A stretch of 64,000 nt of DNA from a virus (lineage: Duplodnaviria > Caudoviricetes). The stretch lies in IMG/VR virus record IMGVR_UViG_3300027365_000007. One strand, written 5' to 3'. Below, piece by piece: positions 1 to 64,000 of the stretch (position 1 is the stretch's first letter; every line of letters starts with the position of its first letter). The position numbers were made by a program, and so were the translations under genes. The notes under the pieces are model-generated. The model was given only the letters and a program-made list of their open reading frames with translations, was not told where the DNA came from and did not search any database.

Positions 1-1500
1 TGAACTCATAAAATGTGTCGAATAGGTATTCATCGCTACAATGAATTTAAATAATAAATAGTTCATCTGTATAAGATTGTTTATTTCACGCTGAGTGTCT
101 TTATTTTCGCCATGCGCTCTATTCTTATCCTCATCGTCACTAAAATCATCACTAACAATAGACTCATCGTCTTCAGAAAGTTTAATGAGTCTAAGTTTAT
201 TAGGCTTCCTACCCCGTTCTATGCGGTAATCGACTCCATTTGCCTCAAAATCCAACGACACCATCATATGCTTACCGTTTACGTTATTCACCAAATCGTC
301 TTTCTTTGAGGTGGTGATAGTATCCCCATATAACGCATAACTCAGTCCATTTATCACAGTGGTATTGTGTGTAGGTATATAATCGTCAGTAATATACAAT
401 GCATCGTCATCAGCAATTTTAATACATGCAACGTCTTGTTTTTCTACCGTCTTGATCGACTTTATCACCGAACATAGGTTCTTCTGCATTGGGAAATCTT
501 TTTTGAATTCAAGACTAAACAGCTTGTTTGCATCTGGGTATTTGCTACGCAAAATAATGTCTTTCTCAGTATCAGCAACACCATTGGTCTTATCACGAAT
601 AGTATAGGCAATGAATTTCAAATTAGAAACACCCGATAGACTCCACGCTATGCGTTGTAGATCCTTCGCTAGACGCTTCTCATCGTCACCAAAGAAGCTC
701 ACTACGTATTCCTCATCTTGCTCACCACGCGCATCGTTGAATCCCATCATAAGGTCACGGCGTTGGTAGTAGGATGAATCCATATAATTAACTGGAATGT
801 AGCGCTCTTCGTCTAGACACATGTCTGTAACAAATTTAATTAAAGGACAAAGGTTGTCCACGCGGTATTTCATATATAAGTCACCACCTACATAATTATA
901 GTCATAAAGACTTTCGGGCATATAAACCTTCAGTTTATGAAACACCTCATATGACACATCTTTAAACAAAACACCACCATTTTCAATACTACCACACGCC
1001 AAATATAGACCTAATGCATAAGGGCAAGTAGGGAGTACAGATTCCTTATCACCAATTTGATCAACCACTGGTAATTTTACATGAACGCCAGATTTCATAG
1101 CATCGTATATTTCTCTAGTATCCACTGTTTTATAATCGTCTCCCATGTAGACGTTCCACAGATGTTCCTTGCAACAATGCGTAGTCTTTCCATCATGGGT
1201 TTTTATTTCATAAACAGTGCGTTTACCTTGAGGATATTTCCCCATAACAACACTGGTAGTCCCTTTAGGCGTTAAAACAAAGTCTCCAATATCAATATCC
1301 TTCATGGTTTTCCAACCATAAGGGGTGCGAATCTTTGAATACATGGGTTGTGCTTTTCCAACACCATTTCGTATACCTTCACCATAGTCTGGGTTACTGC
1401 CCAGAATAAGTGTTACAAATCCTTCGTCTATATTAACACTTTGTGTTACTTGTCCCACTGAAAAAAAGTTTCTCAGAGTAAGGTTTTTAAATTTAATCAT
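1..1500 (-). CDS. sbcC: SbcC/Rad50/T4 gp46-like recombination ATPase, intein-containing; 3' end runs off the window
   Basis: Hand translation from the ATG at 1500: MIKFKNLTLRNFFSVG...GIRNGVGK|intein|TTVINGLSYALYG...YRIERGRKPN. No stop was met in the stretches translated, and the frame is still open at base 1. Lies directly downstream of sbcD. Absent from the ORF track because it has no stop in the window. Confidence 0.93.
   Translation of the reverse strand, partial: MIKFKNLTLRNFFSVGQVTQSVNIDEGFVTLILGSNPDYGEGIRNGVGKAQPMYSKIRTPYGWKTMKDIDIGDFVLTPKGTTSVVMGKYPQGKRTVYEIKTHDGKTTHCCKEHLWNVYMGDDYKTVDTREIYDAMKSGVHVKLPVVDQIGDKESVLPTCPYALGLYLACGSIENGGVLFKDVSYEVFHKLKVYMPESLYDYNYVGGDLYMKYRVDNLCPLIKFVTDMCLDEERYIPVNYMDSSYYQRRDLMMGFNDARGEQDEEYVVSFFGDDEKRLAKDLQRIAWSLSGVSNLKFIAYTIRDKTNGVADTEKDIILRSKYPDANKLFSLEFKKDFPMQKNLCSVIKSIKTVEKQDVACIKIADDDALYITDDYIPTHNTTVINGLSYALYGDTITTSKKDDLVNNVNGKHMMVSLDFEANGVDYRIERGRKPNKLRLIKLSEDDESIVSDDFSDDEDKNRAHGENKDTQREINNLIQMNYLLFKFIVAMNTYSTHFMSS
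364..1353 (-). mobile_element. Class 3 (Ala1) intein, 330 aa, with a degenerate LAGLIDADG domain, inserted in the SbcC Walker A motif
   Basis: Starts AQPMYSKIRTPYGW right after Walker A GK. Block B is CKEHLW, block F is VACIKI, and the end is IPTHN|T. The W/C/T triad is the class 3 signature. LAGLIDADG-like motifs are ALGLYLACG and LMMGFNDARG. Confidence 0.9.
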
Positions 1501-1515
1501 TTACTACACTACCTC

Positions 1516-2547
1516 TTATAATTCGTTATATATTTCAATAAGGTACGCTGGATCATACTCGCCTGAGTCCATAGAATTGATTTGATCAACAACAATAGTA
1601 TCCACACTATCACATGTTGCTGCTTCCTCAACTTCTAATCCTTCATTATCACCGCTGTCTACTCTAGGTAGGAGCTTTATTGATCGAATGTCATATTTAT
1701 CCAACAACATGTCTCTAAACGAAGATACTTCAGAATACGTCACATCTGATTCATTGTAGTCAACTTTCATGTGTAACTTTGAAACATTGTCGAAAAACTT
1801 GTCAGGGTTGTCGCAAACCATACTATACTCATAACGGCGATACTTAGGTGCATCCGGCCAGTGATAGTATTCGGGCTCCCGATCCCATTCTAATATCATA
1901 ACGCCTCTCTCGTCGTCCCAGACATCATTAAAATCATGGGGGAAGGCATTACCTATGTAGGTTACGTTTCCTTGTGTCTGTCGTTTATGGAAGTGTCCTG
2001 TGAATACTTTACCGGCATTATTGAAGTCATCGTCCTTGAGTTCACCAGTATCTGGCATTTTAACCATAGAGTTTAAATAAAAATTAGGCAGCTCAAAATG
2101 ACCAAAGACATACTTATACTTCGTATTTCGTATTTCTTTCCATTCGTCGCCAACCAACCACGGATAAAACGCCACGTCACCTTTGATCATTTTATGATCT
2201 ACATAGATGATATTTTCCAAGTCCCTTGCGTATACTAGAGATGAAATATCACGATTATCACGGAAATATAGATCATGGTTACCTACAATAAAGTATGTTT
2301 CCTCAAAATGATCGTTTAATAACTTCATACCTTCATATGAATAGTTCAGAGTTTCTACATTAACGGTTTGTCGGTTATGATGCCAGTCACCGAGAAAGAT
2401 ACAGGTCTTTATGTCACGTTCTTGTGCCTGTTTAATCATCCATTTAATAAATTCTACACAATCTTCATTATGCTCTTGTGAATTAGATTTATTACCAAAA
2501 TGTATATCACCAAAACAAATCGCTTTGTCAAATAATTTTTCAGTCAT
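1516..2547 (-). CDS. sbcD: SbcD/Mre11/T4 gp47-like metallophosphoesterase nuclease
   Basis: Motifs GDIHFG, FLGDWHH, IVGNHD, VFGHFE and FTGHFH; adjacent to sbcC. Confidence 0.95.
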   Translation of the reverse strand: MTEKLFDKAICFGDIHFGNKSNSQEHNEDCVEFIKWMIKQAQERDIKTCIFLGDWHHNRQTVNVETLNYSYEGMKLLNDHFEETYFIVGNHDLYFRDNRDISSLVYARDLENIIYVDHKMIKGDVAFYPWLVGDEWKEIRNTKYKYVFGHFELPNFYLNSMVKMPDTGELKDDDFNNAGKVFTGHFHKRQTQGNVTYIGNAFPHDFNDVWDDERGVMILEWDREPEYYHWPDAPKYRRYEYSMVCDNPDKFFDNVSKLHMKVDYNESDVTYSEVSSFRDMLLDKYDIRSIKLLPRVDSGDNEGLEVEEAATCDSVDTIVVDQINSMDSGEYDPAYLIEIYNEL

Positions 2548-2628
2548 TTGTTATTATGTACCTGTTGTAAATTCGAGACTTACATCCCAAATTTATTACT
2601 TCGTAATTATTATTATTTTAAAATTTTA

Positions 2629-3393
2629 TTATTTTATAAGTTTTGAGTAATTCACTATTGTCGAAAGCTTATCCATCTTCTCATCCAAGCCAAATGGCAG
2701 CTCCGAGTAATCACTTACATATTTCTGTATATATCCAAGTGATGAAGACAAAAATTCCTTGAATAGAGAGACCCTACACATGTTCTTTAGTGTAGTTTCA
2801 TGTATCATGAGAACATCAGATAACTTCTTCTCAAAACTATTACTACTAATAGAAATGGATTCATGAAGATAATATGCAAATATTCTCGCCGATTGTTTAT
2901 TAAGTATGTTACGCCCCAGTGGTTCAGACATAGCCGTTAAAAACTGATACGGCCACTTATTACTTCCTCTACAACCATCCACCAATGTATCTTCATCAAT
3001 ATTTATAACTTCATGTGGAATCATGTTATAAGTACAATACTTATCAAATAACGTTCTAACATGAGTATTATCTTTAACGAACCGCTCGACATAACATTCA
3101 TCTTTCAATATATCCATAATATCTTTTGCTTTGGGATCACAAATAAAAAACAATGTGTTAAGAAACTCAGTAGATTGTAAGCAGGATTCATTGCAACCAA
3201 AAAGAATATATTGAAATACTTTTCTATCAGAAAAAAACTTCATCGTCGTTGTTGCTAGTTCCAATAACTCATGTGTACCAAACTCAGGAATCGAATCTAA
3301 TGATTCTTTCAATGTACTAATAAACTCTTTACGACTCTCAATATCTGATTGCGCAAATTGTTTTACGTCAATGTAACGTATGTCTAATCCCAT
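2629..3393 (-). CDS. Hypothetical protein (254 aa)
   Basis: Long ORF with AGAGGT RBS, co-oriented with neighbours; no recognisable motif. Confidence 0.75.
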   Translation of the reverse strand: MGLDIRYIDVKQFAQSDIESRKEFISTLKESLDSIPEFGTHELLELATTTMKFFSDRKVFQYILFGCNESCLQSTEFLNTLFFICDPKAKDIMDILKDECYVERFVKDNTHVRTLFDKYCTYNMIPHEVINIDEDTLVDGCRGSNKWPYQFLTAMSEPLGRNILNKQSARIFAYYLHESISISSNSFEKKLSDVLMIHETTLKNMCRVSLFKEFLSSSLGYIQKYVSDYSELPFGLDEKMDKLSTIVNYSKLIK

Positions 3394-3438
3394 AATTTTT
3401 ATACCTCTAGGTGAATTCTAGAGGTATATTGCTTTTTG

Positions 3439-3882
3439 TCAAGCTTTTGATGTGGAATTCATTACATCTAATACAACGATATTACATGTGTTTAAACTAT
3501 GACAGATATTATCACATATTACTAAATCCTCAATGATAACACCTATATTAACTTCACCGTTATCTCTAAACTGAATAGATGTTATTTCCAATTCCATCTT
3601 ATCGCCCAAGATATATTCGAGTGTGTAATAAATCCCATATGCTTTTTCAGTTCTTGTAATTTTGAATCTATCAAATATATCCCATACTTTTCTAGGAGCT
3701 TTATCACAGCCAATACGTTGTTTCTTTTCTTCTTTATCTGGGTAATTATCCCACCATTTCACTACTTCACGCACAACCGTATTTGTTTCTTCATCAATGT
3801 TCTTTTCGACCATTTCATTCCAGCTTTTAAAAACTTCGTCGTAATGTTTCAATTCATTGGGAACATTGTATATAAACTCCAT
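3439..3882 (-). CDS. Conserved-type jumbo phage hypothetical protein
   Basis: 147-aa ORF with AAGGAAG RBS; function unknown. Confidence 0.7.
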   Translation of the reverse strand: MEFIYNVPNELKHYDEVFKSWNEMVEKNIDEETNTVVREVVKWWDNYPDKEEKKQRIGCDKAPRKVWDIFDRFKITRTEKAYGIYYTLEYILGDKMELEITSIQFRDNGEVNIGVIIEDLVICDNICHSLNTCNIVVLDVMNSTSKA

Positions 3883-3898
3883 AAGTCTTCCTTTTAAG

Positions 3899-3932
3899 CA
3901 AAAAAGGCCATGGAATATTGTTCCGATGGCCT
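3899..3932 (-). terminator. Rho-independent terminator-like hairpin
   Basis: AGGCCA-TCGGAA...TTCCA-TGGCCT followed by a T-run on the minus strand. Confidence 0.65.
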
Positions 3933-3942
3933 GTAATAAAAT

Positions 3943-3978
3943 TTAGAGATTTTCGTTTTCATTCATAGTGAATATCAT
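3943..3978 (-). CDS. Putative 11-aa mini-ORF (MIFTMNENENL)
   Basis: TATAAATA at 3989-3996, then GTGAGGT RBS, ATG, 11 codons, TAA and a terminator hairpin. Confidence 0.3.
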   Translation of the reverse strand: MIFTMNENENL

Positions 3979-4016
3979 ACCTCACAATTATTTATATCAC
4001 AACATACATGATTATC

Positions 4017-5897
4017 TTAGTACTTAATACAATATAGCATAGCAACGTTCATCGGGCGTGTCTCATCGCCACCAGCAGGATCTGTTGTGAATGTATGGTT
4101 ATGTTCACCAGCATACCCGGTAGGATGACTATTTGAGTATCTTTCGTCACGGTTCGCAGTATTCACTAAAGCAAAAAGATTTTGTGAGCCATTACTTTCG
4201 ATAGGTAACGAATGTCTGTGATTTCCATCCATATCAGTTGAACCACCATGCTCATGTTCACCTATCTGGTCACTTTCTTCATTACCAACGGGTCTAGTAG
4301 CGCTTGCACCACGTATAAACTGGTTTTCTAACATAGGTAAGTTAAAGGTAGTAACACCATCACCAGAACCATATAAAGTACCTATGTAAGCATATAAGTC
4401 TGCATAAGTAGTTCTACTTATAGCAGAACCATCACACACTAGCCATCCATCAGGCGCAGTTGTTCCAGCGAAAGGTAAAACAGCTCCCGGTGGCAATAGC
4501 TGGTTGGTGATTAGGGAGTTGGTCGGAACTTGAGAGGGATCGGTACCTATATCTCTCTGCGAAGCCGTTCCTAGTCCATTTACGTTCGCTGGTACATCTT
4601 TTAAGTTATTCCAAGAAACCTTACCATTGGAATCAGCAACCTCTGTATTACCAACATTATAACCAGTAGCACTTGACACCCTACCTTTTGAATAAATTCC
4701 ATTAGTTGGTATAAGACTACTTTCAGTGTAATTATTAGAGACCAATAATCCACCAGCATAGAGTCTTTGTTTTTGAGATCCATTAACAATACCTATAGCA
4801 TTATTGCTGTCCAATGTGGACTGTGCACTATCTGCTTTAATATCTAAAAATGAAGTACCATTAGAATATCGTATTTTATTACCACCAGTGATCGTCACTT
4901 GCCCCGTTATAGTATCACCTGAACTATTAACAAACATGTTATTCAGATCACTGAATTGATAGCCATCTAATTTATCAGCGTCCAATTCAGACCCATCACC
5001 ATCAACTGTAATTAGCCGAGCCAATATTTCAGGACCATTGAACCTAGCTTCAAGATCTTCTACCTTAGTATTAACAATATTCACAGCATTGCTTGTTGCA
5101 ATGCTTTCGCTACTTGAGGATGATACTTGGTCTGACAATGGATGATTAGCATCTGTATGAATGGTATACCATGACTCAAAGTCATCAATACCCAATGTAC
5201 CATCATTTCTACGAAACTTGATATCATCTGAGTCAGTGGATAAGAATATTTGTGCAGCTTTAGGGTTTGTCTGAGAAGGATCTGTTCTTAAACGTGATGA
5301 TATGATATAACCTTGCTCACCTGTTGCTGGTCTATTAAGTGTACTATAACCCGCAACGAATATACCACTAGTCATGGTATTAGCATTTGATTCTGGTACA
5401 TCGGGGTAATTTAAAAGACTATCAAAATCAAAATCACTTTCTATGATACTTGTACCATCAGAGCTTACTTGTAAGAACTTATCAGCCGCAGATGCACTTG
5501 TTGGCTTTATATCAGTAACAGATATATCACTTGGTACTAACTGTCCTTCCGAATTTATCTTAACAAAGTCGTTTTCACCATATTCAGACCAGTCTAGGTC
5601 GTTCGGTACCAATAGGCGATTATGATAACCTCCTTCAGTTGATGAGTAAATGAAAACATGTTTTTCATCTTCATTTTCAGAAGATATTGAAGTACCTTGG
5701 ATATAACCAGCATTCCAATCATCATTGTATGTCGGTGACTTTGCTATTCCTATGGTTTGTTCAACAAGGTTCTCAAAAGTAATATGTTCATCCAAACCAT
5801 TTGTGCGTGACAATAGCTTACTATTATCATTTAGATAATTTCTTGGATTTAAATCGTCTAGATTGACAAGATTATCTGTTGTTATATTATCTGCCAT
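4017..5897 (-). CDS. Tail fibre protein with C-terminal phage tail collar domain
   Basis: Collar motif PPGAVLPFAGTTAPDGWLVCDGSAISRTTYADLY...FNLP...FIRG; ends ETRPMNVAMLYCIKY; internal LDADKLDG motif. Confidence 0.9.
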   Translation of the reverse strand: MADNITTDNLVNLDDLNPRNYLNDNSKLLSRTNGLDEHITFENLVEQTIGIAKSPTYNDDWNAGYIQGTSISSENEDEKHVFIYSSTEGGYHNRLLVPNDLDWSEYGENDFVKINSEGQLVPSDISVTDIKPTSASAADKFLQVSSDGTSIIESDFDFDSLLNYPDVPESNANTMTSGIFVAGYSTLNRPATGEQGYIISSRLRTDPSQTNPKAAQIFLSTDSDDIKFRRNDGTLGIDDFESWYTIHTDANHPLSDQVSSSSSESIATSNAVNIVNTKVEDLEARFNGPEILARLITVDGDGSELDADKLDGYQFSDLNNMFVNSSGDTITGQVTITGGNKIRYSNGTSFLDIKADSAQSTLDSNNAIGIVNGSQKQRLYAGGLLVSNNYTESSLIPTNGIYSKGRVSSATGYNVGNTEVADSNGKVSWNNLKDVPANVNGLGTASQRDIGTDPSQVPTNSLITNQLLPPGAVLPFAGTTAPDGWLVCDGSAISRTTYADLYAYIGTLYGSGDGVTTFNLPMLENQFIRGASATRPVGNEESDQIGEHEHGGSTDMDGNHRHSLPIESNGSQNLFALVNTANRDERYSNSHPTGYAGEHNHTFTTDPAGGDETRPMNVAMLYCIKY

Positions 5898-5900
5898 GTG

Positions 5901-6296
5901 TTATCCTTTAAATGGCGCTTTAGGTCTATATTCCTTATTTGGGAATTTTTTACTCTCTGGCCATTTTTGTAATTTCTTAATATATCGTTTTAATTTAAAA
6001 TATTTATAAACAGTTAAATCTACATTATTTAGGCATTGTGAGTACCTAATTATTTGATCTCGAACCCATTGTCTTTCTAGATCTTTATAATCATCAATGG
6101 TAAACTCTGCATAGATCCACTCATTATCGATGGTGTTGAATATAATCTTACATCCATCCTTGGGTTCAGGAGGGACTATCTCAGTTGTGTCAGGAGGTAT
6201 TAGAAATACCCCCGGTTGCCTCGGTGATTCTTGTGCATATTCATAGCCAACATATATCTTAGTTTCTGGCTCAAATTTATATACTTTCTTCTCCAT
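5901..6296 (-). CDS. Tail fibre assembly chaperone-like protein
   Basis: MEKKVYKFEPETKIYVG...ESPRQPGVFLIPPDTTEIVPP is Tfa-like; lies between two fibre genes. Start moved to 6296 because of the AGAGG RBS. Confidence 0.75.
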   Translation of the reverse strand: MEKKVYKFEPETKIYVGYEYAQESPRQPGVFLIPPDTTEIVPPEPKDGCKIIFNTIDNEWIYAEFTIDDYKDLERQWVRDQIIRYSQCLNNVDLTVYKYFKLKRYIKKLQKWPESKKFPNKEYRPKAPFKG

Positions 6297-6307
6297 GGTT
6301 ATGCCTC

Positions 6308-7843
6308 TTAATATTTTATACAATACAAAAGAGCAACGTTACGAGGGCGAGTTTCGCCGTCTGTAGTGTCTGAGACACGAGCATCAGTTGAGCCAGCACT
6401 ATCAAAATGTAAATATCTTGAGGGGGCTATTGGGTATCCACTAGCCCCCGAAGCAAATTCACTCCACGTAGACGATGAAACGCTGAAAGCACCAGATGGA
6501 TTATAGAATATCCCAGCACTACTACCTATAACGGCATGGACTGTGCCAGTAATTCGCTGCATTTGATCAAGTTGTGTAGTTCCGAAGTAACGGGCCGTAT
6601 CGACACCGCGCCCATCATCCCATCCACGTATAAATTCACCACGTAAATCAGGCACAGCGAAGGTTCCATCAACTTCCGATCCACCAAATGTTCTACCTAT
6701 TTGTGCAAAAAGTTCAGGATATACACTCTCGTCCAACAATGCCCCATTACACTTGATATAACCGTCTGGTGGTGTCGGCATTGCAACTGCGAACACCGTT
6801 CCCGTAGGCACACCATTGAGGTAAGCTAGAAGTCCATCGATATAGTCCTTGCTGTACACTTCTAAATTGTCTCTAGCTAACGACTTGCTAGTAAGTTCAG
6901 AAAGATTCAAACCTTTTTGTAAATACCTTGCATCACTTTCAGTAGTGGAAAATACATTCAGGTTATTTCTAGCACTAGCTTTATTGGTCAAATCATTTAG
7001 ATTATCTTGTACTTTTAAAAAGCGTGAATCACTGATTGATTTCCCATAGTAATTATCCTTCAAAGTAGTCGGAACTACAGCTACATCACTTCTAAGACCA
7101 TCCTGCACTTCTGGACTGGTACCGATTTCCAGAACACCTGCATACGATGTAGTACTGTTTTGTTTAATATTGTCAAATGACAATATAGGGTTATTAATAT
7201 CCGACAAATTGGCATTTTTAGCCAAATACCTTGCATCACTCTCAGCTTCAGATAATACTTCTAGTGATGCACGAGCAATAGATGGATTGTTTATATCCTG
7301 TAAATCATTGGTCACACGTAGATAACGATTATCTAGATCGGATATTGCATTGCCTTCCAACGTCTGTGCATTGATGGTAAACTCGTCAGGGTCAAACTGA
7401 ACCGCTTCTATTTGGCGACTTCCAGATTTAACTCTTAAAAAGAATCCACTAGAAGTGTCGTTATCAGCACGTAAGCTCGGTATTTCAATAAAACTCTGGT
7501 CAACAACACCAGAAGAATTCACTTGTAAATACTGATATTGATTAACTGAAATATTACTCCAATCAATATTATTAGAATCTAGTTTTTTATTCACAAAAGA
7601 TGACGTAGCAGAATCATACACCACAGTCTCACCTTCTGAAGGTGATTCAACCGTCAAGTCTGTACCATCCAATAGTTGTGCATTCCATCCATCAGGTTGT
7701 TCAGAACGCAATGTATCGGCAATGTCTACGACGAAATCGCTATAGAACATTTTCTTGTAACCATTCTGGTCAACTAAAAGTTTTGCCCCATCTTGAATAT
7801 CTGTTATTGGGGTTAAGTCATTAATATATACTCGTTCTGTCAT
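6308..7843 (-). CDS. Tail fibre protein with internal repeats and C-terminal collar domain
   Basis: About four RYL.K..NL.D/EL....AR.NL repeats; collar GVPTGTVFAVAMPTPPDGYIKCNG...VPDLRGEFIRGWDDGRG; ends ETRPRNVALLYCIKY. Confidence 0.9.
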   Translation of the reverse strand: MTERVYINDLTPITDIQDGAKLLVDQNGYKKMFYSDFVVDIADTLRSEQPDGWNAQLLDGTDLTVESPSEGETVVYDSATSSFVNKKLDSNNIDWSNISVNQYQYLQVNSSGVVDQSFIEIPSLRADNDTSSGFFLRVKSGSRQIEAVQFDPDEFTINAQTLEGNAISDLDNRYLRVTNDLQDINNPSIARASLEVLSEAESDARYLAKNANLSDINNPILSFDNIKQNSTTSYAGVLEIGTSPEVQDGLRSDVAVVPTTLKDNYYGKSISDSRFLKVQDNLNDLTNKASARNNLNVFSTTESDARYLQKGLNLSELTSKSLARDNLEVYSKDYIDGLLAYLNGVPTGTVFAVAMPTPPDGYIKCNGALLDESVYPELFAQIGRTFGGSEVDGTFAVPDLRGEFIRGWDDGRGVDTARYFGTTQLDQMQRITGTVHAVIGSSAGIFYNPSGAFSVSSSTWSEFASGASGYPIAPSRYLHFDSAGSTDARVSDTTDGETRPRNVALLYCIKY

Positions 7844-8760
7844 TAGTAATCTCCGTCTATACCTAATACGCCATCGCCATATAATCCAAGTGCACCGTCA
7901 GTATCGCCAATACCCAGTACCTGATTTGGTGGTGGTGTTGGCATATCTGTGAATTCACCAGCGACAACCCCAGCAATATTCCAGCGCTGAATTCTATAAT
8001 AAATCTTCGTACTATGATCGGACGGTTGAGTAAATAACACCCGTAGCTTGGAATTAACTGTATCAACTGACGCATCAAACTGTATGAAGCTACCATCTAT
8101 CGCAGCATTCATTAATAGTTGATCATCGTCAAATCCAATGTATTCTTGACCGTCTCCACTCACTGAGTTGTCTCCCATCAATGTCATCGTGCCACTACGG
8201 CGATGCCAGCCGTCGTTCTGAACCAATGTATATTCCACCTGTAAGTGGTATACTTGCTTCATATCAAATTCTAAAAATACTCCCGCATCAGAACTATCTA
8301 GTACCTTTGTCATAAGACTTCTTGAGGGTCTTAGTGATGTCGAAGGGGAATAATTGGCATTAAAATCAGAAGGATGAATGTAATCATTAACATTTTCACT
8401 TGTAACTATTTCAATATTACGTTCTAAACGCGCAACATCGTCGGGGCGATTAGCGTTAATGAAATTAACAATTTCAACAGCTTTAGTGTGATCTTCAGCT
8501 TCAATTGTAAGACCTTCACTTATTTCATAACTGTTATAGTCAACACTACTGTCGAGCATTGATTGAATTTCTTGAACCGCATTCGGGAAAGCGTCTACTG
8601 ACACGACATTTGCATTAACATAGGTCGAATCTTGAGGATCTGTGCCTATGAAAAGCTGTGCAGTATCCGTTGTGAAACCGAATTCACCAGAATCTAGGGT
8701 AGGTAGTTCAGAGCGCAAGCCCTGACGTTGTAAAATCTTTTCGTAGCGTATATCAGCCAT
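7843..8760 (-). CDS. Virion structural protein with Mtd_N-like N-terminus
   Basis: N-terminus KILQRQGLRSELPTLDSGEFGFTTDTAQLFIG resembles fibre attachment domains; TAATG coupling to the next gene. Confidence 0.7.
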   Translation of the reverse strand: MADIRYEKILQRQGLRSELPTLDSGEFGFTTDTAQLFIGTDPQDSTYVNANVVSVDAFPNAVQEIQSMLDSSVDYNSYEISEGLTIEAEDHTKAVEIVNFINANRPDDVARLERNIEIVTSENVNDYIHPSDFNANYSPSTSLRPSRSLMTKVLDSSDAGVFLEFDMKQVYHLQVEYTLVQNDGWHRRSGTMTLMGDNSVSGDGQEYIGFDDDQLLMNAAIDGSFIQFDASVDTVNSKLRVLFTQPSDHSTKIYYRIQRWNIAGVVAGEFTDMPTPPPNQVLGIGDTDGALGLYGDGVLGIDGDY

Positions 8761-8796
8761 AAATACTTGTTCCTATTGTTATAAGTATTTATGGTT

Positions 8797-8828
8797 ATTG
8801 AAAAGAGTCCTTAAGGACTCTTTTCAAT
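8797..8828. terminator. Perfect 32-bp palindrome, probable bidirectional terminator
   Basis: ATTGAAAAGAGTCCTTAAGGACTCTTTTCAAT is its own reverse complement. Confidence 0.8.
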
Positions 8829-8900
8829 GTAATTCGTCAGGACGCTCACTGCGTTCGACGCCTTCCTCACAATAAAGACAAAAGCCGTCTAATCGGTCTT

Positions 8901-9608
8901 TCAGACCTCTAACCAGCGGACTGCTCTGGTCCTATGGGAATAAGGCTTGTTATTGTAGTACTGAGATCCATATCTGAAACTCTGCATCCAAGAAGTAGCA
9001 GGAGTGTATTCCATCGACGACCAATACCAAGGATGTGTTAAGACATCAAATGCTTGACTACCACCTTCAACAAAATCACTAACAGATGTCTGGGACGGCT
9101 CACTCGTCGTATAAGAGCTACCTTCAGGACTACTGTTTGGATTTGTGCCGTTAACAGCATCATGAAGAGGTCGGGTGTTTGTATAATTATCATCAGTAGT
9201 GGGCTTCAGAAACCGATAACAAATTTCCAATTCATCGGGTGCTGGTAGATGCCAATCATTAAACCCATTAATATCTAAGTTAGCACAGTATTGTGCGGCA
9301 GGATGATCACTCAGACCAACCGCTATGATAGCGTCCATATTGGCTTTGCCATTATACGTACTGGTAGCGCCACTGGTGGTCGTTTGACTCGTTTTCCATT
9401 GAAGAGTACCATTATATTCACCTAATTCTTTAGGGGCTATAATGATAGCGTATTCCTTTCCGTCCACTAAAATATTACCACCGGCATAGTAGCCACCAGC
9501 GCTTTCGATGTACTTGCCAGCATCCGCTACTAGCTCTGGTGTTGTGAATACTTGGTTTTCGCGAATGCGAATGTTATTGAGCCCTGCGTTATATATTTTG
9601 ACAGCCAT
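8901..9608 (-). CDS. DUF1566/C-type lectin-fold protein, candidate DGR target
   Basis: Motifs HPAAQYC...GFNDWHLPAPDEL and C-terminal YWSSMEY...SW.QSF..G.Q....K.....RAVR. Late-promoter motif at 9643-9649 and GGAG RBS. Confidence 0.85.
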   Translation of the reverse strand: MAVKIYNAGLNNIRIRENQVFTTPELVADAGKYIESAGGYYAGGNILVDGKEYAIIIAPKELGEYNGTLQWKTSQTTTSGATSTYNGKANMDAIIAVGLSDHPAAQYCANLDINGFNDWHLPAPDELEICYRFLKPTTDDNYTNTRPLHDAVNGTNPNSSPEGSSYTTSEPSQTSVSDFVEGGSQAFDVLTHPWYWSSMEYTPATSWMQSFRYGSQYYNNKPYSHRTRAVRWLEV

Positions 9609-9678
9609 AATTAAAAAATACTCCTATGTTTTATTATAAGAGTATTTATGCCTCATAATAACTTCCATTTTCTCACCA

Positions 9679-10374
9679 CTACTCAGAATAATACTGATCT
9701 AGAATATCAATCCATTTGTCTTTATAAAATTTAAAATCATCACCAGCTTTTATTACTTTTTTTGCAGTAATATTACTTGAATTCGCAACGAATATGACAC
9801 ACTGTTCAATATTAGTATTAAATAGATAATCATGTGCCACTGCATATGCTGCGGCCTGTGTGAAGTAGTCTTCCATGTGTTCTTCTTTTTTATCTTTATA
9901 TGCATTCTTGAAGTCAATAATAGAAGTTGCACCTTTGTATGTTCCTACTAAATCAGTACGACCTGCATAACATTCTGGCACAAATAGCGGTACTTCAGCG
10001 CCCCATACTTCGTCTACATCTTTGAGTCCTACTTCCCAAATCTTTTTAGCCATATCCCCGGCTACTTTAAAAATAAAATTCTGCTTAAACAGCTTTTCAT
10101 AATCTGGTGTTCCAACAATTTGATGATAAAGAATGTCGTGCATACAATTACCGAAATTCAAACTTTTATCTAGAATCTGTTGGGCATTTTTATGACCTAT
10201 AGTACGTTTCCATTCTTCTATTATCTCTTTCTTATCCGACATACGTGATAAGATGGTTGTAACTGAATACACGGGGTCATATTTAACACCGTTCAGTTCG
10301 ATGAAATAAACACGACCGGCTTTGCCGGTCGATTCTTTTACAACGGTAGGATAATCATATTTCTCTTTATACAT
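9679..10374 (-). CDS. PD-(D/E)XK exonuclease
   Basis: SVTTILS, EVPLF...YAGRTDL, IIDFK and QAAAYA motifs. Confidence 0.88.
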   Translation of the reverse strand: MYKEKYDYPTVVKESTGKAGRVYFIELNGVKYDPVYSVTTILSRMSDKKEIIEEWKRTIGHKNAQQILDKSLNFGNCMHDILYHQIVGTPDYEKLFKQNFIFKVAGDMAKKIWEVGLKDVDEVWGAEVPLFVPECYAGRTDLVGTYKGATSIIDFKNAYKDKKEEHMEDYFTQAAAYAVAHDYLFNTNIEQCVIFVANSSNITAKKVIKAGDDFKFYKDKWIDILDQYYSE

Positions 10375-10712
10375 TATTTCATTCGCTTTTTAGTAGCTTC
10401 TTTAGCTTTTTCCGACGCTGGATTATATTCTTCTTGGTCAGAAATATCAGGACGTTCGTCGTCTATCTCATCACTTTGTGTTGAAAATACAACTTGTTTA
10501 TCCTGATTCGTACTAAGATTTTTATTACTATCAACAAAATCCTCAATATCTTTTTCGTTAGCGACGTAACCAATCTTATCCAATTCCGCAATTATGTTTT
10601 CAATATCAACTTCCGTTAGACCAGATTTCATGAACATCATAATAATGTTCATGATTTCTTTATTAAGTTTTTCCTGATAATCATTGTCTTCGTAAAGTTC
10701 GTGAATTTTCAT
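10374..10712 (-). CDS. Acidic hypothetical protein, possible internal head protein
   Basis: Starts MKIHELYE; TAATG-coupled to the nuclease gene. Confidence 0.7.
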   Translation of the reverse strand: MKIHELYEDNDYQEKLNKEIMNIIMMFMKSGLTEVDIENIIAELDKIGYVANEKDIEDFVDSNKNLSTNQDKQVVFSTQSDEIDDERPDISDQEEYNPASEKAKEATKKRMK

Positions 10713-10714
10713 AA

Positions 10715-11662
10715 TTACTCTTCGCGTCTCTTGAATTCATTGCCCAAATCTACGTCGTCAGTGTCTTCTTCAGACTCTTCCCCACCTTCAGTGGATTCCT
10801 CATCGCCTGAGTCAAGATCTTCAAGACCTTCCAGATCTTCATCACCAAATTCCGATTCACCATCTTGAGATTCAATATCATCAAGTTCATCACTTTCGAT
10901 GTCACCCTTTTCATCACTAACCATACTATCCATTTCTGCATCACCACTTAATACAGCAACAACGTTAGCAAACACTTCTTTTGTATCACGAACCTGTGAA
11001 AGAAGATCACTCAGTGAACTATTCATCTTTTCATAAATATCATCTGCTACCTCATTGGAATACTCAGATCTTACCATCTCAATAAATGGATCTAGATATT
11101 TATTTTGAGTCTCACCGATTTTGGCCTGATATCCCATCATGTCGTCAAGAAGACCACGGGCACTCATGATAGCTTCTGCCTTTTCAGCATCTTCTTTTAG
11201 TAAAATGTTCAGCTTGGAAGAAACACTTTCACTGTATATTTTTTTCTCCATAGATGAAATCTTTTCAGCCATCATTTTAGCTTTTTTGGTTTCACCATGC
11301 TTTTTTACGTAGCCCTCATACATATTGCGCAAATCTTGAAGTTTGTCAATACTTCCTGTTACACTTGACTCGCTACGTGCTTTTGAAATTATATCATCCA
11401 GTTCGCTTTGTGTGGATTTCTTATTGGTTAGAATGTTAACCGCTTCCACTACTAACATGGATTGGTTATAATCCGGGTTTTTGTGATATGAATTAAACTC
11501 CGCTGACTCAACAATGGTATTCATATTTTCTTGAGCTTTCTTCTTAAGTTCTACCAATGCAGACTTAGAAAGTTTGTTCGATATATCTCTTGTAAAACCA
11601 AATGATTCTTTAAGAATCTTATTGATTTTCTGTAAATTTGCTCTATCCTGTTTACTTAGCAT
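10715..11662 (-). CDS. Hypothetical protein with acidic C-tail, probable head component
   Basis: 315-aa helical ORF with a D/E-rich tail; tightly packed operon. Confidence 0.7.
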   Translation of the reverse strand: MLSKQDRANLQKINKILKESFGFTRDISNKLSKSALVELKKKAQENMNTIVESAEFNSYHKNPDYNQSMLVVEAVNILTNKKSTQSELDDIISKARSESSVTGSIDKLQDLRNMYEGYVKKHGETKKAKMMAEKISSMEKKIYSESVSSKLNILLKEDAEKAEAIMSARGLLDDMMGYQAKIGETQNKYLDPFIEMVRSEYSNEVADDIYEKMNSSLSDLLSQVRDTKEVFANVVAVLSGDAEMDSMVSDEKGDIESDELDDIESQDGESEFGDEDLEGLEDLDSGDEESTEGGEESEEDTDDVDLGNEFKRREE

Positions 11663-11664
11663 GA

Positions 11665-12249
11665 TTATTTCCCCAATCTTTTATATTCTTTTAATATGGT
11701 ATTTTTAAAATTCTTGGCACGGAACTTGTTTTCTTCAAATTTAGTATTCTCAATGTCCATGCCATCAAAGTTGCTATCTTCTTTATATTTATTGTAGTTT
11801 CGTTTGTTCAAACGGGCTTCATTAAGATGTTTTTCATAGCGATTATTACTTGTCAGTAGTGAAACTATTTTAGAAGAGCTAAATGTTTTCCCTTCATATA
11901 AATGGGATGCAATCGAATATACTGTTTCATACAAAAGTACATCATCAACCAAAACACTACCATACTCATCGTATAACGAATAGGTGCCTTCAACCTTTTC
12001 GATTTTGTAAGGCCCTATGGATATAGCGTTTTCAGACACAACCTTAGTATCTTTTATTTGTTCAATTGCTTTGTCTTGTGTGGGTAGGTTTTCCACACTT
12101 TCAACAGCGGAATTGAACCTTTGAAGAATTTCGTCCATTGATTGAACACTGCTTTTAGATGCAGATACTGACGGACGTTCAACACCGTTTTCAACGTCTT
12201 CCATAATATTCAATAATTTATCAAACTCTTCTACACTTTTTTTAGACAT
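11665..12249 (-). CDS. Hypothetical protein
   Basis: 194-aa ORF in a packed operon; GAGG RBS. Confidence 0.7.
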   Translation of the reverse strand: MSKKSVEEFDKLLNIMEDVENGVERPSVSASKSSVQSMDEILQRFNSAVESVENLPTQDKAIEQIKDTKVVSENAISIGPYKIEKVEGTYSLYDEYGSVLVDDVLLYETVYSIASHLYEGKTFSSSKIVSLLTSNNRYEKHLNEARLNKRNYNKYKEDSNFDGMDIENTKFEENKFRAKNFKNTILKEYKRLGK

Positions 12250-12457
12250 CTAAATGAACCTCTTTTATGTAATAATATTCACCATCAAAATCGAGAATAT
12301 GACAATCAACCAATCTTTGCGCCATGAATTGCGTTTTTTCAGGTAGATTGTCTTTTTTTAGTTTGTAACGCTTCTTTTCTAACATACGTTCTATAAGTTG
12401 AAAATCATGCTCAGAAACATGCGTGTATAAACCGCCTACAATTTCCACAACCTTCAT
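12242..12457 (-). CDS. Hypothetical protein
   Basis: 71 aa; overlaps both neighbours by a few bases. Confidence 0.65.
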   Translation of the reverse strand: MKVVEIVGGLYTHVSEHDFQLIERMLEKKRYKLKKDNLPEKTQFMAQRLVDCHILDFDGEYYYIKEVHLDV

Positions 12458-12630
12458 AGACTGTACCCTGTATAAATTTTAAACACGGTTTCTTTATCTG
12501 ATTCATCGATAGCATGTACTATACGTACTAAATCTTTAATACTCATAGTTGCTAATATTTTCTTAACTTCTTCGATGTCTCGATCTAAAAAATCAGATAG
12601 TATTTCGCTTAACGGCTTTTTAACGTCCAT
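12454..12630 (-). CDS. Small hypothetical protein (58 aa) missed by the ORF track
   Basis: MDVKKPLSEILSDFLDRDIEEVKKILATMSIKDLVRIVHAIDESDKETVFKIYTGYSL; GGAG RBS; ATGA overlap with the next gene; fills an otherwise empty gap. Confidence 0.75.
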   Translation of the reverse strand: MDVKKPLSEILSDFLDRDIEEVKKILATMSIKDLVRIVHAIDESDKETVFKIYTGYSL

Positions 12631-12659
12631 AATACTCCATAAAGGGAACTGTCGTTCCC

Positions 12660-12914
12660 TTATTTATCACGTAATTTGTTCAAACGAGCAACTTGTTTAC
12701 TTACTGGGTTCGTCATCTTAGTACGCTTTGTTTTAAGAGCGATTGAACGCTCCTTTTGCTTTCTAAGACGACGCATTCTCATTTTTTTCTTTATATCCAG
12801 CGGTCCAAAGCAAGCTTGTGGACTTGATACAAGTTTTCCTTTTCGCTTTCCAGTCGTACAACGATATTTTTTAACAATTTTATTGCCACGCCTTGCGTAT
12901 ACTAATTTAGCCAT
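12660..12914 (-). CDS. Small, very basic protein, putative nucleic-acid binding
   Basis: 84 aa, K/R-rich, two Cys (YRCTTGKRKG...ACF). Confidence 0.8.
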   Translation of the reverse strand: MAKLVYARRGNKIVKKYRCTTGKRKGKLVSSPQACFGPLDIKKKMRMRRLRKQKERSIALKTKRTKMTNPVSKQVARLNKLRDK

Positions 12915-12926
12915 ATATCAAGATCC

Positions 12927-13352
12927 TTATAGGTTGTCGTTATACATAAACTCAATATTTAGTTCGGTACCAGAAGACTGGAACGTTTCGTCTTCGATAG
13001 TTACACCATCAAACATATATTTCAGATGATAAAGATGATCATCAATTTGATAATCTTCATCAACACTTGCGAAGATGCCAGTATGTTCAACGATAAATTT
13101 AAAAACATATCCGGGTCCGGTAAGTGATGGAGCCCCTTCGTTTTCTAATGTAGTGACACTATAAGGAGAAGCAACTACAATAGGTTGAGCCCTCATGCTA
13201 ATAAGAGAAATAATGTTGTCAAAAATTCTTTGTGATTTATCTTCATAGTTACCAGTAGCAGTTATGTCAACATCAGTAAAAAGGGTAAAATATTCAATAT
13301 TACCTGAAAATTGCTCACTTGGTTTAGAAGCTGTTTTTCTTGCTAAAGTCAT
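12927..13352 (-). CDS. Hypothetical protein, probably virion-associated
   Basis: 141 aa; ATAAATA at 13385-13391 and GAGG RBS. Confidence 0.7.
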   Translation of the reverse strand: MTLARKTASKPSEQFSGNIEYFTLFTDVDITATGNYEDKSQRIFDNIISLISMRAQPIVVASPYSVTTLENEGAPSLTGPGYVFKFIVEHTGIFASVDEDYQIDDHLYHLKYMFDGVTIEDETFQSSGTELNIEFMYNDNL

Positions 13353-13410
13353 AATTCTGTCCTCATTTTTATATGATATAAAAGTATTTATCCTTATACT
13401 TCATTTAGAT

Positions 13411-13443
13411 AAAAAAATAGCCGGTTAAAAACCGGCTATTTCC
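13411..13443 (-). terminator. Rho-independent terminator
   Basis: AATAGCCGGTT-loop-AACCGGCTATT with a T-run. Confidence 0.85.
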
Positions 13444-13465
13444 AAAGATATATACTCAACCACTT

Positions 13466-13909
13466 TTACAGTAGGTCGTAGTCTACCTGTGCTACAGTAA
13501 CACCAGAAAGGTCTACAGTTACAGGAACCACTTCAGTATATTCGTCACCACTGTTAGGAGTACCGTCAGGATCAACTAGATTTTCAGTAGTACCGAAAGC
13601 AACAGCACCACCAAGCTCTTGAATCTTGCCTTGAATTTCAGCAGGATCAATTGCATCGTTGTGTTCAACTGCAACAGTAAAACCACCAGCAGCAAGTTCA
13701 CTAACGATAACTACGTTACCACGGGTACGGAAGATTTCGATTAGCTTTTCCCAAACACGGGCTTGCTCGTAATAATCGTTGAATTCCTGAGTACCATAAG
13801 CAGCATCAGCAGAAGCAGACGGTACGATAGATTCTGGGGTAGTCACGGTGAAGTGTTCTAGACCACCAGTAAGCATTTGAGTATCTTTAACTTGAGTATA
13901 ACGTTTCAT
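13466..13909 (-). CDS. Probably abundant virion protein (147 aa)
   Basis: Own TATAAATA promoter (13944-13951), AGGAG RBS and own terminator; codon usage resembles the capsid gene (GGT, ACT, CGT). Confidence 0.75.
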   Translation of the reverse strand: MKRYTQVKDTQMLTGGLEHFTVTTPESIVPSASADAAYGTQEFNDYYEQARVWEKLIEIFRTRGNVVIVSELAAGGFTVAVEHNDAIDPAEIQGKIQELGGAVAFGTTENLVDPDGTPNSGDEYTEVVPVTVDLSGVTVAQVDYDLL

Positions 13910-13986
13910 ATTGTATTCTCCTTAAATCTGTTATATACATTATTATTTATACTTTTCAATAAAAATGGTTTTAATTATCGCAGAAA

Positions 13987-14712
13987 TTAAAGTTTACGTA
14001 TTTTATCACGTATTCTTTGTTGTTTCTCACGTTTGTTTTGTAAAAACTTATAAGCAGCCAATCCACCAATTGCATACATAGCCTTCTCTGTATTGCTCAT
14101 GCCTTCCGGCTTCTTATCTTCGGGAGACTTATTAGATACAGGTTTGTCGTCTTTTTCATCATGAACTACAAATTCAGACGCAAACTCTCGAATTTTAGTA
14201 GTCACGTCACTATATCTAAACTGTACTGTACCGTAGTTTCTCATTTTGTCTAGTGTTAATTTTCGCTCTCGTAGAGTTAAACGGTTCCAGTTAATAGCCA
14301 TTCGTCCTAGCGACTTGAGAATATTGTCCTCTATATATAATTGCTTAGTAATTCGCTTCATGAACGAATCAAGCTCTACTACCGAAAGAGATCCATTCAC
14401 CATTCTACGCAAATACCGTGTGTAGAAGTCGATATCAACGGATGCCCTTTTTACCAATATCTCATCGTTTTTACTTATCTTCTTTTGCTCAGAAAGCTTA
14501 TTTATATACGTAAAAAGGTTATAAATGTCTGTCGCATTTATTCTATGCTTATCATACCTTGAATACTTTATTGTATTTTTAGCATAGCGCGAAGCGTATG
14601 ACGAATATTCATAATCTTTATACATAATACATATACCAATCATCTCATAGTATATGTGGTTGAGAACCTTTCTCAACCCTTGATTTTTTAGTTCAGACAT
14701 GTTTCTAATCAT
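13987..14712 (-). CDS. Basic hypothetical protein
   Basis: 241-aa ORF with AGGA RBS. Confidence 0.7.
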   Translation of the reverse strand: MIRNMSELKNQGLRKVLNHIYYEMIGICIMYKDYEYSSYASRYAKNTIKYSRYDKHRINATDIYNLFTYINKLSEQKKISKNDEILVKRASVDIDFYTRYLRRMVNGSLSVVELDSFMKRITKQLYIEDNILKSLGRMAINWNRLTLRERKLTLDKMRNYGTVQFRYSDVTTKIREFASEFVVHDEKDDKPVSNKSPEDKKPEGMSNTEKAMYAIGGLAAYKFLQNKREKQQRIRDKIRKL

Positions 14713-14721
14713 AATCTATCC

Positions 14722-16692
14722 TTAAGAATAAGATATTATTATCTTTAATACACCTGTACTACTTGTGGCAGCGTCAAGATATGCATTTAGATCTGTATCA
14801 GAACCACTATCATATACATATGATGGTGTAAATGTATAGGTTCCAACTTCGGTAAGATCAATGATATCTTCTGACATAAGTCTATTATTTACCGCACTAT
14901 CGCCTATATTTAGCGTTGAATTGATATCATCAAACGCTTCAGTCACTTCTACTGTCACGTTGGTCACTCTCGAATTATCTGAGACAGTGCCAACAAGGTG
15001 TGTACCAGTATCCGAACTTGTCAAATTAAGTGATAAAACATCGGCATCTGTTCTTGCAGAATCTTCCGTAGCAATCAATTTCCACCCAGACGACGTATAT
15101 AACCAATATTGCCATTCACCGTTACCACCATCTTCTACATAAGCGGCATCGCCAATAATAACGCTTAGTTGTGCACGCTGCGTATTGTCAAGAACGGAAT
15201 ATACTTCACCCTTTCTAACACCCTGTCCAATATAAGATGCTTTAGCTTTAGTGCCATTTTCTACCGAATATATACCAAAGTCGTCTAAAATATTTCCATT
15301 ATTCCCAAGGGCATTTTTTAATCGAATCTCACCAGCATCATTTTTTTCAAGATATAAGAACGTGGATGTTGATGGACCATAGTTACCAGCTACGATACCC
15401 GTAGTAGATGCAGTAGAAGCATCTGGTGATAATATAGGGTTGCCTTGATCGTCATTCTTCACATTTACAAGTGATAACGTACCGCCTGCGGTGTTGACAA
15501 TTTTTAATATATTCGTACCAACCTCTGCTCTAACATCGGGAATATTTGCGGCATTGATATCAAACGCCATATCTTCTTCCAAGCCGACATTCATACCATA
15601 AGTGGACTGCCCTTCAGTATTTGTTGTAAATGTCACAACGGTGCCATTTATAGATATCTGAGGACTATTAGCAACATATGTAGCTGGTTCACCTAAAGAA
15701 AATGATGTGGTACTCTGAACAACTAGAGGTGCTATTTGCTCGGATGCATTCACATCATGATTAGATGTTTCTAAATTTATAGAATTTACTGCATCCGAAA
15801 TTGTTCCAGTACCACCTATAGTAACAGACGTGCCATTTATTATTATTGAGTTCGTTGGATCAGTTGATGCATCAGTAACGCTTCCTAGTATGTTTGTTAA
15901 TGTATACTCTTTTAACTTTACATATATAGGCAATGACGTTTCAGTGGTAGTAATTTCATCTAGTTGCGGATCATAGTAAAGAACATCACCAACACCACCA
16001 ATCAGTTCATCAAAAACGTTTACATCAGACAATGGCTCCATTACAAAGCTATCTGGACTAGTTATATCAACTACTCTACCGACTAAAATATTTTTATCAC
16101 TAGGGATTACAAAATTATCATCTACAGTGTTAACCGAAATTATGTCATCTATCACAAATCCATGATTAGCCTGCTCAATGATAATATATTCACCTTCAGT
16201 AAAGTTCTGAAACCTAGAAAGAAGGTTTGACCAGAATGCCGATCCAAAACCACCACCGGGGGCTGGATCAACAACAGGCATACCCAAGTGATTTAACTCA
16301 AATACTACAATGCCGGACGGCACACTAAAAATACCATTCGCTAAAGGTGACCTATATGTATTGTATCTAAATAAATCTTCAACGACCAATGTTACATCCG
16401 TTGAAGTCTTAGCTTCTACCGATACTATCCTAAGCGCAATCCCAGTATTTTTTGATGCTATCCACATATCCGGTTTTATATCAATGCCATTATAAATATT
16501 TGGCTCTCTTGTTAAATGACTAGAGTGTTCCTGTTCAGACACCGTTATGTCTATAGTCCAACGGTAAGGCTTTGGAGAACTCCCGCCTTCCCAATAAGGG
16601 TCACCTGAACCGTCATCATATGGCCAAAAATCTTTAGGCACACTGTTAAACGCAGTGCCATCAAGAACTATAGGTGGTAAATTCACTTTCAT
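14722..16692 (-). CDS. Virion structural protein (656 aa)
   Basis: T/S/N/G-rich beta-type composition; lies in the fibre operon. Confidence 0.7.
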   Translation of the reverse strand: MKVNLPPIVLDGTAFNSVPKDFWPYDDGSGDPYWEGGSSPKPYRWTIDITVSEQEHSSHLTREPNIYNGIDIKPDMWIASKNTGIALRIVSVEAKTSTDVTLVVEDLFRYNTYRSPLANGIFSVPSGIVVFELNHLGMPVVDPAPGGGFGSAFWSNLLSRFQNFTEGEYIIIEQANHGFVIDDIISVNTVDDNFVIPSDKNILVGRVVDITSPDSFVMEPLSDVNVFDELIGGVGDVLYYDPQLDEITTTETSLPIYVKLKEYTLTNILGSVTDASTDPTNSIIINGTSVTIGGTGTISDAVNSINLETSNHDVNASEQIAPLVVQSTTSFSLGEPATYVANSPQISINGTVVTFTTNTEGQSTYGMNVGLEEDMAFDINAANIPDVRAEVGTNILKIVNTAGGTLSLVNVKNDDQGNPILSPDASTASTTGIVAGNYGPSTSTFLYLEKNDAGEIRLKNALGNNGNILDDFGIYSVENGTKAKASYIGQGVRKGEVYSVLDNTQRAQLSVIIGDAAYVEDGGNGEWQYWLYTSSGWKLIATEDSARTDADVLSLNLTSSDTGTHLVGTVSDNSRVTNVTVEVTEAFDDINSTLNIGDSAVNNRLMSEDIIDLTEVGTYTFTPSYVYDSGSDTDLNAYLDAATSSTGVLKIIISYS

Positions 16693-16695
16693 ATA

Positions 16696-18357
16696 TTATT
16701 CTCCAAAGGTAAACATAAGATATAATCTTGCTCTTTCACCTAACCCCGCACTAGCACCAACCTGACCCTGCGCACAATCAAGTGTGATTACGTTATCAAA
16801 AGTGCCAGAAAATAAAGTGGTCTGATCGTATGTTGCACCGCCACCAGAAACCTTCCTTGTGCTAGTGACAGGTGTATTGATTATATATTCATTTGTTTGC
16901 GTAACATGTGCATATTGTTGGATACTAATAGGTGGATATGCTTTGCCATTAAACGTAAACTCAACAATACCACCCGGACCATTTACGATATTCACATTAA
17001 CACCGGGGGTTGTATTTTGTATCGCATCAGGTGCGCTTAGATCACCACTTGATCCAGAAGTGTACCAAAGTTCGACCCATTCATATGTTAAGGTACTACT
17101 ACCGCCTGAGATTGCTTGTGGTACGAAATTTGTTCCATCATATACCAATGCATCACCAGATGTTGGTGCAGTGGTAGTAGTGTCTACATCACCCAACTCA
17201 TCAAGTACCGTTGCTCCACTTCCAGAAACGGTCGCCGCAACAAAGCTCGTACCATCAAACTGTAATACTTGCCCAGAAGTTATACCAGTGGTATCAACAT
17301 CCGATAACTCATTAATTGAAGTAGGTATAACGGGCGTATTTACTAGATCGTTATAGTCACCAGATGTTGCCACAGTTGACAGAACGGGTAAATTACTCAA
17401 ATCATTATAGGAACCAGTAGTCGCTACAGTAGCAAGCGTTGGAGTACCAGTGACTTCAGAATATGCAACCGAACCATCAACCCAATTAGCGCCATCATAT
17501 TTCAATACATTGTTAGCGACGACACCAGTGGTATCTACATCACTAAGATCATTTACATTGACAGGTATAGATGGAGTGTTTGATAGATCGTTATAATCCC
17601 CGGATGTGGCAACTACAGCTAAACTCGGTGTGCCAGATATTTCGCTATAGGAAACTACACCATCAACCCAATTAGTACCGTCAAATTTTAGAACATTATC
17701 AGTAACGACGCCAGTTGTATCTACGTCCGTTAGCTCATTGAGTATAGTAGCGCCACTACCAGATACTGCCTGTGGTACGAAATTGGTTCCATCAAATACC
17801 AACGCATCACCACTTGTAGGTGCAGTAGTAGTGGTATCAACGTCTATCAGATCGTCTACTGATGATGGAATAGAGGGTTGGTTAATTAAATCAGTATATG
17901 AGCCACTTGTAGCTACTGTTGAAAGAACAGGCGTATTCGATACTTCACTGTAATCAACTGAACCATCAACCCAATTAGTACCATCATATTTTATAACATT
18001 ATTAGTCACAACACCAGTTGTATCTACATCCGTTAATTCATTGAGTATAGTAGCACCACTACCAGAAACTGCCTGTGGTACGAAATTGGTTCCATCAAAT
18101 ACCAACGCATCACCACTTGTAGGTGCAGTAGTGGTGGTATCCACATCACTCAACTCATCAAGGGCGGTAGCGCCACTAGAAATTGTATAAAAACCAGTAA
18201 CGCCACCTACTTTCCCATAAAAAGTATTATCCTGTGCAGTGCTGAAACCTTCAATATCTTGAGCAACTTCAACTACATTATCTCCATTAGAATCGTATGT
18301 AGTCTTCGTCATCAAGTCTTGTGGTTCTAAAAAACTAAATTCTATTTCATTAGCCAT
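16696..18357 (-). CDS. Repeat-rich fibre-like structural protein (553 aa)
   Basis: Multiple L.ELSDVDTT...GDALVFDGTNFVP and LSTVATSGSY.DL repeats. Confidence 0.8.
   Translation of the reverse strand: MANEIEFSFLEPQDLMTKTTYDSNGDNVVEVAQDIEGFSTAQDNTFYGKVGGVTGFYTISSGATALDELSDVDTTTTAPTSGDALVFDGTNFVPQAVSGSGATILNELTDVDTTGVVTNNVIKYDGTNWVDGSVDYSEVSNTPVLSTVATSGSYTDLINQPSIPSSVDDLIDVDTTTTAPTSGDALVFDGTNFVPQAVSGSGATILNELTDVDTTGVVTDNVLKFDGTNWVDGVVSYSEISGTPSLAVVATSGDYNDLSNTPSIPVNVNDLSDVDTTGVVANNVLKYDGANWVDGSVAYSEVTGTPTLATVATTGSYNDLSNLPVLSTVATSGDYNDLVNTPVIPTSINELSDVDTTGITSGQVLQFDGTSFVAATVSGSGATVLDELGDVDTTTTAPTSGDALVYDGTNFVPQAISGGSSTLTYEWVELWYTSGSSGDLSAPDAIQNTTPGVNVNIVNGPGGIVEFTFNGKAYPPISIQQYAHVTQTNEYIINTPVTSTRKVSGGGATYDQTTLFSGTFDNVITLDCAQGQVGASAGLGERARLYLMFTFGE
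17661..18147. repeat. Near-identical ~184-bp direct repeat with 303-bp period inside the fibre gene
   Basis: 17661-17844 matches 17964-18147 (shared GCCTGTGGTACGAAATTGGTTCCATCAAATACCAACGCATCACCACTTGTAGGTGCAGTAGT); a more diverged copy lies near 17110-17230. Confidence 0.85.
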
Positions 18358-18392
18358 TGTTATTATTCTCCATAAGTTATTTTAGAACTTCG

Positions 18393-21300
18393 TTATACTT
18401 GAACGAAGTTCACAATTCTAATTGTATCCCCTGCATTACGCGCAGTAGTTAATGTTATTTGTGTCGGATCTGATGTATCTACAGCATTTGTACGCAATAG
18501 AATACCGTTGGCAAATACCATCACATTTCCACTATGGTTGAATGGTATAACTGTTTGATCTTGTACCATTACAAACTCATGTTCGACCGCATTAGTCACA
18601 GTAGCCTGTGTATTAGTCTGTGATGTTGCAGGATCATGTAGTACCAGTACCCTAATGGTATCACCAGAATTTCGCGGTGATGTTAGTGTGATCTCTGAAG
18701 TACTTGTTGCTGCATCAACTTCACTTGTAGGTAATAGGAAACCATTCGCAAATACCATCACATCGTTATCGTGTTCAAGGACAAATACTGTCTGATCTTG
18801 TGATGCGGTGAATTCGTAATCACTGGTTGACTGACTACCAGCAGCAGGGTCTCGCGGTTCATATTGCTGCGTACCCGCGTTATAAGTTAGAACCTGATTA
18901 TCCTGTGGCGTCACCGTTTCATCTACGTTATCTAGATCTTCGATGGAGTTCACACTACTAACTAGGCCCATCTCAAATTGTCCAGATGTAGAGTTATAAA
19001 CCAATGTTTCACCATCGCTTGGTGCGAGTGCCGAGTCAACATCATTAAGTTCACTAAGTTGTGTTGCCCCTACCTGATCAGTAATAGTAAAAGGAACGAA
19101 ACCAGTGCCATCAAACTGCAATACCTGACCAGTCGTTATACCCGTAGTATCAACATCAGAAAGTTCGTTTATCGCAATAGTACGATTTGCAAAATTCGTA
19201 CCATCATAAACTAACAAGTCGCCACTAGAGGTATTAGTCAGTTCAATACCACTAAGGTTATAAACACTAGGTTGAATGTAGGTGTAACCGTTAGTGACTA
19301 CGTTTTTATATTTTCTCTCAATAACATCAGGTGTTTGTAACGCATTGTATACCGCAAAATTATCAATACTATATGCTTGAGATCCAATTTCTAATTCTTG
19401 TAGCAATTGCACATTGACGCTATAAGAAGAGTCATCGCCAATAACAGTTGATACTGTCTGGTCAACAACATCATTGGTATTCACAATAACATTAATATCG
19501 GTATTGGTACCATTCTTGTAATAATTCACTACAACATGGTTGAATATGCTATCGTTTAAAGTAACCGCGTATGAACCCGCAATAGTTCCATTCTTAACCA
19601 CACGAATGCGATGTTCAAAAGAGCCAGTCCCATCTGGAACAATCACAAACTCCACTGATATTTCTTCCGATGCTAATGTGTCAGCAACGATATTCATTCT
19701 CATCACTATGGCATCTTCAGGTGTTCCTTGATAAGCAACATTCGTAGTAGGCTGATACCAAAAATCATATGAAAACTGATATGATTCTGCTTGAGCGAAG
19801 GAGCCAATTGTTGCGCTTAGTGACTTTGCTTCAGTACCACTGTTGATATCATAACTGGTACCAGAATAGATACTAGTACTACCTTTTACACCAATACCTG
19901 TTTCGTAACTGTATCCAGTGTCAGGAACTATATTAATATCATTAATTGTACCAATTAGATCTTCATTAAAGTTCCAATATTCATAGGCATTTGTAACTTT
20001 AACAATCTCGTCATACGACAGTTCCACCTTGGCTTTTATATATTCAGAACCATTCCATACAATAGAATCTCCATTCGAAGGCATCTCAGAAGACACATTC
20101 GACAGTTGTTCCACTGAAACGGATGGGAAACCATTAACAAACTCACTGTTTGTTGCATCCCATACAATTGCGTCTCCATCGGACAATGTGGTAAAGTTTA
20201 CATCACCTGCTTCTTGAATTTGAGACTTACGGATTTCGTATGTACCAGTTGATGAATTAAAGAATACGCCACTGCCGTCAACTTCTTCGACAAGATCAAC
20301 ACCATTGAGATTCTGTAGTGATATCACATCACTTACTGGACGTAACTGATAAGATGAGCTTGTGCCGTCCCATACCATTGTATATGCTACACCTGAAGAT
20401 GGAGCTGCAATCTCAGATACATCTGATAGAGCCGATATGTTAAGGGCGTTACTTTCATAAACACCAGAAGTACTATTATATTGTAAAATATAACCATCAA
20501 TCGAAGCGCTTGTATCAATACCAATAGCATCAGTAATGCTGGTGTTTACGAATCTACTGTTCAGTGAATCATATGTCAGAACCTGTCCATCAGTCGGAGA
20601 TGTCAATGCGTGACGTAGGTAATTCTGTGCCACGAAATCATTTCCATCATAAACAAGTGTTTGACCGGAAGTAATACCACTTGCGTTCACGTCTTGAAGG
20701 TTTAACAGTTCTATAGATTCAAATATATTTTTATTAACATATTGTGATAACGCACCGTCATAAACGACGATTTGTCCATCAGCAATGTTAGTGATAGTAA
20801 CATCAGCTAAATCGGAAAGATTCTCAACGCCAAGTGTGTTACCATCAACAGATTCATACTGTCCGGTAGTTCCATTAAACTGAAGAATATTACCGTCACT
20901 TGGTACTATGCTGGTGTTATACGGTAATATCCCTTGAGGAACGTATGTACCTGATTGGTATACCAGAACATCACCATTGGTAATTCCAGACGCAGAAACA
21001 TCGCTAAGTTCAGATATAGACTGGGTAATGTCTGAGAACTCAAATGTTCCAGAGGTAGAGTTGTAAACCAGACCGTATCCATCTTGTGCATTAATAACAC
21101 TAGATTCATTAACATTGTTGAGATCTTCGATCCCCATGTTGACAGTGACATTAAGTGATGAGCTATCAGCAGGGACAAATGCAGACTCTGACGAACTCCA
21201 CACCAGTACATTGTTATCTGACACACCTGTAGTATCAACATCAACCAACTGGTTAATACTTATATTCTGTAACTCATTAACCAAGTTAGTATTATTCAAA

Positions 21301-22817
21301 AACTTATTCTGTGGAGTCTCAGTCAAATTATCAGTAGTCTTCTGACTAAAGAATGAATCGAATGATACAGAATTGAAGTGTAAACTATCAGTAGTTTCAC
21401 CAAGATCAATAAGATTTTGTGGGAACTGTCCTACTTGGAATTCACCACTGCCTGAATTATAAACAATGGTTGAACCGTCGCTTAAACCAGTAAGGTTTAT
21501 ATTTGAAATATCAGATAGAACGATTTCTCTATTATTCCACGTGGTTCCATCTGAATACAAGAAGGTTCCCGCAGATTGAAGGGCATCTACATCACTTATC
21601 TCATTAAGACTAATACCATAGTTCACATCAACAAGATACTCACCTATATCTGTGTAGACGCGTTGTGATTCATAATAAAGATTGTTAGATCCTTCGGCCA
21701 GATCATCAGTGGTGTCAAGGTTTGTAGCAACATCAGTAAACACCCATTCAGAACCATTCCACACAGGGGCCTGTCCTGAGACAGGGGAAGTCGCATTCAC
21801 AGAACCTAGATCTTGGATTGATACAGAACCTAAAGTATCTCTTACACGTTGGGTTGTGAAATATAAGTTGCTTGTACCTTCAGGTAATCCGTCAGTGTCT
21901 TGAGGCACGTCAGCATCAATTACAATTTCTTCACCGTTGAAGTTGGTTGAAACATTAACATTATTTCCACCAGTAACGCTACGGAATTGAAGATTGCCTC
22001 CAAACCTTGCAAAAAATGTACCAACGCCATTACCCACGTTCTCAGCATCAGTGATTGATCCAGCAGTGTCGCCATCAGAAATAACACCAAGTGAACTTAA
22101 TGGTGCAGACTCCCATATATTTCTCACACCGTTGTACACCAACACGCTTTCATGTTCTATGTTGGCTAAATCAACGTCTACAAGCTCTGATAAACGACCT
22201 GTGGTAGATGGTTTTGGTATCCAAGTACCTTCTGCCGTGTCCCATGTCAATACATCACCATTATCAGCACCGTTACGCTCAAGGTTTTGTGATATGATTG
22301 ATTCAGTCGCAAGACCATGGAAAGTAACTGCGTACATATCGGCATAACGACGACCATTTGAGCCTATATCATAGGTTGCATCAACATCTGGTATATTGTT
22401 TGCATTCGCAAACATGAAGGTGCTATCAGCTTCACCAGTGCTATATACGTCAATATTACTTCGAACCAGTGTTGAGTCAGCATCAGAAAGGTTGTTGTTT
22501 TTTTCCAAGTAGCCAGAACGTGGTAACCCACCTAGCGTACTCGCTTCACCATCAAATTCAATATCAATATAAGAACCTGAAGAAATTAGATTAATTCCAT
22601 TAAGTCCTCTTATACGTCTAAAACGCATAACGTTCGAAACAACGTTATTAAAAATATACTCACCGTCACTAGTACCTAAGTTCATACCACCTTGAATAAA
22701 CGTGGTATTACCAAAAAGACTAAGATCAGGGTCTACATTTACGAAAGCTTGTTGAGTTTCATCATACACCAAAATCTGGTTATATGAAGGGTCTGTTACC
22801 TTTAGTTCGTCAGCCAT
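18393..22817 (-). CDS. Large fibre-like structural protein (1474 aa) with repeats and a LamG-like domain
   Basis: Many L..L.DV......G..L.YDG repeats; a YEYWNFNE...DFWYQP...FNHVVV...IDNFAVYN LamG-like block; duplicated C-terminal QDQTV...VMVFANG.LL...RN.GDTIR unit. Confidence 0.8.
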   Translation of the reverse strand: MADELKVTDPSYNQILVYDETQQAFVNVDPDLSLFGNTTFIQGGMNLGTSDGEYIFNNVVSNVMRFRRIRGLNGINLISSGSYIDIEFDGEASTLGGLPRSGYLEKNNNLSDADSTLVRSNIDVYSTGEADSTFMFANANNIPDVDATYDIGSNGRRYADMYAVTFHGLATESIISQNLERNGADNGDVLTWDTAEGTWIPKPSTTGRLSELVDVDLANIEHESVLVYNGVRNIWESAPLSSLGVISDGDTAGSITDAENVGNGVGTFFARFGGNLQFRSVTGGNNVNVSTNFNGEEIVIDADVPQDTDGLPEGTSNLYFTTQRVRDTLGSVSIQDLGSVNATSPVSGQAPVWNGSEWVFTDVATNLDTTDDLAEGSNNLYYESQRVYTDIGEYLVDVNYGISLNEISDVDALQSAGTFLYSDGTTWNNREIVLSDISNINLTGLSDGSTIVYNSGSGEFQVGQFPQNLIDLGETTDSLHFNSVSFDSFFSQKTTDNLTETPQNKFLNNTNLVNELQNISINQLVDVDTTGVSDNNVLVWSSSESAFVPADSSSLNVTVNMGIEDLNNVNESSVINAQDGYGLVYNSTSGTFEFSDITQSISELSDVSASGITNGDVLVYQSGTYVPQGILPYNTSIVPSDGNILQFNGTTGQYESVDGNTLGVENLSDLADVTITNIADGQIVVYDGALSQYVNKNIFESIELLNLQDVNASGITSGQTLVYDGNDFVAQNYLRHALTSPTDGQVLTYDSLNSRFVNTSITDAIGIDTSASIDGYILQYNSTSGVYESNALNISALSDVSEIAAPSSGVAYTMVWDGTSSSYQLRPVSDVISLQNLNGVDLVEEVDGSGVFFNSSTGTYEIRKSQIQEAGDVNFTTLSDGDAIVWDATNSEFVNGFPSVSVEQLSNVSSEMPSNGDSIVWNGSEYIKAKVELSYDEIVKVTNAYEYWNFNEDLIGTINDINIVPDTGYSYETGIGVKGSTSIYSGTSYDINSGTEAKSLSATIGSFAQAESYQFSYDFWYQPTTNVAYQGTPEDAIVMRMNIVADTLASEEISVEFVIVPDGTGSFEHRIRVVKNGTIAGSYAVTLNDSIFNHVVVNYYKNGTNTDINVIVNTNDVVDQTVSTVIGDDSSYSVNVQLLQELEIGSQAYSIDNFAVYNALQTPDVIERKYKNVVTNGYTYIQPSVYNLSGIELTNTSSGDLLVYDGTNFANRTIAINELSDVDTTGITTGQVLQFDGTGFVPFTITDQVGATQLSELNDVDSALAPSDGETLVYNSTSGQFEMGLVSSVNSIEDLDNVDETVTPQDNQVLTYNAGTQQYEPRDPAAGSQSTSDYEFTASQDQTVFVLEHDNDVMVFANGFLLPTSEVDAATSTSEITLTSPRNSGDTIRVLVLHDPATSQTNTQATVTNAVEHEFVMVQDQTVIPFNHSGNVMVFANGILLRTNAVDTSDPTQITLTTARNAGDTIRIVNFVQV

Positions 22818-22893
22818 ACTTTTATCCCTTTTAATAAAATATCTCTATATATTTTATTTATTGCTAACGACTATAAACTAAATGCACATATAC

Positions 22894-22925
22894 AAAAAAG
22901 GGATAAGCTTGGCTTATCCCTTTTT
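22894..22925. terminator. Rho-independent terminator downstream of clpA
   Basis: AAAAAAGGGATAAGC-TTG-GCTTATCCCTTTTT. Confidence 0.88.
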
Positions 22926-22952
22926 AAGGTTTAGGTATTGATTAGTAAAGGT

Positions 22953-25175
22953 TTAGGTGACTTTGAGTGTGTAACCATCACCCTGCACATTTACTGATAC
23001 CTTACCACCATTTTTCAGATCGCCGTAGACAATCTCTTTAGAAAGTGGTTTCTTGATCTTGTCTTTGATTTCACGCTTCAGAGGACGTGCCCCCATCGCT
23101 TCATCAAATCCATCTTCCATAAGCTTTTCTTTCGCTTTCTTAGAAAGCGTTACGCTTACACCACTTTCTTCAAGTTGTTTGTTGAGAAGCTTGATTTCTT
23201 TCTCAACAATTAGTGCCATGCTATCAATAGTAAGGTTATTGAAAGAACATGTTGCACTCAGGCGATTCACAAACTCAGGTGCGAAGAATTTATTAATCGC
23301 ATCCAGATCGGCAGTGTTTTGTGTTTTATTATTAAAACCAATGCTGCCAGCATTTTTAGCTTGTGCCCCGAGGTTTGTAGTCATCAAGATAATTACATCC
23401 TTGAAACTCACTGTCTTACCTTGTGAGGATGTCAGTTTTGCGTCATCCATCACTTGTAGAAGCACTGTCAGTACTTTAGGATGTGCCTTTTCAATCTCAT
23501 CCAGTAGCAGAACACAGTTGGGGTTATCTGCAATATCATCAATCAGCTTCGCTGAATTCTCATCATAACCTGTATAACCCGGAGGCGCACCAATCAGTTT
23601 TGCCACGGAATGCGATTCCTGATACTCAGACATATCGTACTTGATCAAAGGAATCGCAAGGTTATCTGAAAGTTGACGAGCAATTTCAGTTTTACCCACA
23701 CCGCTAGTGCCTGACATCAAGAATGAACCAGTTGGTTTGTTATCTTCTTTCAGACCAGACTTCGCAATAAGAATTTCTTCACAGATCAGATCAACTACAT
23801 GATCCTGACCAAAAAGGTTCTTCTTGATATTGTCTTCAAGGTTCTTGAAGACATTATCTTCAGTCTTTTGCATTGCCTGTAGCGGCACATTAGTGAATTT
23901 TGAAACTGTTTTCTGGAACTCATCTAGAGTCACCGATTCGATATTGTTGATTTTGCAGTATGCACCAGCCGCATCCAAAACATCAATCGCCTTATCTGGG
24001 AACGCTCGATTCTGAATGTAGCGCTGACACAGACCCAACATATCATAAACTTCATCCACGTTATATTTCACACTATGGAACTTCTCATATACTGGGATAA
24101 GCTTTTCAATAATGGTAGCTGTATCCTTCAGAGACGGTTCATTAATAGTGTAATTCTGGAACCGACGGACCATTGCTTTATCTTTCTCAAAACTGGTTTT
24201 ATATTCTTCACCAGTAGTAGCAGCAATACACATGAGCTTACCACGAGAAAGCATCGGTTTCAGAATATTACCAAGATCAACGCCGCCCTGTGTAGATGCA
24301 CCAGCACCCATTACAGTATGTGCTTCGTCAATGAAAACGATACAATTGCCTTGTTCGGCAAGGTATTCAATAGTTTTCTTAGCACGTTCTTCGAACTCAC
24401 CGCGATACTTAGTACCAGCAAGCATACCAGCAACATCAATTACCATTACTCGCTTATCCAGCAATGATTCGTGACAATCACCGTTATGAATAGCAAGGGC
24501 AATACCTTCTACGACCGCAGTCTTACCAACACCCGGATTACCCAGAAGCATTGCGTTATTCTTTTTCTTACGAGCAAGAATTTCTGCGATTTCATGAATT
24601 TCAGTATCACGTCCAATTACTGGATCAATACGGCCTTCTTCCGCTTCTAGTGTAAGGTCAGTGACGAAATCACCTTCTTCCACTTCTTCTTTTCCAGTGG
24701 TTGTTTTAGACTTCTTCAGTACATCAATGATTCGATCACGTGCACCCGGTACAGATCCTTCAATGATGGCTTTAGTAATATCAAGCTTATCGTACTGTTC
24801 TTCCAGAAGCACAAGCATGATGTCTTCACATCGAGTATCTTGGGTATTACGCCCCTTGGACATAACGTTCATTACTGCACTGGAAACAGATTTCAATACG
24901 GTTTGTGAAATACGAAGCTCATCTTCATGGGCTACGCTATGTTGAGGCGAATTACGGTTCAGCTCATTCTGGATCACACGAGCCAAGGATTCAGAGTTGA
25001 TTTCAGACTCCCTGAATGCTTTCGCAATATATTCGTTATTCAAAAGACATACGAAAAGGTGATCAGGCGTGAGAACGTCATAGTAAGTACTCATTGCCAG
25101 ACGTGTACTTTCAGTGATTACATTTTCCACTTCTGGCGGAACACGTGGCTCACGATTTTGGTTTTGATCACTCAT
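22953..25175 (-). CDS. clpA: ClpA-like AAA+ unfoldase (Clp protease ATP-binding subunit)
   Basis: Clp N-domain; two AAA+ modules (GNPGVGKT/FIDEAH and GTSGVGKT/LLDEIEKAH); GAPPGY pore loop; IGF loop; GARPL; no ClpB-type middle coiled coil. Confidence 0.92.
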   Translation of the reverse strand: MSDQNQNREPRVPPEVENVITESTRLAMSTYYDVLTPDHLFVCLLNNEYIAKAFRESEINSESLARVIQNELNRNSPQHSVAHEDELRISQTVLKSVSSAVMNVMSKGRNTQDTRCEDIMLVLLEEQYDKLDITKAIIEGSVPGARDRIIDVLKKSKTTTGKEEVEEGDFVTDLTLEAEEGRIDPVIGRDTEIHEIAEILARKKKNNAMLLGNPGVGKTAVVEGIALAIHNGDCHESLLDKRVMVIDVAGMLAGTKYRGEFEERAKKTIEYLAEQGNCIVFIDEAHTVMGAGASTQGGVDLGNILKPMLSRGKLMCIAATTGEEYKTSFEKDKAMVRRFQNYTINEPSLKDTATIIEKLIPVYEKFHSVKYNVDEVYDMLGLCQRYIQNRAFPDKAIDVLDAAGAYCKINNIESVTLDEFQKTVSKFTNVPLQAMQKTEDNVFKNLEDNIKKNLFGQDHVVDLICEEILIAKSGLKEDNKPTGSFLMSGTSGVGKTEIARQLSDNLAIPLIKYDMSEYQESHSVAKLIGAPPGYTGYDENSAKLIDDIADNPNCVLLLDEIEKAHPKVLTVLLQVMDDAKLTSSQGKTVSFKDVIILMTTNLGAQAKNAGSIGFNNKTQNTADLDAINKFFAPEFVNRLSATCSFNNLTIDSMALIVEKEIKLLNKQLEESGVSVTLSKKAKEKLMEDGFDEAMGARPLKREIKDKIKKPLSKEIVYGDLKNGGKVSVNVQGDGYTLKVT

Positions 25176-25246
25176 ACAATTTACTCCTGTTTTGTTTATT
25201 AACTACTATATTGGATCAACATCACTAATTTTCAAGTGACAATCGA

Positions 25247-25627
25247 TTATTTGTTTTCAGTCTTACCAGAAGGCTCTTTACGATAATATTCTTCGATAGA
25301 CTTTAACAAGATCTTATTCGCCTCTAAGTAACGATTGATATCCTGCATATTATAGGACATGCTTTCGTAGCCGTCAACACTAAGTCCATAATAAACTTCT
25401 GGAAGCTCATTAGGATTCCCATTCAGTATCTCACGCATTTTTTCCTTAGTCAACACATGAAATTTCACGTCCCTCATCTGAATAGGTTGTGGCTTCTCAA
25501 AATCATATGGGATCTTACATACAAGCGCAGGATTGTCTTCTATTGTTTCAGTTTCAAACACTCTGAAGATCGAACATCCAGTCATGAGGGAACTAATCAG
25601 AACTAATATTAGAATTTTTTTCAACAT
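25247..25627 (-). CDS. Outer-membrane spanin (o-spanin) lipoprotein
   Basis: MLKKILILVLISSLMTG|C lipobox; start lies inside the 3' end of the i-spanin gene. Confidence 0.85.
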   Translation of the reverse strand: MLKKILILVLISSLMTGCSIFRVFETETIEDNPALVCKIPYDFEKPQPIQMRDVKFHVLTKEKMREILNGNPNELPEVYYGLSVDGYESMSYNMQDINRYLEANKILLKSIEEYYRKEPSGKTENK

Positions 25628-26027
25628 TATCAAATACCTTTTTAGTAGCATCGTTAATTCGTCTTTCAATCAATCCCGGCTTGGCCACAGTAAGTGCCTC
25701 TAAATCACGTTCAGATCCATCTGCCGAAGTATTGAAAGTGTCATAAAGGTCCGAAATTGCTTGATTATTACGTTTATTAGCTTCACGCATTTCATCCGCG
25801 AATTGTTTTTGTTCAATCAAGTCATCTTGAACTTGATTCTGGAATGACACCATCTGTTGTGCTATTTTATTATTTTCCTCTACAACATTTTCAACTTCAG
25901 TTTCAAGTTTAGCATTCTCGTTCTTCAATGCGTCTATGCGATAATATCCGGCTATGATTACCAGTGCTATGATAATATACACAGACCAGTTAGAGAAGTT
26001 AAAAAAATTCTTTATTGCACTTAGCAT
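25593..26027 (-). CDS. Inner-membrane spanin (i-spanin)
   Basis: One N-terminal TM helix (VYIIIALVIIAGYY), periplasmic coiled coil, and a T4 PseT.3-like AKPGLIERRIN motif. Confidence 0.85.
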   Translation of the reverse strand: MLSAIKNFFNFSNWSVYIIIALVIIAGYYRIDALKNENAKLETEVENVVEENNKIAQQMVSFQNQVQDDLIEQKQFADEMREANKRNNQAISDLYDTFNTSADGSERDLEALTVAKPGLIERRINDATKKVFDNVEKNSNISSD

Positions 26028-26048
26028 ATCATACTCCTAAACACTACT

Positions 26049-26450
26049 TTATTCCTCAGTACCACTCTTTTCAAAGAACTGACGGACATCATTAATATCT
26101 ACTTTTTTAGAATCCTGTTTATAAATTTTCATTTTCCAGTTATCCAAACCAGATGCCATACCTAGTTCCAATAATATTCTCATAATATCAGTCCACGTTT
26201 GTTCATTAAGGAACAGTTCGATATATACTGAATATCTACCATCTCCATCACTGTATTCTATAGTAGTAACATCAACTAACTGTTTCAATGGCATATAGTT
26301 AACGAAATTTCTAATATCCTTAAGAACATCCTCTTCCTTAACATAGAAGTTAACCACTACCATCTCACTATTAGTACCACTCTTCGGCTCGTACATACCA
26401 ACCTCTAGATACGGTAATAGAACATATTCCAAATCTTTATGTTTAAACAT
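26049..26450 (-). CDS. Hypothetical protein
   Basis: 133-aa ORF in the operon with the spanins. Confidence 0.7.
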   Translation of the reverse strand: MFKHKDLEYVLLPYLEVGMYEPKSGTNSEMVVVNFYVKEEDVLKDIRNFVNYMPLKQLVDVTTIEYSDGDGRYSVYIELFLNEQTWTDIMRILLELGMASGLDNWKMKIYKQDSKKVDINDVRQFFEKSGTEE

Positions 26451-26470
26451 AATTTCAAAAACCCTTATTT

Positions 26471-27058
26471 TTAAAACTCAAAATCTTCATCACCGCCTTC
26501 GCCGCTGCCGAGGCCACCAAAATCATCGCCTCCACTGTCCATTGACGACGCAGCACTTTCTTCAGCTTCTTCCTCACCTTGATATATAGCCTCAATATCA
26601 CTATAAAGAATGTCTTCGCCGTCAATATTAAACATTGTGTTTCCATCAAGGGCAAGATAACGTTGCGGTACCCGTATAGTAACAATCCATACTTTATGCT
26701 CAAACACTTTTTTATGAAAACCTTGTTGGGTAGTGTACTCGAAAGGCTGCACGTTCTCATCCTTGATAAGCGCTACGCGTTTATACGTATCTTCGTTCAA
26801 CTCAACCATACATTCAAGATTTGTAAGTCTTTCAAATACGGCAGGATTGGGCGGCATCTTGTTAGGAAACATCAGTTTTATTGTTACGTAATATTTCTCT
26901 ATTTGTGGTCCAAATACCAATTCACCATCCAACCAATTATCAAACGCGAATGCACCTATCTGTTCCATGAAAGCAGCAACCTCCATGGCAGCATCCAATT
27001 TTCCATAATCGTCGTTTACATTCTTAGTGTTTTTGTATATCGTACTTGTTGTAATCAC
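26471..27058 (-). CDS. Hypothetical protein with acidic tail
   Basis: 195 aa; TATAAATA at 27081-27088. Confidence 0.7.
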   Translation of the reverse strand: MITTSTIYKNTKNVNDDYGKLDAAMEVAAFMEQIGAFAFDNWLDGELVFGPQIEKYYVTIKLMFPNKMPPNPAVFERLTNLECMVELNEDTYKRVALIKDENVQPFEYTTQQGFHKKVFEHKVWIVTIRVPQRYLALDGNTMFNIDGEDILYSDIEAIYQGEEEAEESAASSMDSGGDDFGGLGSGEGGDEDFEF

Positions 27059-27123
27059 TGCTTATACCCTTGTTTATTGATATTTATACAAGGATAAATA
27101 TTACTACATCAAAAGAGGTGAGT

Positions 27124-27852
27124 ATGACAACAAACAAAAATGAATTCAAAGTCAATACAAAATATGTACCGAAATTGAAGCCTGAAAACAAAGAGCAATC
27201 GAAGGCACTACAACACTTGGAGTCAGATGTTCCATATAATTTTCTTGTCGGACCTGCTGGATCTGGTAAGACCCTTTTCGCCACTGTATATGCCATTAAA
27301 AAATTTCTAGACGGTACATACCGTAAAATCGTAATTACCAGACCAGCCGTATCGGTTGACGAAGATCACGGTTTCCTTCCGGGGGACATTACAGCCAAAA
27401 TGCATCCTTGGATGCTTCCTATAATCGACGTATTCATGGAGTTTTTTGATGCAGATACCCTTGAAAGTATGATCAAGGAAGGTGTATTGGAAATTGCCCC
27501 TCTTGCCTACATGCGTGGTCGTAACTTAGGTGCTATCATGATAGATGAGAATAGCGACAAGCGCGGATTTATCGTATTAGCAGATGAGATACAAAACTCC
27601 ACTCCTGAACAAATGAAAATGCTACTGACTCGTCTTGGTAAAAATAGTAAGATGATCATCACGGGTGATTTAACCCAACATGATCGTGGGATGGACAATA
27701 ACGGTCTTCTAGATGCTTACAATCGACTTACCAAAAATTATGTAAGTGACGAATACATATCAATTGACAAATTCAGTAAGAAAAGTGTTGTGCGCAGTGA
27801 TGCTGTACAAAATATACTCAATTTATACCCAGAAGATGAGAGTGATGTATAA
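27124..27852 (+). CDS. phoH: PhoH-family ATPase
   Basis: GPAGSGKT, ITRPAV, GFLPG, APLAYMRGR, DEIQN and GDLTQHD motifs. Start set at 27124 because of the GAGGTG RBS. Confidence 0.95.
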   Translation: MTTNKNEFKVNTKYVPKLKPENKEQSKALQHLESDVPYNFLVGPAGSGKTLFATVYAIKKFLDGTYRKIVITRPAVSVDEDHGFLPGDITAKMHPWMLPIIDVFMEFFDADTLESMIKEGVLEIAPLAYMRGRNLGAIMIDENSDKRGFIVLADEIQNSTPEQMKMLLTRLGKNSKMIITGDLTQHDRGMDNNGLLDAYNRLTKNYVSDEYISIDKFSKKSVVRSDAVQNILNLYPEDESDV

Positions 27853-27930
27853 AAATTAACTTATAATTATTATTCGTTGGATATTATATAAATAATAGTA
27901 ACAATATACACAACGTAGGAGATATATGTT

Positions 27931-28143
27931 ATGACGCATGAAGAAAAATTTACATCACTACTTGGTTCACTGAGCGGTTCTGAGCAAGCATTTATGATCA
28001 ATATTCCGAGCGACATTGGGAACCCTATCAAGATGCTTTCACGCAACATCCCTGAAGGTGCTAAAGTGAAAATTGACGGCAGTGTAATGTATGTTAAAGC
28101 ACCTAGCTTTAGTCATACTGACGCAATTCTACTTCAAGTGTAA
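27931..28143 (+). CDS. Small hypothetical protein
   Basis: 70 aa; TATAAATA at 27887-27894, AGGAG RBS and its own terminator. Confidence 0.75.
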   Translation: MTHEEKFTSLLGSLSGSEQAFMINIPSDIGNPIKMLSRNIPEGAKVKIDGSVMYVKAPSFSHTDAILLQV

Positions 28144-28167
28144 CTAAGTACAGTAAATTGTATAACG

Positions 28168-28196
28168 AAAAAGAGAGGCATATGCCTCTCTTTTTT
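28168..28196. terminator. Bidirectional terminator between convergent genes
   Basis: AAAAAGAGAGGCA-TA-TGCCTCTCTTTTTT. Confidence 0.9.
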
Positions 28197-29625
28197 ATAC
28201 TGCCATAGGTGGTCTTTTGGCTTTCATAGGTTCTTTATTAACCTCTAGGCCAACAATATCAATATCTTCCCATTTCAAACCAATGACATCATCAATAGTA
28301 TTAAAATCTTTATTGATAACTAACTCTCCCGGTTTTCCTAGATCACGTTCAACAATTTCCTTTGCAAACTCAAGCTGATTCTCATATATATGAACATCGG
28401 TTAAATCACAAGACATATATCCAACGTTCATGTTCGCCAATTTTGCCATGCATATTAGATACAATGCGTATTGCTGACGTGCAAAGGATTCGCCGAATAC
28501 TACATCCAGACTTCGGTTCATAACTTTTAAATTAAGTGTCATAGAACCATCTTTTTCAGGAATGCATACAAATTGATGTGAATGCCAACAAGGCGTGAGT
28601 GCCATTTCTTTACTCTGCGATGGATTCCAGAAAGTAGTTAACATTCTTCGACTGTAAGGATTGTTAAGCAGGGTGTCACTGGTTTCTATAAGTTGATCGA
28701 CACCTTGGGTGTTTTTTTGTCTAGAAACCAAACGATATCCATTCCGCGTTATATTTTTGTCTATGTTTTTTTCAGACCATAAATCATAAAAGTTTTTTGG
28801 ATCAAAATTCATCTGTTTTGCAAATTTGACCGCATTATCAAATGTGTGAACTTCACCTGTTTCGACATCTTCGACGGTTATAGTATAGTTTTCTGGATGA
28901 TTTTGTGAATCGGTAATCCACATACAGTTTTCTATAGAATATTCAAATCCATTACCAATAATATCCTTATCCAAGACGTATCGGGTATGAGGATTGGCAA
29001 TCTTATCCTTCCAGCCCGGTATTTTTTTCACATCTTCTGAAAACTTCTTAAATTCAAGCCAATCATTACACACAGACACACCTTTTGCACCATATAAATG
29101 ATAACTACTTGAATCTCTGCGATAACAACGATCTATCATTCCCATCCATGTGGACTTTAGTGGATCATGCTCACTACCGTATCCATTTGCAATACCCAAA
29201 TACGTCGCACTAAGCCCTTCTTTTAGTCTTGGTTCAGGTTGAGTTATACTATCGTATTGACCATTAAAATTTCTCCACGCAAACCCATACGCTTTACCCA
29301 TTTCACCCTCACCAAGATAGTTTAGGTTTCGGTTATCTAGAAATTCACGACTAGTATTACCTTTCCAGAAGCCAACGCCTTTATCCTCAAGTAATTTGGT
29401 TTGAGTTTGTCCATGCATAAAGAACCAAAATTCTTCAAATGCAAGCCTTAATGGCGCTGATCTAAAAGTAGAAAACGGAAATTGCTTTCCTACATTCCAA
29501 ACTAGTTTACGGTCAAAGACCTTATAGCATCCAACACCCGTTCTATCAGGTGTTTTAACCCCATTTTCCAAAACATCTTTGATAAGGTTGATGTAACCTT
29601 GCTCATCATAGTATACTACTGACAT
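28195..29625 (-). CDS. thyA: Thymidylate synthase family protein with an in-frame HNH insertion
   Basis: DRTGVG, AYGFAWRNF, VDQL, RRMLTTFWNP, catalytic LTPCWH, RSLD and DVHIYENQ motifs. Confidence 0.9.
   Translation of the reverse strand: MSVVYYDEQGYINLIKDVLENGVKTPDRTGVGCYKVFDRKLVWNVGKQFPFSTFRSAPLRLAFEEFWFFMHGQTQTKLLEDKGVGFWKGNTSREFLDNRNLNYLGEGEMGKAYGFAWRNFNGQYDSITQPEPRLKEGLSATYLGIANGYGSEHDPLKSTWMGMIDRCYRRDSSSYHLYGAKGVSVCNDWLEFKKFSEDVKKIPGWKDKIANPHTRYVLDKDIIGNGFEYSIENCMWITDSQNHPENYTITVEDVETGEVHTFDNAVKFAKQMNFDPKNFYDLWSEKNIDKNITRNGYRLVSRQKNTQGVDQLIETSDTLLNNPYSRRMLTTFWNPSQSKEMALTPCWHSHQFVCIPEKDGSMTLNLKVMNRSLDVVFGESFARQQYALYLICMAKLANMNVGYMSCDLTDVHIYENQLEFAKEIVERDLGKPGELVINKDFNTIDDVIGLKWEDIDIVGLEVNKEPMKAKRPPMAV
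28705..29259 (-). mobile_element. In-frame HNH-type homing endonuclease plus NUMOD1/IENR-like domain inside thyA
   Basis: About 185 codons between WRNFNG and GVDQL, containing TWMGMIDRCY...YGAKGVSVCNDW..F..F...LDKD.......YSIENCMWI. Confidence 0.8.
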
Positions 29626-29695
29626 ATTAACCTCTTTTTACTTGCAATTTGATTAAGAATTATGTTAACATAGAATGGTTATAAGGAAAGGTCTT

Positions 29696-30772
29696 ATGTA
29701 CAAAAATATTTTTATAAATTGGTTTGAAAATGTATTCTCTGGTGAAGCGTTCCGCGATGACATGGTGGATACTGTCGAAGATTCTCCATATCATCGTGAA
29801 GACAACGTTTGGGTCCATACAGAAATGGTAGTTGACGCATACATTCGTTTGTCACCTGCTACATGGTCCAAAAAAGATCTCATGGGCGCATTGATGTGTG
29901 CATTTCATGATGTTGGCAAGCCTGCGAGTGAAGAAGTGAAACAGCGTGATAACGGTACTGAATATCGTCGCTACAATAACCACGACACTGTATCAGGTAA
30001 TATGTTTATTGATTATTATCTTCAGAATAAAGACCAACAGGTATTTTCTGACTTGAACTCTACCGACATTTATAACATTTGGGTTATGATTGCATATCAC
30101 ATGCCGTATAAGATTAAGCAAAAGCGCCTTGATAATCTCTCATACCATATGAATAAATTCGGACTTGTCAGTGTGTTTACCCGTGCGGTATATGCTGATG
30201 CAAAAGGCCGTATTAGTGATGATGAAGAGAAAACACTAAAGTCATCGAGTAAGTGGTGTGAGCGGTTCAACAAGATGTACGTTGAACATCCAGTGCGTAA
30301 CGATTCCAAGACTGTTATTGTTTTGTGTGGATGTTCTGGTATTGGTAAAAGTACTCTCTCTGAAAAGTTGATGAAATCATACAGCAATGAAAGCATTGTT
30401 TATCATTCTATGGATGACCTTCGCCTCAAGTGGTACTCGGATGATTATCGCGTTGCGTTTGAAAAAGCGTCACAAGATTCAGATTTCGGTAATAAAGTCA
30501 CTAGTGACTTTATGCATAAGCTGAAAGTCAATGACATTGTACTTGTAGACAATACTAATCTAACTTACAAGCGCCGTAACCAGTACTTGAACAACAATAA
30601 AAATACTGTTAGAATTGCATATGTTCTAGTCGCATCCTTTGACGAAGTTCTAAACCGTCAATCTAAGCGAACTGATAAAGAAATTGGTTATAAATCGATT
30701 GAACGTATGTACTATTCTCATCGCCCTGTTATCTACGGGGAAGTTGATGAGGTGAAACTAGTAGGATTCTAA
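29696..30772 (+). CDS. HD-domain phosphoesterase fused to a P-loop kinase (HD-Pnk-like RNA end-healing enzyme)
   Basis: YHREDNVWVHT...AFHDVGK...HD...YHM in the N-terminal half; GCSGIGKST, MDDLR and DNTNL..KRR in the C-terminal half. Start set at 29696 because of the AGGAAAGG RBS. Confidence 0.8.
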   Translation: MYKNIFINWFENVFSGEAFRDDMVDTVEDSPYHREDNVWVHTEMVVDAYIRLSPATWSKKDLMGALMCAFHDVGKPASEEVKQRDNGTEYRRYNNHDTVSGNMFIDYYLQNKDQQVFSDLNSTDIYNIWVMIAYHMPYKIKQKRLDNLSYHMNKFGLVSVFTRAVYADAKGRISDDEEKTLKSSSKWCERFNKMYVEHPVRNDSKTVIVLCGCSGIGKSTLSEKLMKSYSNESIVYHSMDDLRLKWYSDDYRVAFEKASQDSDFGNKVTSDFMHKLKVNDIVLVDNTNLTYKRRNQYLNNNKNTVRIAYVLVASFDEVLNRQSKRTDKEIGYKSIERMYYSHRPVIYGEVDEVKLVGF

Positions 30773-31225
30773 ATGATTGTAACATTTGGTTATGATGTGA
30801 AGTTAGATGAGTTTGTGCCGACTTTTGAACCTTCAATGTCGCATGAAGTGTGGGTTGATGCTAATGACAACCTACCAATCTATATGTCTAAAAGTTTTTT
30901 CATCACACACTATCGAAAGTTGACATTCATGAAGCGGTTTGGTTTTGATTTCTCTAAATTGAAATCAGAATCAGAACTGGAACGCATGCTTCAACTTTCA
31001 GGTAATGATTTATACTATGCATGTAGACTTCTCACTATAAAAAAGAGGTCTGCACTGTATACGTCGTGTCGTTCCCAATTGTTGAATTTCCTTAAAGCAA
31101 ATCAACCAGAGCCTGTTTGGACATCCAAACAAACACGATGTTTGAGCGCTGATTTTGGTAAAGAATATACCAATAAATATATTGCAATATCCAAAGCGCT
31201 CAACGTCATATCATCATTTGCTTAG
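30773..31225 (+). CDS. Hypothetical protein
   Basis: 150 aa; starts directly after the HD-Pnk stop. Confidence 0.65.
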   Translation: MIVTFGYDVKLDEFVPTFEPSMSHEVWVDANDNLPIYMSKSFFITHYRKLTFMKRFGFDFSKLKSESELERMLQLSGNDLYYACRLLTIKKRSALYTSCRSQLLNFLKANQPEPVWTSKQTRCLSADFGKEYTNKYIAISKALNVISSFA

Positions 31226-33004
31226 ACGTTGGTTCAACGTAGTGTTTATTTTAGTGAGCATATCTTTGGCTCTTTCTTCTTCAGTATCAAAATCTATACA
31301 AACATCTGGGTATTGGTTCAAGAACCATAAGAAGATAAGCATTTCCTTAACTTTGAATTCAAGGTCACTTACTGATAGAGATTTTGGGTCACACATAGGT
31401 GTTTGAAGATCTCTATACTCAAGAAGCTGCTTTGTAAACTTCTTGAAAACTACTATATCCTTCTGTACATCAATAGGGCAGTTGATTAGTCGATGATATT
31501 CCTTAACTTGGTTTGGATATACCTTTTCTAAGAATTTAGCAATCAGGATTTTATTTTCCATATCGCCATGTACAAACATAGAGTCTTCAGGGAAACGGGT
31601 ATTTTCAGACCAATCAGAAAGAATAGTACTAAGATTATATGTTTTCATAAGGCTATGAATGTAATCATCAGTGGGCTGTACCTTGAATTTATCGACACAT
31701 ACGTTTAATTTTGCCTTCATGGCATCTCTGACATACTGTAGCGTGTCTTTATTAGTTGCCCCGACATAACCTACATCGTATATTCCAAAGCGCCCTGCAC
31801 GTCCTGAGATTTGCTTTGTGAGCATGTCCCCTAGAACGGTGTGTGAGGTACCGTTGTATTTTTCATGGGTGGTAAACAATATACGCTCAATAGGAAGATT
31901 CAATCCCATGCCTATGGCATCTGTTGTTATCAATACGTCTGTTTCACCATCAATATATCGCTGTGCCTGAAGTTTTCTTACATCCGATCCTAGTGCACCA
32001 TATATCAATGATGCCTTTGTACCTTTAGGTAATTGTTTCTTGATATTAAAAATATCTCTTCTGGAAAAGGTGACCAATGCGGTATTCTTTTTTATTTTTC
32101 TGATATCAGTATGTTTACTATCCATCTGTAATTCAGATTTACGATCAAAGTATTTAATTTCTAGATCATCCCCTAGATATTCAGATAATACTTTAAGACG
32201 CTCATCATATTCTCTAGGTCCAGTAACAATAATAGTATCCGCATTAGCTCCTACTAGTGCTTGTATGAACGCCCAACCCCTATCAGGATCATCGATCATT
32301 TGTATCTCATCAATGATAATGAGATCATAGTGATTATTAAAATTAAAACATTCTACCGTTGATGATACGCATTGATTGTTTTCTACATATCTACGCTCTT
32401 CGCCTGTAATTAGACTCGTTGGTATACCATTGCCGTTGAGGTAATCGTAATTCTCTAGTGCAAGTAATCGCAGAGGGGCTAGGTATGCGGTGTTAAACTG
32501 GTTGGCTAGTTCACTCAGAGCTTGAAATGTTTTTCCTGAATTGGTCTCGCCTAGATGAGCAACTATTTTACGTTTACGTTTACGGGCAAGTGGGAAAACA
32601 TCAGGGTAGTCAATAACATTTTCAAAGTCACTCAATTCATTTTCTATAGAAGCACGTTCTATATACTCAGTAATTTCTTTCCGTATGGTTTTTATCTTTT
32701 TATTATATGAATCAATATCTTGAAGTAAAATTATGATCTCACCTACATCAATACCTTCGTACTGTTCCATGCAGTAAGTGATGATATCATTGATTTCGGA
32801 GTGCTTGGAATATAGTTTGGATTTAATAGATTGTAATTCTTTGTCTACATTTGTACTTCTTGGTGTGTGGTTTACTTCAATTCGATATGGGTAATCTCGT
32901 AAAGTGACTTCTTTACTAACACTGTTGTTGTCTAGTTTAATGCCTTCGGTCTTTAGTACACGCCGAAGTGCACTATGTATCTTACGTATTCTACTCGGTT
33001 TCAT
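31214..33004 (-). CDS. Suv3-like SF2 helicase
   Basis: GETNSGKT, APLRLLA, DEIQM...RGWA, FSRRDI, YGALGSDVR, TDAIGMGLNL and QISGRAGR motifs are typical of Suv3/MgpS. Confidence 0.9.
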   Translation of the reverse strand: MKPSRIRKIHSALRRVLKTEGIKLDNNSVSKEVTLRDYPYRIEVNHTPRSTNVDKELQSIKSKLYSKHSEINDIITYCMEQYEGIDVGEIIILLQDIDSYNKKIKTIRKEITEYIERASIENELSDFENVIDYPDVFPLARKRKRKIVAHLGETNSGKTFQALSELANQFNTAYLAPLRLLALENYDYLNGNGIPTSLITGEERRYVENNQCVSSTVECFNFNNHYDLIIIDEIQMIDDPDRGWAFIQALVGANADTIIVTGPREYDERLKVLSEYLGDDLEIKYFDRKSELQMDSKHTDIRKIKKNTALVTFSRRDIFNIKKQLPKGTKASLIYGALGSDVRKLQAQRYIDGETDVLITTDAIGMGLNLPIERILFTTHEKYNGTSHTVLGDMLTKQISGRAGRFGIYDVGYVGATNKDTLQYVRDAMKAKLNVCVDKFKVQPTDDYIHSLMKTYNLSTILSDWSENTRFPEDSMFVHGDMENKILIAKFLEKVYPNQVKEYHRLINCPIDVQKDIVVFKKFTKQLLEYRDLQTPMCDPKSLSVSDLEFKVKEMLIFLWFLNQYPDVCIDFDTEEERAKDMLTKINTTLNQRLSK

Positions 33005-33025
33005 ATCTATTCCTTTTATATAAGG

Positions 33026-33053
33026 AGTATAATGGTTAATCGCTAGATGTCAA
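33026..33053 (-). promoter_or_regulatory. Sigma70-like promoter for the Suv3-like helicase
   Basis: TTGACA-N16-TATACT about 20 bp upstream of the ATG. Confidence 0.7.
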
Positions 33054-33054
33054 T

Positions 33055-33180
33055 TGAATTTCGTTAGAAATTCATCGCAAGACATGTCTTGCGAATATTT
33101 ATCTATATGAATCTATAGTATTATTATCTGTATGTCATTCCATTCCATACAGATATGAAATATCATGATAATGATATTTC
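33055..33180. repeat. Array of four consecutive inverted repeats
   Basis: TGAATTTC/GAAATTCA (33055-33074); perfect palindrome TCGCAAGACATGTCTTGCGA (33075-33094); TATCTGTATG/CATACAGATA (33125-33155); GAAATATCAT/ATGATATTTC (33157-33180). Confidence 0.85.
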
Positions 33181-33278
33181 TATTACTTAAATATATCTCT
33201 ATCTATAACTAAAACTCTTACTTTTTCTTTATATAGAAATAATAAGAAATAGGTTAGACTTTTTAGGTTAGAGTTTTG

Positions 33279-33306
33279 TTGACAAATCCCAGATCAGTGA
33301 TAAATT
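33279..33306 (+). promoter_or_regulatory. Sigma70-like promoter for the DEAD-like helicase
   Basis: TTGACA-N16-TAAATT with TG upstream of the -10 element. Confidence 0.55.
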
Positions 33307-33351
33307 CATTATCAATAATAATACTGACATAAAAATAAAAACAGAGGTGAT

Positions 33352-34812
33352 ATGACAGGAAAACGTAAGCCGATTCAATACCTTAGCTCATTAACAGGGA
33401 GTGGAAAATCTGAACATGTAATAGATAAGATAGCCAATGGTGACGAAAAATATATAATTGTTGCACCTAATAGAGAACTTTGTGACGAATTGTATGCCCG
33501 TTTGGTATATTCATTCGATACAAATATAGAGCCAGAAGAGGATGCTATGGTCATTCATCAGAATACGAATGATCGACCATCTAAACAGTTGAAGCACTGC
33601 ATTGAGGATAATAATACGGTCAGAATACTGATAACAACCCATGCTGCTTTTTTTCTAATGCTCAATAAATCTATTAATGTTTCAGACTGGAACCTAATTT
33701 TAGACGAAGAGATGCCAATCTTTGAAGAACATGAGATTAATGTCACTAAGTATACTAAAAGCATCCTTGAAGATACATTGGAATTTGAAAAAACACATGA
33801 TAACGGATTTTATAACATAAGCTTCAAGAAACCTATGTTTGGTTTAAATCATAACGCTGGGATTATCAGAGATTCCTTTTTAAATAATAAGGTATACAAT
33901 AAGCTATCTAAGCATATTCTAGATGACAAGTATGATACGTTGGTGTCTGAGGAAAGTCTTGAATATTTTAATAATTCCGAATTAGACGATAACGGAAAGA
34001 AATTTACCAAATTCTATGCAATTTCGATATTGCGATTGGAGATACTATACAAGTTCAAGTCAATATTGGTTTTATGTTCATTCTTTGAAAAAACAGTGAC
34101 TTATAAACTGCTTAAGTGTTTAGGATGTGAATTAAAGCCATATTATTATATTCCAGATATGACTGAGCATGCAAATACTGAAAAAATAACGATTCATTAC
34201 TTTTTTGATATGAATTGGAGTACAACGCTGAGAAAGACAAGGATAAACAAGAAAAAAACGGTAGAGGAATTAGTGTATGAAAATATCAAAGCCCTTATAG
34301 GCAATGAGAAGTTCCTTTACAATGCGAATATAAATTTTCGAAATACAATTAAAGGTGGTACACTAGCAGCCTCGACACATGGTATCAACAAATATAAGAC
34401 GTATACTGAAATGGTATTCATGCCTAGTCTCAATGCTACTAGTGCAACGGTTAAGCTACTATCCAAGTTTGGAATGAAGAGACATGATATAGACTTTGCA
34501 CGTAATGTATTAACAGCTTATCAGTTCGCTTCTAGAGGGGCTATACGTGATGTTAATAATGAAAAGGATGTAAACCTATATGTAATGGATAAACGTACTG
34601 CTGTGTTTCTCAAAAGCGTTTTCACGAAGGCTAAAATCAAACATCACTCAATGGACGAAATAGTAAAGACGAAAACAAGCACTAAGAAGGTTCCAAATAA
34701 TATTAAAAGCTTCATGTCACGTGTTCGCAGGCGTTTAAACGATGGCGAAACCGTAAGGCCCAAAACATTACAGAAGTATCGAGACTACTATGAGGAATAT
34801 TACAATGGATGA
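33352..34812 (+). CDS. SF2/DEAD-like helicase-fold protein
   Basis: SSLTGSGKS Walker A, IIVAPNRELC, ILITTH, LILDEE Walker B, QFASRGAIR; basic C-terminus. Confidence 0.75.
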   Translation: MTGKRKPIQYLSSLTGSGKSEHVIDKIANGDEKYIIVAPNRELCDELYARLVYSFDTNIEPEEDAMVIHQNTNDRPSKQLKHCIEDNNTVRILITTHAAFFLMLNKSINVSDWNLILDEEMPIFEEHEINVTKYTKSILEDTLEFEKTHDNGFYNISFKKPMFGLNHNAGIIRDSFLNNKVYNKLSKHILDDKYDTLVSEESLEYFNNSELDDNGKKFTKFYAISILRLEILYKFKSILVLCSFFEKTVTYKLLKCLGCELKPYYYIPDMTEHANTEKITIHYFFDMNWSTTLRKTRINKKKTVEELVYENIKALIGNEKFLYNANINFRNTIKGGTLAASTHGINKYKTYTEMVFMPSLNATSATVKLLSKFGMKRHDIDFARNVLTAYQFASRGAIRDVNNEKDVNLYVMDKRTAVFLKSVFTKAKIKHHSMDEIVKTKTSTKKVPNNIKSFMSRVRRRLNDGETVRPKTLQKYRDYYEEYYNG

Positions 34813-35857
34813 TTTTAATGATATAAAATATGTGATGAAGTACGATACTGGTATTACAGTGTCTGTGTACAAGCCACGGAATATTCATGAATATATACAA
34901 CTGGCTGAGTTTATTATCAATTCGTATACTGAGAGTACATATCATGTGGAAGTTTCATTCGAAGATTGGGAAGATCCTATGTATAATAAGATAGGTATGA
35001 TAATGATTACACCTTCCATATATTTGACAATTGAAGATTTTGAATTCTTTGTTAATAATTTAGAAAATTATGATGGTGTGGCTAATATATGTGGTAAAGA
35101 CAAATTATATATTGATACTTCAACGGGCATTACTGGTCCTTTCGCGGAATATAAAGATCTCAAGGAAGAGATGAAGAATATAACTGGATGTGATTACGAC
35201 ACTATGGATGAAAAAATTAAAAGTAGATTAAAAACGTCCGGTGAATCAACGTTTGATATATTGCATATCATCAATAATAAAGAATCTTTAAAACGGGTTA
35301 TGTTCGTTATTTTGTGTAAGGTATATTCGTATTACAATATGCAAAACAAAGAATATGACTTTTTCCGAAACGCATGTGATACGGGCATGGTTGATTTTTT
35401 AAATGGTAAACGTTTTTACATGGTACCATTTAACGGCATGCACCAACCTTCAGTAGTTATACGTGAAAAACAATCTCGTGATTTTAATAATATTCTTAAT
35501 TATTTAAAAGATTTGATACATAAGTTTGAAAATAGCGAACATATATTAGTAGTTGACGTAATGACATGTACTTATATATTATCTAATGAAATGAAAGAAA
35601 AATATAAAGGTTCATTCATAATGAAGACCGTTTACAAAGACAAAGAATTTCTTTATGTCATGAATCGTGAACAAATTGACAGACTGAAAGAAAGTATTGA
35701 ACATTCAAAGCCCGAATACCCTAGTCATCGTATTCATGAGCATATACTATCTATCCCATTATTGTTTGACAAAGAAATGGATGGGATATATAAAAGGTCT
35801 CTACTTCGTTCAGGTTGTTCAGGGTACGACGCAGTATATGTTAAAGATGTCTCTTAA
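34805..35857 (+). CDS. Hypothetical protein
   Basis: About 350 aa overlapping the helicase stop; GAGGA RBS before MDDFNDIK. Confidence 0.7.
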   Translation: MDDFNDIKYVMKYDTGITVSVYKPRNIHEYIQLAEFIINSYTESTYHVEVSFEDWEDPMYNKIGMIMITPSIYLTIEDFEFFVNNLENYDGVANICGKDKLYIDTSTGITGPFAEYKDLKEEMKNITGCDYDTMDEKIKSRLKTSGESTFDILHIINNKESLKRVMFVILCKVYSYYNMQNKEYDFFRNACDTGMVDFLNGKRFYMVPFNGMHQPSVVIREKQSRDFNNILNYLKDLIHKFENSEHILVVDVMTCTYILSNEMKEKYKGSFIMKTVYKDKEFLYVMNREQIDRLKESIEHSKPEYPSHRIHEHILSIPLLFDKEMDGIYKRSLLRSGCSGYDAVYVKDVS

Positions 35858-36045
35858 AAAAGAGACATCTTGCTTATTTTAGTCATTAGCTCAATCTTGT
35901 CTTGAACAGTCTTGTCTAACGTTTCTAGTTGTTTAAACGACATACACCATGCTTCTTCGTAAGTTACACCACCACCACTATAAACCACCGCATTGGTAAT
36001 TTTCTTAGTGTATGCATCCTCAAGATGATTATAGTTATTGAGCAT
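35854..36045 (-). CDS. T4 gp51-like baseplate hub assembly protein
   Basis: Small ORF (GGVTYEEAWCMSFKQL) directly downstream of the gp26-like gene, as in T4-like phages. Confidence 0.6.
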   Translation of the reverse strand: MLNNYNHLEDAYTKKITNAVVYSGGGVTYEEAWCMSFKQLETLDKTVQDKIELMTKISKMSLF

Positions 36046-36071
36046 GTCGATAACGTTTTTAGGCTCCGCTA

Positions 36072-36965
36072 TCAGGAGCCAGTTCCGAAAAAATCAGTTG
36101 GGTTTGTATCAAACGGTTGTGTCCATTCATATTCACATTCTACACATTTGATTGTTTCTTCATTGCGCACACCGCGAGAATTTATTTCACCTAGCTTATC
36201 ACGTATAGTCTCGAATGATGAATTGTCTAACTGTCTTAACCACTCAAGTATCTCATCGTGGTCATCAACTACCTCACCTTCATCAGTTACTACCTTTTCG
36301 ATGCAGTTTGCATAAACATCCATGGTATTGATAGTTAAATCGCGGAATATCTCATGGATGGATGATAAAAATTTTACCTCATCTTCTTCTTCTATTTCCT
36401 TTTCGTTGACCATTTTATTAAGGTCTTTGCGAATTTGAGATATTTTTTTCTGCTCTTCGAATGAATGAGCATCTAGTGTCAGAGCATCTTGAAATGATGC
36501 TGGACGTAAATATACTGTTAATCCTGCAATGTTTTCATGGGTTACGGTATACTCACTGTCATGTGGCTTAACGTCAGCCAGAACCGCTTTCAGATCTCGC
36601 GCATACGTTTGTTCATGTTTGCATTCTGGGTTAGGGCATGTCAGTTCTGTTTCATCTATAGAACCTTCACTGGCTATCTTAATCGCAACCAGTAAGCTAT
36701 CGACATCAGATTTAATCATCTTTTTAACGTTTACGTCGCTTAATGTAGTTGAGTCCTTTATAAGGTTTTCGATTGCACTACCATTGATTAGGGATTCTGG
36801 GTTCTTAAGCATTAGGTCGTTCATAGTAGTCATCGGCATAATACCAACCTCGTTGTTTGCGCTTATACCGTCCACGTTAATGAAGCCTTCAGGGTAAAAA
36901 TGCATTCCTGATGGAAGTTCAATGTACAATTTTGGTTTTCTATAATATTTTTTTAGACTAGACAT
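36072..36965 (-). CDS. T4 gp26-like baseplate hub subunit
   Basis: KYYRKPKLYIELPS, PMTTMNDLMLKNPESL, LLVAIKIAS, CPNPEC and CVEC motifs. Confidence 0.8.
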   Translation of the reverse strand: MSSLKKYYRKPKLYIELPSGMHFYPEGFINVDGISANNEVGIMPMTTMNDLMLKNPESLINGSAIENLIKDSTTLSDVNVKKMIKSDVDSLLVAIKIASEGSIDETELTCPNPECKHEQTYARDLKAVLADVKPHDSEYTVTHENIAGLTVYLRPASFQDALTLDAHSFEEQKKISQIRKDLNKMVNEKEIEEEDEVKFLSSIHEIFRDLTINTMDVYANCIEKVVTDEGEVVDDHDEILEWLRQLDNSSFETIRDKLGEINSRGVRNEETIKCVECEYEWTQPFDTNPTDFFGTGS

Positions 36966-37042
36966 ATATTTTCACCTATCCTCTATATCAATTGATAAAT
37001 AACTGTAGTGTATTATTTATCAAAGTATAATCTGGGGCTTTT

Positions 37043-39964
37043 ATGAGCGAAGAAATAATTTTAGGCGGTGCGTATTTCGACAATAACATGCCTAAATGGG
37101 CAACTGAAGAGACTATAAAGCGTATAGCTAACGATCTTAGAAAGGACAATACTGAGTCTAGAAAACAAAATGATAAGATGCTGAAGTTGTTAGGTAAAAT
37201 CGCTCAGACAGCAACTAAGGGTGAAAAAGACCAAAAAGATATACTTAAAGAGATACGCACCATATCTAAAGAAATTAAGGATTCTAATAAAACCAATGAA
37301 GCCTTAGTTAAAGAAGTTAAAAAGAGTAATAAACTCGCTGAAGACACTAATAAAGCGGCAAAGAAGCCTGTCTCAGGCAATGCCTCATCATCTTCTGTTA
37401 ATGATGTTGACTTGACTGAAACAGAGAATCATTTAAGCGATGTTAACCGCAGACTGCGTGATATATATGCATTGATGAACAATATGAGTGGTAATATTAC
37501 CTCTTCAATTGAAGAACGAAACAAAATCACAGGTCGTTCAAATGTCAATACTGTGATAACATCCTCACAAAACGTATCGAGACAATCAGATGCTGCAACG
37601 GACAATTCAATTACTGCTTTTCTAAATCAAATGAACGATGAGCGTGATTCACGTCGTACACGCCGTGGTCTTGGTGCGATGAATGAGATTACAGAATCAA
37701 AGCATGTAGGTAAAAGATTTACTGGTCGTGTTAGAAAAATGATTGAGGCTATTGGACTTTTTGTTGGAAAAATTAAAAAGTTTGGTGCTGCGATTCTAGG
37801 TGTTATCAAGAAGATACCATTTGTGGGGACTAAAATAGCTGCCGCTATAACCGCTATGGGCGCAGCATTTGATCTTGCTACAATGATTTCTGAATCATAT
37901 CAAGAATATAAAGACATGCTTGATAGAGGTATATCATTTGCTCGTGCTAGTGTAGAAAATACCCGTATGGATGGCATCATGGTCCGTAAAATGATAGCAG
38001 AAGCCGGTCTAACCTTCGAAGCTGGCGTTGATGCAATGAAAGATAATATTGCTATAGTCAATGAGATGGGCTTTGAAGGATATATGCAAACTATTAGTGA
38101 TGTGATGGAAAATGCTCAACAGTCAGGTGCATTCGTGAACCGAGTGATGATGTCACAAAATGACATTGCAGAATTCTCTAAAGAATATCTTAAATCATTA
38201 AAGCGCATGGGTGATTATGAACGATTAAACAGCGAAGAACGTGTGAAAGGTATAAGAACGTTCGTTAAACACAGTCGCATGTTTGCTGAGATGACAGGTC
38301 AAAGTATTGAAAAGATAAAATCTTTAATGGAAGATATTTCTAAAGATCCTAATATCTCTCTTTTCCTTTCAGATATCGAAGATACCGATCAGCGTAAACA
38401 AACTGAATCAACTATACAATTAGTAAAAGCTGTTTTTGGTCAAGGTAGTCCACTAGAAAAAGCGATCATAGGAGGTATGACAGATGTCACAGGTGCTGGA
38501 ATTGCAGCAAGTGATACTTATAAAGAGCTGGCAACACTCATGGGGCATATACCTGAAGGCAATGCGTTAATGGCTGAAATGGTTAATCTGACACGTAATG
38601 CTGATGAAATGTCAGTTCAGCAATCGTCTGATTTAATATACAGCATCATTGAAAAATTCCAAGATGCACAAGGCAAGATGACAGATGAGACCTTAACTAA
38701 CTTACGCGCCCTTTCACAAAGAGATGACCGCATGGGACAGCTTATTTCATCATTTCTAGCTGCAAATGAGCGCTTACCTAGTGATCGTGAACAGTATGAG
38801 GAAATGTTAAAGAGAGGTGGTTTTGTCAATGAAAAGTCTACAGAAGAGGCCATGTTAGCTCAACAGGCGCGTGTTACTAAACAGCAAGCAGAAGCTTCAC
38901 TAGAATACATGATAGCAAATGTTGCAGACAGTGACGCATCACGTGCCGCAATGGAAATGGGCTATAAAGCAATGATTGAAGCAAATGATATGGTGGAGAA
39001 AGGCGCTTTAGGTGCTGTGGCAACCGCACATACTATAAAAAACAACTTACCAGCTATAGCACGTGGTGTAGAGGACTTAGTGCGTCTAGCCGGTGGAGAT
39101 AAGAAGACACGAGAGGAACGAGCAGAGGAAGCCCTATCATCACGAGATTTGGGCTCTAATGCGAAAGCAGTACGTCAAGCGTTATTTGGTGAATTGACTA
39201 AATCTGGCCTAACCACAGGCAATGTAGAAGGTGTTACACGTGGTCGTGGTAGAGTTTCCACTCAAAGCTTTGCTGAGAACCGAAAACGTTTTGCAGAATA
39301 TGGTATGAGTGCCGAAGAGCTTCTAAAAGAATCGTATAGCAAAGATGGTAATGTATCTCGTGTTGCTAAAGATATGTTGATGTATTTGAGTTCAGAACAA
39401 ATGAAAGGTGTTTTATCAAGTAGTGTCCGTTCTGATTATCGCGACGCTTTGGACAAAGCTTTATCGGATATGTCAGACGATCAGAGAGAACAGTTTTATG
39501 CTGATACTGAAAAGAAATTACGTTCAGGATCGGCGGCTATGTTAGTACAAGGAAGATTCCAACACGAACGCGATAGTCGAAAGAATGGTAAGAAAGAACC
39601 AACCAGCGACACAGGAGGCACTGAATCAAAATCTGGAAATACAGTCGAAGAGGTACGAAGAGAAGCCGAGGAACGCGAAGCACGACAAGAGCAAGAACGT
39701 GAACAACGTGCTAGACAAAATAAAAACGTAACCTTAAATGACCAAGGCATACCTAACACTATCGCGAACGATAATGTAACAAGGCTTGACAATGAAAGTA
39801 GCGATGTTAATGTAATAAATGTATTATTGGATCATACAGATAGAACAAACACATTACTTGATAGACTCATTTCTGAAATGAAAAACGGGAATGATGGTAC
39901 TGTGGGTAAGTTGACTGAAGTGAAAGATGCTTTGAATAGAAATCGTGGATCTGTTAGTTCATAA
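37043..39964 (+). CDS. Tape measure-like protein
   Basis: 973 aa, largely helical, A/M/E/K-rich; divergent from the hub gene. Confidence 0.6.
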   Translation: MSEEIILGGAYFDNNMPKWATEETIKRIANDLRKDNTESRKQNDKMLKLLGKIAQTATKGEKDQKDILKEIRTISKEIKDSNKTNEALVKEVKKSNKLAEDTNKAAKKPVSGNASSSSVNDVDLTETENHLSDVNRRLRDIYALMNNMSGNITSSIEERNKITGRSNVNTVITSSQNVSRQSDAATDNSITAFLNQMNDERDSRRTRRGLGAMNEITESKHVGKRFTGRVRKMIEAIGLFVGKIKKFGAAILGVIKKIPFVGTKIAAAITAMGAAFDLATMISESYQEYKDMLDRGISFARASVENTRMDGIMVRKMIAEAGLTFEAGVDAMKDNIAIVNEMGFEGYMQTISDVMENAQQSGAFVNRVMMSQNDIAEFSKEYLKSLKRMGDYERLNSEERVKGIRTFVKHSRMFAEMTGQSIEKIKSLMEDISKDPNISLFLSDIEDTDQRKQTESTIQLVKAVFGQGSPLEKAIIGGMTDVTGAGIAASDTYKELATLMGHIPEGNALMAEMVNLTRNADEMSVQQSSDLIYSIIEKFQDAQGKMTDETLTNLRALSQRDDRMGQLISSFLAANERLPSDREQYEEMLKRGGFVNEKSTEEAMLAQQARVTKQQAEASLEYMIANVADSDASRAAMEMGYKAMIEANDMVEKGALGAVATAHTIKNNLPAIARGVEDLVRLAGGDKKTREERAEEALSSRDLGSNAKAVRQALFGELTKSGLTTGNVEGVTRGRGRVSTQSFAENRKRFAEYGMSAEELLKESYSKDGNVSRVAKDMLMYLSSEQMKGVLSSSVRSDYRDALDKALSDMSDDQREQFYADTEKKLRSGSAAMLVQGRFQHERDSRKNGKKEPTSDTGGTESKSGNTVEEVRREAEEREARQEQEREQRARQNKNVTLNDQGIPNTIANDNVTRLDNESSDVNVINVLLDHTDRTNTLLDRLISEMKNGNDGTVGKLTEVKDALNRNRGSVSS

Positions 39965-39996
39965 ATAAAAATAATAATAATTATATAGGAATACGT

Positions 39997-42294
39997 ATGA
40001 GTTGGAAAAGTAGATACAATACTATAAAAATAAAAGCAAGACAGCAAGATAATTCCACGGGAATTAACGATGGTTCAAAATTAAATAATAATAAATCATG
40101 GTTGCCTCAATTTTATCAAGGCTCGTATGACCGTATTGCTCGCTATATGCAGTACGATCATATGGACTATGATGTAGATATCAACCTAGCGCTAGACACA
40201 ATAGCTGAATTCTGTACGTTGAATAGTGAATATGATGATATGCCATTTGATTTACAGGTTAGTGACGAGATATCTAACTCTGACGTGGCTGTATTGCGAG
40301 AATCACTTAAACGATGGGTTCGAATTAATGAATTCTCTTCTAGACTCTTCGATATATTCCGAAATGTGATCAAGTATGGTGATCAAATAATGATCCGTGA
40401 TCCAGAAACATTTAAGCTATATTGGACTGACATCTATAATGTTGCAAAGGTGTTGGTGAATGAAGAAGAGGGTAAAGAACCTGAATATTATTTTATCAAA
40501 AACCTTTCTCTGAACCTCACTAACTTGGTTGCGACAGACGATTCTAAGTTATTGATGAACATACCACTAGCAGGTGGTGTTAGGGCTAGTCGCATGACTA
40601 GTTCACAAAGTTTCACAGGCTTCGGTAATGAATCATATACTAACAATCATGGATCTGATAATGATGTGGATCGTGAATATCCTGTGGCCTCTAGTCATGT
40701 TGTACATATTACTAAGTCAACTGGTATGGATAATCTTTGGCCATTCGGTCGTAGTGTTTTGGATTCAGTCTTTAAACCTTTTAAACAAAAAGAGTTGTTA
40801 GAAGACGCTATTATTATCTACCGCGTTCAGCGCTCTCCTGAGAGGTTGATGTTCAAAATTGACACGGGTGGTATGTCGCCTAAAAAAGCAAACGAGTACG
40901 TTAACCAAGTAGCAGATACTTTTCGTCAAAAACGTCAACCCGTAGTAGATTACAACAATGGTGAAACTATTATGGACACTACGTATAATCCCATGTCCAT
41001 TACAGAAGATTTCTTTTTCGCCCAAGGCCCTGATGGCAGGGGTTCATCAGTAGAAGTCTTACCGGGGGGTGAATGTTTATCCTTAGGCACTGATATACGT
41101 TTGATAGATGGTACGACAGATACCCTAAAGAACATCATTAAACGCTATGAGAATGGCGAGATGTTAATGACCTACACTGTGGATAAAGTCACTGGTGTTA
41201 TATGTCCAGCTATGATCACATGGGCGGGTATTACTCGTGAAAATACTGATGTGATTAAACTTCATTTCAGTGATGGTGAAAGTGTTATTTGTACACCTGA
41301 TCATGAGTTCCCAGTAAAAGGGAAGGGATATGTAAAGGCCGAGGATATAGAAGACGGCGATGAGTTTTTTGTGTTACATGAAAAGTTTGAGAATAACAAG
41401 TTGATGTATCATGTTGAACGCACTGACGAATGGATGAATACTGAAGAAATGTTTGACGGATTCTTTGAGGAATTCGGCAAACCGTATCGCTTTAAAGATT
41501 ATTACCAAAACCAGTTAGAACGCGAAGGCGATGTGGTGGAATACAAAACTCTCACAAAGAAAGAACCTATCGGAACTATGGATACTGGTACGCTGACAAT
41601 AGATGGTTATGAAAGATTTACAGATAACCATACCTTTCCTATTGGAAATGGGGTGTTTACTAAAAACTCAACGGGTAGTATTGAAGACTTGAAGTTCTTT
41701 ACATCTCGTATGATTCGTGGTCTGAGAGTTCCTATAGCATACATGTCCTATCTTACTGAGAATGGTGAAACATATCAGTATAACGATGGGAAAACAGGTA
41801 CTGCATATATGGAAGAATTTAAATTCTCAAAGTACTGTGAAAGACTTCAGAAGCAAGTAATCAAGACACTGAACCGTGAATTTAAGCTTTTTGTTAAAAA
41901 TCAAGAAGTGGAAATCAGTTCAGGGGATTTTGATATTAAATTTATTGAACCGCAAAGCTTTAGTGAATATCGTCAGATTGAATTGGATACTGCTCAGATG
42001 GCCGTCTTCCAAAGTGTTGCTGATGTTCCTTATATGTCTAAGCGTTTTATCATGAAGAGATTCATGGGACTTAGTGATGCTGAAATCAAGCAAAATGAAA
42101 GTCTGTGGAAAGAAGAAAAAGGGTTCGAGGTTGCTCTATCTAAAGCTAATGCATCTGAAGGTGATATTAACGTGCCTAATGACGAAGACATTGAAGAGCT
42201 TGAACAGGAAGAGTTGGCGGCTGATGAAGAAGCCAACAACGAAGAGGATCTTGATATCGATATGGACTTTGGGGATGAAGAGGAAAATACGTAA
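39997..42294 (+). CDS. Portal protein (T4 gp20-like), intein-containing
   Basis: LEDAIIIYRVQRSPERLMFKID.G.M, EDFFFAQ...GRGSSVEVLPGG, and IEDLKFF...GLRVP after the insert. Confidence 0.95.
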   Translation: MSWKSRYNTIKIKARQQDNSTGINDGSKLNNNKSWLPQFYQGSYDRIARYMQYDHMDYDVDINLALDTIAEFCTLNSEYDDMPFDLQVSDEISNSDVAVLRESLKRWVRINEFSSRLFDIFRNVIKYGDQIMIRDPETFKLYWTDIYNVAKVLVNEEEGKEPEYYFIKNLSLNLTNLVATDDSKLLMNIPLAGGVRASRMTSSQSFTGFGNESYTNNHGSDNDVDREYPVASSHVVHITKSTGMDNLWPFGRSVLDSVFKPFKQKELLEDAIIIYRVQRSPERLMFKIDTGGMSPKKANEYVNQVADTFRQKRQPVVDYNNGETIMDTTYNPMSITEDFFFAQGPDGRGSSVEVLPGGECLSLGTDIRLIDGTTDTLKNIIKRYENGEMLMTYTVDKVTGVICPAMITWAGITRENTDVIKLHFSDGESVICTPDHEFPVKGKGYVKAEDIEDGDEFFVLHEKFENNKLMYHVERTDEWMNTEEMFDGFFEEFGKPYRFKDYYQNQLEREGDVVEYKTLTKKEPIGTMDTGTLTIDGYERFTDNHTFPIGNGVFTKNSTGSIEDLKFFTSRMIRGLRVPIAYMSYLTENGETYQYNDGKTGTAYMEEFKFSKYCERLQKQVIKTLNREFKLFVKNQEVEISSGDFDIKFIEPQSFSEYRQIELDTAQMAVFQSVADVPYMSKRFIMKRFMGLSDAEIKQNESLWKEEKGFEVALSKANASEGDINVPNDEDIEELEQEELAADEEANNEEDLDIDMDFGDEEENT
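41074..41667 (+). mobile_element. Mini-intein (198 aa, no endonuclease) in the portal
   Basis: PGGE|CLSLGTDIRLIDG...; block B CTPDHEF; ...HTFPIGNGVFTKN|STG. Cys1, terminal Asn and Ser+1; penultimate residue is Lys. Confidence 0.92.
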
Positions 42295-42491
42295 TGAAAC
42301 TGAATGATTTAACAGAATCGACTAATCCTGAAGGAAGAATAAAATCTCGTAGGGCCACTAGGCTAACTATGGCGCATTTATTAAAAATGCGCCGAATACG
42401 TGAAAAGAAAAAATTGGAAAGATTAAAGGACCAAAAGCTTTATCAAGTGATGTACTCCCCTGATGAAGGGGGTGGTGGAGCTGGCTTTTAA
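42294..42491 (+). CDS. Small basic protein, probable head/core component
   Basis: TAATG-coupled to the portal; MKLNDLTE N-terminus and an R/K-rich middle. Confidence 0.75.
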   Translation: MKLNDLTESTNPEGRIKSRRATRLTMAHLLKMRRIREKKKLERLKDQKLYQVMYSPDEGGGGAGF

Positions 42492-42611
42492 TTCCCTCTG
42501 AAATTAGTCTCGAAATATTAAAAATACGCACTTTTCAGTGCGTATTTTTTTGTTCATATAAATAATATACGACATTATTGAACCACTTTGAGATTTAGGA
42601 GATTTAAAATT

Positions 42612-43157
42612 ATGTCTAAAGTAACAATGCAAGATGTATTTGCTCAGATAAAAGAAGAAAACACTGAAGCTGCGCGTGAAAAGATGCGTGAGTATATTAT
42701 TCAAAAGTCTCGTGAAATTCATGAAGGTATTATGGAATCTGATCTTTCCGAAGATGACGTTCTTTCTGCCGAACTTGAAGACGAGCTTGAAGATCAATCA
42801 GAAGATTTAGAAAACATGGAAGCCGAAGTTGATGGTGAAGAAATTTACGACGACGAAGGCGTTGAAGATGCTGTTGATGATCTTGAGTCAGGTGAAGATG
42901 CTATCGAAGACGTTGAAGATCGTGTTGAAAATGTCGAAGACGAGCTTGAAGAACTAAAGCGTGAATTCGAAGAATACATGGCAGGTGAAGAATCAGAAGA
43001 ATCTGGTGAAGAAGATCTTGAAGGTGATGAAGACCTTGAAGGTGAAGAATCAGAAGAATCTGGTGAAGAAGATCTTGAAGGTGATGAAGATCTAGATGCC
43101 GTAGAAGACAATATTGATGCAGATATTGAAAATATCGAAGACGAAGAAAACAATTAA
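42612..43157 (+). CDS. Highly acidic prohead core-like protein
   Basis: D/E-dominated; lies between portal and protease like T4 gp67/68; TATAAATA at 42557-42564 and AGGAG RBS. Confidence 0.75.
   Translation: MSKVTMQDVFAQIKEENTEAAREKMREYIIQKSREIHEGIMESDLSEDDVLSAELEDELEDQSEDLENMEAEVDGEEIYDDEGVEDAVDDLESGEDAIEDVEDRVENVEDELEELKREFEEYMAGEESEESGEEDLEGDEDLEGEESEESGEEDLEGDEDLDAVEDNIDADIENIEDEENN
42984..43094. repeat. 57-bp tandem duplication (GEESEESGEEDLEGDEDLE x2)
   Basis: GGTGAAGAATCAGAAGAATCTGGTGAAGAAGATCTTGAAGGTGATGAAGA occurs at 42984 and 43041. Confidence 0.9.
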
Positions 43158-43181
43158 TAAAACCGTAAGGAACGACGATTT

Positions 43182-43829
43182 ATGCGTCAAAACCAAATAT
43201 TAAGCGAAGATCTAGGATTCTCACAAGCAAATCTACGCCTTGAAGAAAGCGAGGCTAGAGCTGATGGTGAAAAATCATTTTATCTAAATGGTATTTTCAT
43301 CCAAGGTGATGTAAAGAATCACAATGGTCGCATATACCCTTCGTCTGAGATAAGAAGTGCAGTAGATGATATTAATCATCGTATTAGCAAGGGATTTTCA
43401 GTATTAGGCGAGGTGGATCATCCAGATACACTGACTATAAATCTTGATCGTGTTAGTCATGTAATTGAAAACATGTGGATGAATGGTAGCGATGGACATG
43501 GAAAGTTGAAGATTCTACCAACACCAATGGGTAAGGTCATTGGATCACTTTTGGAGTCTGGTGTCAAGCTAGGCGTAAGTTCTCGTGGTTCTGGTAACTT
43601 GGATCATACTGGTAATGTTTCTGATTTTGAAATTATAACCGTTGACATCGTTGCCAACCCTTCAGCACCAGAAGCGTATCCTAAAGCGATTTACGAAAGC
43701 CTGATGAACATGAACGGTGGTCAAAAAATAGTTGAAACTGCTAGACATGTAAATACAGGTAGCAAGGCTGCTGATAGACACTTCGCGCATCAGATGAAGA
43801 AGTTTATTAGTGAGTTGAATAAAAAATAA
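43182..43829 (+). CDS. Prohead maturation protease (T4 gp21-like)
   Basis: GIFIQGDVKNHNGRIY, LGEVDHP, GVSSRGSG and DIVANPSAP motifs. Confidence 0.95.
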   Translation: MRQNQILSEDLGFSQANLRLEESEARADGEKSFYLNGIFIQGDVKNHNGRIYPSSEIRSAVDDINHRISKGFSVLGEVDHPDTLTINLDRVSHVIENMWMNGSDGHGKLKILPTPMGKVIGSLLESGVKLGVSSRGSGNLDHTGNVSDFEIITVDIVANPSAPEAYPKAIYESLMNMNGGQKIVETARHVNTGSKAADRHFAHQMKKFISELNKK

Positions 43830-43847
43830 TTAATAGGAGAATTAAAA

Positions 43848-45203
43848 ATGAGTAAAGGTATTAACAATCTACTAAGCTCTATGGGCTTAAGTGATGACCT
43901 ACGTGACGAAGTTCTAGAGGCATGGGAAGCTGTTAAGGAAGAGAATAAGCAACATGCAGTTGAGCAGGTTCGTGAAGAATATCGCGAACAGTACAAGAAA
44001 GACATGGACGCTATGTTACTTGCTGCTGAAACTATCGTGAATGAATCTCTAGAGAAAGAACTTACTGAGTTCAATGAAGATCGTCAAAAACTTCATGAGG
44101 GTAAAAAAGTACTTCTTAAGAATCTTAAGAAGGCAAAAGCTCTGAAGGAAAGTCACGAAGAAAAGGTCAACCAACGTGTTGAAGTATTTGAAAACTTCGT
44201 TATGGAAACCCTGAAGTCTGAACTTACTGAGTTCAATGAAGAGCGCAAACAACTTGAAGAAAGTGTCGCGAAAGAGCGTATGAAGCTTCTGAAAGAACAG
44301 ATGCGTACTAAAAAGTTGGCTGAAAGTAAAGAGAAAGCGCTTAACCATCTTGTAAAAGATGTTCTAAAGGAAGAGATTACTGAGTTCAGTGAAGATCGTA
44401 AGCATTTCAATGAATCTATTGATAAGCTAGAAAACCTTATGGTTAGACAGCTAACTGAAGAAATTAGTGAATTCCAAGAAGATCGTAAAGAGCTTCAGGA
44501 ACGTCGAGTTGAGCTTGAGAAGGAATATAACCGCAAGCTTAATGAAGCGAAGAATGTCTTCATACAGAGAGCAAGCAAATCCGCTGAGTCAATCGTTAAT
44601 GAAACTCTATCAAGTGAACTTGCATCATTGAAAGAAGATATTCAAGTTGCTAAACAGAACACATTTGGTAGAAAGCTATTCGAAGCTTTTGCAAGTGAGT
44701 TCTACTATTCTCACATGTCTGAAAACACCGAAATCTCTAAGATTTTGAGTAAATTGGAAGAAAGTGAGAAAAATGCAGAAAAATTGCAGAAAATTGTTAA
44801 AGAACAAGCCCAAACTATAAATAAAACTAGACATGAGCTAAAGGAAACTCGTGAGAGTTCCATGCGTGAAGCTAAGATCGACAAACTTGTACGTCCGCTG
44901 GCTCCTACTCAAAAAAGGATTATGTCTAAGCTTTTAGAAGGAGTTGAGGCTGAAAAACTAGATGAAGCTTTCGAGCGTTATCTACCAAGTGTGATGGATC
45001 GTAACAGTTCTAACACTAAAAAGGCAGGAAGTAGTGAACCAAATGGTCGTAAAAAATTGAGCGAAAATAATGGTAACCGTAAAAAATATAAAAAGCCTGT
45101 TTCCGAAAGTAGACAGAATGGTAAACCAGAAATCGCAAATGATGAATACGCCGATGAGATTTCTAAGATTATATCTCACGCAGGCATTAAAAGTAAAAAA
45201 TAA
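43848..45203 (+). CDS. Prohead scaffolding protein (T4 gp22-like)
   Basis: Long E/K coiled coil between protease and capsid genes; FGRKLFEAF.SEF motif. Confidence 0.9.
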   Translation: MSKGINNLLSSMGLSDDLRDEVLEAWEAVKEENKQHAVEQVREEYREQYKKDMDAMLLAAETIVNESLEKELTEFNEDRQKLHEGKKVLLKNLKKAKALKESHEEKVNQRVEVFENFVMETLKSELTEFNEERKQLEESVAKERMKLLKEQMRTKKLAESKEKALNHLVKDVLKEEITEFSEDRKHFNESIDKLENLMVRQLTEEISEFQEDRKELQERRVELEKEYNRKLNEAKNVFIQRASKSAESIVNETLSSELASLKEDIQVAKQNTFGRKLFEAFASEFYYSHMSENTEISKILSKLEESEKNAEKLQKIVKEQAQTINKTRHELKETRESSMREAKIDKLVRPLAPTQKRIMSKLLEGVEAEKLDEAFERYLPSVMDRNSSNTKKAGSSEPNGRKKLSENNGNRKKYKKPVSESRQNGKPEIANDEYADEISKIISHAGIKSKK

Positions 45204-45229
45204 TAATTTATCAATAGGAGAAAATTAAA

Positions 45230-46414
45230 ATGGCTACTAATCTATTTGAAGGACAAGCGTGGAACCAAGTTAAAACTGGTCTATGCGAAGGTCTTGAAAA
45301 CAAAAAACGTGAAAACTTCGAGATGGTTCTTGAGAACACTCGTAAGTTCATGATGAACGAATCTGCATCTTTCGGTGCAACCAGTTCTGGTAACGTTGCG
45401 ACTCTAAACAAGGTAATCCTACCTATGCTACGTCGTGTTATGCCGAACGTTATTGCAAACGAAATTATGGGTGTACAGCCTCTTCCGGGTCCGGTTGCTC
45501 AGATTCATACTATGCGTTATGTTTACTCCCAGAATTCTTCTGAAGTAAATGCTGGTACTGAAGCACTATCCCCGTTTGATGTTGCACGTGCTTACTCTGG
45601 TAACGACGATGCAAACAACCCTGCCGCTGCTTCTACTGCAACTCTAGAAGGTCAGCCGGGTAAGAAAATCGCAGTTAACATCGTAAAGCAGACTGCCGAA
45701 GCAAAGACACGTCGTCTAAGCTCTCGCTGGACTGTTGAAGCTGCTCAAGATGCTGAGAGCCAGTTCGGTGTAGATATCGAGTCTGAAATCATGGCTGGTC
45801 TAGCACAGGAAGTTACTACTGAGATTGACCAAGAACTATTAGGTCGTCTACGTAACCTAGCCCGTACTGGTGCTATCTATGACATGAGTCAGGAAGATAG
45901 CTTCACTGGTTCCCCGACTTTCGTTGGTGATCGTCACGCAGTATTGACCACTCTAATCAACCAGCAAGCAAACCTTATTGCACAGCGTACCCGCCGTGGT
46001 CGTGCAAACTGGGCTGTTGTTGATCCGATGGCACTGACTATTCTTCAGTCTGCAACCACTTCTGGTTTCGCACGTACTACTGAAGCAACCTTTGACGATC
46101 CAGACAACCAGAAACTAGTTGGTACTCTAAACAACACTATGAAAGTGTATGTTGATACCTATGCCGACGAAGGTACTCCGGTACTAATCGGTTACAAGGG
46201 TCAGAACGAGTTCGACGCTGGTGCATTCTACTGCCCATACGTTCCTCTAACTGCAACTCCTGTGATCACCGATCCGAACACCTTCGAAAACGTTGTTGGC
46301 TTCATGAGCCGTTATGCTTATGTTGAGCTTAGCAACAGCGCTAGTTCCTTCGGTAACGCAGCGGATTATGTATCTAAGATCGATATCCCTGCTGGTTCTA
46401 TCAAGTTTATCTAA
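45230..46414 (+). CDS. Major capsid protein (T4 gp23-like)
   Basis: ILPMLRRVMPNVIANEIMGVQPLPGP, TRRLSSRWTVEAAQD, EIDQE, AQRTRRGRAN and GAFYCPYVPL motifs; strongly biased codon usage. Confidence 0.97.
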   Translation: MATNLFEGQAWNQVKTGLCEGLENKKRENFEMVLENTRKFMMNESASFGATSSGNVATLNKVILPMLRRVMPNVIANEIMGVQPLPGPVAQIHTMRYVYSQNSSEVNAGTEALSPFDVARAYSGNDDANNPAAASTATLEGQPGKKIAVNIVKQTAEAKTRRLSSRWTVEAAQDAESQFGVDIESEIMAGLAQEVTTEIDQELLGRLRNLARTGAIYDMSQEDSFTGSPTFVGDRHAVLTTLINQQANLIAQRTRRGRANWAVVDPMALTILQSATTSGFARTTEATFDDPDNQKLVGTLNNTMKVYVDTYADEGTPVLIGYKGQNEFDAGAFYCPYVPLTATPVITDPNTFENVVGFMSRYAYVELSNSASSFGNAADYVSKIDIPAGSIKFI

Positions 46415-46455
46415 TAGGCTTGAGCCGAAAGAAGGTTACGGATGTAACACAAAAA

Positions 46456-46986
46456 TTAAAGACTCTCTTCGGAGAGTCTTTTTTCTTGCCTGTCGAAAAA
46501 CCGTTGAAGTCTACGTTGTACCCTTAAAAGCTCAGAATCAAACCCCTCATTTTTCATTGGTGGTGCTACTCTTACAAAGTTTTTAGGATAGAGCCTAGCA
46601 TTTCTTTTCTTATCGTCTACTAGAACAATATTTTCAATATCATATTTGTCTGTAAATATAGAAATATCTTTAACAACATTACCTTCATACAAGGTAGTAC
46701 TTTCCGATCCATAGCATCCAACAATATCAATGTCCGAGAACATCTCTCTACGAACTTTTCTGACATAATTCACATTTGCGGTACTAAATAAAACAATATC
46801 AGCATCTAATTCATTGGTGATAAACTCTAGAAGCTCTGTCGCGCCAGTACGCTCAAAGCATGAATTGCCCCTTAACGAGTATTGCCACTCAACTAGCGTT
46901 TCATCAACATCACAAACTACAAGACGTTTTTTCAAATTAACTTCCTCGTTATCATAAAACACTATTATAGCAAATTCTTCAGGCAT
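46456..46986 (-). CDS. FCP1/NIF-like HAD phosphatase
   Basis: LVVCDVDETL (DxDxT), LFSTANVNYV and IVLVDD...N motifs. Start MPEE at 46986 is tentative. Confidence 0.8.
   Translation of the reverse strand: MPEEFAIIVFYDNEEVNLKKRLVVCDVDETLVEWQYSLRGNSCFERTGATELLEFITNELDADIVLFSTANVNYVRKVRREMFSDIDIVGCYGSESTTLYEGNVVKDISIFTDKYDIENIVLVDDKKRNARLYPKNFVRVAPPMKNEGFDSELLRVQRRLQRFFDRQEKRLSEESL
46458..46484 (+). terminator. Terminator after the capsid gene with a UUCG tetraloop
   Basis: AAGACTCTC-TTCG-GAGAGTCTT-TTTT. Confidence 0.92.
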
Positions 46987-47032
46987 TTTCAAGGATAAAT
47001 AACACTGTACGTGTACATTATAGGAGAACATA

Positions 47033-47461
47033 ATGATTTTATTTTACCACAATAAACCAAAATCATCACTACCATATAACGCCGAAGCTGTGCGTATTGA
47101 GGAAGTTGATGATATCAAAGCAAACTTAAAGAAAATACTTGAAGAAAATGAAGGTGAGGAATTTGTAAACATTGGCGTATACGACTGTATGTTCGAAGAT
47201 TCATCATTGATGGAATATTTTAAAAAATATTTAAACTTATCAGTGTTTAAGGTGACTATTATTGACCCTATGAAGGCTTACGATCTTTCGAATGCCCTTG
47301 AAGTCAATGTGTTGGTTTCGTTCTCAAAGCCTAATGCAATGATTCGTGTGAGAAAGATAAAAGAAGCCATGCCTTATACTAAAACACATATGATTGATGA
47401 TTATCGCTATAGCATCATCAATGTTCAGCGTCAAAATTTTCATACCAACAAGAATAAATAA
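47033..47461 (+). CDS. Hypothetical protein
   Basis: 142 aa; ATAAATA at 46995-47001 and AGGAG RBS. Confidence 0.7.
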   Translation: MILFYHNKPKSSLPYNAEAVRIEEVDDIKANLKKILEENEGEEFVNIGVYDCMFEDSSLMEYFKKYLNLSVFKVTIIDPMKAYDLSNALEVNVLVSFSKPNAMIRVRKIKEAMPYTKTHMIDDYRYSIINVQRQNFHTNKNK

Positions 47462-47482
47462 AAATAAAACAGGACTATTTTT

Positions 47483-50400
47483 ATGGCAAAGCGACTATAT
47501 TTTAAAGATTATTACTACTTGCAAGGCAACAACGTACATGTACATGGTGTAGGTGGCTTGAAAGTACCTTCAGGGGACACATCGCAACGCCCTGATGTCA
47601 TGGAAGCGACTATGCGTTATAACACCGAAACCAATTCATGGGAACTAGGTACGCATAACGATATGTTGATCTTCAACACCAATGATGATGGTACTAGTTC
47701 TTTTTACAGCAAAAATGGTGGTGTTCTCCATGGTGATGTAGTAATAGAAGATGGGCATAAAATACAAAATGCTGACGGTAGCTACATACGTCCTAGTTAT
47801 ACCTTTGCCAATGACTTGGATACAGGTCTATACCGTAGTGCAGAAAACACCATAGATGTTGTGGTTGGTGGTGAATTTAATTCGAATGAAGTTCCTGCTA
47901 TTCGCGTTACTAGAAATGGATCATTGAGTGGTGATTATGATCAAACTGTTGAAATCAATGCTGAATTGGTTATTAACGGTAGCATTACAAATGTACAGAG
48001 TACAGACCTTGAGGTCGAAGACAACACGATCACCTTAAACAAAAATGGTATCAATGCTGGAAGATCTGGCATTGAAATAGAAGCTAATGGCGCAATTGCG
48101 TCACGCTTTTACTATGATTTCGCAAAATCTAAATGGTCAACAAATAATATTCTCATCACTGACCAACCTGATCCTGTGGTTGCTAGTGATTCGGCAAACA
48201 AAAACTATGTTGATGTTGAAATTCAGACTTTAGACGACGATCTCACTGCTGTAATAGAACAGAATTATCAGACACTTGACCAGAAGATAGATAATGAAAT
48301 CACCCGTGCGACTAATCGCGAAAATACTATAGAGAACAATCTTAATGCTGAGATTACCCGCGCTACTAGTGAAGAACAACGCATTGAAACTAAGTTTGAT
48401 ACTGCTGTATCCGATCTTCAATCAACAGATAGTGATTTACAGACACAAATCACGGATGAAGTGAACCGTGCCACTGGTGAAGAACAACGCATTGAAACTA
48501 AATTTGATACGGCTGTATCAGATCTTCAATCGACAGATAGTGATCTACAAACACAAATCACTAATGAAGTAAATCGTGCAACTACACGTGAAGATGATTT
48601 ACAAACACAAATCACTAATGAAGTGAATCGTGCAACGACTCGCGAAAACAATATAGACACCGCATTAACCAATGAGGTTACACGTGCTACTGGTGAAGAA
48701 CAGCGTATAGAGACTAAGTTTGATACTGCTGTATCTGATTTACAGACAATAGATAGTAATTTACAGTCACAAATCACTAATGAAGTGAATCGTGCCACTG
48801 GTGAAGAACAGCGCATTGAAACTAAGTTTGACACTGCTGTTTCTGACCTTCAAACAACTGACAGTGATCTACAGACACAAATCACCAATGAAGTAAATCG
48901 TGCTACCACACGTGAAGATGATTTACAGACACAGATCAATGGTAAAGAAGATGAGTTGGGTTATATTCCAGAAGACTCAGCTAATAAGAGTCAACCAAAT
49001 GGATATGCAAGTTTAGATTCTAATGGCAAAGTTCCTACATCCGAACTACCCAATTCAGTCTTTGGTGGTATTTCTTATCAAGGATCTTGGGATGCAGTCA
49101 ACAATACTCCTATATTACAATCTGGTGTTGGTACAAGAGGTGAATACTATAAAGTAAGTAATGCTAGTACAAATACCACATTGAATACTACGCTGGACGG
49201 TGAGAACGATTGGTCCATAGGTGATATAGTGCTTTTCAATGGCAGTGTATGGGAAAAGTTTGACCAGACAGATAAGGTTACAAGCGTCAGTGGTGTTAAC
49301 AACACTACACCTAAAGTTGGCGACGTAATACTAAGCTTGGAAGATGTCGGTGCTAGTTCTTATGGTGCAGATCTATCAACAGCCACGGACGCTCTGGATG
49401 CCCGTAACAAGCTACTATTAGGTACCGCGTCAACATATGATGTTGGGACTGCTGAAGGTGAAATACCAGTCCGTGTAGCAAGTGGTGCACTTACTGGGAA
49501 CTTGTTAGGAAATGCAAATACCGCATCTACCTTAGAAACTCCAAGAACATTTAATTTCTTGGGAGATGCTACTGGTTCTGTGATTTTTGATGGAAGTTCG
49601 GATGCTAATATAACCCTGACCGTACAGGATGATAGTCATAACCATATCATTTCTAACATTGATGGTCTACAGACTGCGCTTGATGGGAAGTTGGATGGAA
49701 ATGCGATTGCGGTTAACTCTGAACTTCTAGATGGTGTGAGTTCTGAACAATTCTTACGCTCAGACGTTCCTGATGAATTAACTTATAACAACCTTGGACT
49801 GGGTACTGGACTGACTTTCGGTGTCAATACTGATGGTACCGTTACACATAGCGGCTTAGTTCTAAAGGCAGGTACAAATCCATCGTCAGGTGATCGTTTA
49901 TTTACGATAAAATCCGAAGGTGAGTCACCAAGGCTCATTGTAGAACATGATGGTGCTGTTAAAACATCTAATCCAGATATGTATGTTAATGTTGTACCCG
50001 ATGGTTCTGGCGGATACCGCGTTTATCATGATAATTATCATCCGGTTGCTGATGCGTTGAGTAATGCTATTGATGTTACACTGTCTGGTGATGTTACAGG
50101 AACTATTAATACTGATTTCTCGGGCAACGCAAACATTACCACTACTGTAGTGGACAATAGTCATAATCACATTTGGGATAATATAAGTGATAAACCTGCT
50201 CCTACAATTACTTTGGATGGTGATGTAAGTGGTTCTACCACTCTTACCGATTTAGCTGATGGCACTATAACGGTTGATATTGATGATACATATAATCTTA
50301 TTGTTGTTCCTACGACTTCAAGTTACCCCGCTGTATCCTCATTACCGGCTAGTGTATCCGCAATAGATGCGTACAACTCTCCTGACAACCCAGATGGTAG

Positions 50401-50875
50401 TAATCACTGGACTGGTATTACTGTTTTAAATGACAGTGCGTCAAACAGTAATGGTTTCCAGTTAATGACTCACTGGAATAATGAATTAAATCAACCATCG
50501 AAAAGAATATCAGTACGAACTAAAGATGATACACAAACAATCTTTGGAGAGTGGAGAGAAATTGCTTGGTATGATGAAGTTCGCAATGCTAGTTATGAAT
50601 ATAAATCTGAAGAAGTAATTTCGGCATCTGGTACAGTAGTTATAAACAAAACAGATGTTTTTGGAACTGATGACATTAGTACACTAGGTATTGATTTACG
50701 AGATATAAAAATAGATGTAAAAGTTTTAGATACAACTTCTGGAAGTCCAACCAATGGTATGTGGATAGATGCTAGTGCGGTAGCAACATACGGCATTAAT
50801 ACTACCAATGAAACAATAACTATTATTAATGAATATACCAACAGTTTAACATTTTATATTAGGATATCTCTATAA
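47483..50875 (+). CDS. Virion fibre/structural protein with coiled-coil repeats (1130 aa)
   Basis: N-terminal LKVPSGDTSQRP...MRYNTET; central 18/36-aa repeats; ASLDSNGKVP motif; fibre-like C-terminal half. Confidence 0.8.
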   Translation: MAKRLYFKDYYYLQGNNVHVHGVGGLKVPSGDTSQRPDVMEATMRYNTETNSWELGTHNDMLIFNTNDDGTSSFYSKNGGVLHGDVVIEDGHKIQNADGSYIRPSYTFANDLDTGLYRSAENTIDVVVGGEFNSNEVPAIRVTRNGSLSGDYDQTVEINAELVINGSITNVQSTDLEVEDNTITLNKNGINAGRSGIEIEANGAIASRFYYDFAKSKWSTNNILITDQPDPVVASDSANKNYVDVEIQTLDDDLTAVIEQNYQTLDQKIDNEITRATNRENTIENNLNAEITRATSEEQRIETKFDTAVSDLQSTDSDLQTQITDEVNRATGEEQRIETKFDTAVSDLQSTDSDLQTQITNEVNRATTREDDLQTQITNEVNRATTRENNIDTALTNEVTRATGEEQRIETKFDTAVSDLQTIDSNLQSQITNEVNRATGEEQRIETKFDTAVSDLQTTDSDLQTQITNEVNRATTREDDLQTQINGKEDELGYIPEDSANKSQPNGYASLDSNGKVPTSELPNSVFGGISYQGSWDAVNNTPILQSGVGTRGEYYKVSNASTNTTLNTTLDGENDWSIGDIVLFNGSVWEKFDQTDKVTSVSGVNNTTPKVGDVILSLEDVGASSYGADLSTATDALDARNKLLLGTASTYDVGTAEGEIPVRVASGALTGNLLGNANTASTLETPRTFNFLGDATGSVIFDGSSDANITLTVQDDSHNHIISNIDGLQTALDGKLDGNAIAVNSELLDGVSSEQFLRSDVPDELTYNNLGLGTGLTFGVNTDGTVTHSGLVLKAGTNPSSGDRLFTIKSEGESPRLIVEHDGAVKTSNPDMYVNVVPDGSGGYRVYHDNYHPVADALSNAIDVTLSGDVTGTINTDFSGNANITTTVVDNSHNHIWDNISDKPAPTITLDGDVSGSTTLTDLADGTITVDIDDTYNLIVVPTTSSYPAVSSLPASVSAIDAYNSPDNPDGSNHWTGITVLNDSASNSNGFQLMTHWNNELNQPSKRISVRTKDDTQTIFGEWREIAWYDEVRNASYEYKSEEVISASGTVVINKTDVFGTDDISTLGIDLRDIKIDVKVLDTTSGSPTNGMWIDASAVATYGINTTNETITIINEYTNSLTFYIRISL
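48295..48935. repeat. Tandem 54/108-bp coding repeats
   Basis: Four copies of RAT(S/G)EEQRIETKFDTAVSDLQ(S/T)(T/I)DS(D/N)LQ(T/S)QIT plus several NEVNRATTRE(DD/NN) units, with high DNA identity. Confidence 0.9.
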
Positions 50876-53800
50876 TGTCAGTAAATGTACCGGCTTATAA
50901 TTTAAATGGACAACAAATAAAAGAATTATACGGAACGACGGAAACGCCTTTTGAGTTTTATTATGGTACAGGTACTGGAAGTCAGCCATCATTTGAATTA
51001 ATTCAGGAAGATTCATTTAACATATATTTCTATAGGAAGACTAATACTGGTCAACTTTATTTGATGGTTGTGTTCAACAAATACACACCTAGTAGAGTGG
51101 GACAGCCGGGAGGTAGTATTTCCTTTACTATATCTGGATTGAGTTCTGGATACAATATAGAGTTTTCAGATGATTCTGCTGAAGCATTTACGATTATAGA
51201 CTCTGATAGTATATCTAACTCTTATGCATGGCAACGTGACCTTACTGATGGATTCGCTATAGAGTTGATTGAACCTATCAATACGTTAACTATAGATGTG
51301 ACAGCGTATAATAATATCAATCAATTTAGTTTTATAGATAATAATGAACAACTTTATACTATTCCGTTTTCGCAAACAACACAATTAATTATACAGCCGA
51401 CGCAAATAACTTATGATGGTGATATTTATTTAGACCCGCCTGCTGGAATATATCAAGTACCAAAGACTATTAACGTGTACTTATCCAATGATGTACAAGA
51501 CACTATTGTAACAGATGATGGTACTACGCCTACATTGGCTGAATATATAGCATATGATGATCTTGACCCTCCCAATCCATTTATAGCGGTGGTACAAGAC
51601 GGTCGTGGTAATGTTACATTTGATGGCGGGTTTCCAAAATTTTATAATACATATGCACCAACATACGCTGCCGAAAACTTAGATTTTGAAGCATTAAGGT
51701 TTTCTGCTAATTGCTTAAGTACCTCTGGTAATTCATATGCATACGATATCATAAACTATAATTCGGTGACTATTCAAAGTGGGGATACTCTTGAATTTGA
51801 AATATACATCGAAAATGATGCTAATGAATATCGGGCATCAATAGGTGCTGCTATTAGTGATGGGTCAAATCTGCGGGATAAAAATATTGTCGATCAGAAT
51901 GGATTTAGAACACATCCTTCGGACGAGCTTACTGGATACGCAGATAACAAATGGTATGCACGGGTTTTCGATCTCTCGTCACTAAGTGGATTAAGTCTTA
52001 ATAACTGGACTGTGGGTATAGAAGCAGATACACAAAGTCTTACTCATGCATATTATAGAAAAGTATTTATAAAAGATATTGACGGTAATGTAAGGTTTAC
52101 TATATATGATGGCAGTCTTGGTGTCTCTCAAATATTAAACTCTAATGTCAATAATTATACAATCACTGTAAAAGAAACAAAGGTGGTAGAGCCTGCGTTT
52201 AAATATTTTTATAACGTACTGAACTTTATTAGTAATAACGATAAAGTTGCTGCGGGAAATAATAAAATATTGTTTTTGGGTGATTCTAATAGTAGAGAAA
52301 CATATAACATAAAAGACTATCGTAGTAGCGACTTCGCTGTGTCTATTGAAAGAGTATGTCAACTTGCTGGCTATGAACCAGTTATACGAACATCGTCGGA
52401 TTTTGGTAGTACATTAAACCCTAGTTATTCTTTTTTAGAAGAGCATTGTGCTGTTGTGCTGTTTTCAACAAAGTTTACTAATGCTTCAACGACATACATG
52501 ACCTCACAGGCAGTTAATAACTTAATTTCTTATCGAGAAGCGGGAAATGGTATTTTTATAGTTACTGATCATGGTACTGGACCTGATGGATTTTATGTAA
52601 CTGCTAACCAATTAGCAAATCAGTTCGGTGCATATTTTGAAGGAAACTATAATCGCAGTCCAGTTAACGTAGGTTTTTTAAGAACTACTTATGGTGATCA
52701 CCCTCTATACAACAACATGAGCGATCAAGAATTTATATTTGCTGGTGCGTCAGAATCTAGAGTTTTTGTTACTGAATATCCTTCTTATGATAATAGTACT
52801 ATTCCCGATCAAAATTTATCCAATCCGGGGTATATCAGTTATAAATTTTTAATTCGGGACGCCAGTAACACACTGCAATCGCTAAACTATACCTACGGTT
52901 TGCAGGTTGCTGAAATAGTTAATTTTTTAAATGATCAAGACCAAGTGATTACAATTAAAAATATAGGTGTTGAAAATAGAGCCTCTATTGATTTTCAAAT
53001 AAATGATGCTGGATTAGGAAATGTAAATGGTCTAGTAAAAAGAAATGGTATTGTAGTAGGGGATGTCTTTTTTGATGGAACCACTCAGGAAGTTCAATAT
53101 TATAGACATGATGGTAATGAAATAATTGTAGATGATGGAGATATTATTAGTGTAGAAATAACTTCACCTTTGCAGTATACAAAAAACCTTCAGATAGAAC
53201 GGTTTCAACCCAATGTTGGTGACGTTTATTCTTATTCAAGGTTTTTGTCAGAGATAAACAATCCAGACTGGTTTGAACAGAAAGTTAATCGCAATGAATT
53301 TTCAGTACTGGACAACATGAATTATAACCGTTCATATAGAAGAGCGTATAATGTCGAGCGTATACGTGGATATATAAACAACACAGGTGAGTTGCCAGAA
53401 GCTACGGCCTTGGTATACTCTAGTGCAACTGATGCACAAAATGCATTGGGAACGGTATCTGAGCCCACACAACAGGAAATATTTAACCAATTTGGTGTAT
53501 TTGCTTCTGGTGGCACTGGCGATCAATCCTATTATGAAACTAAGGCATTAGCACCTAACACTGATCCGTATTCGACATGGGTTTATAACACCAGTACAAA
53601 TGCTATTGAACAGACGGCGAATACTGGTTATTATACTGGCTTCGTGAGTCCAGAAAAACTAGATCGATATGTATTAGAAGTGACAGTGACATCACCGGGT
53701 GGAGATGATGATGGTATAGGTGTTGTTGCGGCGCATTTTTGGGATGCGACGAATTCTCAAAACTATACACTTTCGTTTGTTGTGAATAATGGTGGATTAT

Positions 53801-54324
53801 TTGGTGATATAGGACCAATTGTAGCCGTTAAAAATTTCAGAGGTATAGATTATAAACTTCTTGATTACAGTACGCACGTTGCGACATATTCAAATGCATC
53901 CGGTGGTAATGGTTGGTCTGGAAAACGCATGAGAGTGAAAGTTGAGAGAAATCAAAATATTATTAAAATGATAGCAACCAAGTGGAATGATTTGAATAAC
54001 TATGATCCGGCGAGTGAGATAATAATAGATATTAACGCTGATGTAGATTTATCCATGTTTAGTGATCCAGCATCATACGGCTATTCATCGAACTCACAAG
54101 CGAGTAGTACTTTTGAAAACATAAGTTTCACTGGTGGTGTCAATTACGACTTTGTTGTTGATATGCAAAATCAAATTGTATATCGCTATAATAGTGTATC
54201 GCTTGAATGGGAAAGTACTGGTATCACTGTTCAAGACTTATATGGATATCCTAGAACCGTAAGAAATCCCAGTAGTGGTGAGACTTTCTACATAACGGAA
54301 AACAATGTAACCCAAATTAATTAG
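50875..54324 (+). CDS. Virion structural or receptor-binding protein (1149 aa)
   Basis: TAATG-coupled; N/S/T/Y-rich multi-domain beta protein; DPPNPFIAVVQDGRGNVTFDGGFPKFYN motif. Confidence 0.7.
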   Translation: MSVNVPAYNLNGQQIKELYGTTETPFEFYYGTGTGSQPSFELIQEDSFNIYFYRKTNTGQLYLMVVFNKYTPSRVGQPGGSISFTISGLSSGYNIEFSDDSAEAFTIIDSDSISNSYAWQRDLTDGFAIELIEPINTLTIDVTAYNNINQFSFIDNNEQLYTIPFSQTTQLIIQPTQITYDGDIYLDPPAGIYQVPKTINVYLSNDVQDTIVTDDGTTPTLAEYIAYDDLDPPNPFIAVVQDGRGNVTFDGGFPKFYNTYAPTYAAENLDFEALRFSANCLSTSGNSYAYDIINYNSVTIQSGDTLEFEIYIENDANEYRASIGAAISDGSNLRDKNIVDQNGFRTHPSDELTGYADNKWYARVFDLSSLSGLSLNNWTVGIEADTQSLTHAYYRKVFIKDIDGNVRFTIYDGSLGVSQILNSNVNNYTITVKETKVVEPAFKYFYNVLNFISNNDKVAAGNNKILFLGDSNSRETYNIKDYRSSDFAVSIERVCQLAGYEPVIRTSSDFGSTLNPSYSFLEEHCAVVLFSTKFTNASTTYMTSQAVNNLISYREAGNGIFIVTDHGTGPDGFYVTANQLANQFGAYFEGNYNRSPVNVGFLRTTYGDHPLYNNMSDQEFIFAGASESRVFVTEYPSYDNSTIPDQNLSNPGYISYKFLIRDASNTLQSLNYTYGLQVAEIVNFLNDQDQVITIKNIGVENRASIDFQINDAGLGNVNGLVKRNGIVVGDVFFDGTTQEVQYYRHDGNEIIVDDGDIISVEITSPLQYTKNLQIERFQPNVGDVYSYSRFLSEINNPDWFEQKVNRNEFSVLDNMNYNRSYRRAYNVERIRGYINNTGELPEATALVYSSATDAQNALGTVSEPTQQEIFNQFGVFASGGTGDQSYYETKALAPNTDPYSTWVYNTSTNAIEQTANTGYYTGFVSPEKLDRYVLEVTVTSPGGDDDGIGVVAAHFWDATNSQNYTLSFVVNNGGLFGDIGPIVAVKNFRGIDYKLLDYSTHVATYSNASGGNGWSGKRMRVKVERNQNIIKMIATKWNDLNNYDPASEIIIDINADVDLSMFSDPASYGYSSNSQASSTFENISFTGGVNYDFVVDMQNQIVYRYNSVSLEWESTGITVQDLYGYPRTVRNPSSGETFYITENNVTQIN

Positions 54325-54385
54325 AAATAACTAGCCTCAAATTGTAGCTATAAATAGATTATATAGCAATATAACGGAGTAATAA

Positions 54386-57300
54386 ATGGCTGATAAAAAT
54401 ATTAAGAATTTCCTACCCTCGGTTTTTCAAACTAATAAAATTAAAAACTTCATGGATTCGACTTCAGAAACGTTGTTCAGTGACAACAATTCTGAAAATC
54501 GTTCCTTTTTTGTTGGTCGAAAAATCGGTGGTTTATATGATCCGCTTAAAGATTATTATGCAGAAGAAATCAGTAAAATCCGAGAAAATTATCAACTAGA
54601 GCCTTCGCTTGTGATCCGTAATACAGACAGCCGTGAAGTGAGTGATGTATTATTTTACGAAGATCTACTTAAGAGTCTGGAAAATTCAGGTTCGCAGGTA
54701 CAAGATCATTCCAAGCTCTTCAGTTCTAATAAGTTTTCTTTTGCGCCTCCAATTGACATGGATATGTTCGTCAATTACTCCGATTATTACTGGTATCCAG
54801 AAGGCGGTTTTGAGATTAGGGTTGACGCTAATCCCAATGACTTATATGGACGAATTGCGGCTACTGTACGTATCATACAAACGAATGAACCGCTTGAAAT
54901 CTCATCAGGTATGCACTTAACTCTTAATGATGGAAAGACATACATTGTAGAGGGTGTTGGTGTTTATATTGAATTGATAGAGTTTGACCCTGATAATAAT
55001 AAACCCTTTATGATTGATAGGGTTTACAACACTACTGAAACATCAAATGATGTAATCGAACGCTTTCCCGCTGAATACATTACCATGGAACGTGGTGCAT
55101 ATGATTACAATCCATGGTCACGTAATAACTCATGGTATCATAAAGACGTGATCAACAAGGTAATTGGTCAGGAACGTTTTTATGCAGAGAGATCAAGAAG
55201 GGCTCAACGTCCCATCATTTGCTTTCAGAAAAACATCGAACTATTCAACTATGGTAACCATATTGCTTTTGTAAAAGCGATTGATACAACATTAGATACT
55301 GATATGGGTGGAGCAAGTATTGAACTCAATGATACGGTTATTATCCACGGTGACAATACCATATATCAATATGATGGGAATGCTTTCATAGCGTATAGCA
55401 CTGCATCACATGGGGATAAGGTGGCTATCTATGAAGGTACAAATAAAGCTGATGAATTCAAGTGGGATGAGATAGAGCAGGACTGGGTTTTATGTCAAAG
55501 AAAACTTGATGTCAACCAGCCTATTAAATTCAATTTGTATGATAGTGCTGATAGTGATGCGACATTATTCTCAGATGAATTCAAGTATCCCGAAAGTACT
55601 TTCAATGGGTGCGAAATCTTTAGATATGGTACATCAAATGTTAGTATTGAAGATCCTGTGCTTGGCTTTGGATTGAAATATAAAGCGTTCAAGGAGTCGT
55701 CTGACATTGTGTTTGAAAATGCCATGACGGATGTTTATTCTTATACGGTGGGTAGTAATGAACATACCATTAAAAACGGCTTCTATAAAATCATAAACCC
55801 AAATAATATTGAAAGAAATAATATTATCAAATTCACTATTGGTAAGAACTATACAACTGGCGAACCTGTTGTATATATCAACGGGCGTGAACAGAAAAGT
55901 CTTATTTTGAAGGCTAATACCCAGTATCGTCTTGACTATACCGATAGTAGTACGACTGTACGTAGCTGGTATGAAAAGTATAGTCCCATTGAGATTTTGG
56001 ATGAAAACGGTACTCAGGTTGTGCGCCCAACACACGCTGATTCTTCGAATAACGACGTACTTATATCATTCTCTGAGACATCCGCTGGTGGATATACTTA
56101 TAAAACCTCTTATTATGAGGGGAAGATTCATGTTATTAATGAAACGGTTGCAGACTTTTATTATGGAAATTCGTGGGAAAGATCAACAGATACTGACGTT
56201 ACCTTAAAGCTAGAAAAAACTATTAATAATGATGACGATCTTAAGATTGGTCTTACCTATACTCCGAGAAATGATAATGCGATCAGAGTTGTTTATAATG
56301 GCGATGTTTTAGGCAAATCGTCGTATTATTTCGATGTCAGCAATGTTGTTATCACTGATATTAGTAACGAAGTTGTAAAAGGGGATTATGTTGAAATATT
56401 CTATACAACTAATGACCCAGTGTCAGTCGATTCTGATGAAATACAAATGGTTCATCCGAGTTTGAATAATAACCCAATGAATGATGATATTGTTGATTTT
56501 GCGTATTCAGAAGTATTTGACCAATTTCGTTCTATCATTCGTAACCAGCCGTTCCTTAAAGGTACTGCACTTACTGACAATAATTTCAGAGACACTGTAA
56601 AAGATGGTTCGTTGGGTACGTCAATACTGAAGCATGAAGCGCCAATGGTACCGCTGATGTTTGCAAATACGTCAGATGAGGCGGATGTTATTGAATCCAT
56701 CATTAGTGCAAAAGAATACTATAATAATTTCAAAAATTCACTTGTAGTGGCGGCTGATGAATACAACAGATCATATGATATATCTGATGCAAATGTTAGA
56801 GATATTTTCGATGACATCGTTGAGACAATAAATTCAGGGCGTCGAAAGACGGACCCATACGCGTATTCTTATATGTTTGCAACATACAATAAGTATACCA
56901 ATGTAAACTTTGACAATAATGGTGTTGCGAGTGAATTCTTAAATATCGATATTGATTCAAATGAGCTATACATTTATACCAATGATGGTCTTCGTCTGGT
57001 CGATATTGATTATCGTATTGAGAACGACGATACCACGTTAAACAGCACATTAATTCCATTGACATTCGAGCTTTCTGAAATTGTCGAAAGTCGTTATTAC
57101 CAAGATATGGAACCATCGTTTTGTGCGCCTACGCCAATGAAGTTTGGCTTAGATAGGCCAAAACAACCAACTATTGTAAAAGACGAAACATACCTAAGTG
57201 ACAAGCACTTCATCATAGGACACGATGGTTCTAAGTTTTTGGCATATTCGTCCCAAGAGCAGATTAATACCGGAAAGCTTGATGGACGTGATTTATTAAT

Positions 57301-60300
57301 TCTTGAGCTTGAAAAGCGAATATACAATGGTATTCGTCCCGAATTTAAGAATGAAAGTAAGTCTATAATTAACCTTAGTGATGTCACACCTTCTTACTAC
57401 AAGGATCTTTCTGCCACAAAAGAATTTATCGAAAGTATTGAGTTTAAATTCTTTAGTAAGTGGTGTAATGACAATAATATTGACTATACTGAAAATAGCA
57501 CGTTTGATATCAATAATGAGTTGACTTACAACATACCAGACTTTGAAACCGACAATGGTGTGGTTATTGGTGGTCATTGGAAATCTATATTCCAATACTA
57601 CTATGGTACGACTATACCAAATAAAGCACCATGGGAAATGTTAGAATTTAAAATAAAACCATCTTGGTGGGAAAGTCAGTATGGTACAGATTATTCTAGT
57701 AATAATACTACCATGTGGACTGATATTGAAGAAGGTATAGTACGGCAAGGTGTGCGAGAGAATGTTAGCTTTGACGAGTACAAATCTTCTGATAACCGCC
57801 TTCGAAAGGATGGATTGAATGAAATCTTACCAGTTGATTCAAATGGTGATTTAAGGTTACTAACTGATATTGGCTTAGTTGATCCTGCTACTTTCAACTA
57901 TTATACTATTAAAGATAGTTGGTCTTTTGGTGACCATGGACCCGTAGAACAGGCATGGCGTAATAGTTCGGATTATGCTTTTGTCAAACAGGCGGTATAC
58001 TACATCATTAAACCATTACAGTATGTAACAGAAGCATGGGATACAAAACTAAGCTTCAATCTTCCATCTGGTGAGGTACACAAGCCAAATGAAATGGGGG
58101 TTCATTCTTTTATTGATGGAAGTTCAGATTTCAAGTATGTACCCGGAATATCCCAATGGTTGTATTCGTACTTACAGGTGAAAAACTTATCAGGCGAGAA
58201 ACTTTTGCGCGATAAGTTTTATCAAGCATCTGTTCAGCTATCGCATAAGGTTGGTGGATATGTTGATTCTACTAACATCAGAATCTCAACAGAAACATTT
58301 AACCCAAGATCAGAAAGTAATATCACCAATATCCCATCGGAAGATATCAGTGTGTTACTACATGAGAGTAAGGATATAGCAACTGAAACTTATAGTGGTG
58401 TACTTGTAGAACGAGTTGATGCAAATAAAACCTATTATAACTTTGTCGATGGACAGATATATGATATTAATGAAATCACATACAACACAGATGATAAGAA
58501 TTATTATCGATTAGTTAATGATCATAAGAAGTATCCTGAATGGATAGCGTTCGCTGTATACACTAAGGGTAGGGTAGTAATATTTGCTAATAGACTGTAT
58601 GTATGCCTTGAGGACCATCGAAGTAATGACCAAGAATTTCCTAATGAAAGCTCCAAGTGGAAATTACGAGGTTTTGTTCCAAGTGATTGGGCTCTATTAG
58701 CTGGAAAACCACCTGCTAAAACCACCCATTTTAAAGTATACGGTTATGATCTGTACGATTCTGGGTTCAGAACAATACCTGCAAGTGATGTGTCGAAAGA
58801 GATAGACATAACAGTACCTACTGTTGATAGTAAGCAAGTTCCAGTAGTAACATGGGAGCCTGATACTAAGTACTACAAAGGTCAGTACATGAGAATGGAC
58901 GGCAGTAATCTGTTTATTTGTCGTGTTGATCATATCTCGACAGAAGTCTTCGATGTAGCATATTGGTCCAAGGCGGACAAACTACCATATACCAATATGG
59001 CAAGCGTGAATGTCAAAACAGATGGTGGTGCTAAGATCACTTATGTACCTTATGGGACTGTTTTCAAAACAACTCAAGAGGTTTCCAATTTCTTATTGTC
59101 ATATGGTCGTTACCTAGAACATAGAGGTTGGAAGTTTGATTCGTATGATTCACAACGTAAGAAGATGAAAAACTGGAAACTATCAGTTGAAGAGTTCATA
59201 CGATGGGCGTATGAAAATAAATCATCTGGTAGTGTAATTGGTCTTTCGCCTATATCTGAAGATATACGATTCAGTACGTCACATGGTGTGCCTAGCATAA
59301 CGAGAAATAAAATCAATACTCCGGTGACGTTACTTGGTCCGAAGGGTAATGTGATTGATCCAAAAAATTCAGAATACAATAGACTGGGTGGTGTATACCA
59401 CGTAATGGCCAGTGAACCAGTATTTTATTGTAAGCTCTCAATTAAAGAGTACGAACATATTATTACTGTTAATAATCGTACCGTTTTCAATGATGTTATA
59501 TACGACCCTGAGTTAGGTATACGTAAAGATCGTCTGAAGATCAGAGCTTTAAAAACAAAAGCGTGGGATGGTCGTTTACGTGCTGAAGGATTTATTATTA
59601 GTGGTGATAAGATCCTACCGAACTTTGAGACATCCATCTCAGATATCAAATCTATATCTGATAAAGACGATATATCTATACAGGACATTTATAACCGCCT
59701 TAAGTACCATAACTTCGGCTATGAACAGCGTTCATATCTTGAAGGATTATCCATGGATGATAAAGCTCAAATATCGTTTTATGAAGGTTTTATTCGTCAG
59801 AAAGGTACTTCCGAAGCGTTTCAAAGACTATTAAGGTCTTCCGAGCTTGATGTAAGCGATAATATGAAGATCAATGAAGAATGGGCGTTTAAAGAAGGTG
59901 AGTTTGGGTCAGTAGAGACAGATCAATGCATTGAATTAAAATTCGACAATACCGATATGAAATCCACACCCCAGCCGGTGTATCTTGAGTATAAACAGGT
60001 GTTTGATAACAAAAGAGCTACCGATGTTTATATTGATATTCAAGATCAGGATAAGTGGATATCTAAGCCTAAATCATTGGTTGATGGTAATATCTTCGTT
60101 GAGTCGAGTTTTGACAAAGTGAGAAAGTTCCCAACAGCCGGATATGTACGATGGTCTGATGCCGACTTTAAAGCGTTCGCTCTAAATGGTTTGGGTTCCG
60201 CCATAAAAGAATCTAATCGTAGCATCCTAGAAGGAATGAGAGCATGGATAGCAAAAGATAGTTCCGAGCAATATGGATGGAATGTTTATCATAGTTCCTT

Positions 60301-60889
60301 CCCTGATGTTGTGGTTGACGAAATAATAACCCTTGGAAAAGATTCGGTATCTAGTGCAGTACTAAGATTGTCTGGTAATGATGTTGATGAATCGTATGTA
60401 TATGGAATATATTCTGGTGGATACAATTATACTTTCCGAATAAAAGCAATTGATCCAAACGACAATGTTTATATATTGCTTAGCTTTGATGAAAATGTAT
60501 TCACAACCTTTAATTCGGAAGAAGATTTGACATCGTTGAACAATATGCAATTTGTCAGATGGGTACCTAGTCGTGTGAATATATTTTACGATGATTTCCA
60601 CGAAGATGTACAAGACACTATCGATGCTTATATTAGTAAAATTGAGCATGCGCCATCGGATGGTTATCGTTTATATGTTGATAAGACTAATAACCCTGTG
60701 TCTTACAAAGCTGAAGTATTGGCTGATAACCCAGACGAGTATTGGGATTTTAGCGAAGCTTCACAGGTTGAGGTCAATGACAGCGTTACATTCAATGGCT
60801 TGAACGATTCTACATTCACCCCTGAAAGCGATGCCGGGGTTCCAGATGTATTGAAGCAGAACTATAACCGCTTAAGCGGTTATCGATGA
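54386..60889 (+). CDS. Giant virion structural protein, baseplate wedge-like (2167 aa)
   Basis: TATAAATA at 54349-54356; FLPSVFQT..., NYQLEPS, PPIDMDMFVNYSDYYW, WDGRLRAEGF, GFIRQKGT and EEWAFK.GEFG segments typical of jumbo-phage baseplate proteins. Confidence 0.8.
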   Translation: MADKNIKNFLPSVFQTNKIKNFMDSTSETLFSDNNSENRSFFVGRKIGGLYDPLKDYYAEEISKIRENYQLEPSLVIRNTDSREVSDVLFYEDLLKSLENSGSQVQDHSKLFSSNKFSFAPPIDMDMFVNYSDYYWYPEGGFEIRVDANPNDLYGRIAATVRIIQTNEPLEISSGMHLTLNDGKTYIVEGVGVYIELIEFDPDNNKPFMIDRVYNTTETSNDVIERFPAEYITMERGAYDYNPWSRNNSWYHKDVINKVIGQERFYAERSRRAQRPIICFQKNIELFNYGNHIAFVKAIDTTLDTDMGGASIELNDTVIIHGDNTIYQYDGNAFIAYSTASHGDKVAIYEGTNKADEFKWDEIEQDWVLCQRKLDVNQPIKFNLYDSADSDATLFSDEFKYPESTFNGCEIFRYGTSNVSIEDPVLGFGLKYKAFKESSDIVFENAMTDVYSYTVGSNEHTIKNGFYKIINPNNIERNNIIKFTIGKNYTTGEPVVYINGREQKSLILKANTQYRLDYTDSSTTVRSWYEKYSPIEILDENGTQVVRPTHADSSNNDVLISFSETSAGGYTYKTSYYEGKIHVINETVADFYYGNSWERSTDTDVTLKLEKTINNDDDLKIGLTYTPRNDNAIRVVYNGDVLGKSSYYFDVSNVVITDISNEVVKGDYVEIFYTTNDPVSVDSDEIQMVHPSLNNNPMNDDIVDFAYSEVFDQFRSIIRNQPFLKGTALTDNNFRDTVKDGSLGTSILKHEAPMVPLMFANTSDEADVIESIISAKEYYNNFKNSLVVAADEYNRSYDISDANVRDIFDDIVETINSGRRKTDPYAYSYMFATYNKYTNVNFDNNGVASEFLNIDIDSNELYIYTNDGLRLVDIDYRIENDDTTLNSTLIPLTFELSEIVESRYYQDMEPSFCAPTPMKFGLDRPKQPTIVKDETYLSDKHFIIGHDGSKFLAYSSQEQINTGKLDGRDLLILELEKRIYNGIRPEFKNESKSIINLSDVTPSYYKDLSATKEFIESIEFKFFSKWCNDNNIDYTENSTFDINNELTYNIPDFETDNGVVIGGHWKSIFQYYYGTTIPNKAPWEMLEFKIKPSWWESQYGTDYSSNNTTMWTDIEEGIVRQGVRENVSFDEYKSSDNRLRKDGLNEILPVDSNGDLRLLTDIGLVDPATFNYYTIKDSWSFGDHGPVEQAWRNSSDYAFVKQAVYYIIKPLQYVTEAWDTKLSFNLPSGEVHKPNEMGVHSFIDGSSDFKYVPGISQWLYSYLQVKNLSGEKLLRDKFYQASVQLSHKVGGYVDSTNIRISTETFNPRSESNITNIPSEDISVLLHESKDIATETYSGVLVERVDANKTYYNFVDGQIYDINEITYNTDDKNYYRLVNDHKKYPEWIAFAVYTKGRVVIFANRLYVCLEDHRSNDQEFPNESSKWKLRGFVPSDWALLAGKPPAKTTHFKVYGYDLYDSGFRTIPASDVSKEIDITVPTVDSKQVPVVTWEPDTKYYKGQYMRMDGSNLFICRVDHISTEVFDVAYWSKADKLPYTNMASVNVKTDGGAKITYVPYGTVFKTTQEVSNFLLSYGRYLEHRGWKFDSYDSQRKKMKNWKLSVEEFIRWAYENKSSGSVIGLSPISEDIRFSTSHGVPSITRNKINTPVTLLGPKGNVIDPKNSEYNRLGGVYHVMASEPVFYCKLSIKEYEHIITVNNRTVFNDVIYDPELGIRKDRLKIRALKTKAWDGRLRAEGFIISGDKILPNFETSISDIKSISDKDDISIQDIYNRLKYHNFGYEQRSYLEGLSMDDKAQISFYEGFIRQKGTSEAFQRLLRSSELDVSDNMKINEEWAFKEGEFGSVETDQCIELKFDNTDMKSTPQPVYLEYKQVFDNKRATDVYIDIQDQDKWISKPKSLVDGNIFVESSFDKVRKFPTAGYVRWSDADFKAFALNGLGSAIKESNRSILEGMRAWIAKDSSEQYGWNVYHSSFPDVVVDEIITLGKDSVSSAVLRLSGNDVDESYVYGIYSGGYNYTFRIKAIDPNDNVYILLSFDENVFTTFNSEEDLTSLNNMQFVRWVPSRVNIFYDDFHEDVQDTIDAYISKIEHAPSDGYRLYVDKTNNPVSYKAEVLADNPDEYWDFSEASQVEVNDSVTFNGLNDSTFTPESDAGVPDVLKQNYNRLSGYR

Positions 60890-60909
60890 TATGTCATTAC
60901 ACGTTTGTT

Positions 60910-60934
60910 AAAAAAGGGGCATCTGCCCCTTTTT
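60910..60934. terminator. Rho-independent terminator
   Basis: AAAAAAGGGGC-ATCT-GCCCCTTTTT. Confidence 0.88.
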
Positions 60935-61010
60935 GTTTATATAGATGTACTAAGCCTTAAAATTCAATCTATAAATACTATACGTACAAAATATATAGGA
61001 GAAGGTATAA

Positions 61011-64000
61011 ATGCCTCTAGAAGTATACACAGTAAACAGTAATGGATTATACGACCCTTCACCGGATGAGTGGCCAGAAACTATGTGGTCGCCAATGGGT
61101 ACTGATACAGCAAATAGTAAAGCTATAGAATTCTGGTTTAAGTTCGATGATTTTATTATATTTTCTTCCGAACAAGAATATAGTTTACCCATAGCGTCTA
61201 TGGTATTTCACAATACCAATACTGACGAAATGATGTCTACCCAGCTAGGGATATTTCCACAGACAGATTCTGATACTCAAGAATATAGGGTAATGCACAT
61301 AGTTGATGGATATATGGACTATTCTTCTCCTATAAAGATCGAATCGGGCTTGAATCATTGCGTATTGACAGTGAACAATACGGTTAGTGGAATATCAATT
61401 ACTACAACAATTAACGGTTCGGTAGTAGACGATGTAACTGGTATCAACAGTCTGCAACCTGATGGATCGTATGATTTTTACGTTGCAACCATTGGAAATA
61501 CTACTAATCAGGCGTTGCCTGTTGTTGACGAATTCGCAGTTTATAACACCACACTATCTCTGCAACAAATCCAGAATCATTATCAAGCTGGTATTTCAGG
61601 AGGCTTGACTGTATCTGAAAAGAATGAGTGGGGTGTTTTTGAGTATAATGCAGGCACTTGGAATCTAATGTACGAAGAACAGCCTGTGATTGACACTAAC
61701 ATGATTAGTGAATGTATTGCGTATAATAGTGAAGATAATTCTTTTATATCAAATGTTAAAATACACGATCCTATTAAGGGGTTCTTTGCCGGTGCGCCTA
61801 TGGAGGATATTGATTACATCACTGAATATGACCCAGTTAAATATAATTCTGAAACAAACCAATACAGCTCATGGGGCAAGGATAAGGTGGGTACGGTCTG
61901 GTGGGATACATCCACTATGCGCTATCTTGAATATGAAAATGGGAGCAGTGAAGATCGTATCAACTTCTGGGGTACGCTGTTCCCACAAAGTTCGATTGAT
62001 GTATATGAATGGAGACAGTCACCTGTAGTTCCATCTAACTACGAGGGATCAGGTACGCCTTATAGAACAGATGCTTATGTCTTCGAAGATTTTTATGATG
62101 AAGAAACAAATGAGACAACCAGATATTATTATTTCTGGGTTAAGAATACCTCAAGTATACCTGAAAATACTGATAGAAGTAATAGTATTGTTAATATTGC
62201 GAACTCTATTAGATACCCAGATAATAATGGTGTACCTTATATCAATTTCATAAACAATGAATGTTTGTTGTTGAATGACAATACAAACATCATGGTGCAG
62301 AATGATTTTGTTTTACAAGTAGAATATGAAACAAACAAAGATGATATTGATACCCATACGCAATGGACGCTTGTCTCTGAGGATGAGAGGGAAAGTGATA
62401 TTCCGCCATTCCTGTTTGATAAGATGATAGATAGCGTACTTGGATATACTGAAGCTGACATTAATGGAATTGTACATTCAATACCGGACACCTCGTTATC
62501 CGAATCTAGAAAATATGGTAATTTGAAAAATCCACGTCAGACATGGTTTGTGAATGTTAAAGAAGCTCGTCGAAACTTCTTTGAAGTTTTGAATGAATCA
62601 CTTAAAGGAATGAATATTTGGGACATTGAATTGTTTTGGGAAGAAATCAATGAAGATGTCTTGCGAGACACCGAATACTTTGGATTGATTGATTGGTACG
62701 CTGATGATTATGACCCTCTTACGATTGTTTCCAATTTGGTTAATAAGAGAGTAGATATGCTTACCACTCCATTGAACGATGGTGAGTTTATAAAAGTAAA
62801 TGAATCTGAAGGAAGAATGCCTTCTGTATACGAAGGTGGATTTACCATTTATCAATATCACCAAGATATCAATAGTTATGAAAAAGTGGGTCAAGCTAGA
62901 TCCGAGTTACAATTCAAAGAGGCATTCTACAGTAACGATATCAACGAGAATGACGCTGCAAGGATTCGAGATCTTCTTGGAATAGTATTTAATGTTTTCC
63001 TTAAGAAATCACGCCCTGAATATATTAACAAAATTTTCTATGCTATGGTTCGATACGTTATTAGTGAACAGCCAACAAATGACTGGGTATTCCCAAGCAC
63101 GTATATTAATATTAACCAAGAAACACGTAGTTTAGTTAAGAAGCGTATATATCAAGACGATAAAGAAGATGAGATCATTGGATATGTAACTGAGGCAAAG
63201 CCTTTCCATACAAAATTACGTGAAATTAACAAAATAGCTACTGGTGATATTGAATATAATGGATTCTATGTTACTGACTTTGATAAACCACCATTTATCA
63301 CAGATAGTCGGGAAATACTGAACTTACAAGAAGAAGTTATAGATACGATACCCTATAAAAAAGACTTGTATTATAACTTAAGCATTCGAAATGCTAATCC
63401 GGTAGAGTATTGGCCGATGAACGTTAAATACTCACCTTCAACTATAGAAGGTGAGTACGGTGTTAATTTTTACAATCGCGATAGCGACTTTGTTGCGAAG
63501 CCTAGTGGTATATGTTTCAACAACGGTTTTGAACTACATGGTCCTTATAGTACCGATCCAATTTCAGTAGAATCCAGTAAGATTACTATGGAAGCGTGGT
63601 TATTTGGTCATGATGTTTCGATATTGAACGGAACAACATCGTTTGATGTGTTGAATATCAATGTGACAAATAGCGATGACGTTAACGACAGTGTGGTTTA
63701 TAAGGTCGTGCTGTTGGATAACGCAGGTGTTGCAGAATATCGCGTACAAGCGTTCAGAGGGACTGTACCGTACCTTGATGAAGTAGTGGAACTAGAACCA
63801 AACGTCATGAATTACTTTGTGTTTGGAATTGATAACTCATCTGTTAATACTAAACTAAATCTATCGATCAATCGTGACGCATATGAAACCTTTGAATTGG
63901 GTAACTTTATAAACGTAAGTTCTTACTATGATGTATCCTTGGATATTGGTAGTAATGATGTACATTACTTTTATGATGAATTTGCTTTGTATGACCGCCC
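61011..64000 (+). CDS. Large virion structural protein, partial (runs off the window), with LamG-like domains; apparent continuation of the giant baseplate protein
   Basis: TATAAATA at 60970-60977, AGGAGAAGG RBS, ATG at 61011. Translated by hand over the 5' portion; the same frame is open at 62040, 63000, 63360 and 63960 (...HDPIKG...VGTVWWD...WGTLFPQSSIDVYEW...DEFALYDRP). Confidence 0.88.
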   Translation, partial: MPLEVYTVNSNGLYDPSPDEWPETMWSPMGTDTANSKAIEFWFKFDDFIIFSSEQEYSLPIASMVFHNTNTDEMMSTQLGIFPQTDSDTQEYRVMHIVDGYMDYSSPIKIESGLNHCVLTVNNTVSGISITTTINGSVVDDVTGINSLQPDGSYDFYVATIGNTTNQALPVVDEFAVYNTTLSLQQIQNHYQAGISGGLTVSEKNEWGVFEYNAGTWNLMYEEQPVIDTNMISECIAYNSEDNSFISNVKIHDPIKGFFAGAPMEDIDYITEYDPVKYNSETNQYSSWGKDKVGTVWWDTSTMRYLEYENGSSEDRINFWGTLFPQSSIDVYEWRQSPVVPSNYEGSGTPYRTDAYVFEDFYDEETNETTRYYYFWVKNTSSIPENTDRSNSIVNIANSIRYPDNNGVPYINFINNECLLLNDNTNIMVQNDFVLQVEYETNKDDIDTHTQWTLVSEDERESDIPPFLFDKMIDSVLGYTEADINGIVHSIPDTSLSESRKYGNLKNPRQTWFVNVKEARRNFFEVLNESLKGMNIWDIELFWEEINEDVLRDTEYFGLIDWYADDYDPLTIVSNLVNKRVDMLTTPLNDGEFIKVNESEGRMPSVYEGGFTIYQYHQDINSYEKVGQARSELQFKEAFYSNDINENDAARIRDLLGIVFNVFLKKSRPEYINKIFYAMVRYVISEQPTNDWVFPSTYININQETRSLVKKRIYQDDKEDEIIGYVTEAKPFHTKLREINKIATGDIEYNGFYVTDFDKPPFITDSREILNLQEEVIDTIPYKKDLYYNLSIRNANPVEYWPMNVKYSPSTIEGEYGVNFYNRDSDFVAKPSGICFNNGFELHGPYSTDPISVESSKITMEAWLFGHDVSILNGTTSFDVLNINVTNSDDVNDSVVYKVVLLDNAGVAEYRVQAFRGTVPYLDEVVELEPNVMNYFVFGIDNSSVNTKLNLSINRDAYETFELGNFINVSSYYDVSLDIGSNDVHYFYDEFALYDR

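Follow-up and report, generated by a model that had tools for sequence, protein, structure and literature searches.

The prototype of the DGRs is that of Bordetella phage BPP-1 (mtd-avd-TR-brt), in which a 24-bp inverted repeat directly 3' of the variable region (VR) is needed for efficient homing; other phage VRs have comparable downstream hairpins, with GC-rich stems of 7-10 bp and GRNA loops (Guo et al. 2011, PMC3240598). Of the catalogued DGRs, approximately 14% have targets of the DUF1566 type, roughly one half of which are short proteins consisting of this single domain (DUF1566-only; Wu et al. 2018, PMC5758913). In the same work, non-adjacent targets were accepted only when they differ from the template repeat (TR) at adenines. 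Phage-associated targets of this kind nearly always lie at most 50 kb from the reverse transcriptase (RT), while remote targets, at distances from the RT of over 100 kb, belong almost only to DGRs without phage association and are not expected for phage DGRs (PMC5758913). A full-text literature search pairing DGRs with jumbo or huge phages, which was not exhaustive, returned no title or abstract on a DGR in a T4-like jumbo phage.

Here we describe a lectin-like gene in a window of 64,000 nt (the whole stretch of DNA that was analysed) from the 222,591-bp contig of the Caudoviricetes virus IMGVR_UViG_3300027365_000007. The original prediction, made from the sequence alone, had read the 3' end of this gene as a DGR-type VR separated from its machinery. 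By pattern the gene is a former DGR target, and it is not classifiable as a current one; from sequence comparison with a related DGR, we consider it probable that the gene is a stranded and frozen paralogue of a DGR target. In the following list of features, L002 is the homologous DGR locus on the contig IMGVR_UViG_3300027365_000013 and G009 is a sister jumbo phage.

8797..9678, minus strand: inserted segment of 882 nt, lacking in the sister jumbo phage (by tblastn and by aligning the window to L034/G009)
8801..8824, minus strand: perfect 24-nt palindrome AAAAGAGTCC-TTAA-GGACTCTTTT, terminator-like, which closes the inserted segment (read directly)
8832..9644, minus strand: cassette that corresponds by homology, from promoter/RBS through the gene to the downstream element, to the DGR target locus on IMGVR_UViG_3300027365_000013
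8832..8900, minus strand: non-coding element of ~70 nt 3' of the VR, containing the inverted repeat 8851-8861; 1 mismatch to the genuine DGR target
8895..8907, minus strand: 5-bp hairpin GGTCT-GAA-AGACC over the stop codon (read directly; identical in the genuine DGR target)
8901..8927, minus strand: last 8 codons (RAVRWLEV) and stop, nucleotide-conserved; 0-1 nt differences to L002, L001b and L001c
8901..9608, minus strand: gene for a 235-aa Lcl_C/DUF1566 lectin-fold protein (Pfam PF07603, E=2.4e-10; phrog_4245)
8921..9003, minus strand: VR, in register with the 83-nt TR/VR of the homologous DGR (aligned to L002 VR 9578-9660 and TR 10400-10482)
9641..9649, minus strand: ATAAATACT, a T4-type late-promoter-like motif upstream of the lectin gene, which also precedes the next gene at 8784-8792

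The family to which the 235-aa protein is assigned, PF07603, is Lcl_C, formerly DUF1566, and reading of the minus strand confirmed the C-terminal peptide that had been quoted for this ORF. An AlphaFold2 model based on 30 homologues (pLDDT 88.9, pTM 0.86, residues 1-21 disordered) has as its best Foldseek match among solved structures the C-terminal domain of Legionella pneumophila Lcl (8q4e; probability 1.00, TM 0.73 on the target, 15% sequence identity). 8q4e is a bacterial adhesin domain that is not known to be DGR-associated. The next matches are the Bacteroides fimbrial protein 4eps and then C-type lectins and the formylglycine-generating enzyme (FGE). Pfam family, model and structural matches together give a C-type-lectin-like fold with the VR at its C-terminus, the arrangement of a DGR variable protein. 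Homologues of the protein fall into 43 clusters, and the protein itself is a member of the cluster of P0001; GenBank provided distant matches in Pseudomonas and Halomonas phages only and no phage nearly identical to the window.

The lectin gene is located between a PD-(D/E)XK exonuclease gene (9679-10374) and a 305-aa gene (7843-8760), after which come two tail-collar fibre genes. We infer that the lectin protein is expressed late and associated with the virion, and it probably has one fixed specificity, made late alongside the tail fibres. The 305-aa protein (window 7843-8760, minus strand) has an N-terminus that is weakly similar to Mtd_N (E=7.8e-5, below the Pfam cut-off), the N-terminal domain of the BPP-1 major tropism determinant. 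Elsewhere in the window, ORFs of 553 aa and 1474 aa at 17079-22452 (minus strand) contain families of internal direct repeats of 40-300 nt, pointing to repetitive fibre-like proteins, and five tandem 108-nt (36-codon) repeats are found within a 1130-aa ORF at 48241-48947 (plus strand).

The closest homologue of the window protein, P0001 (81% amino acid identity), is encoded on the 63,688-bp contig IMGVR_UViG_3300027365_000013 (handle G006, loci L002-L005). In L002 the P0001 gene is followed by bAvd, a TR that is an 83-nt repeat of the gene's 3' end, and a 344-aa RT with a YMDD motif; the whole adjoins ribonucleotide reductase genes. The 83-nt VR and TR differ by 5 mismatches, all at TR adenines, leaving 0 of 50 non-adenine positions mismatched, and on these sequence features the P0001 gene is a genuine DGR target. 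With this homologue in hand and the two VRs in register, the predicted DGR-type VR on a C-type-lectin-like (Lcl_C/DUF1566) fold is borne out, and the DGR ancestry of the window VR can be taken as established because the gene is homologous to a working element.

Other members of the lectin family occur both with and without a DGR. The 720-aa tail-fibre proteins of L007 and L010 end in the same domain and have an adjacent Avd-TR-RT, with TR/VR mismatches at 15 adenine sites and 1 other site in L007 and at 14 and 0 in L010; between DGR lineages with diverged RTs, the downstream element is ~48% identical. The static state of RT-less relatives is seen at the locus L025 (protein P0002), which shows 100% nucleotide identity in 5 ENA samples; it is collinear with L002 and has an unrelated stretch of 212 nt in place of the 1.8-kb Avd-TR-RT. 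A further protein, P0027, has the same sequence on 11 contigs, none with an RT close to it; it was considered as an alternative allele at the window locus and rejected, as its phage context is different. Family members also occur in two large fragments and three complete phage genomes in which a search for RT, run with a positive control, was negative.

Several observations were made on these relatives in their own right. The 360,972-bp marine contig L001 encodes three Lcl_C paralogues (L001:7358-8059, 10001-10696 and 17106-17798) whose VR scaffolds are homogenised relative to the gene bodies, with third-position differences at 0-1 of 26-27 in the VR versus 22-24% outside, and one shared TR is therefore implied. 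No Avd, TR or RT was found within 10 kb of these paralogues, and the slot corresponding to the L002 DGR contains two small reverse-strand ORFs. The tail-fibre VRs of L008, L009 (L009:8432-10594) and L011 (L011:8432-10600) differ at 12-13 codons and only at positions 1-2, with 0/27 third-position differences versus 14-24% elsewhere in the gene. None of the three has an adjacent DGR, and the complete 72.8-kb IMG/VR genome containing L011 (G003) is without RT or TR; these loci may represent either very recent independent DGR losses or a DGR acting in trans. The ribonucleotide reductase large-subunit gene by the DGR slot is interrupted by LAGLIDADG inteins (L002:12025-17748 and L001:11892-15191); it is divided among several ORFs in L002, and L001 has it intact.

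Within the window gene, the last ~35 codons of the ORF at 8901-9608 (minus strand) alternate between invariant and hypervariable positions. Mean column entropy, calculated on an alignment of the 14 closest sequences (at least 65% identity), is 1.31 bits over residues 193-227, 0.53 over residues 1-192 and 0.09 over the last 8 residues. Relative to the closest homologue, differences at codon positions 1, 2 and 3 number 11, 6 and 5 in the 27 codons of the VR and 16, 14 and 65 in the remaining 197 codons (Fisher P=1.7e-4). Both measures place the variation of the VR on positions 1-2 of specific codons in an invariant scaffold, and substitution at these positions is specific to the VR across the whole lectin family. 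The codons listed in the original prediction for the 3' end of the gene were correct on reading of the minus strand, although three codons of the stretch (GCT, ATG and AGA) had been passed over. The bias towards codons ending in C or T that was drawn from this list is weak by itself, with 11 of 13 high-entropy columns versus 63% gene-wide (P=0.09), and is upheld in comparison with the fixed columns (7 of 22; Fisher P=0.005). ATG and AGA are variable codons of the window with G or A in third position, in contrast to the T or C of the L002 TR and relatives, and such endings fit drift since the last writing event. All 11 of 11 VR words are found in run X1, which is the only run that holds them; runs X2-X4 contain 8-14% of the words of 7800-10400.

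The absence of TR and RT from the 64 kb, also part of the original prediction, held up under tblastn, HMM, repeat and blastn searches, and Avd is absent as well. With the L002 proteins as tblastn queries, the lectin gene was the only match in the window; a DGR-RT profile HMM applied to all six frames of the window scored at best 6.7 bits versus 440-506 bits for positive controls; and no second copy of the VR was detected in the window by repeat search or sensitive blastn. An intact Avd-TR-RT is, however, present on G006, a contig from the same run that abuts the window contig on the map of the sister phage. Logan contigs of SRR5818261 match the window at 100% identity, and SRR5818261 also has an 8,934-bp contig of which 4,862 bp, with Avd, TR and RT, are 100% identical to L002. 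The window maps to G009 at a steady offset of ~+83.8 kb and the end of its 222,591-bp contig projects to ~210.4 kb; G006 maps to 210,714-239,066 of G009 and then runs past the G009 end. The two contigs thus abut without overlap on the G009 map, they are equally divergent from G009, and they come from the same small run. Based on this projected collinearity, the window contig and the DGR contig very probably belong to one genome, which would place the TR ~135 kb from the window VR.

At the corresponding positions G006:63590-63688 and G009:210503-210812 there is a palindrome-rich divergent intergenic region, where the DGR-bearing contig breaks off in at least one assembly and apparently in a second, independent one; on G006 this region is the probable junction with the 222,591-bp contig. 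G009 has the tail-fibre and ribonucleotide reductase loci on one contig. The window's major head protein (45230-46414, plus strand) is 95-98% identical to those on the 239-kb and 361-kb contigs, and its cluster has members on contigs up to 458-462 kb; the 360,972-bp L001 contig contains both this head protein and the reductase locus. CheckV estimates the 239-kb sister contig to be 54% complete. Because of the larger contigs in the head-protein cluster and this completeness value for G009, the 222-kb phage is probably a fragment of a much larger genome.

One suggestion of the original prediction was diversification in trans by a DGR elsewhere in the jumbo genome. A DGR is indeed present on the 63.7-kb contig of the same run, very probably in the same genome, but the idea that it currently diversifies the window VR does not agree with the mismatches between the two. 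Relative to the L002 TR, which lies on the probable neighbouring contig and is the only candidate TR, the window VR has 11 of 33 adenine-site mismatches and 8 of 50 non-adenine mismatches (16%), the latter spread from the first codons to codon 227 at the 3' boundary; the adjacent target in L002 has none of the latter. Outside the VR, 95 of 591 positions of the gene are divergent, a rate (16%) equal to that of the non-adenine positions of the VR (Fisher P=1.0), and this equality leads us to conclude that the TR has never homogenised the window VR since the paralogues separated. The three L001 paralogues, with their homogenised VRs, show the contrasting pattern that is expected of copies written by one TR. 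These VR comparisons were made on consensus assemblies and suggest that the VR is at present inactive. A frozen captured cassette, which the original prediction had offered as a fallback, fits these results best, along with the 882-nt insertion lacking in the sister phage.

The collinearity of G009 (239,090 bp) extends over the entire window, at ~75% nucleotide identity, with a major head protein (MCP) that is 98% identical and an exonuclease that is 84% identical. There 45 nt separate the exonuclease stop from the 305-aa gene, and the promoter-like sequence is again the same; because the G009 exonuclease gene directly precedes the 305-aa gene, 8797-9678 of the window is extra sequence. This insertion consists of 34 nt, the cassette homologous to L002 and the perfect 24-nt palindromic terminator-like hairpin. 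Neither an Lcl_C homologue nor an RT was found over the 239 kb of G009. Along the cassette, sliding identity to L002 runs at 82-95% through the gene body, falls to 62-73% over the VR and reaches 98% at the 3' end; homology to L002 is confined to 8832..9644. The motif ATAAATACT has 6 matches in the window versus 1.9 expected, a count attained by no shuffle, which suggests a late-promoter function, and recombination between copies of this type of promoter is a plausible route of insertion. Absence at the G009 junction, a late-promoter-like motif and a palindromic terminator-like hairpin are features of a phage moron or mobile cassette, and the same cassette occurs in other contexts in L001, L025, L029 and L030. 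Across the clade, the DGR module is present in L002, absent with targets kept in L001 and L025, and absent together with the targets in G009.

Two further observations on the cassette were considered and set aside. Its GC content is 42.9% versus 37.2% for the window, which was rejected as a sign of recent transfer since the homologues are also GC-richer than their own genomes. Breaks in the Logan contigs at 9588 and 8826 were rejected as a presence/absence polymorphism of the cassette: the break at 9588 is accounted for by 35 nt shared exactly with the L002 paralogue that co-occurs, and that at 8826, where Logan contig L021 starts next to the palindrome 8801..8824, most likely results from this adjacent 24-nt palindrome.

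The 3' end of the gene is the part most closely shared with the working element. Third-position divergence from L002, L001b and L001c is 33-49% elsewhere in the gene, in contrast to the near identity over the last 8 codons and stop, and the homology of the L002 TR and VR stops inside this conserved segment, at ...AGAGCAG, making it a probable IMH-like 3' boundary of homing. The predicted inverted repeat GGTCT-GAA-AGACC over the TGA stop was confirmed by reading the sequence, and its hairpin forms part of the minimum-free-energy DNA fold of both the window and L002. For the second predicted hairpin, GCGT-CGA-ACGC at 8851-8861, the inverted repeat is present but the hairpin is missing from the minimum-free-energy DNA fold, where its bases pair otherwise; the stretch around the hairpins folds little better than shuffles (z=-1.85). 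The conservation of the non-coding element at 8832..8900 is high, the probability of at most 1 mismatch in 69 nt at 33% third-position divergence being 3.5e-11. The IMH-type boundary and downstream hairpin region of the window together differ from the genuine L002 target at 2 of 95 nt, which has P=1e-5 given the 16% divergence of the gene itself, and in L025, which has no RT, this downstream element has acquired ~10 changes. Such a preserved recognition end could indicate a site that is still used and under selection, although gene conversion with a paralogue in the same genome or recent arrival from a DGR-bearing relative would explain it equally well. A larger recognition-type structure, unlike that of the window subgroup, is seen in three other loci (L007:5503-5553, L010:10554-10605 and L011:10584-10634), with a 7-bp stem over the stop codon and ~40 nt 3' of the VR; this stem shows a compensatory change, GATGGGT/ACCCATC in L007 and L011 and GGTGGGT/ACCCACC in L010.

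The preserved 3' end speaks for continued activity, in which the DGR ~135 kb off would home into the window VR at a low rate and the consensus would represent the dominant variant. This DGR looks intact, having an Avd, an RT ORF that includes YMDD and TR/VR mismatches confined to adenines; it comes from the run of the window and probably from its genome, and the recognition end of the window gene is nearly identical to that of the target it serves. Homing in BPP-1 requires the 24-bp inverted repeat 3' of the VR, with upstream sequence being dispensable (PMC3240598), and Avd, TR and RT act in trans (PMC5758913). A single homing event would nevertheless erase the non-adenine mismatches described above, including the one at codon 227; the VR scaffold resembles the TR no better than the gene body resembles its paralogue; and the longest identical runs at the VR ends are ~8 nt, which would be poor for cDNA integration. 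We consequently rate an active remote target as unlikely, and there is an equally slim chance that the recognition end has been kept by selection in a latent or low-rate target, with occasional homing swapping in a TR-derived tip. A VR scaffold that differs from the known TR is what would be expected if another TR were the template, whether from a second TR/RT in the other 158 kb of the contig, a co-infecting phage or the host, and the related RT-less phages with L008, L009 and L011 have VRs that differ only at adenine-derived positions. Against such a different DGR, no member from the 222,591-bp contig is present in the clusters of L002-type RT and Avd or in eight further top RT clusters, and the sister phage G009 has no RT. 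Downstream elements differ between DGR lineages, and another lineage would be expected to bring another element. A scan of 185,579 prokaryote species genomes, bacterial and archaeal, for the VR/TR scaffold repeat and for the downstream element was empty on both counts, which goes against the host or prophage DGR proposed in the original prediction. We regard templating by a different DGR as very unlikely.

An ordinary DUF1566 protein, with a C-terminus under normal diversifying selection and no DGR ancestry, would be consistent with the many family members that have no RT nearby and with a codon-ending bias that is not significant in the window alone. It is very hard to reconcile with 81% identity, in register, to a protein whose VR has a cognate TR and A-only mismatches, with a nucleotide-conserved 3' end in common with that genuine target, and with the family-wide occurrence of double changes at first and second positions without third-position changes, and we give it almost no credence. 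Under the preferred reading, that of a stranded and frozen paralogue, the C-terminal binding surface would once have been written by adenine-specific mutagenic retrohoming. The copy would then have moved as a self-contained cassette comprising a late-type promoter, the gene, the VR, an IMH-like end and a downstream element of ~70 nt, and it now forms the 882-nt insertion in this T4-like jumbo phage, with the exonuclease gene on one side and the tail-fibre module on the other. The DGR itself (target-Avd-TR-RT by the ribonucleotide reductase genes) would very probably reside ~135 kb away on the neighbouring contig, and as its distant TR has not rewritten the window VR, the VR would be effectively frozen.

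Surveys of DGRs require a nearby RT or a perfect non-adenine match to the TR, and stranded copies consequently go uncounted. The present case shows a target cassette and its recognition end moving alone within a clade of T4-like jumbo phages, and it provides a simple test for distinguishing served from stranded targets, in which the rate of non-adenine mismatches between VR and TR is set against how far the gene body has diverged. If low-rate homing were true, it would represent phage DGR action over more than 100 kb inside a T4-like jumbo genome and would link a DGR among nucleotide-metabolism genes to the tail-fibre module.

In comparison with multi-target or remote-target DGRs, such as that of Treponema denticola (Wu et al. 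2018), the window target is likewise far from an RT (>100 kb if the contigs are one genome), but the accepted remote targets differ from their TR only at adenines whereas the window copy differs at non-adenines as well. The window protein falls in the same Pfam domain class as the category 'd'/CLec2 targets (DUF1566/DUF823/Fib_succ_major; Legionella LdtA type), which are defined with a cognate TR that the window copy does not have (Wu et al. 2018, PMC5758913). Relative to BPP-1, the fold is Lcl_C/DUF1566 rather than Mtd, the machinery is unlinked, and the weak Mtd_N-like N-terminus belongs to the neighbouring 305-aa protein and not to the lectin protein. In both systems the VR lies at the C-terminus of a C-type-lectin-like fold and sets variable codons of adenine origin in an unchanging scaffold, and there is an inverted repeat at the stop codon or beyond it. 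At 5 bp with a 3-nt loop, the window hairpin is shorter than the BPP-1-like hairpins, with their 7-10 bp GC-rich stems and GRNA loops (Guo et al., PMC3240598), yet it is identical to that of the working L002 target. Finally, compared with the DGR of IMGVR_UViG_3300027365_000013, the window copy is set apart by having no adjacent Avd, TR or RT, by its position beside tail-fibre genes and by its 16% non-adenine mismatch to the TR, and is allied to it by 81% protein identity, an in-register VR, the last 8 codons, the hairpin and the ~70 nt downstream.

What the first reader, a model, noticed from the sequence alone, without database searches (positions are those of the whole stretch)
28705..29259. 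Homing endonuclease in-frame inside ThyA with no intein or intron scaffold
Seen: about 185 uninterrupted codons between WRNFNG and GVDQL, where ThyA normally has only a short loop. They encode an HNH-like domain (WMGMIDRC...GVSVCNDW...LDKD...YSIENCMW) and a NUMOD1/IENR-like tail. There is no Cys/Ser at the start and no His-Asn|Cys/Ser/Thr at the end, so it is not an intein. The endonuclease fills the insert, leaving little room for a group I ribozyme core. Inferred: a splicing-independent selfish element tolerated in a surface loop, giving a ThyA-nuclease fusion that may home or cut competing phage thyA alleles.
Basis: partly seen in the sequence, partly recalled or inferred. Interest (0 to 1): 0.8.

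Follow-up and report, generated by a model that had tools for sequence, protein, structure and literature searches.

The report
Unspliced homing-nuclease module inside phage ThyA
A jumbo-phage thymidylate synthase gene carries a complete homing-endonuclease-like module in frame, with no intron or intein to remove it, and comparison with sister phages shows the module moves between thyA genes, so a selfish gene seems to persist in an enzyme by being tolerated rather than spliced out.

Summary
The minus-strand ORF 28195-29625 encodes a 476-aa thymidylate synthase (ThyA). Exactly 185 extra codons (window 28699-29253) sit between ...WRNFNGQY and DQL....

The insert is a confidently folded two-part module (pLDDT 95.6):
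- The core belongs to the published "IPA-HNH" family of putative phage homing endonucleases (hhalign 99.1% to ICP1 Gp59).
- The tail resembles the DNA-binding domain of I-HmuI.

I found no intein motifs and no Rfam intron. True inteins in other ThyAs of the same set were detected, so the intein check works.

The insert is under purifying selection (dN/dS 0.05) and keeps every family-invariant residue. Syntenic sister phages have the same thyA without it (291 aa). Insert-bearing alleles are not one clade (AU p 0.006). Two insert-bearing phages are 65% alike in flanking genes, but 88% alike in the 5' thyA flank and 84% in the insert. This is the signature of homing with co-conversion.

About 70 of the 150 best database clusters are ThyAs with this module, at two or more sites.

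Nuclease activity is unproven, and the canonical catalytic His is replaced by an invariant D-K-D motif.

I found no paper describing this in ThyA. The nearest precedent is the ShiLan and lone-LAGLIDADG insertions in phage methylases. This scan has reported the same phenomenon on other genomes.

The parts
28195..29625 (-). Whole thyA ORF with insert (476 aa plus stop)
   Evidence: AF2 model mean pLDDT 89.9. TM 0.91 by target to solved thymidylate synthases.
29254..29625 (-). ThyA N-terminal part, aa 1-124 (DRTG, EEFWFF, YGFAWRNF)
   Evidence: PDB thymidylate synthases align to aa 8-127. dN/dS 0.02 against L004.
29254..29800 (-). Co-conversion-like tract: 5' part of thyA plus about 175 nt upstream. 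It travels with the insert.
   Evidence: Window vs L004 (both filled) is 87.9% nt identical here and 65.0% in the genes beyond. Filled vs empty alleles are only 60-66% aa identical in codons 55-124, against 74-96% elsewhere.
28699..29253 (-). In-frame insert, aa 125-309 (185 codons). Boundaries are ambiguous by about 2 codons.
   Evidence: Absent from syntenic alleles L006, L008 and L009. dN/dS 0.046. Insert-only model pLDDT 95.6.
29185..29253 (-). N-terminal arm of the insert, aa 125-147 (QPxPxLxxG..ATYLG.ANG)
   Evidence: Conserved across ThyA-borne copies. pLDDT 97-98 in the insert model.
28894..29184 (-). IPA-HNH-type nuclease-like core, aa 148-244
   Evidence: hhalign of family alignment A4 vs ICP1 Gp59: 99.1%, E 8.4e-19. 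PHROG 2081. Weak fold match to HNH enzyme PacI: Z 4.3, rmsd 3.3 A, 79 aligned.
28963..28971 (-). D219-K220-D221, the most conserved motif of the family and the candidate active site
   Evidence: K and the second D are invariant and the first D is >=90% conserved in 111 family members. It lies where canonical HNH_3 has (D/N)-H.
28711..28893 (-). I-HmuI/NUMOD-like DNA-binding tail, aa 245-305
   Evidence: Profile of A4 vs PDB hits I-HmuI residues 108-170, E 6.9e-5. VIA Z 5.4, rmsd 2.3 A, 56 aligned. PF22083 is found in 18 of 111 family members.
28195..28698 (-). ThyA C-terminal part, aa 310-476 (DQL, SRR, TPCW with catalytic Cys346, RSLD, DVHIYEN, PPMAV) plus stop
   Evidence: The dimer interface is modelled here.

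Best explanation
The 555-nt segment is a homing-endonuclease-type selfish element that lives inside thyA without any splicing device. It encodes an IPA-HNH-family nuclease-like core plus an I-HmuI-type DNA-binding tail. It is translated in the ThyA frame and stays in the mature enzyme as an autonomous domain. It projects from a surface loop that is already variable in natural thymidylate synthases, so ThyA still folds and dimerises. During mixed infection the fusion protein (or its module) is inferred to bind and cut insert-free thyA alleles at or near the ...WRNFxxEF|DQL... site. Repair from the filled allele then copies the insert and some 5' flank into the recipient. Shown here: in-frame continuity, protein-level purifying selection, an independent fold, empty and filled alleles in syntenic phages, lateral transfer with a co-converted flank, and recurrence in many ThyA lineages at two sites. 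Inferred: nuclease activity, the cleavage target, and the absence of splicing in vivo.
For: Architecture: ThyA is split by 185 codons with no stop.

No splicing device:
- No Rfam hit at E<=10 in the window or at gathering score in four other filled loci.
- No intein or Hint Pfam hit and no conserved junction nucleophiles.
- The same library finds Hint plus LAGLIDADG inteins at another site of ThyAs P0060, P0063 and P0131, which also carry this insert.
- No terminal repeats or target duplications.

Folded and selected:
- Insert-only model pLDDT 95.6.
- dN/dS 0.046 at dS about 1.2.
- All family-invariant residues are present.

Identity of the module:
- Core matches ICP1 Gp59 of the IPA-HNH family at 99.1% (PMC10448857).
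- Tail matches the I-HmuI DNA-binding domain.
- Isolated-phage relatives are free-standing genes annotated as HNH or homing endonucleases.

Mobility:
- Syntenic phages L006, L008 and L009 have an 81-85% identical ThyA without the insert.
- Filled alleles are not monophyletic, AU p 0.006.
- Window vs L004 is 65% nt identical in flanking genes but 88% and 84% in the 5' tract and insert, Fisher 3e-28. L004 is closer to empty L006 outside the tract.
- The insert is 40-49% identical across ThyA backbones that are only 26-37% identical.
- About 70 of the best 150 representative clusters are ThyA plus insert, at two sites and in two size classes.

Host enzyme kept:
- ThyA core TM 0.91 to solved structures.
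- Homodimer model ipSAE 0.79 vs best control 0.00. The mark was reached by 20 of 30 proteins solved as pairs and 1 of 23 solved as single chains. Runs agree in at least 87% of contacts and partner pLDDT is at least 87.
- The interface lies only in the ThyA core. This pass may reflect likeness to solved thymidylate synthase dimers.
Against: - No experiment shows that IPA-HNH proteins cut DNA. The authors of that family say homing was not verified (PMC10448857).
- The canonical HNH general-base His is absent (D-K-D instead).
- Similarity to canonical HNH is weak: hhalign probability 2% to an HNH_3 protein, and PacI Z 4.3 only.
- No RNA or protein data exist for this phage, so a novel splicing route cannot be excluded.
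- Strong purifying selection and host-like GC would also fit a domesticated domain.
- The mosaic tract could arise from ordinary recombination.
Confidence: 0.7

Rival explanations
1. Domesticated domain. The module was once selfish but is now a fixed, useful part of ThyA, for example tethering the enzyme to DNA or the replisome, or regulating it. It no longer homes.
For: dN/dS 0.046, with dN as low as the enzyme's own. GC and GC3 equal to the host gene. Confident fold. The insertion point abuts the dimer interface. Retained in many ThyA lineages.
Against: Sister phages with the same gene order and an 81-85% identical ThyA lack it, so it is dispensable. Filled alleles are polyphyletic. The insert plus 5' flank is far more alike between two phages than their flanking genes are. 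The insert is more conserved than its host backbones. It uses two different sites.
Confidence: 0.15
2. Catalytically dead passenger. The module only binds DNA. It spreads by ordinary homologous recombination between co-infecting phages or through breaks made in trans by another nuclease, and it persists because it is harmless in this loop.
For: No catalytic His. The link to the HNH fold is weak. No tested member of the IPA-HNH family exists (PMC10448857). Trans-homing of defunct endonucleases is known in T4, where mobE mobilises I-TevIII (PMC2790892).
Against: The D-K-D motif and some 15 other positions are invariant or nearly so across 111 diverse members, which suggests an active site and not only a scaffold. 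No other copy of the family lies in the 64-kb window. Repeated invasion of the same two sites in very different thyA backbones needs site specificity.
Confidence: 0.1
3. Cryptic splicing element. The segment is removed at the RNA or protein level by a mechanism that current models do not recognise, so mature ThyA lacks it.
For: Absence of hits is not proof. Group I introns can carry ORFs fused to the upstream exon. No RNA or protein data were available.
Against: The frame is open and under codon-level purifying selection from the first to the last codon, junctions included. The frame is kept in more than 70 diverged clusters. There is no Rfam match at E<=10. There are no junction nucleophiles and no Hint fold, while real inteins in the same protein set are found. 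The insert folds as a nuclease-type module whose arms reach back to the ThyA core.
Confidence: 0.05

Closest known systems
IPA-HNH homing endonuclease genes of ICP1-like and other phages (Barth, Dunham & Seed 2023, PMC10448857)
   Same: The nuclease-like core is homologous (hhalign 99.1%, E 8.4e-19 to ICP1 Gp59 aa 54-170, including the LDKD motif). Both are variably present among close relatives and sit in or beside essential nucleotide and replication genes.
   Different: Described IPA-HNH genes are free-standing or intron-associated ORFs with a C-terminal AP2 domain. Here the module has an I-HmuI/NUMOD-like tail, has no start or stop of its own, and is translated inside ThyA.
ShiLan domain and the 'lone LAGLIDADG' insertion in actinobacteriophage DNA methylases (Arsenault, Gosselin & Gogarten 2025, PMC11855218)
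   Same: An insertion that keeps the host frame open, with no detectable intein or intron. Distribution is disjunct and homing-like. A predicted structure suggests the insert loops away from the host fold.
   Different: In ShiLan the HNH enzyme is read in another frame and the in-frame product is not a nuclease. Here the nuclease-like module is in the host frame. The lone LAGLIDADG was reported as vertically inherited. Here lateral transfer is shown. The host is a central metabolic enzyme, and the family is very widespread.
Inteins with homing endonuclease domains, including those in phage thymidylate synthases
   Same: An in-frame selfish element in a conserved enzyme, with sporadic distribution and spread by gene conversion.
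   Different: There is no Hint splicing domain and there are no junction residues. The insert is expected to stay in the protein. True inteins occupy a different ThyA site (after PCH) in P0060, P0063 and P0131.
Group I introns with endonuclease ORFs in phage thymidylate synthase genes (T4 td with I-TevI; Bacillus phage beta22; Bobb, PMC4528723)
   Same: The same host gene and the same logic of targeting a conserved gene. The DNA-binding tail is of the type used by intron endonucleases such as I-HmuI and I-TevI.
   Different: There is no ribozyme, no stop codon and a different insertion site. The cost is avoided by loop tolerance and not by RNA splicing.
I-HmuI (PDB 1u3e), HNH intron endonuclease of phage SPO1
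   Same: A collinear layout of a nuclease motif followed by a NUMOD-like DNA-binding domain. The tail matches in sequence (E 6.9e-5) and in fold (Z 5.4).
   Different: I-HmuI has the canonical D-H...N HNH site and is a free intron ORF. Here the core is the D-K-D variant with a larger helical N-terminal part.

Membership tests
Thymidylate synthase ThyA (PF00303) | Sequence and fold of the thymidylate synthase family | tested here: met
   Pfam 6.6e-57. PDB thymidylate synthases 2.6e-44. Model TM 0.91 by target.
Thymidylate synthase ThyA (PF00303) | Catalytic Cys and the phosphate-binding Arg residues, including the pair donated across the dimer | tested here: met
   C346 (TPCW), R28, R326, R327 and R371 are invariant or nearly so. 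R326 and R327 contact S372 and R371 of the other chain in the dimer model.
Thymidylate synthase ThyA (PF00303) | Asn (E. coli N177) that selects dUMP | tested here: not met
   The residue is Ala in GESFARQQ. The same holds in the insert-free sister alleles, so it is a clade trait unrelated to the insert. The substrate or product may differ from classical ThyA.
Intein | Cys/Ser/Thr (or Ala) at the first residue and His-Asn plus Cys/Ser/Thr at the C-junction | tested here: not met
   The junctions read ...NFNGQY|DSIT... and ...NTQGV|DQL. They are not conserved as nucleophiles across 26 homologues.
Intein | Hint splicing domain | tested here: not met
   No Pfam hit in the insert at E<=1. Positive control: Intein_splicing, Hint_2 and LAGLIDADG_3 are found at a different site in P0060, P0063 and P0131. 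The insert model shows nuclease-type and NUMOD-type parts only.
Group I (or II) self-splicing intron | Ribozyme core detectable by covariance model | tested here: not met
   No intron family at E<=10 in 27500-30500. No match at gathering score in L001, L002, L004 or L005. The frame is open and under codon-level selection throughout.
IPA-HNH homing endonuclease family | Homology of the atypical HNH-like domain to ICP1 Gp59, Gp115-116 and Gp209 | tested here: met
   hhalign A4 vs Gp59: probability 99.1%, E 8.4e-19, 116 columns.
IPA-HNH homing endonuclease family | C-terminal AP2 DNA-binding domain; stand-alone ORF | tested here: not met
   The tail is I-HmuI NUMOD-like and not AP2. There is no start or stop of its own. 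AP2 occurs in some relatives.
HNH / His-Me finger nucleases | beta-beta-alpha-metal fold | tested here: inconclusive
   PacI Z 4.3, rmsd 3.3 A, 79 aligned. Foldseek top hit is I-HmuI at E 0.55. hhalign to a canonical HNH_3 protein gives probability 2%, but it aligns ...GNGFEYSIENCMWITDSQN to ...GNKNNFSVDNLEWVTPKEN.
HNH / His-Me finger nucleases | Catalytic His (general base) at the end of the first strand | tested here: not met
   The position holds invariant D-K-D (aa 219-221) in all 111 family members.
Homing (mobile) endonuclease element | Presence or absence polymorphism at one site among close relatives, incongruent with the host gene tree | tested here: met
   Empty alleles are found in syntenic phages. 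Two changes are forced on the backbone tree, AU p 0.006.
Homing (mobile) endonuclease element | Co-conversion of flanking host sequence with the element | tested here: met
   Identity is 88% and 84% in the 5' tract and insert, against 65-77% in the flanks, for window vs L004, Fisher 3e-28. Codons 55-124 group by filled or empty state.
Homing (mobile) endonuclease element | Site-specific cleavage of the empty allele by the encoded enzyme | not testable with these tools
   This needs purified protein and an empty-site substrate.

The most novel reading that the evidence does not exclude
The ThyA-nuclease fusion is itself the active homing enzyme. The obligate ThyA dimer holds two IPA-HNH modules side by side next to the two-fold axis, because the insertion point abuts the modelled dimer interface. 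Two nicking modules would then make a double-strand break in insert-free thyA. This would be a widespread way of life for homing endonuclease genes beside introns, inteins and free-standing genes. In it the host enzyme is both shelter and scaffold, and the nuclease uses a His-less D-K-D active site.
Probability: 0.3. Interest if true: 0.85.

Novelty: new variant of a known kind. Interest (0 to 1): 0.7.

Why it matters
Homing endonuclease genes are thought to survive in essential genes only by hiding in self-splicing introns or inteins, or by sitting between genes. Here a complete nuclease-type module stays in the finished protein of a central DNA-precursor enzyme. It still shows the population signatures of an active selfish element, and it does so in many phage lineages. 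If confirmed, three things follow:
- It adds a splicing-free route for selfish elements, and for natural domain insertion into enzymes.
- It marks a permissive loop of thymidylate synthase that is useful for protein engineering.
- It offers a tractable system (ThyA activity and cleavage of the empty allele) to test whether the large IPA-HNH family, which lacks the catalytic His, really cuts DNA.

It also warns annotators that over-long "thymidylate synthase" genes in phages are composite.

Tried and rejected
- **Group I or II intron:** an Rfam evalue-mode scan of 27500-30500 gave only noise. A gathering-score scan of four other filled loci gave nothing.
- **Intein:** there are no Pfam or NCBIfam hits in the insert and no junction residues.
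- **Transposon-like ends:** there are no terminal inverted repeats or target duplications at 28699/29253.
- **Internal expression signals:** promoter-like hits are no more frequent than in shuffles, 7 found against 6.5 expected. I saw no convincing internal ribosome-binding site by eye.
- **Hidden ORF in another frame (ShiLan-type):** only a 42-aa antisense ORF overlaps the insert.
- **Paralogues of the module elsewhere in the 64-kb window:** none (tblastn). No whole genome is held for this window.
- **RNA evidence:** no RNA holder is listed among public runs. Laying contigs of four DNA runs gave only short, low-depth pieces and no contig that joins across the insert. This gave no information on splicing or on empty alleles in those samples.
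- **Foldseek against PDB with the insert model:** nothing at E<=0.001.
- **Pfam on ten free-standing family members:** no canonical HNH domain elsewhere in them, so the 'HNH' label of the PHROG families rests on this domain itself.
- **Literature:** searches for a description of ThyA with an in-frame endonuclease found none in the held library.

Full report
**1. What is there**

The minus strand of the window carries one uninterrupted ORF, 28195-29625, of 476 codons.
- Pfam recognises thymidylate synthase in two separated stretches (PF00303, 6.6e-57).
- Solved thymidylate synthases align to residues 8-127 and 307-460, with nothing between.
- The segment between has no Pfam or NCBIfam family. 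It does match several PHROG families annotated as HNH endonuclease (phrog_2081 1.8e-34).

Alignment with insert-free sister alleles fixes the extra segment at residues 125-309. That is exactly 185 codons, window 28699-29253, between ...WRNFNGQY and DQL....

**2. Not an intron, not an intein, not a transposon**

- A permissive Rfam scan of 27500-30500 found no intron family, even at E<=10.
- Four other loci with filled thyA genes gave nothing at gathering score.
- Across 26 aligned ThyA-plus-insert proteins, the junction residues are not conserved as nucleophiles and no His-Asn precedes the C-junction.
- The intein test has a positive control. Three ThyAs from the same search (P0060, P0063, P0131) carry this same insert. 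They also carry, at another site just after the catalytic PCH motif, a real intein that Pfam finds at once (Intein_splicing, Hint_2, LAGLIDADG_3).
- The insert ends carry no inverted repeats or target duplications.
- No sizeable ORF lies in another frame.

**3. What the insert is**

AlphaFold2 on an alignment of 111 family members gives a very confident model of the insert alone (pLDDT 95.6). The full-length model is also confident (pLDDT 89.9, pTM 0.83), and its ThyA core superposes on solved synthases at TM 0.91.

The last 60 residues (245-305) are a DNA-binding module of the I-HmuI/NUMOD type:
- The family profile hits I-HmuI residues 108-170 at E 6.9e-5.
- The fold matches at Z 5.4, rmsd 2.3 A over 56 residues.
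- PF22083 is found in 18 of 111 relatives.

The core (148-244) is homologous to the N-terminal domain of Vibrio phage ICP1 Gp59 (hhalign 99.1%, E 8.4e-19). Gp59 is a founding member of the 'IPA-HNH' putative homing endonucleases of Barth, Dunham and Seed (PMC10448857). They describe the domain as too divergent for the Pfam HNH_3 model, and they say that homing was not tested.

My own link to canonical HNH is weak:
- PacI matches at Z 4.3.
- hhalign to a canonical HNH_3 protein gives probability 2%, although the motif alignment is sensible.

The place of the catalytic His is taken by D219-K220-D221. This is the most conserved motif of the whole family. The window's copy keeps every invariant and near-invariant family residue. 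So the module is an intact member of a homing-endonuclease-type family. That it cuts DNA remains an inference.

**4. It is translated and selected**

Against the closest filled relative (L004), the insert has dN/dS 0.046 at dS about 1.2. Its dN (0.054) lies between those of the two ThyA parts (0.017 and 0.094). GC and GC3 equal those of the host gene. This fits a functional protein segment, not decaying junk or an RNA-level element.

**5. It is mobile**

Four lines of evidence support this.

*Empty sites.* A search with the ThyA C-terminal part found insert-free ThyAs of 291-292 aa that are 81-85% identical. That is as close as the nearest filled relative. Their contigs include a 461,710-bp marine scaffold. 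They show the same gene order as the window: Suv3-like helicase, 150-aa gene, 358-aa kinase-like gene, thyA, 71-aa gene, phoH.

*Polyphyly.* On a backbone tree with the insert removed, the window and P0005 are sister to four empty alleles (100/99). The third filled allele, P0006, is sister to an empty one in another subclade (97/90). Holding the filled alleles together is rejected (AU p 0.006).

*Lateral transfer with a co-converted flank.*
- The window and L004 are 65.0% identical in the upstream genes and 72.9% downstream.
- They are 87.9% identical in the 547 nt just 5' of the insert and 84.1% in the insert (Fisher 3e-28).
- In the flanking genes L004 is closer to the empty L006 (76.5%) than to the window.
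- At protein level, codons 55-124 group by filled or empty state: 60-66% identity across states, against 83-97% within the filled state. The rest of ThyA does not do this.

*Breadth.*
- The insert is 40-49% identical across ThyA backbones that are only 26-37% identical.
- An exhaustive profile-free search found 26,197 representative clusters of the domain family. About 70 of the best 150 are ThyAs carrying it in frame.
- They fall into a short class (about 185 aa, as here) and a long class (about 240-275 aa, as in Bacillus phage 015DV002).
- At least five clusters, plus Tenacibaculum phage PTm1, use a second site upstream of the YGxQW motif.
- From textbook knowledge, both sites are loops known to vary in length among natural thymidylate synthases: the eukaryotic insert and the Lactobacillus casei small domain.

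**6. The host enzyme**

Catalytic Cys346, the phosphate-binding arginines and the C-terminal PPMAV are kept.

A two-copy model gives ipSAE 0.79 against 0.00 for the best of three controls.
- The mark was reached by 20 of 30 proteins solved as pairs and by 1 of 23 solved as single chains.
- The runs agree in at least 87% of contacts, and partner pLDDT is at least 87.
- The interface lies wholly in the ThyA core, with R326 and R327 reaching the partner's active site as in known synthases.
- Because many thymidylate synthase dimers are solved, this pass may only show likeness.

Residues 120-122 and 308-311, which flank the insert, are part of that modelled interface. The two modules would therefore emerge near the two-fold axis. 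This prompts the scaffold idea given as the novel case.

**7. Explanation and rivals**

*Best reading (0.7).* This is a splicing-free homing element that is tolerated as a domain insertion and is probably spread by its own nuclease.

*Rivals:*
- A domesticated domain (0.15). It fits the selection data but not the empty alleles, the polyphyly or the transfer tract.
- A catalytically dead passenger moved by recombination or in trans (0.1). It fits the missing His, but not the invariant D-K-D motif or the repeated site-specific invasion.
- An unrecognised splicing mechanism (0.05).

**8. Known or new**

I found no paper describing an endonuclease module translated inside ThyA.

The nearest published cases are the ShiLan domain and the 'lone LAGLIDADG' insertion in actinobacteriophage methylases (PMC11855218).
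- In ShiLan the HNH enzyme is read in a different frame.
- The lone LAGLIDADG was reported as vertically inherited.

The nuclease family itself is published as free-standing IPA-HNH genes (PMC10448857). I therefore class this as a new variant of a known kind.

This scan has already reported the same phenomenon on several other genomes. Those notes led me to the IPA-HNH paper, and I tested that link here.

**9. Limits**

- No RNA or protein data exist for this phage.
- No whole genome is held for the window.
- Nuclease activity, the target site and in vivo homing are untested.

Noticed in passing
window 27070-27852 (+) versus L006:9204-10985: The phoH gene two genes from thyA is 260 aa in the window. 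In the syntenic 461-kb marine phage scaffold it is 593 aa with a LAGLIDADG_3 hit, which is probably an intein. Neighbouring genes in this phage group thus carry different selfish elements in different isolates.
   Followed up: partly
window 28465-28520 (aa ~369-387 of ThyA): The dUMP-selecting Asn (E. coli N177) is Ala in the motif GESFARQQ, and PCH is PCW. The same holds in the insert-free sister alleles L006, L008 and L009. It is therefore a trait of this ThyA clade and not a result of the insert. The enzyme may act on another pyrimidine or make a modified one.
   Followed up: partly
window 29675-30772 (+): The gene that diverges from thyA encodes a 365-aa protein with an HD-like N-terminal part and a P-loop kinase part (AAA_33, weak, in relatives). 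It is always next to thyA in the syntenic contigs. It could belong to a nucleotide or DNA-modification pathway together with the odd ThyA.
   Followed up: no
P0060, P0063, P0131 (metagenomic ThyAs of 871-909 aa): These thymidylate synthases carry two selfish elements at once. One is the unspliced IPA-HNH module in the loop after YGxQW. The other is a canonical Hint plus LAGLIDADG intein right after the catalytic PCH motif.
   Followed up: partly
P0231 (540 aa; same PPMAV-type ThyA backbone, 55% identical): A long-class (about 250 aa) version of the module sits at the same site in a ThyA of the window's own subfamily. This suggests a separate invasion by a different lineage of the element.
   Followed up: no
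L001 (Tenacibaculum phage PTm1, 1989-3572) and L002 (Bacillus phage 015DV002, 1980-3674): Isolated phages in GenBank already hold such composite genes. They are annotated simply as 'thymidylate synthase (and pyrimidine hydroxymethylase)' or, in RefSeq, 'HNH endonuclease'. PTm1 uses the second insertion site.
   Followed up: partly
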